From positions 53,759-117,758 of the forward strand of contig CAUZDY010000004.1 of NCBI GenBank assembly GCA_963578805.1: a stretch of DNA of 64,000 bases, written 5' to 3'. The translations under genes were made by a program, and so were the position numbers. Under the pieces are notes generated by a model, which saw only the letters and a list, made by a program, of their open reading frames with translations, was not told the origin of the DNA and ran no database searches. This DNA is from Vicinamibacteria bacterium (GTDB taxonomy: Bacteria > Acidobacteriota > Vicinamibacteria > Vicinamibacterales > UBA8438). This document shows positions 1 through 64,000 of this stretch, in pieces; position 1 is the first letter of the stretch, and every line of letters begins with the position of its first letter.

Positions 1-311
1 ATCCACCCGTGCTCAGGGCAGGCGTCGGCGTGAAGGAACAACAGCCAGCGCCCCGTGGCCAAGCGCGCGCCGTGGTTCATCTGACGACCGCGACCGGGAC
101 TACTCTCGGCCCACTCAACCGTGGGGAAACGGCTATGGAGAGAACGCACCGACGGGTCGTTAGAATCGCCGTTGACGACCACTACCTCGTAGGTTGCTAA
201 CCGATCCCCGCTTGGGTGTCGACCGGGTGCCAGCGTCTCGAGGAGAGACGCAAGCTCGGTGGTATCGTGCAAGACCGGAATTACAATCGAGACAAGTGGT
301 GTCGTCGTCAT
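1..311 (-). CDS. GT2-family glycosyltransferase (TIGR04283-like), 3' end outside window
   Basis: Not in ORF track. Manual translation from ATG at 311: MTTTPLVSIVIPVLHD...EVVVVNGDS...PGRGRQMNHGARLATGRWLLFLHAD, with GT2 'SIVIP', 'GR..QMN.GA' and 'LFLHAD' motifs. Confidence 0.85.
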   Translation of the reverse strand, partial: MTTTPLVSIVIPVLHDTTELASLLETLAPGRHPSGDRLATYEVVVVNGDSNDPSVRSLHSRFPTVEWAESSPGRGRQMNHGARLATGRWLLFLHADACPEHGW

Positions 312-330
312 CTCGAAACCGACTCACGTG

Positions 331-353
331 TCGTAACACGGACCGTGTTACGA
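331..353. repeat. Perfect inverted repeat (11-bp arms, 1-nt spacer)
   Basis: TCGTAACACGG-A-CCGTGTTACGA. Confidence 0.85.
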
Positions 354-1022
354 CCCCGGTGAGTTTAAACCGAGCCAGACCTCAGACTCCGACCATACAC
401 GGTCCAGGCTGGCTCCAAGCTGATGACCATCGTTTAGTATCACGAGCCGCACGTGAGGCCGAGACGACGCAAACCGTGCGACCATGTCGGGGTTAACGAC
501 ATCGTCGCTCGCCCCTTGCACGATCAATGTCGGCACCGTGTTCGTCGCGGAGAATGAGTCGTACTGGCTCGCATCGGCAAATAACTCGTAGTGCACTCGT
601 CGAACGTCACCGTAGGCGTAGTGTGTCATCTCAAGCCAGCCCGTTTCTCTCCAGTGCGCCAGTCCGTACGCTCCCAGTTTTGTTCGGCTGGTACCAAACT
701 CTAACGCCGGAGCCAACAGAATCAATTGCTTCAGTTGCTCCGGAGGCACGCCCTCGCCGCGCAAAGCCCGCTCCGCGAGATGTAGCGCCACAAACGCACC
801 AAGACTCGACCCGAACAGCACCACCGGCGCTGGAGGTAACTCCCCTACGACCATTTCCACTTGATCGATCATGCGACTCACGGTCAACGTCGAAAAGTCG
901 GGTTCGTTCAGATCGGGACAGTGCAGTGTCAGACCGCGATTAGCCAGGCGTTCGGACAGAAAACTAACCTTGTCCGACTGCGGGGATGACGCGAAGCCGT
1001 GTAGATAGATAAAATGCGCCAT
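348..1022 (-). CDS. YqiA/YcfP-family alpha/beta hydrolase (esterase)
   Basis: YLHGFASS oxyanion motif, GSSLG nucleophile elbow, D and GH catalytic residues. Start trimmed to MAHFIY. Confidence 0.9.
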   Translation of the reverse strand: MAHFIYLHGFASSPQSDKVSFLSERLANRGLTLHCPDLNEPDFSTLTVSRMIDQVEMVVGELPPAPVVLFGSSLGAFVALHLAERALRGEGVPPEQLKQLILLAPALEFGTSRTKLGAYGLAHWRETGWLEMTHYAYGDVRRVHYELFADASQYDSFSATNTVPTLIVQGASDDVVNPDMVARFASSRPHVRLVILNDGHQLGASLDRVWSESEVWLGLNSPGS

Positions 1023-1051
1023 CGGACAGCCATCATCCGGACTAGGTGTGC

Positions 1052-1480
1052 TCACAACATGTTTGGACACCCGGGCCGACATCGGCAGGGAATCTCACCT
1101 TCACCCTCAGTGTAATAGTTGTAGGTCAACTCCTCCCCCGCCTGAATGTGAAGACTCGCACAGATCAGAATAGTGTGACCGATGATCGTGCTGTAACAGT
1201 TCGGCCTGCAGGAGTGGTTGATAAACCGCGCATCGTTGCCTCCCACATGTGCATCGCGCGCCCAGCGTCGATTGATCCTAAAACACCAAATTTGACCCTT
1301 TCGAAGATACCGCTCCTCTCTTTTCTCGCTCTCGGGAATCGTTACCTTCTCACCAGTGTACTCAACGATGCGCTTGTTTTTACGAATTGGCTCGGCGGCA
1401 AAGACGCCCCACCCGTGCAATCGGGAGTGCCGCCGTTCGATGGTGGGAGGATTCTTGATCTGCGGGACCGGAATCTTCAT
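1052..1480 (-). CDS. SET-domain protein-lysine methyltransferase with post-SET cysteines
   Basis: HGWGVFA, RFINHSCRPN, ELTYNY, C-terminal CRCRPGC. Confidence 0.92.
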   Translation of the reverse strand: MKIPVPQIKNPPTIERRHSRLHGWGVFAAEPIRKNKRIVEYTGEKVTIPESEKREERYLRKGQIWCFRINRRWARDAHVGGNDARFINHSCRPNCYSTIIGHTILICASLHIQAGEELTYNYYTEGEGEIPCRCRPGCPNML

Positions 1481-1553
1481 AGACGGAAGGTGGCCGTGAT
1501 CGCAACGCCGGTCTCCGGCGTGCCAGAGTCAGTGGGGATTATAATCCGGGCCG

Positions 1554-1961
1554 ATGGCCGACTGGTGTCAAGAGCCTCCGCCGAGGCTGTTGCTGAGCGG
1601 TATCGCGCAGTTCAACCGGGGCGAGTTCTTCGCGCAGCATGAAACCCTGGAAGACCTGTGGCGCCAGGAACGTCGTGACGTGCGACGTCTCTATCAAGGC
1701 GTCTTACAGATCGGCGTTAGCCTGTACCACATACAGCGACAAAATCATCATGGGGCGGTGTACATGCTAACCCGGGGAACGAGCTACCTCCGCCCTTTCT
1801 CGCCGACGTGTCAGTCTGTCGATGTGGCAGATCTGCTGAGGCAAGCATCCAGGGTCCTGTCGGCAGTCCAACAGCTCGGCAAAGACAAACTCGAGCAGTT
1901 CGATTGGTCCCTCGCCCCACAGGTACATCTCGTTGGTCTGCCACCCGTCGAACAGTCGTGA
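1554..1961 (+). CDS. DUF309 family protein
   Basis: FNRGEFFAQHETLEDLW...YQGVLQ motif; TATAAT 8 nt upstream of ATG. Confidence 0.85.
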   Translation: MADWCQEPPPRLLLSGIAQFNRGEFFAQHETLEDLWRQERRDVRRLYQGVLQIGVSLYHIQRQNHHGAVYMLTRGTSYLRPFSPTCQSVDVADLLRQASRVLSAVQQLGKDKLEQFDWSLAPQVHLVGLPPVEQS

Positions 1962-2037
1962 CGACTGCTATACTCGCACGATGCATCTGACATCCATACC
2001 GACCGGTCAGCCGAACCGATATCGTGAGTGACGTCAC

Positions 2038-2748
2038 GTGTCTTTACCCGGCTTCACTGACGACACCCTGTCCTTCCTTCGTCGACTAAAACGTCACAAC
2101 GAGCGCGACTGGTTTCGAGCACACCGCGATCAGTATGAAGCGCACGTCCGGGCACCTATGGAACGGGTCATAGAGCGGCTGGCGATGGACCTCCCCGCCT
2201 TCGCGCCAGACCTCGTCGCCAACCCGAAGGCCTCAATATACCGAATTCACAGAGACACTCGGTTTTCGCCAGACAAGACGCCGTTCAAGACCCACGTCTC
2301 AGCGGTGTTTCCTCACCGGCGATTGACGAAACATGGCGGCGCGAGCCTCTACTTCCACGTCGCCACCGACCACGTTATGATCGGGGCCGGAATCTATGCA
2401 CCCGAACCGCGTCAGCTGTATCAGCTGCGCCAGCATGTTTCAGCGAACCTGAACCGGTTCCGCGCCATTGTCAAGTCGCCCGCGTTCCTGCGTAGTTTCG
2501 GAGAGATCGGCGGCCAACGGTTAAAACGGACTCCCAAGGGATTTACTGCCGACGATCCGGCAGCGGATTACCTGAAGTTCCGTCAGTTCCTAGCCAGCAC
2601 GGAACGACCGCCTGGCTTTGCGACACGTCCTCGGTTCTACAGCTCGCTCAAGCGACTGTTCGAACACCTAGCGCCGTTCGTCAGGTTTCTGAACGAATCG
2701 CTGACCGATGGACGAAAGCGACACCTGGACCGGTTGTCTTCTGTCTGA
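2038..2748 (+). CDS. DUF2461 (TIGR02453) family protein
   Basis: N-terminal FL..L..HNERDWF and RIHRDTRFSPDKTPFK motifs. Confidence 0.9.
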   Translation: MSLPGFTDDTLSFLRRLKRHNERDWFRAHRDQYEAHVRAPMERVIERLAMDLPAFAPDLVANPKASIYRIHRDTRFSPDKTPFKTHVSAVFPHRRLTKHGGASLYFHVATDHVMIGAGIYAPEPRQLYQLRQHVSANLNRFRAIVKSPAFLRSFGEIGGQRLKRTPKGFTADDPAADYLKFRQFLASTERPPGFATRPRFYSSLKRLFEHLAPFVRFLNESLTDGRKRHLDRLSSV

Positions 2749-2793
2749 CCCCTCCGGTGTATCCAAGTCGCCACGTCCGATGTGGTCGAAACT

Positions 2794-2970
2794 CTACCCC
2801 CGCGCGTGACGCAGCACACCCTTTAGGTGCGGATACACGAACTCGATCCCTGGCGCCCGTAGCAGACGACGTGCCTGATGACTATCTCTCCGACAGACAA
2901 CCGTAGATCGGTCCAAACTAAACCAGGCGCCTCTGTCATCAGGACCTGCATCGTGTGTTCCCCTTATCAT
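2794..2970 (-). pseudogene. Possible C-terminal remnant of a TIGR01777/DUF1731 (YfcH-like) epimerase
   Basis: Manual translation ends ARRLLRAPGIEFVYPHLKGVLRHARG*, resembling the family tail 'P.RLL..GF.F.YP.L..ALR'. Confidence 0.4.
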
Positions 2971-3094
2971 GCGCCAAAGGTTGTCGTGGGAGTGAACGCG
3001 TCGTCACGCAGCACATCGACGCGATAAACATATCTGGGATACTCCAGCGGTGAGCAGCGCCGGCCAAATCTGTACGTACGTCAAACTTATGACG

Positions 3095-4063
3095 TTAGTG
3101 TGTGCCTTCTTGAAGCACAGTTGGAGAGGGTCCCCTGACGTCCCACACAATGCGCAACCAGGAAAGAAAAATGACCCCGTAGTGAGTGAAGTCTATCTCC
3201 CACCAATGGAACCCCTGACGCTCTGAGGCGGGGTATCGGTGGTGATTGTTGTGCCACCCTTCGCCCCCGGTGACAAGGGCCAGCAACAGGCTGTTCCGGC
3301 TCTCGTCATCGGTGGCGTACCGGCGTGTACCAAGGGTATGCCCGATCGAGTTGACCGCAAAGGTAACGTGATAGAGAACGGTCGTGCTGCAGAACAAGGC
3401 GACAACAACCAACTGCCAACCCGTTGTCCCAAGCGTAGGATAAGCCGTGGCAATCCACTCACCGAGAAAATACAGCGCAACGCCAAGGGTAACCGGGGCG
3501 ACGTAGTGATTCCGGTCGAGTAAAACAAGCTCCGGATACTTCACCAGATCGGGAACCCACTCCACCTTCGTCCGCTGATTCTTGGGACTCATGATCCACC
3601 CGACGTGAGCCCAAAAGAATCCCTTAACACCAGGCGGATGAACATCCTCCTCAGTATCGGAATGACGATGATGACTACGATGATGCCCCGCCCACCACAG
3701 TGGCCCCTTCTGCGCTGCGGTCGTTCCCAGCCAGGCCAGCACAAACTGAAAGACACGGGTCGTTCGAAACGTCTTATGGCAGAAGTATCGATGATACCCG
3801 GCCGTGAGCCCGAACATCCTGATTGCCAAGGTGAGAAAGCCGATCAACAGAGCTGTCGTACTCGCACCGGTCCACGCCACGGCCAGACAGGCTACGTGGA
3901 TGCCAATGAACGGCAGGCTGCGAAAAACGTCGATGGTAGCGAAACTGCTCCGGGTCAAGGTAGTCGCGGTAGGCGTGTTTGACAAAACTTCTCCCGTGCT
4001 GTTGAGGCTCAAGACAACCGCCCTAGATGCTATACGCCCCGGCCGACGTGGGGCGAGAGCCAA
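3095..4063 (-). CDS. Delta-9-type acyl-CoA/acyl-lipid desaturase
   Basis: Three His boxes HRYFCH, HRSHH, GEGWHNNHH plus TM segments; start uncertain. Confidence 0.93.
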   Translation of the reverse strand: MALAPRRPGRIASRAVVLSLNSTGEVLSNTPTATTLTRSSFATIDVFRSLPFIGIHVACLAVAWTGASTTALLIGFLTLAIRMFGLTAGYHRYFCHKTFRTTRVFQFVLAWLGTTAAQKGPLWWAGHHRSHHRHSDTEEDVHPPGVKGFFWAHVGWIMSPKNQRTKVEWVPDLVKYPELVLLDRNHYVAPVTLGVALYFLGEWIATAYPTLGTTGWQLVVVALFCSTTVLYHVTFAVNSIGHTLGTRRYATDDESRNSLLLALVTGGEGWHNNHHRYPASERQGFHWWEIDFTHYGVIFLSWLRIVWDVRGPSPTVLQEGTH

Positions 4064-4301
4064 GCTACTCGTGGTCGACAGCTGAACTCTCCGCTGACTC
4101 GGTCTTTGTGGATCCTAATGCATCCTTGGAACGACGACCGTCAAGCGCCATTTGCTGTGGCGCCACTCAGCCGCTTGGCACAGCGGGTCACCGTTAGGGC
4201 AAGATCTCCCGCTTCGCTCTACGAAGCACGAGGAGAGAAGATGCTGGAAGTCTTCGAGCAACGAACATCGCCGCTGGAATGCCTCCGCGAGTCAGCCGAT
4301 T

Positions 4302-6446
4302 CTACTTCAGTCCACGCCGTGCGAGGAGTGGTCCGATGTCGGGGCTAGCACCCCGAAAATCGAGGAATAACGTCATCGGCTCGCGACTGCCTCCCTTTGA
4401 AAGAAGCGCCCGCCGAAAATGGTCGCCGTTCCGCCGGGTGAGTCCGCCGTTCGCTTTAAACCACTCAACAGTATCAGCATCAAGTACCTCGCTCCATATG
4501 TAAGAGTAGTAGCCAGCTGAATAGCCACCGCTCCAAATATGGGAAAAGTAGGTACTGCGATACCGTGGCGGAACAGTCACGAGCGCAACGCCGGCAGCCT
4601 CAAGTGCGGCTGCTTCAAACGCCTCCACGTCTTCGGCACCAGGCACGTCGTCAACACCTAGCTGGTGCCAGGCTTGATCGAGCAGTGATGCGGCCAGATA
4701 CTCAGTTGTCGCAAACCCCTGGTTGAACGTTTCGGTTGCGAGCACCTTGGCGAGTAGCTCCCGTGGCATCGGCTCGCCGGTCTCGTGATGTATGGCGTAA
4801 TTCTTAAGTACCGCGGGCCACGTGGCCCACATTTCGTTCACTTGTGACGGGTATTCCACGAAATCTCTCGGCACAGATGTACCTGCAAAGTACGGGAACC
4901 GTACGTCTGAAAACAGACCGTGCAGAGCGTGTCCGAACTCGTGGAACATCGTCTCGACTTCATCGAAAGTCAGTAATGTCGGCTCCCCCTCTGGAGGTTT
5001 TGACACGTTTAAGTGATTAGCGATGACTGGCCTGGTTCCAAACAGTTGGGACTGCGAGACATACGAACTCATCCAGGCCCCACCGCGCTTGGATGGACGA
5101 GCGTAGTAGTCGGCAACAAAGAGACCCAACGGCGAACCATCGGCGTCAAAAACCTCCCAGATTCGCACGTCAGGATGGTAGACGGGCAATTCCCTACGTT
5201 CCTCGAAAGTTAACCCATAGAGACGGTTGGCCGCGAAAAACACACCGTTCTGGAGAACGTTGTCCATTTCGAGGTAGGGACGCAGCTCAAAAGCTTCAAA
5301 GTCGAATCGAGCCCCCCGCACCTTCTCGGAGTAGTAGGCCCAGTCCCACGCCTCGACGGCGATGCCATCACCTGCAGCGAACGACTGGAGGTCGGCCACC
5401 TCGCGCTCGGCGTTCGCAACCGCAGGCGCCACGAGACTAGCGAGCCGCGTGTTCACCGCGTCGACCGTCTGAGCTGTCTCCTCTTCAAGAACATAAGCCG
5501 CGTGGTTAGGGTACCCAAGCAGGGCTGCCCGTTCGGCGCGAAGGTGGGCTATCCGGCTGATGACTGCCCGATTGTCAAACTCACCACCCTGGCTGTTCCG
5601 CACCAGCGAGGCCCGCGTGATCCGTCGGCGCAGTGCGCGATTCTCCAACGATGACAACGCCGGCTGCCCACTGGTATTAAGCAGCGCCACGACGTACTTG
5701 CCTTCCAGGTCACTGACCTTGGCCGCCTCTGCGGCCGCCGCGATCTGATTGTCAGACAAGCCCGTGAGTTCCTCCCGGGTGTCGACGACGACCGTCGAAA
5801 CATTGACCTCGTCGAGGACGTTCTGACTAAACGTAGCTTGCAACGTGGCCAACTCAGCATTGATGACCTGCATGCGTGCCTTCTCTGACTCCGATAGCTC
5901 AGCGCCTGCCCTCACGAAGTCGGTGTAGTACTCCTCAATCAATCGATGCGACTCCTCGTCAGCGTCAAGCGTCTTGCGTTGAGCATGTAGTGTCTTGATC
6001 CGCTCGAAGAGGGCTGGATTCAGAAGAATCTGGTCGCGGTGCGCGGCGAGCCGTCGCGCAATCTCTGGGCGCATCTCGTTCATCGCGTCGTTTGTGTCCG
6101 CAGTCGCTAAAATAAAAAATGTCGTCGCGACACGGTCAAGTAGACGGCCCGATCGCTCCAACGCAACGAGGGTGTTCTCGATGCTTGGAGCGTCCGGCGT
6201 GCTCGTAATCACATTCGTTTCGTCCAGCTGTTCAGCGATTCCCCTCTCAAAAGCCGGGAGGTAGTGATCGGTATCGATTTGATTGAAGGGTGGTAGCTGG
6301 TGTAGCAACGAGCTTTCGACAAAGAATGGGTTCATCTTGTTTATCGGAACGCCGGCAGGGCGCATGCTTGGCTCAGACAACGTACAGGTAACCACCACCA
6401 GTGCCAGTCCCAACACGATCGGACTCACGAACGGCTTCATAGACAA
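4302..6446 (-). CDS. dcp: M3-family peptidyl-dipeptidase Dcp, with signal peptide
   Basis: HEFGHALH, RDFVEYPSQVNE, KRGGAWM, GYSAGYYSYIW. Confidence 0.93.
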   Translation of the reverse strand: MSMKPFVSPIVLGLALVVVTCTLSEPSMRPAGVPINKMNPFFVESSLLHQLPPFNQIDTDHYLPAFERGIAEQLDETNVITSTPDAPSIENTLVALERSGRLLDRVATTFFILATADTNDAMNEMRPEIARRLAAHRDQILLNPALFERIKTLHAQRKTLDADEESHRLIEEYYTDFVRAGAELSESEKARMQVINAELATLQATFSQNVLDEVNVSTVVVDTREELTGLSDNQIAAAAEAAKVSDLEGKYVVALLNTSGQPALSSLENRALRRRITRASLVRNSQGGEFDNRAVISRIAHLRAERAALLGYPNHAAYVLEEETAQTVDAVNTRLASLVAPAVANAEREVADLQSFAAGDGIAVEAWDWAYYSEKVRGARFDFEAFELRPYLEMDNVLQNGVFFAANRLYGLTFEERRELPVYHPDVRIWEVFDADGSPLGLFVADYYARPSKRGGAWMSSYVSQSQLFGTRPVIANHLNVSKPPEGEPTLLTFDEVETMFHEFGHALHGLFSDVRFPYFAGTSVPRDFVEYPSQVNEMWATWPAVLKNYAIHHETGEPMPRELLAKVLATETFNQGFATTEYLAASLLDQAWHQLGVDDVPGAEDVEAFEAAALEAAGVALVTVPPRYRSTYFSHIWSGGYSAGYYSYIWSEVLDADTVEWFKANGGLTRRNGDHFRRALLSKGGSREPMTLFLDFRGASPDIGPLLARRGLK

Positions 6447-6710
6447 TCGTTTTCGGAAACATTCGCCGGTGGAGGATAACCGAACGAGCAGCAGGACAGG
6501 TCCAGCCGTGGCATCGACTGCCTCGTTCAGGCGGCACTCCGTGCGCCCAAGGCGGCGGCAACACTAACCGAAGCGGTTGAAACCGGCGAGGCAATGGTAC
6601 CCGAAGCAGTCGTGTGGTGTTTGTGGAAGTCGGAATCGTAATGCTTCCTGATCGTGCCTACCCAGGGGTCGCTCTGCACCAGCGGCCGGCTAATACAGCC
6701 GTCCAGACCG

Positions 6711-7340
6711 TTAGTAGAAATCGTGGGACTCAACGTCTGGACCGGCCGTCCATAACCCTTGACACCGCCGGGCCTTGACTGAGGTCACGCCATCCTGGAT
6801 CTGTAAGCGTCCGTCGATCAGAAGGAACGGCTGCTCGAGAATGATCATTTTTTGCTCGGTAAAAAGTGGCGGTCGAATGATGACGTTTAAGAATCCGGTC
6901 TCATCTTCGAGCGTCAGAAAAACGAACCCTTTCGCCGTTCTAGGACGTTGCCTAGTAATGACGGCACCAGCTACGCGTACACGACGCCCATGTCGAACTC
7001 GGGGTAGATCGGCAGCACGTAGCACACCCCGCATCGCCAGCTCCTGACGCCGGAACGACATCGGATGAGGCCCAATCGTCAGACTTGTCCCCTTGTAATC
7101 AGCCACGACCCGTTCAACCGGAGTCATGGTTAGTAATGGTGAAGCTGCGGACTTCTCTCCTGACCCCTGGAAGAGCACCCCCGCTTTTTTTGCCGCCTTC
7201 TCGATCTGCCACAACGCGGCCCGGCGGTCATATCCAAACGTATTGAGCGCCCCAACCTCTGCCAGGGTCGCAAGCTCTTCACGATGCACACCCGTCCGCG
7301 CGATGAAGTCATCCAATGAACCGAACCGAGCTTCACTCAT
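6711..7340 (-). CDS. dnaE2: Error-prone DNA polymerase DnaE2, C-terminal part (second half of HhH, OB fold, terminal motif)
   Basis: F.SLDD..ARTG, OB-fold RQRPRTAKGFVFLTLEDETG, ends SHDFY (DnaE2 SRDF-type motif). ATG overlaps upstream TGA (ATGA), preceded by GGAGGT. Confidence 0.9.
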   Translation of the reverse strand: MSEARFGSLDDFIARTGVHREELATLAEVGALNTFGYDRRAALWQIEKAAKKAGVLFQGSGEKSAASPLLTMTPVERVVADYKGTSLTIGPHPMSFRRQELAMRGVLRAADLPRVRHGRRVRVAGAVITRQRPRTAKGFVFLTLEDETGFLNVIIRPPLFTEQKMIILEQPFLLIDGRLQIQDGVTSVKARRCQGLWTAGPDVESHDFY

Positions 7341-10018
7341 GACACCTCCCAATCATGTGCACACGTGCAACAAAACAGACGCTTACCAGCCACCGTCTGG
7401 ACACTGTCGAGCATCGATGGATCATCACACCCGCATTGAGGGCAAAAGAGTCTGGGGTCGGAGCTGGTCGGAGATCGGAGTTCCTTAGTCGCGAGTCGTT
7501 GGTCGCTGATCGTGGGGGGGCGGACCGACTCAATCGCCCGGCCCACGACTTCGCGTAGCCCTGCGATGTATCGCAACCCGAGCCGGATCGTGCCGTCGTC
7601 ATCCACCGTGCAATCCCAGTGCGAGTACTGGACGTCGATTCCAGCGAAACGCACCCCGTGGCGCTGGGCATCTTTGACGAGCGTCGCCGGACTGTAGAAC
7701 CCCATCGGCTGGTTGTTGAGTAACGCCGTATAGAACGCCGCTGGATAGTGGACCTTGAGATAGGCACTCGCATAGACCAGTAACGCAAAGCTGGCGGCAT
7801 GCGATTCAGGAAAGCCATACAACGCAAACGGCACAATCGATTGGACAACCTGCTCGATCGTCTCACCGGTAATCCCCTGCCGCTTCATCCCCTCGCGAAG
7901 CTTGGTCTCGATCTGCTTCATCCGACGCTTCGACCGCTTGAATCCCATTGCGCGGCGAAGCTCCTCTGCTTCCCCTCCGGTAAATCCAGCGGCCACCATC
8001 GCGATCCGTAACAACTGTTCTTGAAATAACGGCACCCCGAGGGTGCGCTTCAGAATCGGCTCGAGTGACGGATGGGGATACGTCACCGGCTCCCGGCCGG
8101 CTCGACGATGCAGATAGGGGTGCACCATCTGCCCCACAATCGGACCTGGGCGGATGATCGCTACTGCGACGACAATGTCATAGAACCGCTCGGGGCAAAA
8201 TCGTGGCAACATGGCCATCTGAGCGCGTGATTCCACCTGGAATACGCCAACGGTGTCAGCTTCTTGCAACATGCGATATACCTCCGGGTCATCGGGAGGC
8301 AGGTGTGCCAGATCGACCTTTGGTATCGGCGTGTTGATGAGGGTGATCGCTTCCTGGATCGCCGCCAGCATTCCCAACCCCAACAGGTCGACTTTGACGA
8401 TGCCCATATCGGCACAGTCATCTTTATCCCACTGCACGACGACCCGGTCCGGCATGCTCGCGTTTTCTAGCGGCACAACCTCATCGAGCCGCCCCTGGCA
8501 GATCACCATCCCTCCAGAGTGCTGACCGAGATGACGTGGTAGATCCTGGATCTGCTTCCAGAGATCTCCGAACGACTGTATCGTCGAATCAGTGAAATCG
8601 ACGCCAACCTCACGCAGACGCGTGTCCAGACGCTCGTCAGGATCGGTCCACTCAAAATTGTGCATCGCTTTCGCCAGTCGATCGATTTGCATGGATTCGA
8701 TCGATAACGCCTTTCCAACCTCACGAGCCGCGCTTCGACCTCGATAGGTGATGACGTTGGCCGTCATGCCGGCACCGAGTCGACCGTAGCGTTCGTACAC
8801 ATACTGGATGACCTGCTCGCGAAGTGCACCACTTGGCAGATCCAGATCGATGTCGGGCCACTCACCGCGTTCCTCTGACAAGAACCGCTCAAAAAGTAGT
8901 CCCATCCCAACAGGGTCGACAGCAGTAATGCCCAGGCTGTAACAAACCGAGCTATTGGCGGCTGACCCGCGACCTTGAACCAGGATGCCGTGCTGTCGAC
9001 AGTAATTGACAATGTCCCACACGATGAGAAAGTAGCCATCCAAGTCGAGTTTCTCGATCAGGTCGAGTTCCCGTTCCACTTGACGCCGTGCGCGGTCGCA
9101 ATACGGACGATATCGCTCCCGTGCACCAACCTCGGTGATCTTCCGAAGAAATGAGCTCATCGTTTCCTCGGAAGGCACCGGATACTTTGGCAAGCGATAT
9201 CCGAGATCTGCCATCGTGTAACTCAGGCGATCGGCAAGCTCACGCGTCGCCGTAACCGCATCTGGAAGATCCCGAAACAATGCGGCCATCACGGACGGTG
9301 GTTTCAGATACCGCTCAGCGTTTTGGTGAAGACGCCGGCCAACTCGAGCGAGTGTGGTCTTGTGACGGATACAGGTCAGCACGTCATAGAGTGGTCGGCT
9401 TGAGGTGTCCGCAAACCGCACGCCGTTTGTGGCAATCACCGGCACGTGATAGGCCGATGCCATCGCCCGAAGCGCGTGGTTGTCGTGCTCCTCCTCCCGG
9501 AGGAGATGTCGCTGAAGCTCGACATAAACCTGCGTGCGGCCAAACAACCCAAGCAACCGGTCGAGTACGCCGCCGACGCCGTAGCTATGTCCCATCAGCG
9601 CAGGGCGACCGACCAACGCGACCAGCCCAGTCGCATACCCATCGAGCTCTTCGAGTGCAAGCGCCCCTTCGCCTTTGGGTGCACCCAGTTTTATCCGAGT
9701 AATGAGACGACTGAGGTTTCGATATCCCTCTTGGGTTTCAACCAGCACAGGCAGATGCCACACCGCCGGAAGACAAGGCTGTGAACGTGTCCCCTGACTG
9801 GCCCCGTTCGCCCTGATTGTGAGTTCGCTTCCGATGATCGGTTTCACGCCGGCGGCCACGGCAGCTTTGTGAAACCTCGGAGCCCCATACACACCATCTC
9901 GATCAAGGAGAGCAAGCGCCGGATAATCCAAGACTGCGGCCCGCTCCACCAACGTTTCGGGCAGCGATGCGCCGTCGAGAAAGGAAAATGCCGAAGCGGC
10001 GTGGAGTTCGATATACAC
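7337..10018 (-). CDS. dnaE2: Error-prone DNA polymerase DnaE2, N-terminal part (PHP, polymerase core, first half of HhH, zinc ribbon)
   Basis: YIELHAASAFSFLDGAS PHP start, GRGSAANS, PDIDLD and KVDLLGLG catalytic motifs, FPESHA; ends CPQC...CCTCAHDWEVS*. Confidence 0.93.
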   Translation of the reverse strand: MYIELHAASAFSFLDGASLPETLVERAAVLDYPALALLDRDGVYGAPRFHKAAVAAGVKPIIGSELTIRANGASQGTRSQPCLPAVWHLPVLVETQEGYRNLSRLITRIKLGAPKGEGALALEELDGYATGLVALVGRPALMGHSYGVGGVLDRLLGLFGRTQVYVELQRHLLREEEHDNHALRAMASAYHVPVIATNGVRFADTSSRPLYDVLTCIRHKTTLARVGRRLHQNAERYLKPPSVMAALFRDLPDAVTATRELADRLSYTMADLGYRLPKYPVPSEETMSSFLRKITEVGARERYRPYCDRARRQVERELDLIEKLDLDGYFLIVWDIVNYCRQHGILVQGRGSAANSSVCYSLGITAVDPVGMGLLFERFLSEERGEWPDIDLDLPSGALREQVIQYVYERYGRLGAGMTANVITYRGRSAAREVGKALSIESMQIDRLAKAMHNFEWTDPDERLDTRLREVGVDFTDSTIQSFGDLWKQIQDLPRHLGQHSGGMVICQGRLDEVVPLENASMPDRVVVQWDKDDCADMGIVKVDLLGLGMLAAIQEAITLINTPIPKVDLAHLPPDDPEVYRMLQEADTVGVFQVESRAQMAMLPRFCPERFYDIVVAVAIIRPGPIVGQMVHPYLHRRAGREPVTYPHPSLEPILKRTLGVPLFQEQLLRIAMVAAGFTGGEAEELRRAMGFKRSKRRMKQIETKLREGMKRQGITGETIEQVVQSIVPFALYGFPESHAASFALLVYASAYLKVHYPAAFYTALLNNQPMGFYSPATLVKDAQRHGVRFAGIDVQYSHWDCTVDDDGTIRLGLRYIAGLREVVGRAIESVRPPTISDQRLATKELRSPTSSDPRLFCPQCGCDDPSMLDSVQTVAGKRLFCCTCAHDWEVS

Positions 10019-10029
10019 GCGCTCCCTCT

Positions 10030-11448
10030 CTAATCCATCAGTCCTTCGACAAACCAGCGCTTGGAAACTCGATCCCGAAAAATCCGATACACGCCGCCGT
10101 CGCTCAGCTCAACGTCCCATTCATCGTGGTCCCATACTGAATAGGACGGCATCCACCAACGCCCCGAGCTTCGCCATGGCCCGGCGCATGTGACTACCCG
10201 TCCATTCGCCGAGTTCGGCTGCAACGTCGACACTCGCACGGGGTATCCGTGCTCAACGGTCACCCGAGCCGATACCGGATGACGAAATCGACGAAGCACA
10301 GACAATAGACCTGTGCCAACCCGCGGCTGTTCGTGTTTGGGGGGATGAGACTTGGGGGCGAATGGGCACATCTCAAACACCCCAGGCTGGTGGGTATCGA
10401 CCAGTGCCGGTGACCCGCAACGCTGGTCCCCCATCAAGACCGTCAACCGAACCAGTAATGTCGATAGACTTTCCGCAGACGGAACAGCCCTTTCTAACAG
10501 AGAGAACTGCCGTGTCCGCGCAGGGACCGGGTCGGCCACGACTGTCACGCGGTCGATTCCGGTCGATGGTGGATGTGCGTCCAGGTCGAGAAGGATGAGT
10601 GTTCGTAAGACGTTCGGGTCGCTGACCGCCGTCGGAAATCGTAATGTGCGTTCATGGGTCTGGCGTGACACCAACGTCAATCGGACACGCAGCCTCTCGG
10701 CGGCTACCCCACGCTTCTTGAGATGCGCACACAGCGGATCGAGTACCCGGCCGAGTACAAATGACAGAAGTTCGAGACCTTCGATCGGCCACTCAAGTGT
10801 CACCGTCTCCTCGAACCGTTCTGCCACTGCCTCTGGGACAAGCGGCCGACTATCCTCGCCACGTGCGATCCTCTGGAACTCCAGGCCACCGTGGCCCAAT
10901 CGGCTGAACAGTTCGTTCGCTGGCAGAGCCGCAAGCTCACCAAGCGTTCTGACCCCCCAGCGCTGCACCACAGGCAACAACATGAGCACTGATACGACAC
11001 GTGAAGACAATGCAACCGAACCCACGGTACGCTCGGAACTTGACCGACGTGTTCGTATCGGTCTACCCAGAATGCTGGTCTGCGCTTTTGAAAGCTGCTT
11101 TACAACTGAAATCGGCAAAGTCGACAGCGCCTCGGCCTCAGCGTGTGATGGAATAATCGTAAGCTCGCACCGTCCCTGTGTCGCCAGCAAGGCCGCCATT
11201 TTCGTCCCAGCAACGGCGACGCGTATACCAAGGTCCCGCTCAGCAGCAACGCGTCGCAATCGCTCACCCATCTCACGTGGGGGACCCCACACATGTTTCA
11301 GCCCATGTACATCCATCACGACAAGGTCTGGACCATGCACCTCGACTCGTGGCGAGTGCTCGTGTGCAAGGTGTACGAGTGTATTTATGAGATCCAATCC
11401 GGAACGAGAAGTGGTGGAACGTGGTGGGTGGTAGAGACAGGCGAACAT
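10030..11448 (-). CDS. imuB: ImuB-like catalytically inactive Y-family polymerase
   Basis: SPRVE, WGVRTLGELAALP, C-terminal GPWRSSGRWW...DEWDVEL; lies between an imuA-like gene and dnaE2; start set to MFACLY. Confidence 0.85.
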   Translation of the reverse strand: MFACLYHPPRSTTSRSGLDLINTLVHLAHEHSPRVEVHGPDLVVMDVHGLKHVWGPPREMGERLRRVAAERDLGIRVAVAGTKMAALLATQGRCELTIIPSHAEAEALSTLPISVVKQLSKAQTSILGRPIRTRRSSSERTVGSVALSSRVVSVLMLLPVVQRWGVRTLGELAALPANELFSRLGHGGLEFQRIARGEDSRPLVPEAVAERFEETVTLEWPIEGLELLSFVLGRVLDPLCAHLKKRGVAAERLRVRLTLVSRQTHERTLRFPTAVSDPNVLRTLILLDLDAHPPSTGIDRVTVVADPVPARTRQFSLLERAVPSAESLSTLLVRLTVLMGDQRCGSPALVDTHQPGVFEMCPFAPKSHPPKHEQPRVGTGLLSVLRRFRHPVSARVTVEHGYPVRVSTLQPNSANGRVVTCAGPWRSSGRWWMPSYSVWDHDEWDVELSDGGVYRIFRDRVSKRWFVEGLMD

Positions 11449-11454
11449 GGGAGA

Positions 11455-11517
11455 GAGAATCGTGGGTTGTGGGTTAAAAGTGGTGAGTCGTGGGTCGTGA
11501 GTCGTGAGTTTTGAGTC
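11455..11517. repeat. Degenerate heptamer tandem repeat (about 9 units, consensus GTGAGTC)
   Basis: gagaatc gtgggtt gtgggtt aaaagtg gtgagtc gtgggtc gtgagtc gtgagtt ttgagtc in register. Confidence 0.8.
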
Positions 11518-12214
11518 GAAGCTGATAACTGGGATAACGTGTCGACTCCACACGCGTATCAATGTCTATTCCGCGAAATACTCGGTTTTGCGTTGCGTCA
11601 CCTGACCATTGCGTTGAGCGAGACACCCCAAGAACGATCGAATGACCACCGGCGCTCCTGCCCATTGCTGTAGAGGCAACGACGATTCCAATCGTCTCAC
11701 TCCCCTTGATGGCACGCGCTAGTCGTAACCAGGTTGTAAACGGCAAACGCCGGAGAGCCTGCGCCGGAGCCTCTGCAAAATCAACTGCGATGACACCAAA
11801 TCGATCGGTCTGCGTGACAAGACCTACCGCTTTGACAGCCTGGTCGATACAGTGAAAGGCCATTCGTGGTGCACTCTGGCGTCCGCGGACCCAGAGCACA
11901 CGAGACAAGTCGACCCCAGCCGCCTGGCTCGATACCGGGTCGAAGTTGTCGAACGTATCGATAAGCGCTACGGCCTCGCCTCGGTCGGTGGCGGCTGCAA
12001 TGACTGCGGCCAGCACACTTGTCCGCCCAGATGAAGGGGGACCGACAACTTCGGAAAGATGTCCCCGAGCAAGCCCCCCACCCAGAGATTTATCGAGTTC
12101 ACTCACGCCTGTCGTGGCCAAGCGCTCCACAGGTAACAGACGCGAGGAAACGAGTGAATCGCCGAGGCTCTTTGCGTGTAGTAGAGACTCAAGTTTGGCT
12201 ATATTTGTGTTCAT
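11474..12214 (-). CDS. imuA: ImuA-like RecA/RadA-fold protein
   Basis: TGVSELDKSLGGGLARGHLSEVVGPPSSGRTS (Walker A with K to R), AGVDLSRVLWVR; first gene of cassette. Confidence 0.82.
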   Translation of the reverse strand: MNTNIAKLESLLHAKSLGDSLVSSRLLPVERLATTGVSELDKSLGGGLARGHLSEVVGPPSSGRTSVLAAVIAAATDRGEAVALIDTFDNFDPVSSQAAGVDLSRVLWVRGRQSAPRMAFHCIDQAVKAVGLVTQTDRFGVIAVDFAEAPAQALRRLPFTTWLRLARAIKGSETIGIVVASTAMGRSAGGHSIVLGVSRSTQWSGDATQNRVFRGIDIDTRVESTRYPSYQLRLKTHDSRPTTHHF

Positions 12215-12261
12215 TTCGCTTTTTGTTCGCCTATTGTATCTAAGCTCAGCAGGTTGGTCAA
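12214..12261 (-). promoter_or_regulatory. Sigma70 promoter with overlapping LexA (SOS)-like box
   Basis: Minus strand TTGACC (12261-12256), 17 nt, TACAAT (12238-12233); then GAAC-N7-GAAA (12228-12214), one mismatch from the GAAC-N7-GAAC LexA box of Alphaproteobacteria/Acidobacteria. Confidence 0.75.
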
Positions 12262-12297
12262 TCTCCAACAGCGGCCTGCTAAAATGAACAAGAGGAC

Positions 12298-12672
12298 GTG
12301 ATGTTCTTCGAACTCGTCAACATCTTGTTACGCAGATTCAAACTCCGATGCCCATGCTGTGGTCACGGGCATCTTTTCCAAACGACGTTTCGACTCCGCG
12401 TCCGGTGCGAGGCCTGCGGCGAACGGTTCGAACGTGAGCCAGGTCAGTGGTTCGGCGCCGTCTATGTGAATCTTCTACTCACACTCGTGCTACCGGTTGT
12501 CGGATTCACCGTGACACAAACCCTTACCTCACTCTCGATGTCTCAACAGATTGGAATCTGGACGCCTGTTGCCGCACTCGGGCCGCTGGCGTTCTATCGA
12601 CTCTCGCAAGGGCGCTGGACCAGCATCGTCTTCCTCGGAGAAGGGCTGTACCTTCCTTGGCCAAACCGGTAG
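12298..12672 (+). CDS. DUF983 family membrane protein
   Basis: RCPCCGHGHLF...CEACG then two TM helices. Confidence 0.85.
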   Translation: MMFFELVNILLRRFKLRCPCCGHGHLFQTTFRLRVRCEACGERFEREPGQWFGAVYVNLLLTLVLPVVGFTVTQTLTSLSMSQQIGIWTPVAALGPLAFYRLSQGRWTSIVFLGEGLYLPWPNR

Positions 12673-13931
12673 ACGATATTCAGAGCACCTCCCCTGATCC
12701 CATAGCGACACACGCTACCCCGGCATCGGCCGGTGGACGGATCCTTCGACGTCTTGCGGCGGCGTTTGCGTTTCCCGATTTCCGCAACCTCTGGCTCGCC
12801 GCCTTCACGTCAGCTGTAGGAACGTGGATGCAGCGATTCGCGCAACAGTGGCTGATCCTCACTCTGACCGGCTCAGCCTTTCTTCTGGGTCTTGACTCAT
12901 TTCTCGGAGAGCTTCCTCTATTGCTCTTCACGCTCATTGGCGGCGTGATCGCCGACCGCCACGACCGACGCCAACTCCTAATCGCCTCGCAGACGATCCA
13001 AATGCTCTGCGCCTTGATCTTGACAGGATTGGTCTTCTTTGACGTCGTCCAGATTCACTACATCCTGGCTCTGTCTTTCCTAACCGGGACAGCACAGGCC
13101 TTCGGTGGCCCGGCATTTCAGTCGATGATCCCATCGTTGGTACCACGTTCGACTCTGCCAAACGCTATTGCGCTGAATTCCGTTCAGTTCAACCTAGCTC
13201 AGATGGTCGGGCCGCTAATTGGAGGCGGTGTGCTCGTGGCACTGGGTATGACGGTCTGCTTCGGACTCAACAGCGTGTCGTTTCTTGCCGTCATCATCGT
13301 CTTGAGCCTGATGCGTTTTCCGACACCCACGACTGACACCCGGCAACGCCTTATGGTCGAGCTCAAAAGTGGTCTATCGTTCGTTCGTCGCCAGCCTGCG
13401 CTGCTGGCGTTGACTGTACTAGCGATGGCGACCACGACCCTTGGAGTGCCAGTCCGCGCCTTCCTCCCGATCTTCGCCGACGACGCCGCACACCTGAGCC
13501 GGATGATGGCCGCGCTTGGAGGCGGCGCCGTGGCGGGGGCCTTTACGGTCGCATGGCTCGGAAAGTTCCAGCACATGGGCCGAACCCTGCTCGTCGTGCA
13601 GGTCGCGTTCGGGGGGTTGGTCACGACGTTTGCGTCGCTACCGATCACGAGCCTGAGCTACGTAATTCTTTTTTTTGCGGGGTCAACGCTGCTGGTGGTG
13701 TTCGCGCTCACCAACTCACTGGTGCAGTTGGCGGTCCCCAATGAGTTAAGGGGCCGCGTGCTGAGCATCTATATGATGGCATTCCGGGGCGGCATGCCAC
13801 TCGGGAGTCTCATCAGCGGCTACTTCATCGCACTGTCATCCGAACAGGTCGTGATCGCAGTCAATGGCCTACTGCTGTCAACTGTGGCGTGCTACTTCCT
13901 GATTCGTAGCCATGGAGTAAGGGAGCTGTAG
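12447..13931 (+). CDS. MFS transporter (MFS_3/DUF894-like); true start probably near 12657-12740
   Basis: FRNLW...S.VGTWMQ, GGVIADRHDRR motif A, about 12 TM helices; ORF-track start overlaps the DUF983 gene. Confidence 0.88.
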   Translation: MVRRRLCESSTHTRATGCRIHRDTNPYLTLDVSTDWNLDACCRTRAAGVLSTLARALDQHRLPRRRAVPSLAKPVDDIQSTSPDPIATHATPASAGGRILRRLAAAFAFPDFRNLWLAAFTSAVGTWMQRFAQQWLILTLTGSAFLLGLDSFLGELPLLLFTLIGGVIADRHDRRQLLIASQTIQMLCALILTGLVFFDVVQIHYILALSFLTGTAQAFGGPAFQSMIPSLVPRSTLPNAIALNSVQFNLAQMVGPLIGGGVLVALGMTVCFGLNSVSFLAVIIVLSLMRFPTPTTDTRQRLMVELKSGLSFVRRQPALLALTVLAMATTTLGVPVRAFLPIFADDAAHLSRMMAALGGGAVAGAFTVAWLGKFQHMGRTLLVVQVAFGGLVTTFASLPITSLSYVILFFAGSTLLVVFALTNSLVQLAVPNELRGRVLSIYMMAFRGGMPLGSLISGYFIALSSEQVVIAVNGLLLSTVACYFLIRSHGVREL

Positions 13932-13975
13932 GGCACGAGAAGTCGAAGAGACAGGACACGTTCGGCTGACTCGCA

Positions 13976-15013
13976 TCAATCCCTCACCAGCGCTCTCCAC
14001 TCAAACTCCCACCGCAGCGGCACCCGGGCCGGCAGGTAGCAGATCTCGGAATCACACGCCTGGTAATCGAGCGTGCCTTCGATGATCAGGGGATCACCAG
14101 TCTGGGCCAACTCGCTAGTCTCATCGTTCATAGAAATCGTGATCTCCTGGACAAACGTAAATGGCGCCTCATAGACGGAAACCGTTTCGCGCAGCGGCTC
14201 GAAACGGTAAGGCGTCGAGACCGGGTAGACGGCGGCCTGTTGTTGGATGAACTCCGGTGTGTCCAGACGGAGGCGGATCACCTGATACGTGTGGTCGCCA
14301 GGAGCATAGACATGCATCTCGGTCTTTGGCATCACGTCAACAATGAGCGAAAAGCGATTACCCGGTGCGACGACAGTATCACTGGCGTATGACACCAACT
14401 CCAAATGGTCGGTCTCCACCCGGGTCGCATCGCGATCCTGTCCGGTGATCGAATCGCCAAGCCGTAAAGCGAAGCTCGAGACGGTCAACCTCTCCTGATA
14501 CCTAGGTTCAAAAACGCGGTCGACGACGCGACCTGAAGGGTCCAGAATGAAGGTGCCTGGATACGGAATTCCGGATACCCGGGTGCCCTCGGCTTCGCGG
14601 TTAAGAATGCCGTACCGCTGAATAACCACCGACCCAACATCGGAGAGCAACGAAAAGTCGATTCCCCACCGGTCGGAGAAAACCCTTAGGGTCTCTTGAG
14701 GATCATACAGAATGGCAGCAACGCCGAACCCCTGAGCCCGTAGCGCGTCACGACGACTTTGCAGCTCCACGAGCTGCGTTTTACAGTACGGTCACCAATC
14801 GACCGAGCGACTGAAATAAAGCCAGAGTCCGTTCGGACCCATGAGCGACTCCAAGTTGTGCTGTTGGCCGTATTGGTCCGTGAGCGAGAACGTCGGAACA
14901 TGCTCTCCGACCTGGGGGCCCAACTGGGACACGTCCGGTACTGGTGCCTGGACCGACACGACCGTGCCGAGCAGAACAACCAGGGTTGCCGTGTGAACGA
15001 GTTTACAAATCAT
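13976..15013 (-). CDS. Secreted selenoprotein: AhpC/TSA (thioredoxin-fold) UxxC domain fused to a DsbD N-terminal-like domain
   Basis: ORFs 14792..15046 and 13976..14770 share a frame; junction TGG TGA CCG TAC TGT reads W-U-P-Y-C; signal peptide; C-terminal YQACDSEICYLP. Confidence 0.85.
14761..14777 (-). promoter_or_regulatory. Candidate bacterial SECIS hairpin
   Basis: GCAGCTC-GTG-GAGCTGC starting 14 nt after the in-frame TGA. Confidence 0.65.
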
Positions 15014-15168
15014 TGACCGATAAGACGCGGCGAGAACACTCCACAAGTGTCACCGCGTCTCGACTATCGTAGCAAACACGAATGTCAAACACCTACTCGT
15101 GACACGGGCCACACCCCGCGTCGCTGCCCATTACTGCCATCGCCTGACGATCGACACCAGAGACAACC

Positions 15169-16302
15169 GTGAAACAGCTGGTAGCCCTCTTCCTACGGCT
15201 CGGGATTACCGCCTTCGGCGGCCCGGCGGCCCACATTGCAATGATGCGGGACGAGGTCGTCGACCGACGGCACTGGATGACCGATTCGGAGTTTCTCGAT
15301 CTCTTGGCAGTCACCAATCTCATCCCGGGACCGAATTCGACCGAGATGGCTCTTCACATCGGCTACAAGCGCGGTGGGCTCCCTGGCCTACTCACCGCTG
15401 GGGCTTGTTTCATCGTCCCGGCCTGTCTTCTAGTGATGATGATCGCCTGGGGATACACGCGCTACGGAGACACGCCTCAGGTCGCGTGGCTGACGTATGG
15501 AGTGGGCCCGGTCATCATCGCGATCATCCTGCAGGCAGTTGGGAAGCTCACACGCAGTGTGAGCGGAGGGATCACATCAACGGTCATCGGTCTAGCGGCG
15601 ACCGCGCTAGCCATCGGCGGCGTTAACGAACTCACACTTCTTGCCGGAGGCGGAATCGTCGCCTTGGTAGCTCGTCGCGTAGCACGCGCCACGGTGGCGG
15701 GCATCTTCGTCATGCTAACGGTGTCCGCCGCGACTGTCTGTGGGGCAACTCTGGCCGCCGCGACGGCGGTCCCGGTGACCCTGACCCGACTCACGTTGTT
15801 CTTCCTCAAGGTCGGTTCAATTCTGTTTGGTAGCGGCTATGTGCTACTAGCGTTTCTCCGAGCGGACCTGACCGAACGATGGTCGTGGCTTACGGAGCAG
15901 CAGCTAATCGATGCGGTCACGGTCGGACAGATGACGCCGGGCCCGGTGTTCACGACGGCCACGTTCATCGGCTTCCTGCTCGGCGGATGGAGCGGCGCCG
16001 TCCTAGCCACTCTTGCGATTTTTGCGCCCGGTTTCATCTTTGTCGCCGTGACCCATCCGCTGATCGGACGCTTGCGCGCGTCCGCGCTCGCGAGCGACCT
16101 GGTCGACGGCGTGGCGGCCGCATCGCTCGGCCTCATGGTCGCGGTCACGTGGCACCTTGGACGCGCCGCAATCGTCGACCTGCCGACGGCGGCCCTGCTC
16201 GTGGCGTCTGGAACGACTCTGACGGTCTGGCGTCCCAATTCAACTTGGCTAATCGTCAGCGGCGCCGTCCTCGGCTGGGTGCTGCGCGGAGGGCAAGGGT
16301 AG
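15169..16302 (+). CDS. chrA: Chromate efflux transporter (long-chain CHR family)
   Basis: AFGGPAAHI, IPGPNSTE, FGSGYVL, TPGPVFTTATFIG. Confidence 0.92.
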   Translation: MKQLVALFLRLGITAFGGPAAHIAMMRDEVVDRRHWMTDSEFLDLLAVTNLIPGPNSTEMALHIGYKRGGLPGLLTAGACFIVPACLLVMMIAWGYTRYGDTPQVAWLTYGVGPVIIAIILQAVGKLTRSVSGGITSTVIGLAATALAIGGVNELTLLAGGGIVALVARRVARATVAGIFVMLTVSAATVCGATLAAATAVPVTLTRLTLFFLKVGSILFGSGYVLLAFLRADLTERWSWLTEQQLIDAVTVGQMTPGPVFTTATFIGFLLGGWSGAVLATLAIFAPGFIFVAVTHPLIGRLRASALASDLVDGVAAASLGLMVAVTWHLGRAAIVDLPTAALLVASGTTLTVWRPNSTWLIVSGAVLGWVLRGGQG

Positions 16303-16306
16303 CCTG

Positions 16307-17290
16307 CTAGGCTGAGCCCTTTGAATTGGCCTTTGGCACTGGAGCCGTCATCCTAAGCGCTCGGGCGACCATTCGCGTTGGATCGGACCGAGACAACGCC
16401 CCACCACGCTCCGACCAGACGCGGGTCGCAGACGCCGCCGTATCTCGACAGACCCGAAGAAGCGACTCCCGTTTACCAACGTACTGACTATGCAGATCAC
16501 GGCAGTCGCGGTTAAGGGTAAGTCTCAATGACTCGAGGGCGGCATGCAAGAGTAGGTCGTCAGCGTCGTCTGTCGACACCGTGAGATCTTGAATCAGCCT
16601 ACCGAGCACCTCGAGGTCATGTAACCGACCGAGAACTTCCTGGGCCTCCTTGAGCTCCCGCACTGCCTCCCGTGTCCGAACTTTCCCGGTATCCCTGGCC
16701 AACTCAAGCGTATAGCGCAGCTTCTTTGTCGCGATTCGGACGCGATGAACTCGGTCAGAGACGTAAAGTGAACCAGCTTCGCCAATGGCGCGCTGAACCC
16801 CTTCGGATCGACGTTCCATCCGGACGGCTAACATCTGCACCCACCCGCCGGTCTGCTGGCGAATTCCAAGGACTCTGGCAACGTCGGCGAGATCACGTTC
16901 AAGCTTGCACACATTGAGCGACGACAGGCGGTCAAGCATCCGTTCACGCTGCTCCTGGCGTTGATCCTGCAAGTGCTGCTGTAGACGCCAACCAGACGCA
17001 GTGTCAACGCTACCAGCCTGAATGATTTCTTCGGCCACACCGATTGACACGTCGATCTCGCGAACGTCGCCCAGAATCTTCCCCAAGCGACGTACTCGAC
17101 GCAGCGCCCTATTGGCTACCCCACCAGGCACCTCACAGGCACACAGCGGTAGAATCTCCCGGAGCCGACGAGTGGCTACGCGGCCTTTGTGAAGCGACTC
17201 GATCTCGCCCTTGAGTGCCCTGGGAAGGTGTTTGCTTAGAGCACGCAGCAGTCGCTCCACGGGTCGTCGTAAAGGCTGTGAGACAGTCAT
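16307..17290 (-). CDS. CHAD-domain (polyphosphate-binding) protein
   Basis: LHKGRVATRRLRE, HRVRIATKKLRYTLE, QEVLGRLHDLEV. Confidence 0.92.
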   Translation of the reverse strand: MTVSQPLRRPVERLLRALSKHLPRALKGEIESLHKGRVATRRLREILPLCACEVPGGVANRALRRVRRLGKILGDVREIDVSIGVAEEIIQAGSVDTASGWRLQQHLQDQRQEQRERMLDRLSSLNVCKLERDLADVARVLGIRQQTGGWVQMLAVRMERRSEGVQRAIGEAGSLYVSDRVHRVRIATKKLRYTLELARDTGKVRTREAVRELKEAQEVLGRLHDLEVLGRLIQDLTVSTDDADDLLLHAALESLRLTLNRDCRDLHSQYVGKRESLLRVCRDTAASATRVWSERGGALSRSDPTRMVARALRMTAPVPKANSKGSA

Positions 17291-17353
17291 GATAGGATGT
17301 CCAGCCGGGTCAACTCACGCTCGCCAGAGAGTCGTTGATCTTATCGAAACTCC

Positions 17354-17524
17354 ATGAGAATAACCGCTACCGACATCTGCGTGAACTCGCTGCACATGAT
17401 CGTCGCACAGCTACTTTCTGACCGATTCTTGGAAGTCGTCGATCGTGAGAGACACAACGCCGGTCCGCCGAATCGGCGAGGAACCAACCGTCGAAAGATG
17501 CCCGCGGTGAAGCCCGGACGGTGA
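17354..17524 (+). pseudogene. ppx: 5' remnant of Ppx/GppA exopolyphosphatase
   Basis: Manual translation MRITATDICVNSLHMIVAQLLSDRFLEVVDRER matches the Ppx N-terminus (..AAIDIG.NS.HMIV......EV.DREK), then unrelated sequence and stop after 56 aa. Confidence 0.75.
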
Positions 17525-18399
17525 TGCGTAAGGTTGCTGTGAGCTTGGTAATCGGATTTCTCCTGACTGTGGCTCGACCGAGCACACAGAACCGTCCTCT
17601 CGTAGCCTCTGGGGCGACGGTCGAGCGCCTTGCCAGCGGATTCGGGTTCCTTGAAGGACCGACCGCAGATATAAATGACAACCTCTATTTCTCGGACATC
17701 CAGAATGAACGTATCCATCGCTGGACACCCGGCAATAGCATTTCGACGTTTCGGGAGGCCACGGGTCGGGCGAACGGTCTCCGATTCACCCCCGATGGCC
17801 AGCTCTTAATCTGTGAGATGGGCAACCGTCGAGTGACCGCAATCGACGCGAACGGTCAAATGTCGATTCTGGCCGACAAGCTCGAGGGGCGGCGATTCAA
17901 TAGTCCCAACGATCTCTGGGTCGATCCGACAGGTGGTGTCTATTTCAGCGACCCACGATACGGCGCTGACGACGACAAGAAAATGGAGGGGGACCACGTC
18001 TATTACATCTCGCCGGATCGAACAAAGATCAGGGACGTCGCTGACGACCTAGTGCGTCCCAATGGCATCGTCGGCACGACGGATGGGAGCCGCCTCTATG
18101 TCGCAGACCACGGCGCTGGACGCACCTACGTGTATACACCGACAGACGACGGCTCCCTGAACGACAAGAGTCTGTTCGCCAGCCAAGGCGCAGACGGAAT
18201 GACCCTGGACGAGATGGGCAATGTCTACCTCACGGGCCAAGACATCACCGTCTACGACCCGAATGGCGTGCAAATCGCATCAATCGCCGTTCCGGAAACT
18301 CCTGCCAACCTGGCATTCGGCGGAGCTAACGGGACCACGCTGTTTCTAACCGCTCGCACGTCGCTCTACGCGGTTGAAATGATCGTCACAGGGCAATGA
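17524..18399 (+). CDS. SMP-30/gluconolactonase family protein, secreted
   Basis: FLEGP, RFNSPNDL, RPNGI, ADGMTLD, PANLAFGG. Confidence 0.92.
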   Translation: MRKVAVSLVIGFLLTVARPSTQNRPLVASGATVERLASGFGFLEGPTADINDNLYFSDIQNERIHRWTPGNSISTFREATGRANGLRFTPDGQLLICEMGNRRVTAIDANGQMSILADKLEGRRFNSPNDLWVDPTGGVYFSDPRYGADDDKKMEGDHVYYISPDRTKIRDVADDLVRPNGIVGTTDGSRLYVADHGAGRTYVYTPTDDGSLNDKSLFASQGADGMTLDEMGNVYLTGQDITVYDPNGVQIASIAVPETPANLAFGGANGTTLFLTARTSLYAVEMIVTGQ

Positions 18400-18437
18400 C
18401 GACGAGCCTGATAGAATGTGCTTCTTAATTCGGGACG

Positions 18438-18650
18438 ATGCCTAGGTCGATCTGTGTGTACTGTCGGCGACAGACCGTTAAGCCAGACTGGCGGCCGTTC
18501 TGTAGCGAGCGCTGCAAGCTACTCGACCTACGAAACTGGACGGATGGAGGGTACAGTGTGCCTTGTGACACGAACTCGTCACTCTCGAGTCAGGGTAGCG
18601 CCTCCGATGACATAGGGGCTGATGACACAGTCTTGGTTTCTGATGACTGA
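18438..18650 (+). CDS. yacG: DNA gyrase inhibitor YacG
   Basis: CVYC...[14 protein letters not shown]. Confidence 0.88.
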
Positions 18651-18691
18651 GGTCGAACACGCGGGCAGCTCGGACGCAGGGATGGGAGAGC

Positions 18692-19978
18692 ATGGCTAAT
18701 ACCTTAACGATTACCGACAATCGAACCGGCAAACAGTACGAGGTCCCGATTAGCGACGGGACAATTCGAGCTCTTGACCTTCGCCAGATAAAGGTTGACC
18801 CAGACGAGTTTGGGTTAATGACCTATGACCCCGCGTTCCAGAACACCGCCTCATGTAAGAGCCGCATCACCTTCATCGATGGGGACAAGGGTATCCTTCG
18901 ATACCGTGGGTATCCGATCGAGCAACTGGCAGAAAAGAGCACGTTCGTAGAGACAACGTACCTGCTGCTCAATGGTGAGCTGCCGACCGCATCGCAGCTC
19001 AAGGCGTGGGACACGAAGCTCAGCCTCCACTCAATGCTCCACGAGAACATCAAGATGTTCATGGGTGGATTCCGATACGACGCCCACCCAATGGGGATCT
19101 TTTTGAGCACCGTAGGGGCACTCTCGACGTTCTATCCGGAGGCGAAACGGGTCTATGACGACGAAGCCCGCTACACCCAGGTAGCGAGGTTGATCGCCAA
19201 AGTTCCAAGTATCGCGGGTTATGCCTTCCGCCACAGCATCGGCCAACCATACGTCTACCCGGACCCTGACCTGAGCTTCATCGGAAACTTCCTCTCGATG
19301 CTCTTCAAACGCGTCGAGCCTCGGTATGCGCCTGACCCGATCCTTGAACGCGCGCTCGACGTGTTATTCATACTGCACGCCGACCACGAGCAAAACTGTA
19401 GTACCAGCGTGATGCGCGGCATCGGCAGCTCACAAGCTGACCCGTTCGCGTCACTCGCCGGCGCGGCCGCGGCCCTCTATGGACCACTCCATGGCGGAGC
19501 CAACGAGGCTGTTCTCAAGATGCTGGAGGAAATCGGGACGGTCGACAAGATTCCAGCCTTTGTCAAGAAGGTTAAGGATGGCGAAGGACGGCTCATGGGC
19601 TTTGGGCATCGTGTCTACAAGTCGTACGACCCGCGCGCCAAGGTCATCAAGGACACGGCCTATGACGTATTCGAGGTCACCGGTAAAAACCCCCACCTAG
19701 AAGTGGCGCTCGAGCTTGAACGGATCGCCCTGCAAGACGATTATTTCGTCTCCCGCAAGCTGTATCCGAACGTCGATTTCTACTCCGGTCTCATCTACGA
19801 GGCGATGGGGTTCACACCGGCAATGTTCCCCGTACTCTTCGCTATCGGCCGGACCGTTGGATGGATCGCCCAGTGGGAGGAAATGCTCAAGGACAAGGAC
19901 CAGAGGATCGCACGCCCGCGGCAGGTGTATCTCGGCGAGGATGAACGGGACTTCGTGCCTATCGAGAAACGGGCCTGA
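18692..19978 (+). CDS. gltA: Citrate synthase
   Basis: LHADHEQNCST, GPLHGGANE, LMGFGHRVYK, YPNVDFYSG. Confidence 0.97.
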   Translation: MANTLTITDNRTGKQYEVPISDGTIRALDLRQIKVDPDEFGLMTYDPAFQNTASCKSRITFIDGDKGILRYRGYPIEQLAEKSTFVETTYLLLNGELPTASQLKAWDTKLSLHSMLHENIKMFMGGFRYDAHPMGIFLSTVGALSTFYPEAKRVYDDEARYTQVARLIAKVPSIAGYAFRHSIGQPYVYPDPDLSFIGNFLSMLFKRVEPRYAPDPILERALDVLFILHADHEQNCSTSVMRGIGSSQADPFASLAGAAAALYGPLHGGANEAVLKMLEEIGTVDKIPAFVKKVKDGEGRLMGFGHRVYKSYDPRAKVIKDTAYDVFEVTGKNPHLEVALELERIALQDDYFVSRKLYPNVDFYSGLIYEAMGFTPAMFPVLFAIGRTVGWIAQWEEMLKDKDQRIARPRQVYLGEDERDFVPIEKRA

Positions 19979-20073
19979 TTATCGGCTCGACGTATCGAGC
20001 GCCGGGAGGCGCCTCGCGCTCGCTCGTCGTGGCGATACCGTTCCAGCCGCACCAATGCTGCCGGTCGCGAACT

Positions 20074-20346
20074 TCACCAAAAGCGTAACCGATACACAAG
20101 CAGTACGCCGGCCACGCCCAATATGAGCCAGACGGTCGGCGAGGTGGACTGCGCTTCCGAGGCACGCGTCAGAAAGACACCAACGACGGCAAAGAATACG
20201 GCGGCCAGTAAAAACGGCTTAGTTTTCCGCGCACGTCGGGGCGCCACCTCGACCTGGCGACGGACTGGCTCTACGGTGGCAACACCACACCTGAAACAGA
20301 TGAGCGCCTTGTCGTCAATCTCTGTCTGGCAGTTCTTGCACTGCAT
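20074..20346 (-). CDS. Small zinc-ribbon membrane protein
   Basis: CKNC...CFRCG then two hydrophobic helices. Confidence 0.7.
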   Translation of the reverse strand: MQCKNCQTEIDDKALICFRCGVATVEPVRRQVEVAPRRARKTKPFLLAAVFFAVVGVFLTRASEAQSTSPTVWLILGVAGVLLVYRLRFW

Positions 20347-20369
20347 CGTGGAAGCAAGTCGCATTCCGA

Positions 20370-21359
20370 TCAACCGGCGATAGTTCGCCGGCGGATCTCA
20401 TGAGACACGCGAGCTAACTCGATAAGAAGCCGCTCCAGCTCACGTTTGTAGGCCGCGGCCTCGAGTTCATCCCTACGGCTTCGTAGATCGGCCACCTGGT
20501 TCTCAAGGTCGTTACGGTGCTCAACGAGTGGTACCAGTGACGGGTCGCTCCTGGTTGGCGGTGGACCAACACCCGCACCCACAAACACCCGGGCAGCAAT
20601 AACGCCGTCATGGCCGTCTTTCCCTGCTTCACGTCCGGAACCATCGCCACTGTCATCGAGAATCGCTCGCTCGGTCGCCAACCGTCCCCGGCGCTGATAC
20701 CACTGTCGGACTTCTTCACTCGTGTATGCAAAGGCCTCCCAGACCGAGACACGACCATCTCTATCGGCATCAGCCGATTCGTGGGTCAGCGACCTGACAA
20801 AAAACTCTGGAAACACGGTGTCATACCGCTGGGCCGACGTCGCAGTGGCCGCAATGACGATACGACCTGGACGAGCAAGCTGTTTTACGAACGGATAACT
20901 CGCAGCGGTGGTATTGACGAAAACGGTCCGACCTGGACACGCGTCCAGGAGCGCCGCCCACTCCCGCGACTCAAGATCTGGACCGACAAGGTTGAACTTG
21001 GCGTCGACACCATCATAGGTGCCGTGGCCCATCAGCACGACCAGGAGGACCGACTTGGCGGTCATCTGGGCACTGAGGTCTCTCAACGCCTGGGTCACCC
21101 CTTCCCGGGACGCCCGTCCAACCCCTGGGCCTGGCGTCTCACCGAGGAGGATCAAGTGATCGTCGCTGAACTCACCCTGGTCGCGCAACGCCGATACCAG
21201 ATCTTGCCCCCAGCGCTCGTAGGTCTCAACGTATGTTCCTCCACCCGATGCACCGACCACGATCAAGGTAAAGTAGTCGTCGGCAGACGCTGCCGGAGTC
21301 CCCCCGAGAGTCATCGCAACCCAGAGTACGGCCACCCCGAACGCCTGCTGTCTCTTCAC
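20370..21359 (-). CDS. Secreted caspase/C13 (clan CD)-fold protein with C-terminal coiled coil
   Basis: VVLMGHG His motif, DADRDGRVSVWEAF; no Cys at the expected catalytic position (FVNTTAAS); GAGGT before GTG. Confidence 0.65.
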   Translation of the reverse strand: MKRQQAFGVAVLWVAMTLGGTPAASADDYFTLIVVGASGGGTYVETYERWGQDLVSALRDQGEFSDDHLILLGETPGPGVGRASREGVTQALRDLSAQMTAKSVLLVVLMGHGTYDGVDAKFNLVGPDLESREWAALLDACPGRTVFVNTTAASYPFVKQLARPGRIVIAATATSAQRYDTVFPEFFVRSLTHESADADRDGRVSVWEAFAYTSEEVRQWYQRRGRLATERAILDDSGDGSGREAGKDGHDGVIAARVFVGAGVGPPPTRSDPSLVPLVEHRNDLENQVADLRSRRDELEAAAYKRELERLLIELARVSHEIRRRTIAG

Positions 21360-21364
21360 GTCGG

Positions 21365-23584
21365 CTACCTCAAGCCCCATGCACGCCGGAGGGACCACTC
21401 GCTCGATAACAGCAACATGACCAAAAGGAAGCTCCAGATGCTATGCCACAGCTCGCGAGTCTGCTCATGGACACCTGACGCGGTCGATAGAAGACGCTGC
21501 GAGAGGGTTGGGAGATCGGCAAGCGTCAACAGGTCACCACCCGTGGCATCGGCGAGCCGCTGAAGGAGGCCGACGTCGAGCCTGGGATCGGCAAACTCGG
21601 TGTCCACTCCACCCACTAGCACCCACTCGGTCGCCGAACCCAGCCGCGTCTCGCGACGATCGGCCGAGACCTCGACTCGATAGACACCAGACATGCCGGC
21701 CTCGAAGCTGGCCGTATACCGGCCCTCGCCAGCATCAACGAGTACAGGGCTGACCGTCGAGTGGCGACCTTCTGGAGTTCGAATCGTGACATCCGGATCG
21801 GCGCCAACGACTGGCCGATACAAGTCATCTCTCAAGTAGATATCGAGCCGCACGATATCACCCGGTGCCTGCGCGCCCTGCGCCGAGACGGTCACGGGGC
21901 CGGACGCGCCGGCACTCAGCCAACGCGCTGCCTGGCCCCAGAATCTCTCATAAGTGCGGTCCGCGGCCGGCTGCAACATCTTCCACCGCCACGCCGCCTC
22001 ACCCGCGAACACCATTGACCGTCCGCGACCGTAACGCTGGATCGCGACCAAGGGACGAATGTCGCCACCGGGCCCTGGCACGACCGCCAGCACCGACGCT
22101 CCAGGTTTCGACCGCCCCAGAGCGACACTGCCACCCAGCGGCGGCAGCTGCTCCCACCGCTCACGCGTCTCGGTCACTGTGCCTCCGATCTGCATGATCG
22201 GATGGATAAGCCCATCGCTCGTTACGATCGCTCTGTCCAGTTCAGCGTCAGCGACTGGGGACTCCCTCGATAGGCCTCGTGGCGACAGGTCCAGCGGGAG
22301 CACGGCCTCGAGTGGTGAGTCCACCAAGCCCGGTCCGGTCAGCGACAGTGATCCAAGCAGTAACAGACCGCCCCCTCGGTCTTCAATAAACGCGGCGGTA
22401 AGATCCAACTGAGCCGGATCAAGAGACTCAGCCTCGACATTCGCAAGAATGACCGCATCGTATTGAAACAACGTGAGTCGGTCGACCGGGTACCCCGCAC
22501 CCAGGGCAGCGGTCCGCTGTGCGTCACCCTGAATATAAAAAGTGTGTTCGCCCTTGTCATTCTGTCCCTTCCGGACGACTGCGTCGAGCGCAATGCCCTG
22601 GTCGCGGTTCCAGGCCCGCTTCAAGAAGGTGTGCTCATACCCCGGGGCCCCTTCAACCATTAGAAGACGGAGCGGACGCCTCGGCGGCTGCACGAGCACA
22701 CTTCGCCAGTTGTTCTCAATTGCCAGTTCACCAGCTTCGGGGTCGATGTCGACGGTGTACAGCGTGACGCCGTCGGATTTGGGTGAGGCCTGAAACACAG
22801 CTCGTATGGGAACCCCGTTGTCACGTGGTGTCACGCGGCGGACCTCAACCAACTGCCCGTCTTCCAGTAACTTGATCTCGAACGGCTCCAGCCCGCGTCC
22901 ATGACTAACCACCGAGACATCGATATCGACGACGGACTCGGCCGCCGGCGCAGCGCCAGCGGTGAGACCGGTCACCTGGAGATCGCGTGTCAGTCGTGTG
23001 GAGCCAATCCCGACGGTATAGACGGGAAAGCCAATTTCCGCCGCTACGTCGGCAATCTCGCGTCCCGACGTGTCCCCGCCGTCCGTCACTAGCACCAAAC
23101 CGGCAACCATCCGTGACGCGTATCGTTGTTCGACCTCGGTAAGTGCTCTGAGAAAGTCACTGCGGTCCCCATCGGGTTCCAGCGATGCGAGTGCGGTGAC
23201 GTTGGACTGACGGATGTCGTCACTGAGGGTGAGGACATCGACCTGAAACTCGGTCTCCACCGACGGGAGGATCTGTTCTCGAATGACCGCGATAGCACGA
23301 TCGATCCGACGACCCTCTGTCGCATCAGTCAACCGCATACTGCGTGACGCGTCAACAAGAACCGGAACCACCGCTTCCAGCATCGCGGCAGGCTCAGTCG
23401 AAACAGGTTTCAGCAGGAAGAGTATGAGGAGCAACAGCGACGTGATACGAAGACCTCCAAGAATGCTCCGCTGACGCCACGACAGCAGCATATCCGGCTG
23501 TCCGTAAGCGGCGTAGACGACGAGGCAGGCGCCAGCAGAGAGAGCAATGAGCACCCACCATGCGGGTGCGGTGGCCAGACTCAT
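21365..23584 (-). CDS. Membrane protein with vWA and class I GATase-like (DUF1355-like) domains
   Basis: VDASRSM MIDAS, VTDGGD, GGGLLLLG, YGRGR...WRW, terminal EW.LRR.WGL. Confidence 0.82.
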   Translation of the reverse strand: MSLATAPAWWVLIALSAGACLVVYAAYGQPDMLLSWRQRSILGGLRITSLLLLILFLLKPVSTEPAAMLEAVVPVLVDASRSMRLTDATEGRRIDRAIAVIREQILPSVETEFQVDVLTLSDDIRQSNVTALASLEPDGDRSDFLRALTEVEQRYASRMVAGLVLVTDGGDTSGREIADVAAEIGFPVYTVGIGSTRLTRDLQVTGLTAGAAPAAESVVDIDVSVVSHGRGLEPFEIKLLEDGQLVEVRRVTPRDNGVPIRAVFQASPKSDGVTLYTVDIDPEAGELAIENNWRSVLVQPPRRPLRLLMVEGAPGYEHTFLKRAWNRDQGIALDAVVRKGQNDKGEHTFYIQGDAQRTAALGAGYPVDRLTLFQYDAVILANVEAESLDPAQLDLTAAFIEDRGGGLLLLGSLSLTGPGLVDSPLEAVLPLDLSPRGLSRESPVADAELDRAIVTSDGLIHPIMQIGGTVTETRERWEQLPPLGGSVALGRSKPGASVLAVVPGPGGDIRPLVAIQRYGRGRSMVFAGEAAWRWKMLQPAADRTYERFWGQAARWLSAGASGPVTVSAQGAQAPGDIVRLDIYLRDDLYRPVVGADPDVTIRTPEGRHSTVSPVLVDAGEGRYTASFEAGMSGVYRVEVSADRRETRLGSATEWVLVGGVDTEFADPRLDVGLLQRLADATGGDLLTLADLPTLSQRLLSTASGVHEQTRELWHSIWSFLLVMLLLSSEWSLRRAWGLR

Positions 23585-23630
23585 GGCTTCGATATGGTTG
23601 CAAGCGCAGGCCAGTCAGATGCAAGTGTCG

Positions 23631-26600
23631 TCACGGGAGCTCCGATTGAATCGCGAGCGATTGATAGTAGCGCTCGACGAGTCGGCGGTACGCGTCAGGC
23701 ATCTGCTCGCTCGGACCGACGGTTAGGCGACCTCCGATTTCTTCCTCGCGCAGGTCACGCACGCGCGACGCCTCGAAGGCCTCCAACACCACCCAGATGT
23801 CGTCACGAAGGCTCTCCCAGGCGGATAAGTCCTGCTTAGCAGTCTCGGTTCCAGAAACCATCCCGCTTCGCCACTGTTTGGCCCACTGTTCGAGGTCCTG
23901 CTCGGCTCCGGGACGCTGGCGCCTCAGCTGCTCAAGCAACTGTGTCGACTGCGCCAGCTGTCGTATCAATCTCTCCTGCAGCATGACTAACTCACGATCC
24001 TTATTAGAACTGCCTTGTCCCAACGATGGTGAACCATCTGAGCGAGACGGTAAACCGGCCTCGACCGACTCGCCACCTTGTGACTCGGCCGGGGCGTCCT
24101 GAGCCGAACCGACGGGGGCGGAGGGCCTCCGTAGCTGCGCTTCGATCTCGTTGAGAGTTCGTCGTAACACCTGTGCCTCTCGTAGTTCTTCGGCCAGACT
24201 CTGAGCGCTCGCACTCTGCGCTCGTGCCGAAGCCAGACGCTCTGCAACCTGGTCGAGCACCTCGGCAAGGGCACCGATGTCGGCCGCAATCGCTTCAGTC
24301 TCACCATCTCTCTCGGCGTCAGACGACTCGAACGGCGTAGCCGGTTGACGGAGTCGGTTCGCCACTTCGCGTGTTGCTTCCGCCACGTTCGCCGTCCGAA
24401 GTTTCTCGATCGCGTCACGTAACGCCTGTTGCACATCCTCGAACGTTCGGGGGAGCAGGTCCTGCATCTGATCTTCAAGCGACTCGATCCGATCGGCCAG
24501 CTGATCGCCACGCGCGGCCAGCCCGGTGCGGGTCTCATCCGCCGGCAGGCCAAGTTCAGACTGACGGGTATCCGACGCCATCTGGCGCTGCTGGTCCCTC
24601 AGTTGCCTGGCCTCTCGCTGAAACTCACCAACCGCTGCACGCTCTGCTCCAGCGGATCGGCTCTCCATCTGCCGCTGCAGATCCTGCAGTCGCTCGGCCG
24701 CTTGCTGACCCTGACGTGCCGCCTGGGAGGTATCCCCTCGACGCAGATCATTCGTCGCTCTACGCATCCGTTCCGAGACCTCGGTCGCGCCGGACGGCTG
24801 CTGCGTCCGACCACTCGGTTTAAGTCGTTCGAGGTCGTGAGCCAGTGCTTCGAGTTCGACACGAAGCTGGTTCTGCTCGCGGGTGAGCCGGTCGAGTTGC
24901 CGTCGACGGTCAGCGTCAGCCATGTCGGTTTCCGACTCAGCCAGCGAAACCTGGTCGCGGCTCAGGTCCTGCTGACGTTTGGCGAGCTCCCGTAGACGTT
25001 GCCGCACATCGCTCTCGTTACTCGCGTTGTCAGACTTCGACGATGGTGGACCGGTTTCGTAGTTCGTCTGTTGGTCCCGGCGAAGCTCCTGGTCGAATAA
25101 CGCGGATAGATCTTCGCGCGCCTGGTTCTCATTACGTCCACCCGCACCATTCTTCTGAGTACTCACTTGCCTCCGACGAACGTCGGCTTCGGCTCTAAGG
25201 AGATAGTTAAGCGCGTCCATCTCAAACGGAACCGCTCGACTCGTCTCGTCAGCTCGTAGCCTGAGTTCAGCCTCAGTCATGGCCGCCACTGCATTGCGAA
25301 GCGCCTGAACCTCAGCGCTGGATCGACCGCGGGCCCGGGGAGTGCCACGCTGGTCACGCGCCAGCAACCGTTGTGCCAGTCTTGACGTGGCCCATCTGAG
25401 TTCCTCCTGGGTATTAGCGACCGAGTCGACATCGGCGGTGCGGCGTGCCCCTACCGCCTGGCGGTCGAGCCTCCAGGTCGCCACAATGATCTCTTTCTGC
25501 AACACAACGATGTCGTCTAGTGCGGTCGCATCCATTGATAACGTTGACTGGCTCTGGGCGTCTTCGAATTCCTGGTTAAAGGGACGCACTTGCAAAAAGT
25601 AGATATCACTCCGGACCTCTCCGGCCCCCTCGCCGGTATTCGTGTCCAGTGCCCGCGCGTAGTAGCTAATAAAGTCACCCGGCTCTAAAACGAGCTCTTC
25701 AAGGTAGACTGTGTAGCGACCGTTCGCACTCCGCTGCGATCCGCTGGGCAACAGGTCCACGGATCGTTCTGATTGACCAACCACGGCGTACACCAACTCG
25801 AAGCGCTGGAGACCGAAGTCGTCACGGGCACGCGCCTCGATCACCACCTCCTCGAGGGGGGTGACGTCCAGGTCGCCACCGGGTCGGGTGATTTCAACCT
25901 CCGGCGGTCGGTCAAGCACGGTTCGAATGAAGTAGTCGATGTCCGCTGGGCTCGACAGACCGTTGTTGTCGACTAGTGCGACCCGATAGGAATCGTCGCT
26001 TAACACCGTAAACGATGTCTGAAGCGTGCGCTCATCCAGCACGACGAGCGGCATCCAACCGCCTGCCTCCAGGTCAAGACGACCTCGCCTAACCGGTTCA
26101 TCTGTGTACACCGTGAGCGTCACCTGCGTTCCGGAGGGGGCATAGATGTCGCCACCGTCTGTCTCAACACGCGGCGGCAGTTTGGTGAACGCTGGATACT
26201 GGTAGGCAACGTCAATTTGGTCAACCCCTGGCGGAAACAGTGTCTTGACGCTGAACTCGTCGGACACAAGAATTGCGGCGTTGACCCGGTAGGTGAAATC
26301 AGCAGTGACTAGCGGCACCACCGCCCTATACCCACCGTCTGTCGCCTCCATGTCAAGGGTACGGGTTTGACCATCCACATCGGTGACCATCACCGAAAGC
26401 GGCGTCCGAGACGGTTTACCGATCGCACCCTCTAGCCGAGCCATAATCGGCACCGACTCACCGGCAACGACCCGCGTGTCACCCGGCTCAATTTCCAGCG
26501 TGACGGTGTAGGGGAAGGCGTAAAGCCATGTGGTTTGAGCGATCCGGCGCAAGGGACCACTTCCAGCGGTCAAAACGACCAGAAACGCGAGGGTCGTGGC

Positions 26601-27056
26601 GGCACCCCGCAGGATCGACCCTCGAACCTGATTCCATGAGACGATGCGGTCGACGTCGATAGACCGTGCCTTTGCTGCTGCGTCGACTAGGACGAGTCCA
26701 CCAAGCGCCGACGACTGACCCGACCCGACGATTTGGGTCGCACTCGCCAGTCGATCCTCGAGGTGTGGACACTGCTCTTCGATAAAGCGCGCGACTTGCG
26801 TGTCACTCGGGATCCGTCGCAACGACCACAGCGTGCTGACCGTAAAGGTTAGCGCACAGGCACACGCTGCGATCGCCAGGACAACCATCGTGAAGTCTGC
26901 GGGCTCGAGGAAATGATCAGTGGCCAGAACGACCACTAAGAGCACCAGCCAGACGCCCGCCGCGCGGGCACCCGCCTGTATCGAGTTCGCCGTAATCCAG
27001 CGCCGCCGAACCCGGGTCAGCAGAGCGCGAAGGTCGTCAAGAGAGGATTGCTCCAC
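23631..27056 (-). CDS. DUF4175-like membrane-anchored Ig-like plus long coiled-coil protein
   Basis: N-terminal TMs, D.PPEV.I..P, ARDDFGL, Gln-rich coiled coil, C-terminal P..YRRLVERYY..L. Confidence 0.8.
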   Translation of the reverse strand: MEQSSLDDLRALLTRVRRRWITANSIQAGARAAGVWLVLLVVVLATDHFLEPADFTMVVLAIAACACALTFTVSTLWSLRRIPSDTQVARFIEEQCPHLEDRLASATQIVGSGQSSALGGLVLVDAAAKARSIDVDRIVSWNQVRGSILRGAATTLAFLVVLTAGSGPLRRIAQTTWLYAFPYTVTLEIEPGDTRVVAGESVPIMARLEGAIGKPSRTPLSVMVTDVDGQTRTLDMEATDGGYRAVVPLVTADFTYRVNAAILVSDEFSVKTLFPPGVDQIDVAYQYPAFTKLPPRVETDGGDIYAPSGTQVTLTVYTDEPVRRGRLDLEAGGWMPLVVLDERTLQTSFTVLSDDSYRVALVDNNGLSSPADIDYFIRTVLDRPPEVEITRPGGDLDVTPLEEVVIEARARDDFGLQRFELVYAVVGQSERSVDLLPSGSQRSANGRYTVYLEELVLEPGDFISYYARALDTNTGEGAGEVRSDIYFLQVRPFNQEFEDAQSQSTLSMDATALDDIVVLQKEIIVATWRLDRQAVGARRTADVDSVANTQEELRWATSRLAQRLLARDQRGTPRARGRSSAEVQALRNAVAAMTEAELRLRADETSRAVPFEMDALNYLLRAEADVRRRQVSTQKNGAGGRNENQAREDLSALFDQELRRDQQTNYETGPPSSKSDNASNESDVRQRLRELAKRQQDLSRDQVSLAESETDMADADRRRQLDRLTREQNQLRVELEALAHDLERLKPSGRTQQPSGATEVSERMRRATNDLRRGDTSQAARQGQQAAERLQDLQRQMESRSAGAERAAVGEFQREARQLRDQQRQMASDTRQSELGLPADETRTGLAARGDQLADRIESLEDQMQDLLPRTFEDVQQALRDAIEKLRTANVAEATREVANRLRQPATPFESSDAERDGETEAIAADIGALAEVLDQVAERLASARAQSASAQSLAEELREAQVLRRTLNEIEAQLRRPSAPVGSAQDAPAESQGGESVEAGLPSRSDGSPSLGQGSSNKDRELVMLQERLIRQLAQSTQLLEQLRRQRPGAEQDLEQWAKQWRSGMVSGTETAKQDLSAWESLRDDIWVVLEAFEASRVRDLREEEIGGRLTVGPSEQMPDAYRRLVERYYQSLAIQSELP

Positions 27057-27174
27057 GAAATATCCACCCCTCCCTTAATTATTGCTCAGAAAAGAGTTAG
27101 GTCGCCAGGTAGAAGGACAGCCCAACAGCACGGTATTGTCTCACGCGTTAAGACGGCGAGCAAACGAGAAATGG

Positions 27175-29028
27175 TCAGACGGAGGAGCGCCCGAGCCACG
27201 CCTCGGCCACAAGCACGAGCAACATCGCCAGCACGGCGTACCACCAGTAGCTTTGTTCGGATTCCCGAGTCGCCTCTCGCCGGTGAGCAACCCCGATGAG
27301 TTCTCCCGACTCTCGAACATGGACATGACTCAGGAATGTATCAACGCTCAAACCGGTCGTCTCGGATTCCCGGGGGTCGACGTTGACGACGACACGCCGT
27401 CCGGAACCAGGTAACGTTGCTGGACCAGGCTGTGGCTCGAGGCCGAAGGGGACATCAGTCACGGTCAGTTCTCGAGGCTTCTCCCTGTCGGCCGCGAGAT
27501 ACTGGACCAGCTCGTAGACGAACGGGAGAAACGTAGGACGCCTGGGAAAATCATTCCAATCGTTGTTCAGATCTGTCGCGAAGACGACCGCCCTTCCCTG
27601 GTGCACGGCGTACTCGGCAAGTGCAGCCGTTCCGTCTTCGAATCGAGCGAGCACCCGAGCGCCGGGAGTCTCGACGACATGCAGCGCTCGTTGCACGCGT
27701 ACCTGTCCCAAAGTGCCGACGAAACCGCCAAACGGATAAAATATCGGGTGTCTCGGGTCGACCACTGAAAAACTGGTCGCGACCTCAGCATCCATCGGCT
27801 CAAGAATCAGTGGCAGATCGTCTCCGAGAATATCAGTCACAAGTTGTGGCTCTAAGGTTGGACCGGCGACGACCATCACGCCACCACCGTCAGCCGCATA
27901 CGCGGCGATCTGCTTGCGGCCCGCTCGGTTAAGACCCTGGGTCCCGATGATCACGATAACTTCGAGACCAGAAAGCTCACGCGTCGCCACAACATCCGGC
28001 GCGATCGCGACGACCTCAAAATGATGCTCGCCCTCGCCCGCCGATAACGCCCTCTCCAAATAGAAGGCCCCCGCTCCGATACGTCCCCCGTTCGTAACGA
28101 CTCCTATGGTCGCCGGCGATGGCGGGTCGAGAATCAGGTAGCGTCGATCGTCTGCAGGGACCCCCTCCGAATCATCTACGGTCAACTGCAGTGCGCCGGT
28201 TGACGGTAGATCGACATTGAGGTTCACTTCGGTAGAACCGCGCCGTGCGAGCACCTCGTCCGTGGTCAATAACCGTCCATCGTGGTGAAGCGATACGATT
28301 GTTGACCGCTCCGTCCCGCTGTTGAATATCACCGCGGAAACCCCACGTGGGTCTGCCTTCATTGAGGTCACCGCAAGGTTCGCCCCGCTGGGGGCGACAC
28401 TAGATACCTCCACGACGACACCGGGCGGTACGGCAACGTCAGAAGTTCGCTCCCATCCTGTCTCCTGCAGATCGGTAACCACGACAATCCGACCTGCTCG
28501 AGAGCCAAACATCTCGGCCGCCGTATCCACAGCGGCTGCGAAACGAGTGGCGCCTGACCCCGGCGTGACATCTGCCAGTCGCGCCACGACGGCGGAGCGG
28601 TCGAGCGTCGCGTCGCAAGCAACTCTGGCCTGATGGTCGAACACCACCAGACCAACAACGTGATCAGGAGGAGCGTTCACAACAGCTGCAGTCGCCGCCG
28701 CGCGGGCACGCTGAAACGCCTCCGGTCCACCCATGCTGAACGACCGATCGAGCACGACAACGGTCAGGTCCCGTGACAGCGCCCCCGAGACGTCTAAGAA
28801 CGGTCGAGTAAACGCCAAGACCAAGAATAGAAGGGCGGCGATACGAAGGATTAGCAGTAATAGCTCTCGAAATCGACGGCGGCTCGTTTGCAAGACAGGC
28901 GCCTTCCCTAGAAGACGGATGTCACTGAACGCAACTCGTGGCGCTGCCTCACGCTTCCAAAGATGAAGCATGACCGGCACGCCAATGGCCAGCGCACCGA
29001 TGAAGAACGCGGGGAAAAGGAATGACAT
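27175..29028 (-). CDS. BatA N-terminal plus vWA domain protein
   Basis: MSFLFP...PVMLHL BatA start, LDRSFSM MIDAS, VTDLQ. Confidence 0.85.
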   Translation of the reverse strand: MSFLFPAFFIGALAIGVPVMLHLWKREAAPRVAFSDIRLLGKAPVLQTSRRRFRELLLLILRIAALLFLVLAFTRPFLDVSGALSRDLTVVVLDRSFSMGGPEAFQRARAAATAAVVNAPPDHVVGLVVFDHQARVACDATLDRSAVVARLADVTPGSGATRFAAAVDTAAEMFGSRAGRIVVVTDLQETGWERTSDVAVPPGVVVEVSSVAPSGANLAVTSMKADPRGVSAVIFNSGTERSTIVSLHHDGRLLTTDEVLARRGSTEVNLNVDLPSTGALQLTVDDSEGVPADDRRYLILDPPSPATIGVVTNGGRIGAGAFYLERALSAGEGEHHFEVVAIAPDVVATRELSGLEVIVIIGTQGLNRAGRKQIAAYAADGGGVMVVAGPTLEPQLVTDILGDDLPLILEPMDAEVATSFSVVDPRHPIFYPFGGFVGTLGQVRVQRALHVVETPGARVLARFEDGTAALAEYAVHQGRAVVFATDLNNDWNDFPRRPTFLPFVYELVQYLAADREKPRELTVTDVPFGLEPQPGPATLPGSGRRVVVNVDPRESETTGLSVDTFLSHVHVRESGELIGVAHRREATRESEQSYWWYAVLAMLLVLVAEAWLGRSSV

Positions 29029-29066
29029 CGACCTGAACTATCGGCGAGGAATCCTGACTCCTCACT

Positions 29067-29975
29067 TCAATATAACTGACTACGGGCTGACAAATAGGCG
29101 TGTAACGCGAGATCGAGGGGCTTCGAGGTATCGACGAGCCGGTAGTCGATACCGTTCAGTCGTAGCTCACGAGTGTAGAACGCAATGAGGTCTTCGACCC
29201 GTTCGAGATAGTCCCCGCGGATCGCGGATGGCACGGCCTGCACCTCTTGACCCGTCTCAAGGTCCTCAAAGCGCGAGACACCCTCGAACGGGAACGTTAG
29301 TTCGGCGTGATCCAGTACGTGAAATACAACCACGTCGGTCCCCCGAAAGCGCAAACGCCTTAGGCCGTCGACTACTCGCTCCGGCTCGTCGAGCAAGTCT
29401 GAAATCAAAACCACCATCCCGCGGCGTGACAGCGCGTCGGCGAGACGGATGAGCGGCTTTGCCAGGTTCGACCCGCGGCCAGTCTCGACCCTGTCAAGCT
29501 CCAGGAGTACCCGCCTCAAGTGCTCCGGTCTCACGCTCGCCTCAAGCTGCTTCAGCACCCGTTCGGCAAAGACGATCAGGCCAACCGCGTCGTTCTGACG
29601 GTTCATGAGGTAGGCCAGTGATGCCGCCAGATACGACGCATACTCCTGTTTACTGATTGCGGTTGAGCTGTACCCCATCGATCCGGACACATCGAGGAGT
29701 AGATGACACTCGAGATTGGTCTCTTCCTTAAACTTTTTTACGTAGTACCGATCGCTCCGCGCGTAGACCTTCCAATCGATCAGCGAGACGTCGTCGCCCG
29801 GCATGTATTGCCGATATTCAGAAAACTCAACGCTGCAACCTGTGTGAGGACTTCGATGCAGGCCAATGAGGAACCCCTCGACAACGGTTCGGGCTCGAAG
29901 CTCCATCGAGCCAATCCGCGCCACAACCTGCGGGTCAAGGTACCGCAGCTCGTTGGCGCGAGGAGCGGTGGTCAT
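29067..29975 (-). CDS. DUF58 (vWA-like) protein
   Basis: G.HRSP..G.SVEFSEYRQY.PGDD...IDWKVYAR, LDVSGSM. Confidence 0.92.
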   Translation of the reverse strand: MTTAPRANELRYLDPQVVARIGSMELRARTVVEGFLIGLHRSPHTGCSVEFSEYRQYMPGDDVSLIDWKVYARSDRYYVKKFKEETNLECHLLLDVSGSMGYSSTAISKQEYASYLAASLAYLMNRQNDAVGLIVFAERVLKQLEASVRPEHLRRVLLELDRVETGRGSNLAKPLIRLADALSRRGMVVLISDLLDEPERVVDGLRRLRFRGTDVVVFHVLDHAELTFPFEGVSRFEDLETGQEVQAVPSAIRGDYLERVEDLIAFYTRELRLNGIDYRLVDTSKPLDLALHAYLSARSQLY

Positions 29976-29976
29976 G

Positions 29977-30978
29977 TCACATCCCGCTGTGAGGCTGGGG
30001 TACGGTGTCGAGCAGGCGCGCGATGACAGTCTCCTGATCGACGCCTTCTGACTCGGCAAGAAAGTTGATGATGATCCGGTGTCGTAAAGTGGGATAAGCG
30101 AGGGCGCGCACGTCCCCCACTGACACGTGGTAGCGTCCCTGCATGAGCGCCCGCGCCTTCCCTCCTAGTATCAGCGCCTGGGACGCTCGAAGGCCTGCGC
30201 CCCACCTAACCCATTTCTCGACGAACTCTGGCGTGTTCCCGCGACCTGGGCGCGACGCGTCAACGAGGCGAACCGCATATCGGGCGACCTCATCCGACAC
30301 AATAACCTGGCGAACCAGCCGCTGAAACTCCAATACGTCATGACCGTCGAGTATACGATTCGGAGAACCTGCCTTGTCGGATGTCGTGGTCGTTACCACG
30401 CGCACTTCATCGTCCTCCTCAAGATACGACATCACCGCGTTGAACATGAACCGTGACAGCTGGGCCTCTGGGAGCGGATAGGTCCCCTCTAGCTCGATCG
30501 GATTCTGCGTAGCAAGAACCAAAAACGGCCGCTCGAGTTCGTAGGTTCTCCCAGCGGAGGTCACGTGATACTCCTGCATCGCTTCCAATAGCGCAGCCTG
30601 GGTTTTAGGTGGGGTTCGGTTGATTTCGTCGGCCAACAAAATCTGAGCGAACACAGGACCCTTCACAAACCGGAGATAGCGATGCCCGTCCTCCTCCTCA
30701 AGCACATCTGTGCCTGTGATGTCCGCAGGCATCAAATCCGGTGTGAACTGGATCCGATTGAACGACAGATGGAGGACATCGGCGAGCGTCTTGACCAGCA
30801 GCGTCTTGGCCAGTCCAGGCACCCCGGTGATCAGGCAGTGCCCGCCCGTGAACAGCGCCGTCAGCACCAGCTCAACGACATCATCCTGCCCGATGATGAC
30901 CTTACGGAGCTCGGCGAGAATCTGCTCTCGACCTCGTGTCACACGATCAGCAATGTCCGCTGCGCTTGATGATTCCAT
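29977..30978 (-). CDS. moxR: MoxR-family AAA+ ATPase
   Basis: GVPGLAKT, RIQFTPDLMPADITG, LADEINRTPPKTQAALLEAMQE, ATQNPIE. Confidence 0.95.
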   Translation of the reverse strand: MESSSAADIADRVTRGREQILAELRKVIIGQDDVVELVLTALFTGGHCLITGVPGLAKTLLVKTLADVLHLSFNRIQFTPDLMPADITGTDVLEEEDGHRYLRFVKGPVFAQILLADEINRTPPKTQAALLEAMQEYHVTSAGRTYELERPFLVLATQNPIELEGTYPLPEAQLSRFMFNAVMSYLEEDDEVRVVTTTTSDKAGSPNRILDGHDVLEFQRLVRQVIVSDEVARYAVRLVDASRPGRGNTPEFVEKWVRWGAGLRASQALILGGKARALMQGRYHVSVGDVRALAYPTLRHRIIINFLAESEGVDQETVIARLLDTVPQPHSGM

Positions 30979-31039
30979 GACCACAGTCGTCTCGTGAGTA
31001 TGACATCCCACTGCGAATAGGGATGTCATACCCACAGCG

Positions 31040-31834
31040 CTAATGTGTCAAGGCGTAAACGATTTCGTTGATGATCATTCGATACGACTGGGCGGTGTAC
31101 TGAATGTAGGCTGGGTACTCCTCGGCGTTCGACCATTCCCAGCCGTCACCCATGTCGGTGTTGTAGTTAAGGAAGACCATTACTCGACCGTCGTCATCCA
31201 AGATTCCGTGCAACTGCGACTCGTAGCCGCCCTTCTCCCAGGTCACGTTGTTAAAGAACGACCCCAGACCCGGAATCTGCGGATATCGATCAAGGTCATA
31301 AAAGCAACTAAATACGGGATGATCTAGGTCGAGTCGGACAATCGCTCGGTCGGGAAAGACCCGACCGAGCTGATGTTCGACAAGATCCCATTCGACCGGG
31401 CCGTGAAAATCGTCAAATGTCGCGGTGCCGCCACGCAGGAGGAATTCACGAAGAATACCGACCTCTGGATCGGTGAACTCCACGTTCGCTGGCTCGACGA
31501 AGTAGATCCACGGGTGTTCCCACAGCTCGGGGTCGGCCAATTCCAGGACCACCGGTTCCTCTACCTTTATCGTGGTCACTGTCGCCATCCGGCGAGAGAG
31601 ATTTTGTTCGGCGACTGGACCATCGATGATCCACGGGTCACTCCAGTAGGTCTGTCTGAACTGCTGCAGGCGACCAGGGTCCGAGCTGTATCGGATGCGC
31701 ACGAACGTCCACTTGAGACCGACGAGCCGGTCGTCACCGAGCCGAGGGGGACGAAGCTCCTGGGTAGCAGGTTGGACCACAGTCGTCAGTAGTAAAAGCA
31801 AAATGAATGCCGCGACCGAAACCAGCCGGATCAA
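31040..31834 (-). CDS. DUF4159 domain protein, secreted
   Basis: LREFLLRGG..TFDDF, HPVFSCFY, NTDMGDGWE, ends YALTH. Confidence 0.88.
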   Translation of the reverse strand: MIRLVSVAAFILLLLLTTVVQPATQELRPPRLGDDRLVGLKWTFVRIRYSSDPGRLQQFRQTYWSDPWIIDGPVAEQNLSRRMATVTTIKVEEPVVLELADPELWEHPWIYFVEPANVEFTDPEVGILREFLLRGGTATFDDFHGPVEWDLVEHQLGRVFPDRAIVRLDLDHPVFSCFYDLDRYPQIPGLGSFFNNVTWEKGGYESQLHGILDDDGRVMVFLNYNTDMGDGWEWSNAEEYPAYIQYTAQSYRMIINEIVYALTH

Positions 31835-34359
31835 GGCTCCCCCTCAACCGCACGCAGGAGGAGCTCCTGTGCCCGTTCGTAGGTGGGCGCGATTTCGAGG
31901 GCACTGAGCACCGCGTGCTTGGCTGCGTCAGACCGTCCGGCGAGCAGCAGACTCTCGGCAAGGTCACAGTACACACCAACCCGGTCGACCGGCCCTATGG
32001 CCAACGTGACCTCGAACTCGAAGATCGCCTGGTCTACGTCTCCCCCAGCCAACGCCATGCGACCCAATGCGTGGTGAGAGACCGGATCGAAGGGATCAAT
32101 TCCGATCACGCGGTCGTATGCCAGGGCCATGCGTGCCTGGTCACCGGCCTCCTCGGAGAGCGCGGCCAAATCGCGAACGGCTTCGATTGATGTCGCGTCG
32201 TACTCAAGGAGCCGCTCTAGCTCTCGCATCGCGCGTTCCCGATCTCCAAGCTCCTGCGCAATCCCAGCCATAACGCCGCGTGGACTCTCGATCCCAGTGG
32301 CTTGAGGCGCGAGGTTCGCCGCACGCTCGAGGAACTCGAGCGCATCCATGAGTTCCCCAGCGGCCCGGAGGGCCATCCCATACGAGAACTGCGCCGGGTA
32401 GCTCTCGGGGTGCTCTACCGCCAGCCGTCCGAGTTCAGCAATGCCGTCCTCAGACCCGGGATCAGGTGCCGGTCCGTTCGGCGGACGCAACGCGCGACGC
32501 AGGTCGCCGAACTCTTGCTCCACCGCTTCGTCGAAGCTCGCCTGCAGCGTGTCAAAGCTCAATCCGATACGCGCCAGAGCCTCATCAGTCTCGACCCCGT
32601 CGGCGTAGGCCTTAACCAACTCCTGAAGCTTCGGTTCACCGTGGGTGTCTACGATATGCTCGACCAGCACGGATGCCTGAAAGTACGACATCGATATCGT
32701 TGCCGGTCGCGAGAATCCACTATTCAGCTCGCGGATCGGAAGAATCGCGCCGTCGTTGAGGGCGTGGGCAAAGGACATCGCTTGGTCCCGCCCCCATTCG
32801 AGTCGCTTCCGCTTTTCCTCGTACGTTGAGATGCCCTCACTGAGCCATCGTGGCAGGCGGTTACCCGACATCTGAAGTGTGATCACATGCGCGATTTCAT
32901 GCCAGAGAGTCGACCGCCAGTTGAAAGCACCAGGTGGGAGCGCGCGGGGCGAATCCATCGTCACGACCCGGCCAAAACAGGCGCCCAATGCCCCAATCAT
33001 GCCCGGTAGTCCGAGGTTCCGCACGGCGAAATCGTCATGACGTGGAAACACCTCGATCAGGATCGGACCAGCGACGTCGATGCCGTAGCGAGCCGACAAC
33101 TCGTCAAGCGCCTCCTGAGCGAGGGCGAGCACATACTCACTTAGTACCGCAGCCTCATCGCGATGCAGCCGAAGAATCACGTCGCCACGCTCGAACGTCT
33201 GGAATTCGTCAAGCGTGTCCATCATGTTCAGCAGATTAAAGGTAATCAAATTAAACGGATCGTCGGCAAATGCCTGCTCCAGAGCTTCACGCGCACCCCG
33301 CTCGTCCCCAGTTCTCAGCAGGTGCATAGCCAGTTCGGCATGAATTCGAGGGTTGTTCGGGTCGAGCTCGACCGCGCGCCGAACGAGAGCCACCGCCTCA
33401 TCGAATCGATAGGCACGGGCGCTATGGCTCCCGACGATCCGATAAATGTCACCGTAGCCAGGGTTAATCTCAAGAACACGGGCCACCTCCGTCTCGAAGG
33501 CATTAACACGATCCTCCAGATACGCCATGGCGGCAACCAACGCCCGTGACTCAAGGCTGGCTGGATTAATCTCAAGAGCGCGTTCCACCGACGCTCGTGC
33601 AGCGTCGACGTTGCGATCGCCAAGCTCCAGTTCGGCAAGAAACAGATGAGCCTCGACGAACGTCGGGTTAATCTTCAGCGCTCGCTCGGCCGAGGCGCGT
33701 GCCTCCGGCGGATTCTCGTTAACTAGTGAAAGCGCCAGACCAAGATGTGCGGGGGCCCACTGGTTATCAAGGTTCAATGCCTCTCGAAACGATTGAACGG
33801 CGTCGGCACGGTTGTATTTTTCAAGAAAAAGCTCCGCCCACGCCGTCTGCACGGCCGGGTCGCTTGGCGAGGCTGCGGAGGCATCCCGAAAGAAGGCATT
33901 CGCATCCCGATAGCGGCCAAGTGCGCGCGACGCAAGCCCTCCTCGGTAGAAGTCAAGCCCACGGCGGGAACCCACCGCGGCATCGATCACAGCCTGAAAG
34001 TACTCGGCCGCCTCCGCGGACCTCCCCGTCCGGGTGAGTAACCGCGCGAACTCTAGCCCGGCGACGGTCGCGGGATTCGCCTCGGCGATCGGTGCGACAA
34101 GGGTTTCGGCATCACGATACTGGCCACTCAGCATCAGGACCCGGGCTCGCAGAGCCACCGCGGAAGGGTCATCGTCTGGACGGGTCGACGCCAGTACGAT
34201 CGCTTCATCGTGTAGGCCGTGCGCCAGCGCAGCCATGGCTTGTTCATGAAACTGCTGTTCCTGACCCAGCGTGAATCGAGGTTGAGCCTGAAGGCTCACG
34301 CCGTCCAAGTAGCCGAGGAGAATGACGGACGCACACAGCAGGCGCGCTGAATCGGTCAC
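31831..34359 (-). CDS. TPR-repeat protein with central gluzincin (peptidase MA-like) domain
   Basis: Signal peptide, many TPRs, HEIAH followed by PRWLSEGIS. Confidence 0.88.
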   Translation of the reverse strand: MTDSARLLCASVILLGYLDGVSLQAQPRFTLGQEQQFHEQAMAALAHGLHDEAIVLASTRPDDDPSAVALRARVLMLSGQYRDAETLVAPIAEANPATVAGLEFARLLTRTGRSAEAAEYFQAVIDAAVGSRRGLDFYRGGLASRALGRYRDANAFFRDASAASPSDPAVQTAWAELFLEKYNRADAVQSFREALNLDNQWAPAHLGLALSLVNENPPEARASAERALKINPTFVEAHLFLAELELGDRNVDAARASVERALEINPASLESRALVAAMAYLEDRVNAFETEVARVLEINPGYGDIYRIVGSHSARAYRFDEAVALVRRAVELDPNNPRIHAELAMHLLRTGDERGAREALEQAFADDPFNLITFNLLNMMDTLDEFQTFERGDVILRLHRDEAAVLSEYVLALAQEALDELSARYGIDVAGPILIEVFPRHDDFAVRNLGLPGMIGALGACFGRVVTMDSPRALPPGAFNWRSTLWHEIAHVITLQMSGNRLPRWLSEGISTYEEKRKRLEWGRDQAMSFAHALNDGAILPIRELNSGFSRPATISMSYFQASVLVEHIVDTHGEPKLQELVKAYADGVETDEALARIGLSFDTLQASFDEAVEQEFGDLRRALRPPNGPAPDPGSEDGIAELGRLAVEHPESYPAQFSYGMALRAAGELMDALEFLERAANLAPQATGIESPRGVMAGIAQELGDRERAMRELERLLEYDATSIEAVRDLAALSEEAGDQARMALAYDRVIGIDPFDPVSHHALGRMALAGGDVDQAIFEFEVTLAIGPVDRVGVYCDLAESLLLAGRSDAAKHAVLSALEIAPTYERAQELLLRAVEGEP

Positions 34360-34419
34360 TGCAATTGATTATAGCTACGTCGGCCTGGCACGCATGTACT
34401 CATCCGCGCCCCAGCAACC

Positions 34420-35094
34420 TCAAGCGTCTGAGCGGTTCTTCTGAAAGGTCACCAACGACCAAAGCTTGGGAACGTTAACTCGCTCGATCGAGAGCGGCTC
34501 AAACCCCGACTGGGCTATAAAACCAGGCAGGTCGACGTCGGCCTTGAAGCCGATGTGCACTGTGAGGGGGGAGATCAGTCGCTCGGCCCGCGACAACAGG
34601 GGATTCTCGCTCAAAAAGTGGTTAAGCACCACGACATGCCCGCCCACCCGACACACGCGGTGCATCTCACGAACAACTCTGACCGGATCGGGTACGACGC
34701 TAATGACGTAAGGCGCATAGACGAGGTCAAACGACTCGTCGTCAAACTCGAGATCGGCGGCATCCATTTTGACCAGTTCAACGTTGCTGACGCCATGGTC
34801 GGCAAGTCGCCGTGTGGCCTTCCTCAGCATCGACGACGAAAAGTCGATGCCGGTGATGCGGCAATGCTTGGGATAGAGCAGAGCGTTGATCCCTGTGCCG
34901 ACACCTACCTCAAGAACGCTATCACCGGGAGTGATCGGGAGGCGGGGCATCGCCTCCAGACGCCCAGCATGGAGCGTGGGCCCAAAGAAGTAGTCGTACC
35001 ACGAAGAAATGTCAGCGTAGACTTCTCTGACAAATTCGTTCTCGACGTCCGTGACCGACAAAGCGCGGTGTGCAGGATCCGATGACGCCAACAC
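34420..35094 (-). CDS. Class I SAM methyltransferase, PmtA-like (phospholipid N-methyltransferase)
   Basis: VLEVGVGTG, GIDFS..ML, YVISVVPDP, VLNHF; start uncertain. Confidence 0.82.
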   Translation of the reverse strand: MLASSDPAHRALSVTDVENEFVREVYADISSWYDYFFGPTLHAGRLEAMPRLPITPGDSVLEVGVGTGINALLYPKHCRITGIDFSSSMLRKATRRLADHGVSNVELVKMDAADLEFDDESFDLVYAPYVISVVPDPVRVVREMHRVCRVGGHVVVLNHFLSENPLLSRAERLISPLTVHIGFKADVDLPGFIAQSGFEPLSIERVNVPKLWSLVTFQKNRSDA

Positions 35095-35154
35095 TCCGCC
35101 GTTCTGTCCTGAGTCACCACCTTGGAGCAGCGATATCAAATAGTTCCGGCCCTT

Positions 35155-35214
35155 CTTAACCCGCTTAACCCACTTAACCCGGAAGACTATAGCGTGTCGT
35201 GTTATCGACCGCAA
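35155..35214 (-). promoter_or_regulatory. Sigma70 promoter followed by three 9-bp direct repeats
   Basis: Minus strand TTGCGG, 17 nt, TATAGT (35214-35186), then (C/T)GGGTTAAG x3 (35181-35155). Confidence 0.6.
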
Positions 35215-35761
35215 GATCGTCAGACTGGTTGGGTCGCAATCGCGGCAACCTCCCAGTTGTGATTCTGTATCGTACCGCAACAACCATTCACAAACCTACC
35301 CCGAGACGGATAAAACGTCGTGCGTAGGGCGCCAAACAGTCGGGTAATGACATAAATATCGTCCGTTTTTCTACCTGTCTGGGAATTCCGCGTTGGACTG
35401 AGCGGCAAGCGGTACCGCCGTCTCCCCGTGTATCGACTGGACAGTCTCCAGCATGGTAGCCGGTCCGGCGCCACAGTTCACTCCAAATTAACTGAGGCGC
35501 CGGCAGCGACCACTCGTGTGATAGACCTCTCGGGACTCGCGCCGTCGGAAGTAGTATCCCGGCACGTTCGGTGGATTCGCTCGACTAAGCCCAGAGTAAG
35601 AACATTCAGAGCGTCAAACGAACGGTTCAGAAATACCCCATACGTGTAGGGCATGGTCCCGATTGCCCCATTACAGACAGGCATACGCGCGTTCGATCGC
35701 ACTTGAGAAAGATTATATCTCGTAAGTTCTTTAATTATAACATCTTGGAAGATATCTTCGT

Positions 35762-35791
35762 TTGACAGTGTGCCAGACCGATCGCTATAGT
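35762..35791 (+). promoter_or_regulatory. Sigma70 promoter of the histidine kinase gene
   Basis: TTGACA, 18 nt, TATAGT, 8 nt before the GTG start. Confidence 0.7.
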
Positions 35792-35799
35792 GACACCAG

Positions 35800-37116
35800 G
35801 TGCCACAGGAAGCCCGTTTTCTCACGGCGGCCCAGTTCCTACTGACAACCCTAGTCGTAAAACTGGCGGTGGTAGCCACGCTGGCCACAATGCTGGTCAG
35901 GTTCCGGCAGTTCAAACGCATTTTGTTAACCGAGAAGCGAGCCTGGCGCGAGCGGCTCATCTTCGCGTTTAGTCTTGGTATTCCCCTGAGCGGCGGAGTC
36001 GCCGCCAGACTCCTTCTGAACTACGACGCCGGCGACCTCTCACTCGCCGGGTCATTTCTCGCGGGTCTTATCGCTGGACCCTACGCTGGTGCGATTGTGG
36101 GGGCCCTGACGGGAACGCCGGCGCTCATCGCAGGCGAGGCGATCGCGATGCCGTTCGCGGTCGGGTGTGGTTTCGCAGGCGGCGGACTGCGCGAGGTCTG
36201 CCCCAAAGACGCGATTTGGCATTTCTCGCCATTGTTTTTCATCGATCTGAACCGTCACGCCTGGCGCATGATCCGTTTCAAGCTGGACTGGCTCATGATT
36301 CTTCTCGCCGCACCGATCGGACTCGAGCTACTGAGACAAGCACTTGGCGCGCGCTTCGGCGACCATCTTTTCTACATGGCACCGCTCAATGTCTGGCTGG
36401 GTGTCTTGGTCATCCTGGCCACGGTCCTCAGCGTGGCGATCCCGATCAAAATTTGGAACACGGCACGGATCGAGCATCGCCTTCAGGAGCAAGAAAAGCT
36501 GCTGATGTCGTCCCGTGTCGAGGCTCTGGCAAACCAGATCAATCCGCACTTCTTGTTCAACACTCTCGCTTCGATTTCATCGCTCATTCGGTCTCAACCG
36601 GAGACCGCCCGTACGCTGATCGTCAAGCTGTCCGGGCTACTTCGGCGTCTATTGAAGAGCCAAGAACAGTTCGTGACATTGAAGGAAGAACTTGCGTCGA
36701 TTGACGAGTACCTCGACATCGAGACTGTCCGTTTCGGCCCGACCCTAGTGGTCAAGAAAGACATCAGCCCCGATAGTCTCGACCTCATCATGCCCAGTAT
36801 GTTGCTGCAACCGCTCGTCGAGAACGCTATCAAGCACGGCATCGGACAGAAGATTGGAGGGGGCCAGATCACGATCCGAAGCCGCCGAGAGCCTGGTCAA
36901 ACCGTGATCGAGGTTGTGGACAACGGCAGCGGTATGAACGAGGCCGAGCTTGACCCTCGCCAGTCTGGCGGGATTGGACTACGCAACGTCGATGAGCGGT
37001 TGCGGGTAATCTACGGCGCGGACTACCATCTCAAAATTGAGAGTTCACGCGGTCAGGGTACGTGCACCCGTATACAGATCCCCGAACTCGATGTACCGCA
37101 GAGCGCCTCCGCCTAA
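35800..37116 (+). CDS. LytS/YehU-type sensor histidine kinase
   Basis: QINPHFLFNTL, LQPLVENAIKHG, DNGSG, GIGLRNV; N-terminal TMs. Confidence 0.93.
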   Translation: MPQEARFLTAAQFLLTTLVVKLAVVATLATMLVRFRQFKRILLTEKRAWRERLIFAFSLGIPLSGGVAARLLLNYDAGDLSLAGSFLAGLIAGPYAGAIVGALTGTPALIAGEAIAMPFAVGCGFAGGGLREVCPKDAIWHFSPLFFIDLNRHAWRMIRFKLDWLMILLAAPIGLELLRQALGARFGDHLFYMAPLNVWLGVLVILATVLSVAIPIKIWNTARIEHRLQEQEKLLMSSRVEALANQINPHFLFNTLASISSLIRSQPETARTLIVKLSGLLRRLLKSQEQFVTLKEELASIDEYLDIETVRFGPTLVVKKDISPDSLDLIMPSMLLQPLVENAIKHGIGQKIGGGQITIRSRREPGQTVIEVVDNGSGMNEAELDPRQSGGIGLRNVDERLRVIYGADYHLKIESSRGQGTCTRIQIPELDVPQSASA

Positions 37117-37118
37117 TC

Positions 37119-37904
37119 ATGATGATTCGAACGGTCGTGGTCGACGACGAGAATCCCGCGCGGAACGAGCTGTGCTTTCTGCTCGAACAACTGGACGATG
37201 TCGACGTCGTCGGCCAGGCCAGCAACGGTCTCGATGCGATGGAGATTATCCGAAAACAGCAGCCCGACCTTGTGCTGCTTGATATCCAGATGCCGGGACG
37301 AACCGGATTCGAAGTGACGCGGGAGCTGTTGATCCGAGAAGTTGACGCCCAGATCGTGTTCGTGACGGCCTACGACCAGTACGCCATCGAGGCGTTCGAG
37401 GTGAACGCAGTCGACTATCTGTTAAAACCGGTCGAAGCGCGCCGGCTGCAGCAGAGCATCGAACGGGTCAAACGTCGTCTGACGTCGAAGCGTGACACCG
37501 CTCAGAATAGAGTTGACGATCAGCAGCTGGAGCGGGTCTTGCAGCAAGTTAGCCAACGGCGGACGCAGCGTGAGCGCATCGCGCTCAAGGTGGGCGAGCG
37601 CTTTCAGCTGGTACCATCTGACGATATTATGTATGCGTCACTAGTCGACGATGCGATCACGGTCGTGGCTGGTTGCTTGACTGGAACGTCGAACTTTCGC
37701 ACTCTAGATGAGCTGCAGTCTAACCTAGATGCTGAGATTTTTTGGCGGGTGCACCGATCGCACCTCGTGAACATCAATAAGGTAAAGGAGATCGTCCCGT
37801 GGTTCAGTCGGAACTACATCCTGAAGATGAAGGACGCCAAGGCGACGGAGATTCCGGTCAGCCGAGCCCAGACGAAACGGCTCCGCGAGTATCTGAGTCT
37901 GTAA
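37119..37904 (+). CDS. LytTR-family response regulator
   Basis: REC (VVDDE, LLDIQMP, VTAYD, DYLLKP) plus LytTR (FWRVHRSHLVN, IPVSR). Confidence 0.95.
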   Translation: MMIRTVVVDDENPARNELCFLLEQLDDVDVVGQASNGLDAMEIIRKQQPDLVLLDIQMPGRTGFEVTRELLIREVDAQIVFVTAYDQYAIEAFEVNAVDYLLKPVEARRLQQSIERVKRRLTSKRDTAQNRVDDQQLERVLQQVSQRRTQRERIALKVGERFQLVPSDDIMYASLVDDAITVVAGCLTGTSNFRTLDELQSNLDAEIFWRVHRSHLVNINKVKEIVPWFSRNYILKMKDAKATEIPVSRAQTKRLREYLSL

Positions 37905-37963
37905 CGTCGCCGTTGACGCCCGAAGCCTCGTCGCTGACGCGGCAGGAGCTCGAGAGGAAGAGG

Positions 37964-38569
37964 ATGGAAGGCCCCGAGCCTGACGGCGACCTCGTCGTAG
38001 CGACAATACAGCTCGAACAAAATCGTGTTGCTCGGCGAGGCATGCTGTTCTCGCGCGTGGGCGAAGAATTACTGGCCTGGCTCAAAACCTTTGCGTCGGC
38101 GGCCGTTTACGCCACCCTGATCGTCACCTTCGGATTCCAAGTGGCGCGGGTCGAGGGTAAAAGCATGGAGCCGACCCTCCAGGATCAAGATCGGCTGATC
38201 GTGAACAAAGCAACCTACCGCTTCTTTGGTCAGCCCAAGCGGGGTGACATCGTTATGTTGTTTTACCCGCGCGATCCAGACAAATCGTTCGTCAAACGTG
38301 TCGTCGCCGAAGAGGGTGACACCGTGAGGATTGAGGACGGCCAAGTGTATGTCAACGAGGTGCTCCAGCCCGACCTCTTCGTGCCTCCGGAGTTCAGAAG
38401 CCATGAGGACCACGGCCCAGAGGTTGTTCAGGAGTCGTATTACTTTGTGATGGGTGACCACCGGAACAACAGTTCCGACAGCCGCCATTGGGGACAAGTG
38501 CCTGAGAAGTACATCATCGGGCGAGTCCAGCTTCGGTGGTGGCCACTGACCGACGCACGACTCTTCTAG
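37964..38569 (+). CDS. lepB: Signal peptidase I
   Basis: SMEPTL (catalytic Ser), FVKRVV (Lys), GDHRNNSSDSR; start uncertain. Confidence 0.93.
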   Translation: MEGPEPDGDLVVATIQLEQNRVARRGMLFSRVGEELLAWLKTFASAAVYATLIVTFGFQVARVEGKSMEPTLQDQDRLIVNKATYRFFGQPKRGDIVMLFYPRDPDKSFVKRVVAEEGDTVRIEDGQVYVNEVLQPDLFVPPEFRSHEDHGPEVVQESYYFVMGDHRNNSSDSRHWGQVPEKYIIGRVQLRWWPLTDARLF

Positions 38570-38603
38570 GATCTAGACGGGGAGGCCGGCCCTCGTCGCT
38601 CGC

Positions 38604-40436
38604 CTACCGCTCCGTAGAAGCGGCCGTGTAGAGACCTTCAATAACCTCCTGGTACTTCTCAACGACTACTCGGCGTCGCACCTTTAGGGTTGGTGTCAGT
38701 TCGCCAGACGCCACGCTGAACTCGGTGGGCAATAACTCGAAATTCTTGATCTGCTCGTACCGCGGGAGCTCAGTGTTGACGTGACCGATAGCCACCTCGA
38801 AGAGCGCCCGAACGTCGTCGCGGACAACCAGTGTGGCCGGATCGATTTCGGCAGGAAGTGAAACCATGGCTGCAACGGTTGCAAACTCTGGCACGATCAG
38901 CGCCGACACGAAATGACGGTTGTCACCAATGAGCACCGCTTCCGCCACGAGCGGGTCCTGCTTGAGTCGCTGCTCGATCGGTTGCGGCGCAATGTTCTTT
39001 CCACCGGCCGTGACCAATAGTTCCTTCTTGCGACCGGTGATGCGAAGATACCCCGCATCATCTAGGTGACCGATATCGCCCGTATGGAACCAGCCATCCT
39101 TGATCGCCTCAGCAGTCGCTTCCGGCTGCTGATAGTAGCCAAGCATGAGGTTAGGGCCACGCGCCAGGATTTCACCATCTCCGGCGATCCGAAGCTTGAC
39201 ACGTGGCAGCGCTTTTCCCACCGTCCCGAGGCAGGGGGCACCTTCCGGATTCACCGTCAAGACCGGTGCCGTCTCCGTGAGACCGTACCCTTCAAGGACC
39301 GGAATACCTACCGCAAAGAGGAACTCTGCGACCATCAGTGAGAGCGGCGCCCCACCTGAAATGACAAAACGAAGGCGACCACCCGTTCGCTCTCGGATCT
39401 TGGAGAGCACCAGTCGGTCAGCCAGTCCGTGCTGCACGCGAGTGGCCAGAGACGGCTTTCGTCTCTCTAAACAGGCACGTGCCCGCTGAAGACCGACGCC
39501 GAGCGCCCACTGGAACAGTCTTTGTCTCAGCGGCGGTGCCTGCGAGACGGCGTCGAGGATCCGGGCGCGCAGCTTCTCGAAAACCCGTGGGACACCGGTC
39601 ATCACCGTCGGACCGACGCGCCTCATATCTCGAGCCACTGTCTCCAACGACTCGGCAAAGGTCACAGTTGCGCCGTTGTAGAGATAGAGGTAGACAACCT
39701 GCCGCTCCAGTGCGTGACACAGCGGAAGAAATGACAGCGCGTCATCGGTATCACTAACGGTGATCATTGTGCCGGCGTCGATCACGTTTGCCACGATCGC
39801 ACCGTGCGTCAGCATGACGCCCTTGGGATCGCCCGTCGTACCCGATGTGTAGATAATCGTAGCGAGCTGGTCCGCGCTGATCGCAGAGGCAGCCTCCTTG
39901 AATTCTCGCGCCAGGCCGTCTTCCACCATCAACCGACGATGCCCCCGCCGTTCTACATCTGTAAAACTGACCTCGCTGTGTAATGCCGAGTCGGCCTCCA
40001 CCCTGCCGCTGTCGGCGTCGATGACGACGACCGTCTCTAGATCATCCAGGCCAGACTGTATCGCCCGAACCTTAGCCACCTGCTCCTCATCGGACGCCAC
40101 GACCGTTCTCGCACCGGAGTCAGCAAGGATGTAGCGGATCCGTTCCGCGGTCAGCGTCGGGTAGATCGGGACCGTAACGGCACCGGCTGCAAGCACGCCA
40201 AGGTCGACCACCACCCATTCCGGACGCGTCTCGCAGATTAGGGCCACTCGGTCGCCAGGACTGACGCCAATCTCTTTCAATCCAAGACTGAAGTCGCGAA
40301 TCTGCTCGAAGAACTGTCGGCTCGATAACGCTTCGATACCGACCGGGCTGCACCGCCGAACCAAAGCCGACTTCGGATGGCACCCGGAAAAATGAAACGG
40401 CAAGTCAGCAAGCGTACGGATCTCGGTGGTGGTCAT
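38604..40436 (-). CDS. Long-chain-fatty-acid--CoA ligase
   Basis: IYTSGTTGDPKG, EGYGLTET, WFHTGDIG, GGKNIAP, ELTPTLK. Confidence 0.93.
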   Translation of the reverse strand: MTTTEIRTLADLPFHFSGCHPKSALVRRCSPVGIEALSSRQFFEQIRDFSLGLKEIGVSPGDRVALICETRPEWVVVDLGVLAAGAVTVPIYPTLTAERIRYILADSGARTVVASDEEQVAKVRAIQSGLDDLETVVVIDADSGRVEADSALHSEVSFTDVERRGHRRLMVEDGLAREFKEAASAISADQLATIIYTSGTTGDPKGVMLTHGAIVANVIDAGTMITVSDTDDALSFLPLCHALERQVVYLYLYNGATVTFAESLETVARDMRRVGPTVMTGVPRVFEKLRARILDAVSQAPPLRQRLFQWALGVGLQRARACLERRKPSLATRVQHGLADRLVLSKIRERTGGRLRFVISGGAPLSLMVAEFLFAVGIPVLEGYGLTETAPVLTVNPEGAPCLGTVGKALPRVKLRIAGDGEILARGPNLMLGYYQQPEATAEAIKDGWFHTGDIGHLDDAGYLRITGRKKELLVTAGGKNIAPQPIEQRLKQDPLVAEAVLIGDNRHFVSALIVPEFATVAAMVSLPAEIDPATLVVRDDVRALFEVAIGHVNTELPRYEQIKNFELLPTEFSVASGELTPTLKVRRRVVVEKYQEVIEGLYTAASTER

Positions 40437-40505
40437 CCGTTAATTCTATTCGCCGGGTCTTAACGGCGACGCTAGGTGCCTGGCGCGACGCACGAGAACA
40501 CTCCA

Positions 40506-40994
40506 CTAGTCCTGCGTGAAGGTCCCTGACCGGCCACCGCTCTTCTTGATGAGCCGGATCTCTCCAATGACCATCGTGCGGTCGACCGCCTTCACCATGT
40601 CGTAGACGGTCAACGCAGCCATCGTCACAGCTATGAGGGCCTCCATCTCGACACCGGTCTGCGCTGTGGTCTTGACCCGCGCCTCAATCTCGTAACCATC
40701 ATCGCACGGTCGAAGGTCTACTTCGACCTGGGTCAGAGGAATCGGATGACACAAAGGAATCAGGTCGGCTGTCCGCTTTGCAGCCATGATGCCGGCGATC
40801 CGAGCCGCCTGCAGCGGGTCTCCCTTGGAAACTGCTCCGGTCCGGATCAACTTGAGCGCCACCGCCGAGATCTGAATCATGCCTCGCGCCACCGCTTCGC
40901 GCGCTGTCACGGCCTTCTCACCAACATCCACCATCCGAACGCGACCCTCGGGGTCGATGTGTGACAGTTCCGGCTTGGTCTCGTCATCGGTCAT
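40506..40994 (-). CDS. moaC: Cyclic pyranopterin monophosphate synthase MoaC
   Basis: [31 protein letters not shown]. Confidence 0.96.
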
Positions 40995-41007
40995 GGGATT
41001 CCGGTCA

Positions 41008-41655
41008 TCACTCAGGACCATCGTTCCGTCCTTCCCGCGCCAGGAAGAACGAAAGACCTTCAAGTGACACGGTCAGATCAACGCTCTTGAGCTTGACATA
41101 ATCCGGCACGCGGAGCGTATCAGGCGAGAAATTTAGTACGGCTCTGATCCCAGCATCGATGACCGTCTTGACGACAGCTTGAGCCGACGTGGCGGGAACG
41201 GCAATCACCGCAATCGTGATCCTTTCGCGCCTGGCGATCTCCTTGAGTTCCAGAATGTCGTAGATCGATACGCCGCTGCGTGAGACCCGCCCGATCTTGT
41301 CGTGTAAATTGTCGAAGAGTGCGACAATCTGAAACCCCTCTTGTCGGAAACCGGGATAATCAGCCAAAGCCAGCCCAAGGTTTCCCGCTCCCATGATGGC
41401 CACTCTCAGCTGACGGTTCAGGCCAAGAATCGATCGAAGCTCGCGGCGAAGGTCTTCTACGACATAGCCCACTCCGCGAATTCCGAGGTCGCCGAAGTGT
41501 GCCAGGTCCTTCCGAATCAGCGCCGCGTTGAGACCGAACTGTTCGGCTAGTGACTTCGATGACACCGTCTTTACCTCTCGGCGCTGCAGGTCGTTCAGGA
41601 AGCGAAGGTACAACGATAGCCGGTTCGTTGTGAGCTCGGAAATCGGCTCCTGCAT
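41008..41655 (-). CDS. rex: Redox-sensing transcriptional repressor Rex
   Basis: RLSLYLR, IRKDL..FG..G.RGVGY, GAGNLG.AL, VLNFSP. Confidence 0.95.
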
Positions 41656-41686
41656 GCGACATTCTAACCGTGAACGCCGTGTTAAG

Positions 41687-42823
41687 ATGCCAGAAGTGCG
41701 TTCACTGGCTATTCTTAGTATTGTCGTCGTCGGATTGAGCATAGCCGCACCCTTGAGCGGACAGCGCGCCGGGCGGCGAGTGGTCACACTTGATCTCCTT
41801 GAGGAGCACCCACACTTCTTTCACGGCGAAGAGGTCATCCTGCAGTCGGACACGGTAGGTGAGGGTGTCCTGGCGTATCTTGTGGACGACCAGCACCGGG
41901 TGCTGGTGATTGACATTCCACCGCTGCCGAGCCGCGTCCCCGAGCGTCTGGAGATCATCGGAACCTTCTACGACGTGGGACGTCTCGAGCCTGGAGATCC
42001 GCGAACCGTAGGCCAGCCCTTCGAGAGGCTCGCCGAATCCCTTCTTGATAAGCCCTGGCCAGGCGTCGGCGAGCTGAAGCTTCTTATCGCCGAATCGTCC
42101 CAGCCCGTCACCGAACCAGACCTGGTGACGCTACGAACCGTTGCACTCAATCCAGATGGCTACCTCAACGAAGACGTCATATTGACCGGGCGGTTCCGAG
42201 GTCGCAATCTGTACGGTGACCTTCCAAATGCACCAGGCGAAAGTCCTTATGACTTCGTCCTCACGTCCGCCGACGCGTCGATCTGGGTTGTCGGGCGCGA
42301 ACCGAAGGGCGACGACTTCGAACTCGATGTGCGGGCTCGCATCGACACCGGTCGCTGGCTGGAGGTCACCGGACGCGTCCGTGTCCACGAGGGGATGGTG
42401 ATGCTCGATGCCGGAAGGATCCGACTGGCCGAACCGGCTGCGCATCCGGTGACACCGACACAGGTGCGACTCCGCCAAGGTCCGGAGCCTGAGGTTATCT
42501 TCAGTACGCCGCTCGAGGATGATACGGACATCCCGACCGACACGACCGTTCGTATCCAGTTCTCGCGCGACATGGACGAAGACTCGTTCGAAGGACGCGT
42601 ACGTGTCAGCTATGCGACACTTGCGGGGGTTACTACACCCGACGAACCGCCGCAGGTCCTATTCGATACCTCCTACCGTGGTCTCAATCGCGTGCTGGAG
42701 ATACGATTCGCTGAGCCGCTGGTCGCATTCCAGACAGTCAACGTGGAACTGCTCGAGGGCGTCGCGGCGAGAGACGGGGTGATGCTCGCGCCCTGGTCCC
42801 TCTCGTTCTTTGTCGGACGCTAG
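41687..42823 (+). CDS. Secreted protein with two OB-fold-like repeats and a C-terminal Ig-like (Big_5-type) domain
   Basis: Signal peptide; repeated 'TL..L..(H/N)P..(F/Y)..E.VIL'; C-terminal PEVIFSTP...VRIQFSRDMD...WSLSF. Confidence 0.7.
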   Translation: MPEVRSLAILSIVVVGLSIAAPLSGQRAGRRVVTLDLLEEHPHFFHGEEVILQSDTVGEGVLAYLVDDQHRVLVIDIPPLPSRVPERLEIIGTFYDVGRLEPGDPRTVGQPFERLAESLLDKPWPGVGELKLLIAESSQPVTEPDLVTLRTVALNPDGYLNEDVILTGRFRGRNLYGDLPNAPGESPYDFVLTSADASIWVVGREPKGDDFELDVRARIDTGRWLEVTGRVRVHEGMVMLDAGRIRLAEPAAHPVTPTQVRLRQGPEPEVIFSTPLEDDTDIPTDTTVRIQFSRDMDEDSFEGRVRVSYATLAGVTTPDEPPQVLFDTSYRGLNRVLEIRFAEPLVAFQTVNVELLEGVAARDGVMLAPWSLSFFVGR

Positions 42824-43581
42824 TCCGCCTCGATCGGTCCCGACTCAAGCAGAGCCTGCACGGCAGCACGGGTGACCGAAATGAGCGTGTCGCGCTCTTC
42901 GAGTGTTCGCCCCGTGACTTTAATTGGAAGGCCGAGACGAACGCTAACCACGACTGGTCTGATGATCAGGCTGCCTTTTCGCATCGCCGCGGAGGTTCCT
43001 TGAATCGCGACCGGGACGATGGTCGCCCCTCCTTTGATGGCCATGATGAAGCCACCTTTTTTAAACGGGAGCAGCTTGCCCGTGCGGCTGCGAGTGCCTT
43101 CGGGAAAGACAAGAAACGACTTCCCTCTGCGGAGCGCGGCGGCGGCAGTCTCGATCGCCTGCATGCTTCGTTCGCGACTCCCGCGCTCGATCGGAACAAA
43201 GCCCACAATGTCCCAGGCTCGTTTCAGTACCGGCAGCGCCTTTCGTAATTCCGCTTTGTACAACACGACGAGCTTTGGGTGCAGCGCCTTGAGAACCATA
43301 AACAGGATCGGCGGTTCGATGTTGCTGGCATGGTTGACGCAATACACGGCGGCTCGGTATCGCTGCACGTGTTCGAGTCCAGTTGCGTGAAACGTAATTC
43401 CAACCGTGGCAAACCCTAGCCGCACACCGCCCCTCGCGAGCCAGTACAGGACCTCGGGCCATTTAAAAATGACGGCCAGCACGATTCCAGGCGGCGCAAG
43501 AAGCAGGACGTAGAGCGAGACGCTGATGTACGCCGCCAGCGAGCGGATGCCAGCCAGCACAGTGTGGAGATGGTCAGTCAC
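42820..43581 (-). CDS. plsC: 1-acyl-sn-glycerol-3-phosphate acyltransferase
   Basis: NHASNIE (NHX4D variant), FPEGTRS, PFKKG. Confidence 0.9.
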   Translation of the reverse strand: MTDHLHTVLAGIRSLAAYISVSLYVLLLAPPGIVLAVIFKWPEVLYWLARGGVRLGFATVGITFHATGLEHVQRYRAAVYCVNHASNIEPPILFMVLKALHPKLVVLYKAELRKALPVLKRAWDIVGFVPIERGSRERSMQAIETAAAALRRGKSFLVFPEGTRSRTGKLLPFKKGGFIMAIKGGATIVPVAIQGTSAAMRKGSLIIRPVVVSVRLGLPIKVTGRTLEERDTLISVTRAAVQALLESGPIEAD

Positions 43582-43610
43582 GATTCATGGGGCGAGGGTG
43601 CTTGGCATGA

Positions 43611-43644
43611 GAAAGGCCCGACCCGGAGTTTCCAGGTCGAGCCT
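43611..43644 (-). terminator. Probable intrinsic terminator after carD
   Basis: Minus strand AGGCTCGACCTGGA-AAC-TCCGGGTCGGGCCT hairpin followed by TTCT. Confidence 0.55.
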
Positions 43645-43707
43645 GATCGTCCTCTTCAATGGAATCAGTCGAAGGTCAGGACGTAATAGCGAAGATGAAG
43701 ATCGTGA

Positions 43708-44298
43708 TCAGGAAGCGCGGGCGGCACCACGTACAGCTGGCTTCTTGACCTTCGCGACCTTCTTCGACGCCTTGGCAGTCTTAGCCCTCGTCAAGCTACG
43801 ACTCCGGTTTACGAGACAGCGATCGAGCGCTTTACCGACCTTGGTTTCAATAGATTCTGGACTATCGCCGGTGACCTCTGCAATCTCTGAGACCACAAGA
43901 AATCTGGCTCGGTCGAGCATCCGCTTCTCCCGAAACGAGAGGCTCTTCGACTTGCTGAGGTGATTGAGACTCTTCAAGACATCGATGACGTCACGTATTG
44001 AGCCAGTGCGCATTTTGTCAGAGTTGTCCTTAAATCGTCCCTTCCAGTTTTGGTGGTTAACGATTTTGCCGTTCCCAAGCCGCAGAAACAGTTCTCTGAC
44101 TTCAGTGTCAGATATGGCTGGACGAAGACCAACACCCTCAACGTTTCCGAGCGGAACCAGCACGGTGGTGCCGCTCGAAGCCATGCGGAGCGAGTAAAAT
44201 CGGCAGGTCGTACCGAGAATCGTCTTTTCTTCAATCTTGTCGACCAGGCCCAAGCCATGATTTGGGTAGATGACCTTGTCGCCGACCTCAAATTCCAA
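43708..44298 (-). CDS. carD: CarD-family RNA polymerase-binding regulator with basic tail
   Basis: FEVGDKVIYPNHGLG, NWKGRFK conserved Trp, LSFREKRML..AR; TTG start after a G-rich SD. Confidence 0.92.
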   Translation of the reverse strand: MEFEVGDKVIYPNHGLGLVDKIEEKTILGTTCRFYSLRMASSGTTVLVPLGNVEGVGLRPAISDTEVRELFLRLGNGKIVNHQNWKGRFKDNSDKMRTGSIRDVIDVLKSLNHLSKSKSLSFREKRMLDRARFLVVSEIAEVTGDSPESIETKVGKALDRCLVNRSRSLTRAKTAKASKKVAKVKKPAVRGAARAS

Positions 44299-44646
44299 AT
44301 GTCCCCCCTGAGTTAGCACACCGCATAAACTGCGAGTTTTAACGACCTATAATAACCATAAGTGTAGCTCATTCAGTCACTTCAGGCAACTTTTGAACTC
44401 AGATAAAAACAGGTATAAGGGCGCCAAAGCGCCCTCGGCGCCCGGTAAATATCGACCGTGTGTGTGCAGAGACCGCCAATTGGAGTCTTGACGACAATTA
44501 GAGGCAAATGACCAATCTAAATCGAATCGAACCCGTAATTCAGGGCCAGTGACGTGACCTGGTGTCGGTACCCCACCAGAGCCGAAGCAGGTGAGTCCTG
44601 ATATAAAATAGCACCATACCTCTCCACTCTTCCGGAGGAGGAAACG

Positions 44647-45252
44647 ATGATGACTCACGAACGAGCGACCCGACCCCTGGGAGGCTTCCCGGTGGTCTTG
44701 GCTGTGGCGACCGCGCTCGTCGTCGCCGGGCAGGGTTTGACCCTTGCCAGCTTGGCGGCCCAAGACCCGTCTAACCTGGCCCCGTTTGTTCCAACGCCGC
44801 AAGACGTCGTCGATCGGATGCTGGAGCTGGCAGAGGTGTCCGAAAACGACGTCGTCTACGACCTGGGATGCGGCGATGGGCGAATTGTCATCAGGGCGGC
44901 AGAACGATACGGTGCTCGGGGTGTCGGCATCGATATCGACCCGCAGCGGGTCGCGGAGTCAAGAGCGAATGCGGAGCGTGCTGGTGTAAGCCACCTTGTC
45001 GAGTTCATTCAGCAGGATGCACTTCAGGTCGATGTGTCGGATGCGACGGTGGTCACGCTATACCTGCTGTCGTCGTCAAACATTAAGATCCGACCAATTT
45101 TGACGAGCCAGCTCGCACCTGGGGCACGGATTGTCTCTCACGCGTTCAGTATGGGGAACTGGGAGGCTGACCAGATCGAGCGCTTCACCGACACGCGAGG
45201 TAACACCCGAACGCTCTATCTGTGGAAGCACGACGGAACGGTCAGGCCGTAG
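44647..45252 (+). CDS. Class I SAM-dependent methyltransferase with N-terminal signal/TM
   Basis: PFVPTP..VV..ML, YDLGCGDGRI, VTLYLL, RIVSH.F; SD GGAGGA. Confidence 0.9.
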   Translation: MMTHERATRPLGGFPVVLAVATALVVAGQGLTLASLAAQDPSNLAPFVPTPQDVVDRMLELAEVSENDVVYDLGCGDGRIVIRAAERYGARGVGIDIDPQRVAESRANAERAGVSHLVEFIQQDALQVDVSDATVVTLYLLSSSNIKIRPILTSQLAPGARIVSHAFSMGNWEADQIERFTDTRGNTRTLYLWKHDGTVRP

Positions 45253-45405
45253 GGTGCGTTTCTCCTAGAGGACGGCACTGTCGTCACGCTCACGACGAGC
45301 GTCTCCTGGATCGACGGCGTCGAGCGTGGACAAAGCCCACGAAATCTTTCAAGATCATGCAATAAGCCTCGCCCGAAGACCTGGTTTCCTACCTGTCGAC
45401 GACGA

Positions 45406-45491
45406 GCCGGAGTGGCGAAACTGGCAGACGCGCTGGACTCAAAATCCAGTGAGGTTCACCCCTCGTGGGGGTTCGACTCCCCCCTCCGGCA
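45406..45491 (+). tRNA. tRNA-Leu (CAA)
   Basis: GCCGGAG/CTCCGGC acceptor stem, CTGGA-CTCAAAA-TCCAG anticodon arm, long variable arm, GGTTCGACTCC T arm; CCA not encoded. Confidence 0.96.
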
Positions 45492-46541
45492 CAATCTTTA
45501 TTAACGCAATGACGACCGAGATGTCTGCTCCACGGTCTCCGACAATCCCTGCACAACCGAAAGTGTGACCATCGCAGACACGACCGGCCTGTTTTGGCGG
45601 TACACGGATTAGAAAGGTGTGGAGATGGCGAACTTGCCTACCGTTTTCCGGATCCTTCTCTCCTTAAGGGGTGCCTCTCAGTCACGAATTCCTTGCATCG
45701 GTGACTTCTGTACTAACGGATGGACCGAGCCGGTTGCTCATCCTCATGGGCATCGCGACAATCGAGCAAGGGTAGGTCGTTACTGTCTGTCGGCTTCTTT
45801 GTTTCTACGGACTTGCCGGAGCGACGAATCTTCTGAGTGCCGTGGCGTTCACCAAGTCTAGGACCTTGCGACGTCTGGAAATGTTGCGCAGGGCGATGAT
45901 GATCATCACTGTGGCTACACCGCTTCTGCTCTGGCGGTCTTATATTACGTGTGAATTCGGCGTGCCGTCACTGGACAGCCCGGATAACCTGTAGAACCCC
46001 TCTCATGGGTTACTTGCAAAAGTGGTCGGTCAGAATTATGGAACTGGAGATGTCAGGTTAGGACCGGCCAGGTCTAGGCACGGATTGTTTGCGCTGGTTA
46101 GCCTAACGATGCAGTTTCTCTACCTCGCATCCAGAATTGCGTGGCGCAAAACCTTGGTGGAGAGTCTGAGCGACAGACGGTGAGCCTGTGGTCTTCCTCG
46201 CCTCGTCAACAAGTGACCGGTAGCGTAAAGAAGTATCTGAGAGGCGCCGTACACGACAAACGGGACCGTGAGCAGTCACCCGGCCTGCTCACGCTACTCA
46301 GTTCGCTACCCGGGTCACAAATGACGACACTACCTTGATCAAATTGACCAAAACTCCCATAACAGAGAGGACTCATTCGTCAGCGCTCTAAGTCGTTACC
46401 GGACTGCTCTGCCGCCGAAATGGCACTGGCTGTTACCCAGATTCCGACGAGCGGTAAGATGATCCCGAATAAGAGCCCAACCATAATTCTGTCTCCCACC
46501 GCCTCCGCCATGATGTAAGAAGGTCACATCTAGCCGTTGGC

Positions 46542-46563
46542 GTTTCATGTCAGTTTCATGTCA
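46542..46563. repeat. Perfect 11-bp tandem direct repeat (Pho-box/OmpR-family-like)
   Basis: GTTTCATGTCA GTTTCATGTCA. Confidence 0.75.
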
Positions 46564-46734
46564 AACGTGTAAGTCTATCCGTTAGAGTCTAAGATTTTCG
46601 TCTCGCTTTGGTCGTTCTCTCAGGCACTCACGTTGGTCCTTGAGATGCTACACATGCAGGTAAGTCTACCGGCTTTCTAGTCTCGCTGGGCACAGAGCCG
46701 AAAGTGGCCAGGCTAAGGTTGATCAACAGCGTGA

Positions 46735-46980
46735 GGGATTTCGAACTCCTGGACAGCGGATATCACGAGCGGCAACTCCGGCTCTCCGGTCATCGACGTG
46801 GAGGGAAACGCCGTCGGCTTCATCTTCGACGAAAACATTGGAAGTCTGGTCGGCACCTTTGCGTATGATGACTGGGACTCCAGAACGACCGCGGTCCACC
46901 CAGGGTATATCTTCGAGGCACTGGAGGAACATTACGACGCGGAGCCACTCGCCCATGAACTGATGGTAATGCGACCCTAG
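46735..46980 (+). pseudogene. C-terminal remnant of an S46-family dipeptidyl peptidase
   Basis: ADITSGNSGSPVIDVEGNAVGFIFDENI.SL...FAYD...RTTAVH...I.EALEEHYDA..LAHEL; in-frame TGA just upstream and no N-terminal part. Confidence 0.8.
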
Positions 46981-46996
46981 TCTGGTGAGTGGTCGC

Positions 46997-48040
46997 CTAC
47001 GGAAGCTTCTGCACCCGACGCAGCGTCTCTTCGCGCCGGCGGTGAGCGTACGCTCTAAGGTCGGTGACCTGGTCGGATTCATCAACGATCTCTCGTCCGA
47101 TTAACTCCTCAAGCACATCTTCGAGCGTCACGATCCCTGCGAAGCCCCCAAACTCGTCAATGACGGCCACAAGATGCTGACGACGTTCGAGAAAGGTCCG
47201 CAGCAGCTCGTCGAGTGGCGTCGAGTCGACAACAAAGTGGATCGGCTGCATTATTTCTTCCATCCCAACCTCAAAACGGTCCTGGGCAACCGCTCTCAGG
47301 ATATCGACAGCGCGTACGACACCAACGAAATCCTCAGGATTGGCATCAAAAATGGGAACCCTGCTGTGCTTACTGAGAGCGTCATCAGACGCCGCCTCGC
47401 GCGCAGAGACGCGTGCGCCGAGCGTGAAAACAACCGGCCGAGGGGTCATGATTTGCCGGGCCGTTCTGGTTTCCATCGACAGCACATTCTCAATAACTCT
47501 GGCCTCGTGCTGTTTGAGCGTCCCTGAGCGCAGCCCAGACCCGACCAACGTCAGCAGGTCTTCATCGGATACACGATGCTCCTGGTGTCCCTTCCAGACC
47601 AGATTCGTTGCCACCTGCGTGAGCGCGATCAGCGGGCTGAAGACGACGACGAGCATATGGAGCGGCTGAGCGATTAGCGGAGCAAGCTGACGTGAGTAGA
47701 CGACCCCGATCGTCTTGGGCAGCACCTCAGACAGCAGTAGGATCGCCAGGGTGAAGGCAATCGAGAAATAGATGACATTCCCTTCCCCCAGAGCCGTGGC
47801 TGCCAACGCACCGGCAACGGCGCCGCCACCGGTATTAGCGATGGTATTGAGTGAGAGAATGGCCGAAATAGGCCTGTCGATCGTCTGCCTCATTCGCTTC
47901 AGCCTAAGACCCGATGGCCGCCCCGACTGTGCCAGCATCTCGACATGCGTCGCCGGCACCGAGTAGAGAACCGCCTCAAACAGGGAGCAGGCTGTGGACG
48001 TCACGAGAACCAACCCCACAACAAGTTCTAACTCAAGCAT
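46997..48040 (-). CDS. CNNM/DUF21 plus CBS (hemolysin-family) protein
   Basis: CSLFEAVLYS, EVLPKTIG, IMTPR, HSRVPI, DEFGG..GIVTLEDVLEELIG. Confidence 0.92.
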   Translation of the reverse strand: MLELELVVGLVLVTSTACSLFEAVLYSVPATHVEMLAQSGRPSGLRLKRMRQTIDRPISAILSLNTIANTGGGAVAGALAATALGEGNVIYFSIAFTLAILLLSEVLPKTIGVVYSRQLAPLIAQPLHMLVVVFSPLIALTQVATNLVWKGHQEHRVSDEDLLTLVGSGLRSGTLKQHEARVIENVLSMETRTARQIMTPRPVVFTLGARVSAREAASDDALSKHSRVPIFDANPEDFVGVVRAVDILRAVAQDRFEVGMEEIMQPIHFVVDSTPLDELLRTFLERRQHLVAVIDEFGGFAGIVTLEDVLEELIGREIVDESDQVTDLRAYAHRRREETLRRVQKLP

Positions 48041-48160
48041 TGCCGTTATCGCCTCCGACTGAAAGAATACGAGATATAGGAATTACGTGAAGCCATGAGA
48101 AGCTGAGGCTTCTGGTCTGACGTTGGACGACGTGAGCACCCCAAGACGGAGAGGAACGAG

Positions 48161-48925
48161 TTGAGTAAGCCATCGCATGGCAATGGTTGGGAAGACCGAA
48201 CGCTTCTAGAAGGCCCGCAGACTCGGCGAAAAGACCTCGGTCTCGTACTGCGTTCGGTTAGAGATTTTGTCCGTGGCTTCCGCGCTCTGCACTTTGTGGG
48301 TCCGTGTGTAACCGTGTTCGGATCGGCCCGTTTCAACGAAGGACATCATTACTATCAACTCGCCCGAGACGTGGGAAGTGCGTTGAGCCACCTGGGGTTC
48401 ACTGTGATGACCGGGGGTGGACCTGGCCTGATGGAAGGCGCCAATCGCGGGGCACGCGAGGCCGGCGGACGGTCGGTAGCGTGCAACATCAGGCTCAGTG
48501 CCGAGGAGTACCAAAACGCCTATCTCGACCAGTCGGTCACCGTGCATTATTTTTTCGTGCGTAAGGTGTTGCTGTTTAAATATTCCTACGGGTTTGTCGC
48601 CCTCCCCGGTGGCTTCGGAACGATGGACGAGCTCTTCGAGGCACTGACGCTCGTGCAGACCCAAAAGATCGCGAGCTTCCCAATAGTACTGATGGGTCGT
48701 GACTATTGGAAGCGGCTATTTCATCTGGTGCAGAACATGGTTAATGAAGGCGCCATCAGACCGGGAGAGCTGGACTTATGGCTCGTGACTGACGACATAA
48801 ACGAGGCGATGTCCCATATTCGCAAGCATGGGGTCGAAGACTTCGGTCTCACGTCTCGCCGACCGCCACGCCCGTCTCGCATCCTGGGGGAACCTCGGAT
48901 TACGGCTGGCTGGACGACGCAGTAA
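48161..48925 (+). CDS. LOG-family (TIGR00730) Rossmann-fold protein
   Basis: VTVFGSAR, TGGGPGLME.ANRGA, FFVRK, PGGFGTMDE. Confidence 0.93.
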   Translation: MSKPSHGNGWEDRTLLEGPQTRRKDLGLVLRSVRDFVRGFRALHFVGPCVTVFGSARFNEGHHYYQLARDVGSALSHLGFTVMTGGGPGLMEGANRGAREAGGRSVACNIRLSAEEYQNAYLDQSVTVHYFFVRKVLLFKYSYGFVALPGGFGTMDELFEALTLVQTQKIASFPIVLMGRDYWKRLFHLVQNMVNEGAIRPGELDLWLVTDDINEAMSHIRKHGVEDFGLTSRRPPRPSRILGEPRITAGWTTQ

Positions 48926-49065
48926 TCGTCGCACCCGGAGCGGTTGGCTCTCCCTAATTAAGATCGAATCCCGTCGAGACCGACCGGTCACACCACAGTG
49001 ACGCGGAGACCGTCTTCTTTGACCAAGCCGCAAAACCGTCTCCCACTTCGACACGGGTCCCTGCC

Positions 49066-50307
49066 TCAGTTATCACCTGACCGTCGACCACTGAGATCAA
49101 GACAGATCAGCGTGTTCTCGTTTCGAATATAGATCCGCCCATTTACCAACGCAGGATAAGCACGAACGACCGAAGGGAGAACTTGAGTAGTGGCGAGTAC
49201 GGTCAATGCCTCTGGGGACGCCTCGGCCACTACCAACTCCCCGCTCTCGCGCACAATCACTAGACGGTCACCGGCCAGCGTTACGGTCCCGGCTCCGTAG
49301 CTAGGGATGTCCCACTTCACCGTACCGGTTCGGAGTTCAACGGCACGCAAGCTCGGACTGTATTCCTGGCGGCCATGAAATCCATACAAATGACCATCGT
49401 GATAAACACTGGTCGAATAATGGTTCGACATGACCTCATTCGAAATCCAGATCTCATTCAACTCACCACCGTTCACTCGGAATAATCCGGCACCGGTTCC
49501 GTACGTCGCCGACACGAAGATGAGGTCATCGACAACGAGCGGTGTCGCAGCATTGACCGACGCCCTCAACCGCGACCGCCAGGGACGAGAAAAGCGGACA
49601 GTGCCGTCGGCAGGGTCTAATCCGGCCAGATAGCTTCGTGTAAAGAATACGGCGTGGGTCTGCCCCCCAAAGTTCGCGCTGACGCCTGACGAATAGCTGG
49701 CGTCATCGTCAAGGGCCGTCCAAGCGACCGCTCCCGTCTCGGTATCAAAGGCGACGACGCCGGCATTCGCACCGCCGATGTTTGCGATCACGTGTCCCCC
49801 TGTGACTAGGGGTGACCCCGTCGCTCCGAAGAAGCCTTTCCGGAAGCTGAACTTCGCCTTGGTGTCAACGTTCCACGCGACATCGCCGGTCTCCAGACTC
49901 AGAGCATGCAGCTGGCCTTGAGCGCCGAACGTGAACACCTGTTCTTCGACGACAACCGGGGTCGAACGAGGCCCTTCATCGAAACCAAAATCGTCTCGGT
50001 AAGTTGTGAGGTAGTCATACCGCCAGACCGTCTCCCCGGTCGACGCGTCGATCGCCTCGACAACTTCTCGGTCATCAATGCGATGAAACAGGATCAACTG
50101 TCCGTCGACGACAACGGGACCGGCGAAGCCGGCTCCGACAGGGCGTCGCCACACCTCTGGGGGACCACCCACGTCCCAGTCAGTGTCCAGGGCGGGACCA
50201 GCGTAGTGACCGTCACGGTCCGGTCCCAGGAACTGTGGCCAGTCCTGGGCTAGCACTAAACCCGTCGCCAGTAGCACGAGACTCACTGTGGCCCGGAAAC
50301 GGCTCAT
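49066..50307 (-). CDS. PQQ-binding-like beta-propeller protein, secreted
   Basis: DWPQFLGP.RDG, GPRSTP, repeated D..TG...W blades. Confidence 0.88.
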   Translation of the reverse strand: MSRFRATVSLVLLATGLVLAQDWPQFLGPDRDGHYAGPALDTDWDVGGPPEVWRRPVGAGFAGPVVVDGQLILFHRIDDREVVEAIDASTGETVWRYDYLTTYRDDFGFDEGPRSTPVVVEEQVFTFGAQGQLHALSLETGDVAWNVDTKAKFSFRKGFFGATGSPLVTGGHVIANIGGANAGVVAFDTETGAVAWTALDDDASYSSGVSANFGGQTHAVFFTRSYLAGLDPADGTVRFSRPWRSRLRASVNAATPLVVDDLIFVSATYGTGAGLFRVNGGELNEIWISNEVMSNHYSTSVYHDGHLYGFHGRQEYSPSLRAVELRTGTVKWDIPSYGAGTVTLAGDRLVIVRESGELVVAEASPEALTVLATTQVLPSVVRAYPALVNGRIYIRNENTLICLDLSGRRSGDN

Positions 50308-50585
50308 GATGACTCGGCCAGAAGACGGCGAATTAGGTCGACTGTAAATACGGCGGTTGGGGTGCGGTAGGAGACAGTCCGATACGAAGAGTCAGGCTCG
50401 GCGTAAACCACGAAATACCGCATGATTCGGAGAGGACCCTGACGAGCAGTCATCGCATAGAACACCCCTTGATGGAGGGCCTGGTCGAGAAGCGCGACGA
50501 TGTTCGGATACTTCTCGACCCACGGACGCGACTGCTCCAGGACGAAGATGCGCTCGCGGGTAATCACACGCAATACGTAGTTCAT
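50304..50585 (-). CDS. Hypothetical protein
   Basis: 93-aa ORF with AGGGG SD and ATGA overlap with the downstream gene; no motif recognised. Confidence 0.5.
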   Translation of the reverse strand: MNYVLRVITRERIFVLEQSRPWVEKYPNIVALLDQALHQGVFYAMTARQGPLRIMRYFVVYAEPDSSYRTVSYRTPTAVFTVDLIRRLLAESS

Positions 50586-50732
50586 ATTCCCCTAGCCGGC
50601 CGAGGCAACGTCACAGACAAAATCAGTCGAATCGCTCCATGCCTCCACAGGCAGATACTAGGTCAGTCCCTCGCGATCAGACTCGTCGAGACAGCATCCA
50701 CGGTACGGCGTGCAAAAACATCGCCCGGCGGG

Positions 50733-51314
50733 TCAGAACGCTGGCGGAACCGTGTGCGCCGCACGCTCCACTCCGGCAGCCCAGTCTCGAGCGAGCATCG
50801 CATACACGATGTGGTCGACGAAATGATCGTAGAGCCACTCGGCATCCCGCAGCAGACCTTCTTCGCGAAAACCGAGACGCGAAGGGATCGCACGGCTTCG
50901 GTCGTTCCCGATCGCACAACGGATTTCGACCCGATTTAACTCAGCCTCGTTGAAGGCATGGCCAACCAGTGCCCGGCTGGCGGAAGTTACCAGCCCCCGC
51001 CCCTGAAACTCTTCGCCAACCCAGTACCCCAGTGAGGTCAGGCGATTCCGCCAATCAATTTGGTGATGCCCAACGATTCCGGCAATCCGCCCATCCAGCC
51101 GGATCGCTAGCTGCGTCCCGTTGTTCTGTGACTCCTGCGCCTGAGCGGCTCGAATGAACGCTCTGGTGTCCTGGAGACGAGTGATGTTGTCGAGCCATGG
51201 CAACCAGTTACGCAAATAGGGGCGATTGCGGTCGGTTAACTCGAATAGCTCGTCAGCGTCACGGAGCTCTAGTGGCATAAGTGCGAGCTGCTGAGACACG
51301 GCAATCGGCTGCAT
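50733..51314 (-). CDS. RimJ/RimL-family GNAT acetyltransferase
   Basis: NR.YL..WLPW, LGYWVG..FQGRG, LNRVEIRCA..N..SRAI. Confidence 0.92.
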   Translation of the reverse strand: MQPIAVSQQLALMPLELRDADELFELTDRNRPYLRNWLPWLDNITRLQDTRAFIRAAQAQESQNNGTQLAIRLDGRIAGIVGHHQIDWRNRLTSLGYWVGEEFQGRGLVTSASRALVGHAFNEAELNRVEIRCAIGNDRSRAIPSRLGFREEGLLRDAEWLYDHFVDHIVYAMLARDWAAGVERAAHTVPPAF

Positions 51315-51618
51315 GATTAGATCGCCCGCCGCATTATCGCCGCCCAGGACAACCAGAGCATCGACCATTCCCTCGAGCTCTCCAACGAGAGTATCGACGA
51401 CGTCGCGGGTCGGATCCCGAGTGACATACTGAATGCCTCTACCCCGGAAACGGGCATGACAACGCCAGCGATTATACCCGTGTCACCCGGTCACCCCGGG
51501 ATCCACGCCTGCTAAGACGATCGAAACTGTGCATTCAATACCGTCACCGGCGGCAGCGCCGTATAATCGCGGTACGCTACCAGAACGTGTGACGGTCCAA
51601 CCGTAAAGCAGGACGCTC

Positions 51619-52902
51619 TTGACCAGACAACGGCTCGCCATGACAACCTTCGCAGCCTGTGTGGCACTGACCCTGGTCAGCGTACTGCCGAACCAGGCCC
51701 AAAGCTCAGGTATCTTCATGGTGCCTGTCGAGGGTGAAGGTTCCAACTACTGGCCCAGATGGCGAGGTCCGTCCGGGCAAGGAGTGGTGACCGGAACCGC
51801 GTATCCCGATACTTGGTCCGACAGCGGGAACGTCGCATGGCGAACCCAGGTTCCCGGACGCGGACACTCGTCCCCAATCGTCTGGGACGACCACATTTTC
51901 GTGACCACGGCAGAGGAAACGGGACGAAGGATCTCGATCCTGAGCTACCGCCGATCGGACGGACGCCTCCTATGGCAAACGGCCGTGCCAGAAGGACCGA
52001 CCGAGCGTATCCACCAGAAGAACACCCGGGCGTCGGCAACACCAACCACCGACGGAGAGCGCGTATACGCATCGTTTGGGAGTCGCGGACTCATGGCGGT
52101 CGACTTCGACGGTCGTCTTGTCTGGCACACCGAAGTCGGTCCGATTGACAACTATCACGGAACCGCGGGCTCTCCCCTTCTGTACAACGATCTCCTCATC
52201 ACATACCAGGACCACCGAAGCGGGGCGTTCGTCGCCGCGCTCGACAAGGTGACCGGTAAGCTGGTCTGGCAGACCGACCGCAGTGGTAGCGTCGGATGGG
52301 GCTCGCCGATTGCTGTCCGAGTCGACGACCACGACGAGATCATCGTCAGTAGCCAGCGGACGGTAACCGCCTACCGTCCGTCGGATGGCTCCGAACTGTG
52401 GCATTGCAATGGGAATCTCTTCGAAGTGATACCCACGCCAGTTGTCAGTCACGGGCTCGTGTTCTGCGCGTCCGGACGGGCCGGCCCCACACTCGCCATC
52501 CGTCCGGGCGGACGTGGCGACGTCACCGACTCGCACGTAGTATGGCGCACGTCCCGTGGTTCGCCGTTCGTCCCGTCACCACTTGTCTACGGCGACTATC
52601 TCTACACCGTGAACGACATGGCCAGCATCGTTACCTGTTTCGAGGCAGCGACCGGGACCGTCATGTGGCAGGAACGACTGGGACCGCCCGCCCTGGAAGG
52701 GTTCTCGGCCTCGCCGGTCGGCGTCGACGGAAAAGTATTCTTCACGAACGACGAGGGACAGACGTTTGTTCTGAGGGCCGGACCGGAGTTCGAACTCCTC
52801 CATACCAACGACATCGGTGCGCGAACGTTGGCCTCCCCCGCCCTGGTCGATGGGCGCTGGTATGTTCGAACGGAACGTGAGCTGATTGCGATTGGGGAAT
52901 GA
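51619..52902 (+). CDS. PQQ-binding-like beta-propeller protein, secreted
   Basis: WPRWRGPSGQG, GHSSPIVW, ATPTTDGERVYA.FG, FSASPV. Confidence 0.88.
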   Translation: MTRQRLAMTTFAACVALTLVSVLPNQAQSSGIFMVPVEGEGSNYWPRWRGPSGQGVVTGTAYPDTWSDSGNVAWRTQVPGRGHSSPIVWDDHIFVTTAEETGRRISILSYRRSDGRLLWQTAVPEGPTERIHQKNTRASATPTTDGERVYASFGSRGLMAVDFDGRLVWHTEVGPIDNYHGTAGSPLLYNDLLITYQDHRSGAFVAALDKVTGKLVWQTDRSGSVGWGSPIAVRVDDHDEIIVSSQRTVTAYRPSDGSELWHCNGNLFEVIPTPVVSHGLVFCASGRAGPTLAIRPGGRGDVTDSHVVWRTSRGSPFVPSPLVYGDYLYTVNDMASIVTCFEAATGTVMWQERLGPPALEGFSASPVGVDGKVFFTNDEGQTFVLRAGPEFELLHTNDIGARTLASPALVDGRWYVRTERELIAIGE

Positions 52903-52983
52903 TGATGCGGGTCGTCGCATCTCGGTATGCTGGCAAGGTTGGAGTGCCGTAATGGGTCGAGCCGGCCAGCTCGCTGCGATCGT

Positions 52984-53853
52984 CTAAAGCCCGAGTAGAT
53001 TGCGCTGGAGCTTTTCGAGACCGGCCTCTTCGGCCCAGAGGTCCAGCTCGACCGATGCCAGTTCATCGACCATCGGCACCGCCAAGCCGTCCACTCGGAG
53101 ATCGATCGCCTTGAGATACGTCTTGCAGACCTGACACTCCTCGACCCGCACCTGTGGCCAGACGTCAGTCACGTGATAGACGAGCTTATTGGTCTCGGTC
53201 GACCGGCACTGGGGACAAGTGAGGCGAGTAAACGCCCATTCGGTTGAACACAGCGCGCAGAGCAGCAGGCGCTCTCCTTTAATCTCCGACCCGTCTCGAA
53301 TCACAGCCAGCTGCGGGAGCCAATCACATCGTGGGCAAGTCGCCGACGTCGGGTCGTGTCGCTCGTTAGACCCGACCGGAGGGGACAATGCCTCCCTATC
53401 CGGTAAAGTGGCCACCAACACCTCAGCCAGAGGCTGCACAAAGGCACGCGGGAAGAACTCGACCGACGATGGCGGATGGCCAAGCTCGGCTGCGACCTCG
53501 TCGAGTGGACGTCGAGACAGGAAGGCCCGTAACACGTCGGTCGCGATGGAGCGTGACTCACCGAGACGTTTAGCGATCGCCGCGAGCACATCGGTCGAAA
53601 CGGCACCGACGTCTTTGACGAATCGTAGGAAGGGCGGCGTACAGCGGTCGAGCGGTAACCGATGGAGGGAGAGCGTCGAGCCGGTCGAGCCGTCGCTCAG
53701 CCAGTCAAATCGACTCGCCGCTCGCGAGACGGACTCTTGGAGCTCGAGCACCCGGTCATAGAACACTAGGAGCTCCACTGCCGGCTGATGCGCAGCGCTG
53801 AGCTTGGCGACTCGGGCCCGACGCCGCGCCCAGGTCGGCAGGGTCACGGTCAA
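52984..53853 (-). CDS. fdhE: Formate dehydrogenase accessory protein FdhE
   Basis: CPRC, R.L.C.LC.TEW...R..CP.C, C..CKTYLK, VDELAS..LD. Confidence 0.92.
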   Translation of the reverse strand: MTVTLPTWARRRARVAKLSAAHQPAVELLVFYDRVLELQESVSRAASRFDWLSDGSTGSTLSLHRLPLDRCTPPFLRFVKDVGAVSTDVLAAIAKRLGESRSIATDVLRAFLSRRPLDEVAAELGHPPSSVEFFPRAFVQPLAEVLVATLPDREALSPPVGSNERHDPTSATCPRCDWLPQLAVIRDGSEIKGERLLLCALCSTEWAFTRLTCPQCRSTETNKLVYHVTDVWPQVRVEECQVCKTYLKAIDLRVDGLAVPMVDELASVELDLWAEEAGLEKLQRNLLGL

Positions 53854-54461
53854 GACTGGTCTTCGTACCAGCGTGGATGATGCATCGAGGCCCACCGTCG
53901 CGTGACCTTGCCGTCGATCATCCCTCGAGCCGTTCCCGGGTAGGCCACCACGCCGAGATACACATGGACGATCAGGAAGAGGCCGCCCCCAACCGTCGCC
54001 GCGAAATGCAGTAACCGAGCGGTCGCCAGCAGCCCGGGTTCAAACCACTCGGGCATCCAGAGCGCCAGGCCCGTGGCCACGAAGACAACAGCCAACCCGC
54101 CCTGCACCCAGAAAAAGACCTTCTGGCCTGCGTTGTACTTACCCGCGCGCGGCACCTTGTCGTGATTCCGTGTCACGTAGTCCTTGATCGCTCCGAGCCA
54201 CCGCCAGTCGTCGTGGTCCAGAAACATTTCGCGGATCCAGAGCGCCAGCATACATACCATGCTAAGGCCGAATACGGCTCCGACCCACGGGTGCAGCACG
54301 CGCGCCGCCGGACCGCCGCCCACCAGCGATGTCAGCCAAAACAACGAGGGGTACGACAAGGCCAACCCCGTGACCAGCAGGGCGACGAAGGTGCCGCCCA
54401 CTACCCAGTGGACCACCCGCTCGAGATACGTGAACCGGTGCAGGAGTCCGTTGCTACTCAT
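53850..54461 (-). CDS. fdnI: Formate dehydrogenase gamma subunit (cytochrome b556)
   Basis: RF...ER..HW, GKYNAGQK, HVY, W...HHP.W. Confidence 0.93.
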   Translation of the reverse strand: MSSNGLLHRFTYLERVVHWVVGGTFVALLVTGLALSYPSLFWLTSLVGGGPAARVLHPWVGAVFGLSMVCMLALWIREMFLDHDDWRWLGAIKDYVTRNHDKVPRAGKYNAGQKVFFWVQGGLAVVFVATGLALWMPEWFEPGLLATARLLHFAATVGGGLFLIVHVYLGVVAYPGTARGMIDGKVTRRWASMHHPRWYEDQS

Positions 54462-55317
54462 GCTCCTCCACGTGCTGCTGCCCATAGCGCAGCAAGTGGA
54501 GAGCGGTCCCGATGATGCTGAAATTGAACAGGAACACAGCAGCACGCTTCAGGAAGCTTAAACCGGTCATCGGACCCGGACTAGCGGTCGGGTCGGTCGG
54601 CAGGCTGTAGTCGTCGAGGCGGTCACCGTGCGGGACGACGTACATCATGTGAGTGCCGCCCACCCCCGCCGGATTGTACACCGAGGCACTGCTATAGCCG
54701 CGCCGCTTGAGAGTCTCGACCTGCTTGTCGGCCAGCGCCAGCATGTCCTGCTTCGAGCCCCAGGAGATCGCGTTAGTCGGACACGTCTTGACGCACGCCG
54801 GCTCGAGACCTGCGTCGATCCGGTCGATACACATGTTGCACTTCGAGACTGTTTTCGTGGCCTTGTCAAACCGAGGAATGTCAAACGGACAACCGGTGAC
54901 ACAGTACTGACACCCGATACAGTTCTCTTGATTAAAGTCGACGATCCCGTTCGTGTACTGAACAATCGCACCTGGCGCCGGACAGGCAAACAGACAGCCA
55001 GGGTCTTCGCAATGGAGGCAGGCATCCTTCTTAATAAGCCACTGGATGTCGCCGTTCACTTCCACTTCGTTAAACCGCATCAACAACCACGTGTTCGCGC
55101 TAAGGTCCTTGTGGCTCTGGAAGCTGCCGAAGTTTTTAGTCGGCTCGACCTTGAGCTCGTTCCACTCCTTGCACGCCACCTCGCAGCCTTTGCATCCGAT
55201 GCACTTTGAGATATCGACCAGCTTTGCGTACTCAGGGGCGTTCGACCGCAGTGCATCCAGCGGAATAAACGCGCTGGGAGTTGCGGACATCCGACGAATG
55301 GAAAGGTTGTCTGGCAT
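54454..55317 (-). CDS. fdnH: Formate dehydrogenase beta (4x[4Fe-4S]) subunit
   Basis: CIGCKGCEVACKEWN, CLHCEDPGC..ACP, CIGCQYC..GCPF, KC.MC.DR...PACVKTCP; C-terminal TM. Confidence 0.95.
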   Translation of the reverse strand: MPDNLSIRRMSATPSAFIPLDALRSNAPEYAKLVDISKCIGCKGCEVACKEWNELKVEPTKNFGSFQSHKDLSANTWLLMRFNEVEVNGDIQWLIKKDACLHCEDPGCLFACPAPGAIVQYTNGIVDFNQENCIGCQYCVTGCPFDIPRFDKATKTVSKCNMCIDRIDAGLEPACVKTCPTNAISWGSKQDMLALADKQVETLKRRGYSSASVYNPAGVGGTHMMYVVPHGDRLDDYSLPTDPTASPGPMTGLSFLKRAAVFLFNFSIIGTALHLLRYGQQHVEEHE

Positions 55318-55323
55318 ACGAAA

Positions 55324-58311
55324 CTACACTGGCTCCACGTTCACCAAAAAGCTCTTGAACTCAGGACACTTCGTGTTTGCATCGCCGACAAATGACGTCA
55401 ACTGGTTGGCCATCGAGCCCGTAGTCAACCCAACGAATCCCCAGTGCACCGGGATACCAATCGTCCAGGTTGTCCGCCCGTTGACCAGAAGCGGCCGAAT
55501 TCGCTTGGTTACAATAGCGGTGCCGGTAACGGTCCCCCGTTTTGACCAGACCCTGACCTGGCTAGCGTTTGCAATCCCTTTTTCTGCTGCAAGCCCTTCA
55601 GGGACTTCCACAAAGAAATCGGGCATCGCCTCGACGAGATACGGCACGTTGCTCGTCACAAAGTGCTCACGCTCGACGACGCGATACACCGTACACGCGT
55701 ACGGAAACTCGCTCCCGCCCGACGTGGCTAACGTCTCTCGCACCCCGTCATACCAATGAATGAGTGGATTGACCGGCACGTTCTCGTGTAGCACGTTTGT
55801 CGTCGGGCTTTCGACCGGCTCGTAGTGCTCAGAGAATGGACCATCGGCCAGCTGCGTGCTAAACAGCCGCGCCACGCCTTCTTCGTTCATGATGAACGCC
55901 CCAGTTGCGTCGGGGGGCGTAGTCGATCCGTAGTCAGGTACGTCGCCAATCCACCGTTGACCGTTCCAGGCAATACCTGATCGCTGTGCGTCCCACGGGA
56001 CGCCTTCGGCATCCGCCGAGGCCCGGTTGTAGAGCACTCGCCGGTTGAGCGGCCAGCTCCACGCCCAGTCATGGTGCATCCCCAATCCGGTCGGGTCCGC
56101 CGTGCCCCGGCGCTTCATCTGATTGCCTTCTTCCGTGTAGCTCCCACTATAGATCCAATTACCGGACGCAGTCGTGCCATCGTCTTTCAGTTCACCGAAT
56201 GACGATAAGAGGCGCCCAGTCGAGAGATCAGAGCCGTTGATCTCTTTCGCCAACTCGACCAAAGTCGGTTCGCGGGGATTCAGATAGTCCCACGTGAGGT
56301 GCTGGATCGGATCGTTATACGCGCCACCCTCTTCCTGATAGAGCTCTTTCACTCGCCAAAACAATTCGGACAGAATCCACGTGTCAGAACGAACGCCAAT
56401 CGGTAGATCGACCGCCTTTTCTTTCCACTGCGCCCACCGCCCACTGTTGGTAAACGAGCCGTCTCGCTCGATCCAGTGACTGCTGGGAAGATACAAGACC
56501 TCGGTATCGATCTCGGCCGAGTTCACGCCTGGCGCCTTCCAGAACTCGGCGCTATCGAGCATAAATGGATCGATGACCACCTTCCACTTAAGCTTCGCCA
56601 TCGCCTCAAGCAGACGAGGAACGTCCGGACCCGCCAGTAGAGGATTGAAACCCAGGGCCACAAAGCCCTCAAGACGTCCATGGTGGGCCTCGTCCCAAAG
56701 CGACAGCCAGGTTGCGTCGCCGCCAGGTTTGGCCAGATAGTCGTAGGCGAAGTCGTTCTCCGGAGTCGCGTGTTCCCCGAACCACGCCTTCATCAGAGAG
56801 ACGTAGAACTTTGGATAGTTTCCCCAGTAGTTCACAGCAGTGGGGACCAATGGGCGCGGCGTCGAGTCGTGCAGATGTGTCTCGAACGACTGCTGTTCTG
56901 GAGTCGGCACTTTAAGATAGCCAGGCAAAATACCAGCCACCACCGCATGGTCGGTAGCGCCCTGCACGTTCGCGTGTCCACGTAACGCGTTAATCCCGCC
57001 CCCGGGTCGTCCAATGTTACCCAGCAGGAGCTGGAAAATCGCGCCTGTGCGGATGATCTGGCAGCCCACGGTATGCATGGTCCACCCAACCGCATACATG
57101 ATCGTCCCGACTCGATCGGCCCGCCCAGTTGAGCAGACGATCTCGGCCATCCGCAGAAAGTCCTCTACCGAGCAACCGGAAATCTGAGCGGCAATCTCTG
57201 GTGTGTAACGTTCGTAGTGTTTCCTGAGCAACTGAAACACACACCGCGGGTGTTCCAGCGTCTGGTCACGCCGGACAAAACCGTCCAACCCACGTTCATA
57301 GTCCCAGGCGGTCTTGTCGTACCCTTGTGCCGCCTCGTCAAAACCAGCAAACAAGCCGTCGGCGAAACCGAACTTTTCGCTCACGATGAACGACGCATTT
57401 GTATGCGCCAGCACATAGTCATGGTGCTGGAGATCGTTATCGAGGATGTACTTGATAAAACCACCCAAGACAGCGATGTCACTCCCTGGCCTGATTTGCA
57501 GATGCTTGTCGGCTACCGCCGACGTGCGGGTAAAGCGCGGGTCGATCGTGACGAGCTTGGCGCCACGATTGTCACGTGCCTCGAGCGCCCACTTAAAGCC
57601 GCACGGGTGGTTCTCGGCCGGGTTCGCGCCCATGACCAGAATGACGTCCGCGTTCTTGATGTCCTTCCAGTGGTTGGTCATCGCCCCGCGGCCAAACGTG
57701 GCGGCCAGACTGGCCACCGTGGGGCTGTGTCATATTCGAGCCTGGTGGTCGATGTAGCCTAATCCCATCGCCCGCATGGTCTTAGTAATGAGATAGGCGT
57801 CTTCGTTGGCCACGGTGGCGCTGCCCACCCACGCAATCCCATCGCATCGATTGACGACTCGGCCTTGGTCGTCTCGCTGTGAGAACGTCGCGTCCCGCGA
57901 ATCTTTGAACTTGCGGGCAAACCAGTCCATCGCAAAGTCCCAGGTGACGTCTCGCCATTCGGACGAGCCAGGGTCTCGGAACTTTGGCTGATGCTGCAAG
58001 CGTGGGCTGATCGCGAGCTGCATCTGCGACGCGCCCTTGGGACAGAGAGTGCCACCGTTAATCGGATTGTCGGGGTCACCCTCGACATGCATCACCGTGT
58101 TCGTAGTGTTCAGCCCGCCGCTGCCATGGACATACGCGATCGTCCCACACCCTACCGCGCAGTATGGACAGACGGTTCGGTACTCCTGAGCATTCCGGAT
58201 CTTCAGCTGCCGCACAGCCGCATAGGCGGGACGCAGGTCGAAGCCCAGTGCGCTCAGACCAGCGCCACCCGCAACTGATGCCTTGAGGAATGTCCGACGT
58301 GAGATGTCCAT
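55324..58311 (-). CDS. fdnG: Formate dehydrogenase-N/O-type alpha subunit, selenocysteine-containing, Tat-exported
   Basis: SRRTFLK Tat motif, CPYCAVGC...LCPKG, HQARI-TGA-HSPTVA in frame (TGA 57732-57730), ALRGHANVQG. Confidence 0.95.
57701..57717 (-). promoter_or_regulatory. SECIS element of fdnG
   Basis: GTGGCCA-GTC-TGGCCGC hairpin 12 nt after the TGA. Confidence 0.75.
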
Positions 58312-58467
58312 GCGAGATCCGTGACAGGATACAAGAAACAGGGTCAAAAGAGACAGCGGGCTGCGCTGTGCGTGCAGAGAGACTGCCCGTGCACTTCTGG
58401 ACAACACCCCATGTGAGAATCTACCCGAGGAATCGTGAGGCACCGCGCCGACTGATAAGATTGCCCC

Positions 58468-59298
58468 ATGTTAACGACACCTCTGCAGTCGCCTGGCGTG
58501 AAGTCGGTGCTTGTCCGGCGTCGCGGAGATCGACTCGAACGTGACATGGTAGTGGTCGAAGAGCCACTCGAAATCCATGTAAACGGCCAACCACTCGTCG
58601 TCACGATGCGGACACCCGGACACGACGCAGAGCTGGCAGCCGGATTCCTCTTTGGCGAGGGCGTGCTCAACGATGCCATCGGACTCTCGTCGGTGCAGGT
58701 ACAGCCAGGCAACGGTCAACGCGACACCCAAATACGAGTCGCTAACTTCTTAGGCGATACGGTCAATGTGACCCTGAAGGAGGACCCAGCTGAACCGAGT
58801 GTGGCCCTGGCCAAACGGGAGTTTCGGGCTACTGCGGCATGCGGCGTTTGCGGCAAGACCGAGATAGGGGATCTGGATTCCGACCTGCCAGCGATCGTCC
58901 CGATGGAGGCAGATCCAGACTTCCTCGAAACACTGCCGGGTGCGCTTCGTCGTGCCCAAAAGCTGTTCGAGGCCACCGGCGGGATCCATGCGGCCGGGAT
59001 CTTCAACCGCCACGGATCATTGCTCTGCAGTTACGAAGACATCGGACGCCACAACGCCGTGGATAAGGCTGTGGGCCACTTCGTGCTCAAAAACGGGGTA
59101 CCCCTCGCCGAGCATGTCCTTGTTGTCAGCGGTCGCGCCGGGTTCGAGCTCGTGCAGAAAGCACTCAAAGCCTCGATTCCGGTGATGGTGTCGGTCGGTG
59201 CCGCATCGAGTCTTGCTGTACAGATGGCTACCGACGCAGGCATGGCGCTCTACTCCTTCGCCGGACCCGGTCACGGAAACCTGCACGTCAAAGATTAA
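58468..59298 (+). CDS. fdhD: Formate dehydrogenase sulfurtransferase FdhD
   Basis: [40 protein letters not shown]. Confidence 0.95.
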
Positions 59299-59465
59299 TA
59301 CCTCCCTTCGACCTCACGCCGGTGTCCAGTGGTCCGTTCTGTCTTTTTTTTGCTGGGCGATCCGGCCTAGACAGACAAGGGGCGGCCTCGGGACACCCTG
59401 AACATATATCGCGACCTTCGTAACGAAATTCGCAGCGGGCGATACGATAGCGTTACACTCTGTCT

Positions 59466-60302
59466 GTGACTCAGCTCGGAGATTTCCAAGTTAAGGAGCC
59501 GGCCGGTGGAGGCGGCGTCGAACAACCACGAGGGTGGATTATTTCTGTCGCGGTCGTGGCACTGCTGGCGTTCGCGATCGGTGTGTACTGGTTCATTGGG
59601 CGGAGTGACGACGTACCACCAGTCGAAACAGTTGTCGAAGCTCCGCCTGACGTGATTCCTCCACCATCGGATCCCATCGAGCCTGAACCCGAACCGCCTA
59701 ACGTCCCAGCTCTTGATGCAAGCGACGCCTTCGTTCGAGACTTGGTTGCGGCGCTGTCCACTCACCCTGGACTGGCATCCTGGCTCGTCAGCGATGGTGT
59801 CGTTCGACGGTTCGTCGTCGTGGTCGATAACATTGCCGACGGAACCAACCCCGCTCAGCACGTAATGTTCATGCGGCCTGATTCACGATTTACCACGACC
59901 GGTGACGGCGAGACGCTGCGCATCGACCCAAGAAATCACGATCGATACGATCGGCACGCCCAGATCTTCGGGTCACTCGACACGCAGGGTTCGGCCGATC
60001 TGTTTCTCATGACGCAACCTCTAATCGATGAGGCGTACGTGGAGCTCGGAAATCCAGATCGTCCGTTCATGGGCACCCTGGAACGAGCCGTCATCAACCT
60101 GCTGAACGTCCCGATCGTCGAGAACCCGTCGACTTTGATCGAGCATGCCCCATTCTTTCACTACACCGGCGAGCCGCTCCAATCGCTGTCGCCCTCCCAA
60201 AAACAGTTGCTCGCGATGGGCCCAGACAACGTCCGTATCGTGCAGGCCAAGTTACGTCAGATCGCCCTCGCGATCGGCATCCCCGATTCGCGGCTCCCGT
60301 AG
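59466..60302 (+). CDS. DUF3014 family protein
   Basis: N-terminal TM, Pro-rich linker, P.LD.SD, RRFV..VDNIA, PL..EAY.ELG.P, LS..QKQLL.MGP.N. Confidence 0.88.
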   Translation: MTQLGDFQVKEPAGGGGVEQPRGWIISVAVVALLAFAIGVYWFIGRSDDVPPVETVVEAPPDVIPPPSDPIEPEPEPPNVPALDASDAFVRDLVAALSTHPGLASWLVSDGVVRRFVVVVDNIADGTNPAQHVMFMRPDSRFTTTGDGETLRIDPRNHDRYDRHAQIFGSLDTQGSADLFLMTQPLIDEAYVELGNPDRPFMGTLERAVINLLNVPIVENPSTLIEHAPFFHYTGEPLQSLSPSQKQLLAMGPDNVRIVQAKLRQIALAIGIPDSRLP

Positions 60303-60519
60303 CGCGAGGAATCTGTAGGTCGGGACACACTTCGAGAGGTGAGGGTTATACCTCAGAAGGGCTGCATCGACCACCGGGAGAGACGATACCAGACCCCAGA
60401 TCTTCGACTGTCCAAGACTCCAGACAGCCGACTCTGGAATTACGCCCTGCGTCGGTACCTATGCAGTTCCGTATACCCCGCGGCGGTTCATCTCCGCGCA
60501 AATGATATCGTGTGATCAG

Positions 60520-62235
60520 ATGGTTCGAATCGCCCTATGCCAGACCAACCTCCCGGTTGGAGATCTCGACGGAAACGTCGAACGGATACGTTTACGGATC
60601 GACCAGGCGTCTGCTCAAGGCGCCGACCTGATCGTGTTTCCAGAGCTCTCTCTCACAGGCTACCCGCCGGAAGACCTGTTACTCAAACCCAGCTTCTCAC
60701 AACGTGCGCATGATACGGTCCGCCGATTGTCCGCCGACATCCATGATGCCGTCGTTTTGGTCGGATTTCCGTATCTGTCTGGCGACCTTTTCAACGGTGC
60801 CGCCGTGCTGGCTGAGGGTCAGGTGCGGTCGATTTACCGTAAGTGCCGTCTACCCAACTACTCAGTGTTCGACGAGCAACGGTATTTCGCGAACGGCAAC
60901 CGGGGTCTCGTACTCGATCTGGGTGGCGTGAAGGTAGGTATCACAATTTGCGAAGATCTCTGGTATCCGGGTGGGCCGGGGCAATGGGAGACTGTCGACG
61001 GTGGCGCCCAGCTGATCGTGAATCTCTCGGCGTCACCGTATCACCGGGCGAAGGGTATCGAACGGGAACGTATGTTCGAAACTAGGTGTCTGGACTACAA
61101 CTGCTTCCTTGCGTTCTGCAACGCCGTCGGCGGCCAAGACGAGCTTGTCTTCGACGGACACAGCCTGGTCATGGACCCAAGCGGTGAGGTTCTGGCGCGA
61201 GGCCTTCAGTTCAAAGAGGACCTCGTCATGGCTGACATCGATGTCAACAGTGCATCGCGACGCCGCCTGCACGACCCAGGATGGCGACAGCACTTCCCGG
61301 TTCAGACGGACCGCGTCGATCAGGTTGCTCTTCCAACCCAGCTCGCTGATGCTCCGCCGTTAGAACGTCGGAAGCTCCCCACGTTGCTGGAACCGGAGGT
61401 CGAAGTGTATCGAGCGCTGGTCTTGGGAACCGGTGACTACTTTCGAAAGAACGGATTTAACAAGGCTGTTCTCGGCCTTTCAGGTGGTATCGACTCGGCG
61501 CTCTCGCTAGTTGTTGCCGCCGAGGCTCTCGGCCCGGAGTCGATCACGGCGATCGCGATGCCATCACGCTACACCTCGGCTGTCAATCGCGAGGACGCTG
61601 CCGAACTGGCTAGTCGACTAGGTGTCACGCTTCTAGAGGCACCAATCCACGAAGTCGTCGCAGCCTACGAAGTGGCTCTGGCACCGTTTTTCGGTAAGAC
61701 GGAGCCGGACGTAGCGGAGGAGAACCTGCAGGCTCGGATCCGCGGAAATCTCCTAATGGCGCTGTCGAACAAGTTCTCGTGGCTAGTCCTGACCACCGGA
61801 AACAAGAGTGAAATGAGTGTTGGATACGCCACCCTCTACGGTGACATGGCGGGCGGATTCTCAGTACTTAAGGACGTGCTTAAGACCTGGGTGTACCGGG
61901 TTGCGGAGTGGTGTAACCGTGAGCGTGAGGTTATTCCGCGTCGAATCATCGACAAAGCGCCCTCAGCGGAACTGCGTGACAACCAGCTCGACACCGACAG
62001 CCTCCCCCCTTATGACACGCTGGATGCAATTCTGCAGGCTTATGTCGAGAACGACCGCACGCCGGTTGAGATCGAGAGACTGGGCTTCGAGCCTGCCCTA
62101 GTCAGACGGATTGTCGACATGGTGGACAGGTCGGAATACAAGCGCCGTCAGGCGCCGCCCGGTGTCCGGATCACGACTCGCGCCTTTGGTAAGGACCGCA
62201 GGCTCCCGATCACGAACAAGTTCAGGGCCGAGTAA
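60520..62235 (+). CDS. nadE: Glutamine-dependent NAD+ synthetase
   Basis: Nitrilase domain (FPEL, ICEDLW) plus SGGIDSAL, ENLQAR.RG, TGNKSE, PSAEL. Confidence 0.96.
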   Translation: MVRIALCQTNLPVGDLDGNVERIRLRIDQASAQGADLIVFPELSLTGYPPEDLLLKPSFSQRAHDTVRRLSADIHDAVVLVGFPYLSGDLFNGAAVLAEGQVRSIYRKCRLPNYSVFDEQRYFANGNRGLVLDLGGVKVGITICEDLWYPGGPGQWETVDGGAQLIVNLSASPYHRAKGIERERMFETRCLDYNCFLAFCNAVGGQDELVFDGHSLVMDPSGEVLARGLQFKEDLVMADIDVNSASRRRLHDPGWRQHFPVQTDRVDQVALPTQLADAPPLERRKLPTLLEPEVEVYRALVLGTGDYFRKNGFNKAVLGLSGGIDSALSLVVAAEALGPESITAIAMPSRYTSAVNREDAAELASRLGVTLLEAPIHEVVAAYEVALAPFFGKTEPDVAEENLQARIRGNLLMALSNKFSWLVLTTGNKSEMSVGYATLYGDMAGGFSVLKDVLKTWVYRVAEWCNREREVIPRRIIDKAPSAELRDNQLDTDSLPPYDTLDAILQAYVENDRTPVEIERLGFEPALVRRIVDMVDRSEYKRRQAPPGVRITTRAFGKDRRLPITNKFRAE

Positions 62236-62433
62236 CGTCCTCAGTCTCCTCCAGCTCAATCATCTTCGAACTCAACATCTTACGGCGGTGCACTTATACG
62301 CGGCAACATGCACCGGCGCAACCAGCAATCTTCGATTTCACTGGTAAGGATGGTAAGGTCAATCGATGCATATTTCCGCAATGCGCCTGGTCTCAATTTT
62401 ATCCTCATCGCCACGCACGCAGGTCAGCACGTC

Positions 62434-63390
62434 ATGACCTCTGGGCAGGCTCCCACCACCGACGACCGGAACCCTATTCGCCGCATCCAGGAAATCTACA
62501 AGGGAAAACGTGGGCGTGGACAGCCGGTCATCTCGATCGAGCTATTTCCGCCGAAAACGCCGCGTGCGGCGGACAGCCTGTTCGAGAAGGCGCTGCCCAG
62601 GCTGGCGACAGCCAAGCCGGACTTCTTCTCAGTGACCTACGGCGCCGGTGGAGGCACTCGGGACAAGACTCTGGAAGTGGTTGACCACATCCAGCGCAAC
62701 CATGGCATCACAGGAATGGCTCACCTCACGTGTCTCGGTTCGACGAAGGACGAGGTTGCTCAGTTTCTCACCGATGCCAGTAGCCTGGATATCCTGAACA
62801 TCCTCGCACTTCGCGGTGACCCGCCGCGCGGGCTACCAGACGTTGCTCCACCCGACGACGGGTTCGAGTACTCGTTCCAACTCATCGACTTCATCCAGAG
62901 CCACGGTGACTTTTCTATCGGCGCAGCCGGTTTTCCAGAATGCCACGTCGCCTGCACCGAGGGCCGACATGTCGACTGGCAGCGTGTAAAGAACAAGCTG
63001 GACCATGGCGCCGAGTTCATCCTGACTCAGTTGTTCTTTTCCAACGCCCACTACTTCGAATTCCTTGAGTACATGACCGGCACGCTCGGTGTGTCAGCGC
63101 CGGTCATACCGGGCATCCTTCCTATCCTCAGTACCGAGCAGATCAGACGCTTCACGGCAATCTGTGGGATTACGTTGCCCGCCGAGCTCGAGAGCCGTCT
63201 GGACGCGTTCGGTGACGACGTCGACGCAGTGCGAGATTTCGGGATCGAGTTCGCTACTCACCAGTGCGAAGAGCTACTGAAGGGAGGAGCCCCTGGCCTG
63301 CACCTGTACTCGCTCAACCAGTCCAGATCTTGCCTTGCGATCCTGAAGAACCTAGGGCTACGGGCTAAGCCGAAGGTCGAGAGTTATTAG
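62434..63390 (+). CDS. metF: 5,10-methylenetetrahydrofolate reductase
   Basis: SIELFPPKT, SVTYGAGG, AHLTC, LALRGDPP, LTQLFF, GLHLYSLN. Confidence 0.95.
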   Translation: MTSGQAPTTDDRNPIRRIQEIYKGKRGRGQPVISIELFPPKTPRAADSLFEKALPRLATAKPDFFSVTYGAGGGTRDKTLEVVDHIQRNHGITGMAHLTCLGSTKDEVAQFLTDASSLDILNILALRGDPPRGLPDVAPPDDGFEYSFQLIDFIQSHGDFSIGAAGFPECHVACTEGRHVDWQRVKNKLDHGAEFILTQLFFSNAHYFEFLEYMTGTLGVSAPVIPGILPILSTEQIRRFTAICGITLPAELESRLDAFGDDVDAVRDFGIEFATHQCEELLKGGAPGLHLYSLNQSRSCLAILKNLGLRAKPKVESY

Positions 63391-63449
63391 ACGTGAGTAG
63401 TGAAAGGTCTTTAGTTGAAGGTCTGAACGACTCCGGACCTACGACTCGG

Positions 63450-63638
63450 CTAACTGCGCTCCATCCACTCGACGAACTTCGAGGAGGGAGATTCGACGAT
63501 CATCACACGGATGACCCGCTGATGCTCATGCATTAGCTGCTTCGCAGCATCTCGGGCCGCATCGACGGTGGTGTAGCTGCTAGCTATGGCTGGCGAGTTG
63601 ACCGAACCACCCCTCACCGTACTGACGAGCTTAAACAT
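63450..63638 (-). CDS. Small hypothetical protein (62 aa)
   Basis: GGAGGT upstream; compact beta-alpha-beta pattern (YTTVDAARDAAKQLM...VIRVMIVE). Confidence 0.6.
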   Translation of the reverse strand: MFKLVSTVRGGSVNSPAIASSYTTVDAARDAAKQLMHEHQRVIRVMIVESPSSKFVEWMERS

Positions 63639-64000
63639 TGTGAAACAGATACCTCCGCTCGCCAGATTATATCACCTGAGCGAACAAGAGCCGGGTGTAT
63701 CAAGTGTCTCGGATCGTCGGGGATCTGAGGTCAAGATGCCCCCCGGTCAAGACCCGCTGAGTCTGGGCGGGTCGATGCGTCGCCCCAGGCGAAATGGAGC
63801 GCCAGGGTTTGTAGATCTAACTGCACACACTAGTTGTTCGAGAGTGCCGCTTCGCCGATGCTGCTACCTAGAACCAGGTCAACGACCGCCCCGTAACTCG
63901 CGATGCCCTCCTCGATGCGGTTCGCTCGGAGATACCGATCATATACACGATTGGCGTTATTTCTGACGACCGGCACCACCTGTGAGGCTCGGTCGTAGAC

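Follow-up and report, generated by a model that had tools for sequence, protein, structure and literature searches.

DnaE2 encoded by two overlapping genes, without an intein, in a genus of uncultured Vicinamibacterales

PolB of the archaeon Methanothermobacter is a naturally split DNA polymerase consisting of two chains that assemble, and the split polymerases of phages are likewise said to be made of two separately translated chains that come together. These systems resemble the arrangement proposed here in that they are replicative-type polymerases of two separately translated, assembling chains, but they belong to families B or A, are broken at other points and occur in other organisms. 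Closer in sequence family is cyanobacterial DnaE, like the polymerase described below a C-family enzyme in two pieces, which are encoded at distant loci and spliced to one chain by intein halves. In contrast, the two genes considered here are adjacent and overlapping and contain no Hint or intein domain. The cyanobacterial split DnaE with its split intein is credited to Caspi et al. (2003) in a survey of DnaE-type polymerases (PMC3919608).

DnaE2 itself, an error-prone polymerase of the SOS type, was covered by this survey in 2013 (PMC3919608), and the polymerase described here shares with known DnaE2 the order of PHP, Pol3 core, fingers, (HhH)2 and OB, the missing tau-binding domain, the catalytic aspartates, the position after imuA and imuB, and the presence of a separate intact DnaE1 in the genome. 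It differs from them in being encoded by two overlapping genes broken inside (HhH)2 and in having a 4-Cys ribbon between the HhH motifs. The available part of the survey, in which fragmented polymerases were rejoined where intact relatives existed, mentions neither a split (HhH)2 nor a zinc ribbon, and literature searches found no published description of an intein-free two-gene DnaE2.

The window analysed here is a stretch of 64,000 nucleotides from a MAG of 164 contigs of a Vicinamibacteria bacterium. By ORF reading, its dnaE2 consists of two ORFs on the minus strand, downstream of imuA-like and imuB-like genes (Table 1). The original prediction of a two-piece dnaE2 with a break in the HhH domain and an intact PDIDLD motif is confirmed by the ORFs and by Pfam, which detects PHP, DNA_pol3_alpha, finger and HHH_6 in the N-part and HHH_6 and the OB fold in the C-part. 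As the HHH_6 profile is divided between both ORFs, dnaE2 is broken between its first and its second HhH motif. All DnaE2 domains (PHP, core, fingers, (HhH)2 and OB) are present according to Pfam but distributed over two ORFs, and a C-terminal tau-binding domain is missing, the C-part ending 13 residues past the OB match. The N-part aligns to residues 6-848 of E. coli Pol III alpha (E about 1e-124), and D389, D391, D393 and D544, which by homology to E. coli alpha we take to be the catalytic residues, are invariant in an N-part alignment of 15 rows. A separate second alpha homologue is found in the genome as an open frame of 1183 aa (contig C43).

Table 1. Positions of the features of the dnaE2 locus within the window.
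Feature	Position	Strand	Basis or detail
dnaE2 C-part	6711..7340	(-)	209 aa from ATG at 7340; MSEARFGSLDD...SHDFY; second HhH motif, linker, OB fold, C-terminal SHDFY
OB fold	6765..6980	(-)	C-part residues 121-192; PF01336, 31.2 bits vs cut-off 27
Second helix-hairpin-helix motif	7218..7334	(-)	C-part residues 3-41; HHH_6 positions 48-89 of 90
dnaE2 N-part	7337..10018	(-)	893 aa; end ...CAHDWEVS, stop TGA; PHP, polymerase core, fingers, first HhH motif, variable loop, 4-Cys zinc ribbon
GGGAGG Shine-Dalgarno-like motif for C-part	7345..7350	(-)	encoded by Trp-Glu codons of conserved HDWE
Zinc-ribbon module C859-x2-C862 ... C883-x2-C886-A-H-D-W890	7349..7444	(-)	sequence and alignment
First helix-hairpin-helix motif	7520..7657	(-)	N-part residues 788-833; HHH_6 positions 1-45 of 90
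PDIDLD catalytic motif	8840..8857	(-)	N-part residues 388-393
imuB-like (Y-family polymerase-like)	10030..11562	(-)	IMS PF00817, 23.5 bits vs cut-off 23.2
imuA-like (inactive RecA-like)	11474..12268	(-)	RecA PF00154, E 2.4e-11, partial
Conserved GCGAAnAAAAAGCGAA, CGAA-N7-CGAA direct repeat	12215..12230	(-)	directly after -10 hexamer; 5-region alignment
Promoter-like site TTGACC-17-TACAAT, upstream of operon	12233..12261	(-)	consensus match only, 10/12

The two ORFs are part of a four-gene operon, imuA-imuB-dnaE2N-dnaE2C, that is kept in all four other genus genomes whose 6-kb flanks were retrieved, with the imuA-like gene upstream of the imuB-like gene. The start of the imuA-like gene is uncertain, the listed TTG at 12268 having an alternative in an ATG at 12214. 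Both the TTGACC and the TACAAT hexamer upstream are kept in all five aligned genus upstream regions, and the GCGAAnAAAAAGCGAA repeat is a candidate operator, possibly a LexA box.

Is the split real? A base missing from the MAG could break a gene that is truly in one piece, and a genome in 164 contigs, as well as the scattered dnaE2 frame breaks seen in other Vicinamibacterales MAGs, would fit such an assembly or sequencing error. However, contigs from three independent runs of three studies (X3, X4 and X5) show an identical junction and span 7337-7352 without insertion or deletion, and related strains with 6-8 substitutions are likewise free of indels there. Moreover, of 11 species genomes in the genus, 9 carry DnaE2 as two ORFs in different frames rather than as a single chain, the other two (G001 and G009) being without the gene. 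The nine, all split at the identical place, include three single-contig genomes (G002, G004 and G005). In all nine DnaE2-bearing genomes the break follows directly after the HDW motif of the ribbon, with stop and start codons in place, yet junction sequences and frames differ. Against this evidence an error is extremely improbable. In the databases, more than 60 clusters among the 120 matches listed consist of a C-part standing alone, with 209-229 aa and on contigs as large as 7 Mb, and all 32 aligned C-part clusters start with Met shortly before a conserved RF motif. In addition, 17 clusters of 865-937 aa comprise the N-part only and lack an OB fold, two of these being shorter pieces cut by contig ends; a cluster look-up found no protein names for eight NCBI-sourced members. 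Judged from these comparisons, the split is an inherited feature of the genus and not a sequencing or assembly error. Of the two readings originally offered, the indel-free contigs of the three runs and the split in nine of nine genomes refute the 1-nt deletion or assembly error, be it as an artefact or as a recent event, and the natural two-subunit mutagenic polymerase gains support from the same contigs, from the recurrence of break and start in all nine with differing junction sequences, from selection (see below) and from the many N-only and C-only database proteins encoded on megabase-sized contigs. Nor do relatives all have a continuous gene, an outcome named beforehand as speaking against a split, as every DnaE2-bearing genome of the genus is divided.

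At the junction, GGGAGGTGTC-ATG-A forms a 4-nt ATGA stop/start overlap at 7337..7340 on the minus strand, with the C-part in the -1 frame. The ATGA overlap is present in five of the nine genus genomes, whereas the remaining ones show TGATG or a start at a distance of 1-10 nt; the start codon of the C-part is ATG, GTG or TTG and never lies more than about 25 nt from the N-part stop, and the N-part ends vary (...HDWEVS, ...HDWEV, ...HD, ...HDWEMR, ...DWTIV). GGAGG or GAGG is found at most 10 nt from the C-part start in six of the nine junctions, the Shine-Dalgarno-like motif being weak in the other three (G006, G008 and G010). The spacing of 3 nt to the ATG given originally holds if the motif is read as GGAGGT, but not for GGAGG, for which it is 4 nt (TGTC). 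To go by the sequences, this drift of the junction is as expected of two independent genes. Alternatively, a single full-length chain could result from programmed recoding, with ribosomes changing frame at the junction as they do in dnaX or prfB, and the Shine-Dalgarno-like GGGAGG just upstream of an in-frame TGA recalls in outline the layout of the prfB +1 site. Six genus genomes have the C-part in the -1 frame and three in the +1 frame, however, and the required shift would have to differ in the same way; furthermore, the nine junctions have no slippery heptamer and no conserved sequence where the shift would occur, and in every one of these genomes the C-part could be started from a codon of its own. 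Recoding is accordingly a highly improbable explanation.

A split intein that would join the two chains was ruled out as well. No intein or Hint family matches the N-part or the C-part in Pfam at E<=0.01, and the C-part leaves no room for a C-intein, as a mere 4 residues precede its conserved RF motif; the original statement that no intein motif is visible was correct. The tail of the N-part, where an N-intein might be sought, is a zinc ribbon shared with one-piece relatives and has no Hint fold. Since there is neither an intein nor room for a C-intein, any association of the DnaE2 halves must be non-covalent.

Another possibility is that the frameshift inactivated DnaE2 and that the pieces are the remains of a decaying pseudogene out of use. 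DnaE2 is dispensable in the genus, as G001 and G009 lack the gene, and one genome (G003) has two extra frame breaks in dnaE2, which in this genome may be a pseudogene or poorly assembled. Against decay, where dN/dS could be computed it amounts to 0.06-0.23 in the N-tail and to 0.05-0.23 in the C-part, at a dS that is >1 or saturated between subclades, the catalytic Asp residues are invariant, and start codons are kept or re-created after frame drift. The other eight of the nine genomes have no further break or internal stop. By these ratios both halves are under purifying selection, and a pseudogene is very unlikely.

The 60-aa tail of the N-part (residues 834-893) holds C859-P-Q-C862 ... C883-C-T-C886, and the four Cys are invariant in 90 distinct versions of the ribbon from related loci. 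An AlphaFold model of the ribbon has three beta strands with a mean pLDDT of 85. Pfam contains no ribbon family that matches above cut-off, with generic ribbons below threshold (best E 0.055), and Foldseek against the PDB gives no match for the ribbon at E<=0.001, its best rows being generic ribbons at E >1. Within the order Vicinamibacterales, most DnaE2 encoded in one piece carry the ribbon at the same position, and it is therefore older than the split. Docking of the two halves by the ribbon, as suggested originally, is unsupported, because the ribbon predates the split and its residues 859-890 are not among the confident contacts of the predicted complex described below, in which residues not named are uncertain rather than excluded. 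Probably the ribbon is not a clamp of the halves but a separate older module, which perhaps binds DNA or a partner. A profile search with the ribbon in 1.84 billion proteins returned 220 matches at E<=0.001, among which fragments of DnaE2 score best. Many of the weaker matches, starting at about E 1e-10, are free-standing proteins of 37-62 aa with the same CPxCGNDD...M[IL]E...FCxVC motif; 14 of these have no Pfam match above cut-off and match only PHROGs of unknown function.

How could the split have arisen? One-piece DnaE2 with the ribbon are encoded at loci L011, L013-L018, L021, L023, L025 and many of L065-L140. Like the split form, these Vicinamibacterales proteins have a CPKCGxDDxSM[LI]E...FCNxCAHxW ribbon at the same place, and they are 60-70% identical to the split genus in the C-part. 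In contrast to it they are continuous, with a repeat-rich linker of 5-60 aa after the ribbon, whereas in the split genus this linker is absent and the stop/start junction takes its place. The spacer between HhH1 and HhH2 in one-piece relatives ranges from 6 to 390 nt, which speaks for a loop tolerant of change. A quick tree groups all eight split rows and one continuous row in a single clade (SH-aLRT 97), which is consistent with a single origin of the split; the continuous row, a ribbon-less gene on a long branch (G024) within the split clade, may reflect either a loss of the ribbon that preceded the split or a later re-fusion. Independent two-gene splits elsewhere in the order were also considered. 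Outside the genus, 34 of 150 matches listed had open frames of <900 aa, and 20 of these loci were fetched: three are cut by contig ends, one contains a masked run, five are in frame across the loop and 11 change frame between the HhH motifs, five of the 11 with several breaks along the gene. In the three junctions read closely (L041, L051 and L052) the frame changes in 7-nt or palindromic repeats and no start codon is found near the RF motif, so that these loci do not have the same clean two-gene form and may be errors, pseudogenes or phase variants.

We consider it probable, at roughly three chances in four, that a lineage-specific fission of dnaE2 at a hypervariable, repeat-prone loop gave rise to a two-subunit DnaE2. 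The fission would have occurred in the common ancestor of the genus, in the long loop between the HhH motifs and directly after the older zinc-ribbon insert. The two pieces would be translated as separate chains, the C-part being started by termination-reinitiation or through the Shine-Dalgarno-like TGGGAGG provided by the conserved Trp-Glu codons. The chains would then reassemble non-covalently by fragment complementation, with HhH1 of the N-part packing on HhH2 and the OB fold of the C-part to rebuild the normal DnaE2 architecture, and the resulting error-prone polymerase would act within an ImuA-ImuB-DnaE2 mutasome.

Prediction of the two-chain complex, a check that the original prediction had pointed to, gave ipSAE values of 0.82, 0.82 and 0.81 with 0.00 for the best of three controls, scores that may partly reflect likeness because one-piece Pol III alpha structures have been solved, as halves of split genes tend to pass this test through such likeness. 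Of 80 solved complexes, 58 attain the mark used for the score, as do 2 of 110 mismatched pairs. The runs share at least 90% of their contacts, partner pLDDT is at least 81, and 107-110 contacts are confident. The predicted interface joins residues 774-834 and 598-636 of the N-part with residues 3-34 and 82-92 and OB residues of the C-part; the first HhH motif provides most of it, and the second is predicted to contact N-part residues 791-829. The model thus supports docking of the halves by rebuilding of the (HhH)2 domain. As an alternative to reassembly the halves might have subfunctionalised, with the N-part polymerising alone and the HhH-OB protein taking a DNA-binding or regulatory role of its own. 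E. coli alpha truncated at residue 917 keeps activity. This truncated form also folds and has been crystallised (entries 2hnh and 4jom), and separate genes permit separate dosage. Nevertheless, both genes are adjacent and overlapping in all nine genus genomes, an N-part without half of the (HhH)2 domain would leave HhH1 unpaired, and the predicted interface is large, so that independent roles are rather unlikely.

If two chains do reassemble, we would know of no earlier case of a C-family (Pol III alpha-type) polymerase that naturally consists of two chains without an intein. It would mark a backbone site within (HhH)2 at which DnaE-type polymerases tolerate a cut, of use for studies of domain function and for split-polymerase engineering, and the conserved ribbon of Vicinamibacterales DnaE2 is in itself undescribed. 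For annotation it is a warning, since pipelines and surveys that rejoin such genes or discard them as frameshifted would misjudge whether these bacteria have a working mutasome. Moreover, the fission is tied to a loop that is laden with repeats and prone to frameshifts across the order, which suggests a concrete route of gene fission. Less probably, the fission might even be adaptive rather than neutral, in that a separate HhH2-OB subunit would allow the cell to regulate how the active mutasome is assembled. Control could then be exerted by the translational coupling ratio, by turnover of the small subunit, or by the ribbon at the free C-terminus docking ImuB, ImuA or DNA. In that case polymerase assembly would be the step at which the genus gates error-prone synthesis, and the repeat-prone, frameshifting loop of other Vicinamibacterales would be an on/off switch of which the two-gene form is the fixed outcome.

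The minus strand of the window carries an operon of four open reading frames, which encode an ImuA-like protein, an ImuB-like protein and the two pieces of a DnaE2 polymerase, with 893 (N-part) and 209 residues (C-part). This order is kept in all four genomes of the genus for which 6-kb flanks were fetched. Pfam assigns PHP, Pol III alpha core and finger domains as well as the first stretch of HHH_6 (positions 1-45 of 90) to the N-part, and HHH_6 positions 48-89 plus the OB fold to the C-part, indicating that the break in dnaE2 separates the two helix-hairpin-helix motifs that make up the (HhH)2 domain. The N-part aligns with residues 6-848 of E. coli Pol III alpha, continues for 60 residues past the first HhH motif, including C859-x2-C862 and C883-x2-C886 of a zinc ribbon, and ends in HDWEVS-TGA, the stop codon being overlapped by the ATG of the C-part (GGGAGGTGTCATGA). 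No intein or Hint family was matched in the Pfam scan of the reading frames. The original prediction of a two-piece DnaE2 with a ribbon at the break, an ATGA overlap and no intein thus agrees in every element with reading frames, domains and junction sequence. Since a separate alpha homolog with an intact 1183-aa open frame (34% identity) is found elsewhere in the genome, the split pair is the DnaE2-type accessory polymerase.

Positions in the window of the reading frames of the imuA-imuB-dnaE2 operon
Feature	Position	Strand	Remarks
imuA-like gene	11474-12268	minus	ORF; start uncertain
imuB-like gene	10030-11562	minus	ORF
dnaE2 N-part, 893 aa	10018-7337	minus	ORF
dnaE2 C-part, 209 aa	ATG at 7340 to 6711	minus	ORF; open frame reaches TTG at 7352

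Two neighboring elements are also found in relatives. Directly 3' of the C-part lies a 714-aa reading frame (4302-6446, minus), which by its HEFGH motif looks like a putative M3-type peptidyl-dipeptidase; in at least five relatives the frame after the C-part has these same conserved terminal residues. At 12215-12261 (minus), a promoter-like TTGAC-17-TAnAnT followed by GCGAAnAAAAAGCGAA (CGAA-N7-CGAA) is conserved in five of five aligned genomes of the genus, and one might guess that GCGAAnAAAAAGCGAA is a candidate SOS operator of this lineage, possibly for LexA.

Is the break genuine? As the genome is a metagenome-assembled genome (MAG) of 164 contigs, an artefact had to be considered. When contigs from four other public sequencing runs were placed on 7000-7700, the junction was spanned in three runs from three different studies, X3 (7133-7365, 7347-7436), X4 (7000-7365, 7337-7436) and X5 (7218-7368), and none of these contigs contains an insertion or deletion over the junction; two X4 contigs from a related strain, with 6-8 substitutions, are likewise free of indels. 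The comparison with relatives is more decisive. Among the 11 species genomes of the genus, nine contain a close C-part homolog, in each case within a short open frame and with a stop codon and a start codon close by at the junction; three of these nine (G002, G004, G005) are single-contig genomes. A C-part homolog is absent from G001, and the sole homolog in G009 is a distant one-piece type (36% identity). The suggestion that the break arose by assembly error is therefore refuted.

Moreover, the nine junctions are not copies of one identical lesion. The N-part of G000 and G007 ends in HDWEVS and that of G006, G008 and G010 in DWTIV, all with the ATGA overlap, and G004 has HDWEMR and a TGATG junction. 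In G005 and G003 the N-part ends in HDWEV-TGA and the C-part, in the +1 frame, starts either at a GTG one base past the stop or at an ATG further upstream, and in G002 the stop follows straight after HD, the C-part again being in the +1 frame and having TTG or ATG as possible starts. The C-part is thus in the -1 frame in six genomes and in the +1 frame in three. Such a pattern would be expected if boundary indels had become harmless once both frames were translated separately, and it speaks against programmed frameshifting as a conserved mechanism. In six of the nine genomes, the C-part start has GGAGG or GAGG no more than 10 nt away. This sequence is supplied by the codons for Trp and Glu (TGG GAG G) in the conserved HDWE motif, so that a ready-made putative ribosome-binding site would have existed at the break site before fission.

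For eight genomes, codon alignments were made of the final ~500 N-part codons and of the C-part. G003, a genome with 7% contamination, was excluded because it has two further frame breaks, which may reflect either poor assembly or a genuine pseudogene. In all pairs with computable dS, Nei-Gojobori dN/dS ranged over 0.06-0.23 in the N-part and 0.05-0.23 in the C-part, at dS values of 0.09-0.74 within subclades and above 1 or saturated between them, which argues that both pieces have been kept under purifying selection throughout, over a divergence deep enough for an unused frame to have gathered stops. The PDIDLD aspartates and D544 are invariant in a 15-row N-part alignment.

A search of 5.8 billion proteins, limited to 114-366 aa, gave 3009 matches; the 120 listed include more than 60 clusters of 209-229 aa, some from contigs as long as 7 Mb. 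The 32 of these stand-alone C-part clusters that were aligned all start with a Met just ahead of a conserved RF motif, with 1-4 further residues in between in 30 and 7-8 in two. A search with the N-part tail returned 17 clusters lacking the OB fold (15 of 849-937 aa, two shorter contig-cut pieces) along with one-piece proteins of 1036-1202 aa that have it. The organism is present in seawater metagenomes, and at the level of the order Vicinamibacterales a match was found in 336 of 401 genomes, including two unpublished ones (G312, G333) on which none of the specific claims depends.

The zinc ribbon was surveyed in related loci by alignment of the loop between the HhH motifs and a pattern scan (90 distinct versions). 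Most one-piece DnaE2 of the order have CPKCGxDDxSM[LI]E-(6-11)-FCNxCAHxW in this same position, its four cysteines being invariant in a 57-row alignment. The ribbon is older than the split. It is absent from L012, L020, L026, L027, L055, L071, L120, L121 and L131 and from a distant DnaE2 type in other genera of the family (L028-L032), and has therefore been lost repeatedly and is dispensable for the fold. The predicted structure is three-stranded (mean pLDDT 85); no Pfam family above cut-off and no significant match among solved structures was found. A profile search yielded DnaE2 fragments and many free-standing proteins of 37-62 aa (P0228, P0233, P0241, P0250-P0252, P0257-P0298) that share the motif of the DnaE2 ribbon (here CP[HK]CGNDD..M[IL]E....FC.VC[AS]K.[WF]) and match no Pfam family above cut-off and have just weak PHROG matches of unknown function; they could be the source, or relatives, of the module inserted in DnaE2.

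Why did the gene break in this loop? The spacer that separates the HhH motifs is 6 to 390 nt long in one-piece relatives and is rich in short repeats. The closest relative, G007, has 16.7 translated copies of CGACCCT just before the ribbon (L064, 5766-5885), and in the window 5.7 copies of another 7-nt unit, AGTCGTG, lie at the overlap of imuA end and imuB start (11479-11518). Among 20 short-frame dnaE2 fetched from other families, 11 change frame in the loop; in three read closely, the shift falls within 7-nt or palindromic repeats, and in these three the downstream part lacks a start codon. Frame changes after or within the ribbon in a repeat-rich loop were seen in other families of the order at L041, L051 (=L073), L052, L053 (=L139), L137, L050, L058 and others; L051/L073, from a short-read MAG, has three copies of CACGAGC at the shift. 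These changes could be assembly errors, pseudogenes or phase variation in repeat number. It is plausible that a length-tolerant, often frame-shifting loop with a natural Shine-Dalgarno-like sequence downstream provided the cradle for a fission that, once arisen, would have become fixed.

The split may have a single origin. A quick maximum-likelihood tree of N-part residues 401-833 (73 rows, each with a single clean HSP covering at least 400 residues, after removal of identical sequences and of 14 loci from duplicate genomes) places all eight split rows in one clade (SH-aLRT 97), joined by one continuous, ribbon-less, long-branch gene from G024. This gene (L012, from a 2.1-Mb genome of the same family) encodes a one-piece DnaE2 with an HhH1-HhH2 linker of just 15 aa. 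Its ancestor may have lost the ribbon ahead of the split, or else a deletion may have joined the two genes again.

How do the two halves meet? N-part residues 540-893 and the C-part, with a separate alignment for each, were modeled as a complex with ipSAE values of 0.82, 0.82 and 0.81, whereas the best of three controls scored 0.00; of 80 solved complexes 58 attain the mark for this score, and of 110 mismatched pairs 2 do so. Agreement between runs was 90% of contacts or more, with partner pLDDT of at least 81. The predicted interface comprises residues 774-834 (first HhH motif and preceding residues) and 598-636 (fingers) of the N-part and residues 3-34 (second HhH motif), 82-92 and several OB residues of the C-part. 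The two-chain prediction thus favors an association, probably by fragment complementation of the (HhH)2 domain. As solved one-piece Pol III alpha structures exist, it indicates that the halves can rebuild a known architecture and is not proof of binding in the cell. The proposal that the ribbon clamps the subunits together found no support, as ribbon residues 859-890 are not among the confident interface residues, residues not named being uncertain, not excluded.

DnaE2 has been described as a single chain, in a survey that rejoined fragmented polymerases where intact relatives existed (Timinskas et al., PMC3919608). Passages of this survey mention the cyanobacterial DnaE that is split by an intein, as well as a DnaE1 with zinc-binding Lar-like domains, and no mention of a split DnaE2 or of a ribbon in the HhH loop was found in them. 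A full-text literature search likewise found no published description of a split dnaE2. Split polymerases of other families occur in archaea and, judging by titles of publications, in phages. The split dnaE2 is genuine and inherited, a two-gene form lacking an intein that in the genomes sampled is confined to a single genus of Vicinamibacterales, and is a variant of a known enzyme, not a new system. It appears to have arisen by fission at a hypervariable loop with conservation of both products. In this respect the original idea of a natural two-subunit polymerase stands, but function as such would follow by inference, the two products presumably acting together as one DnaE2.
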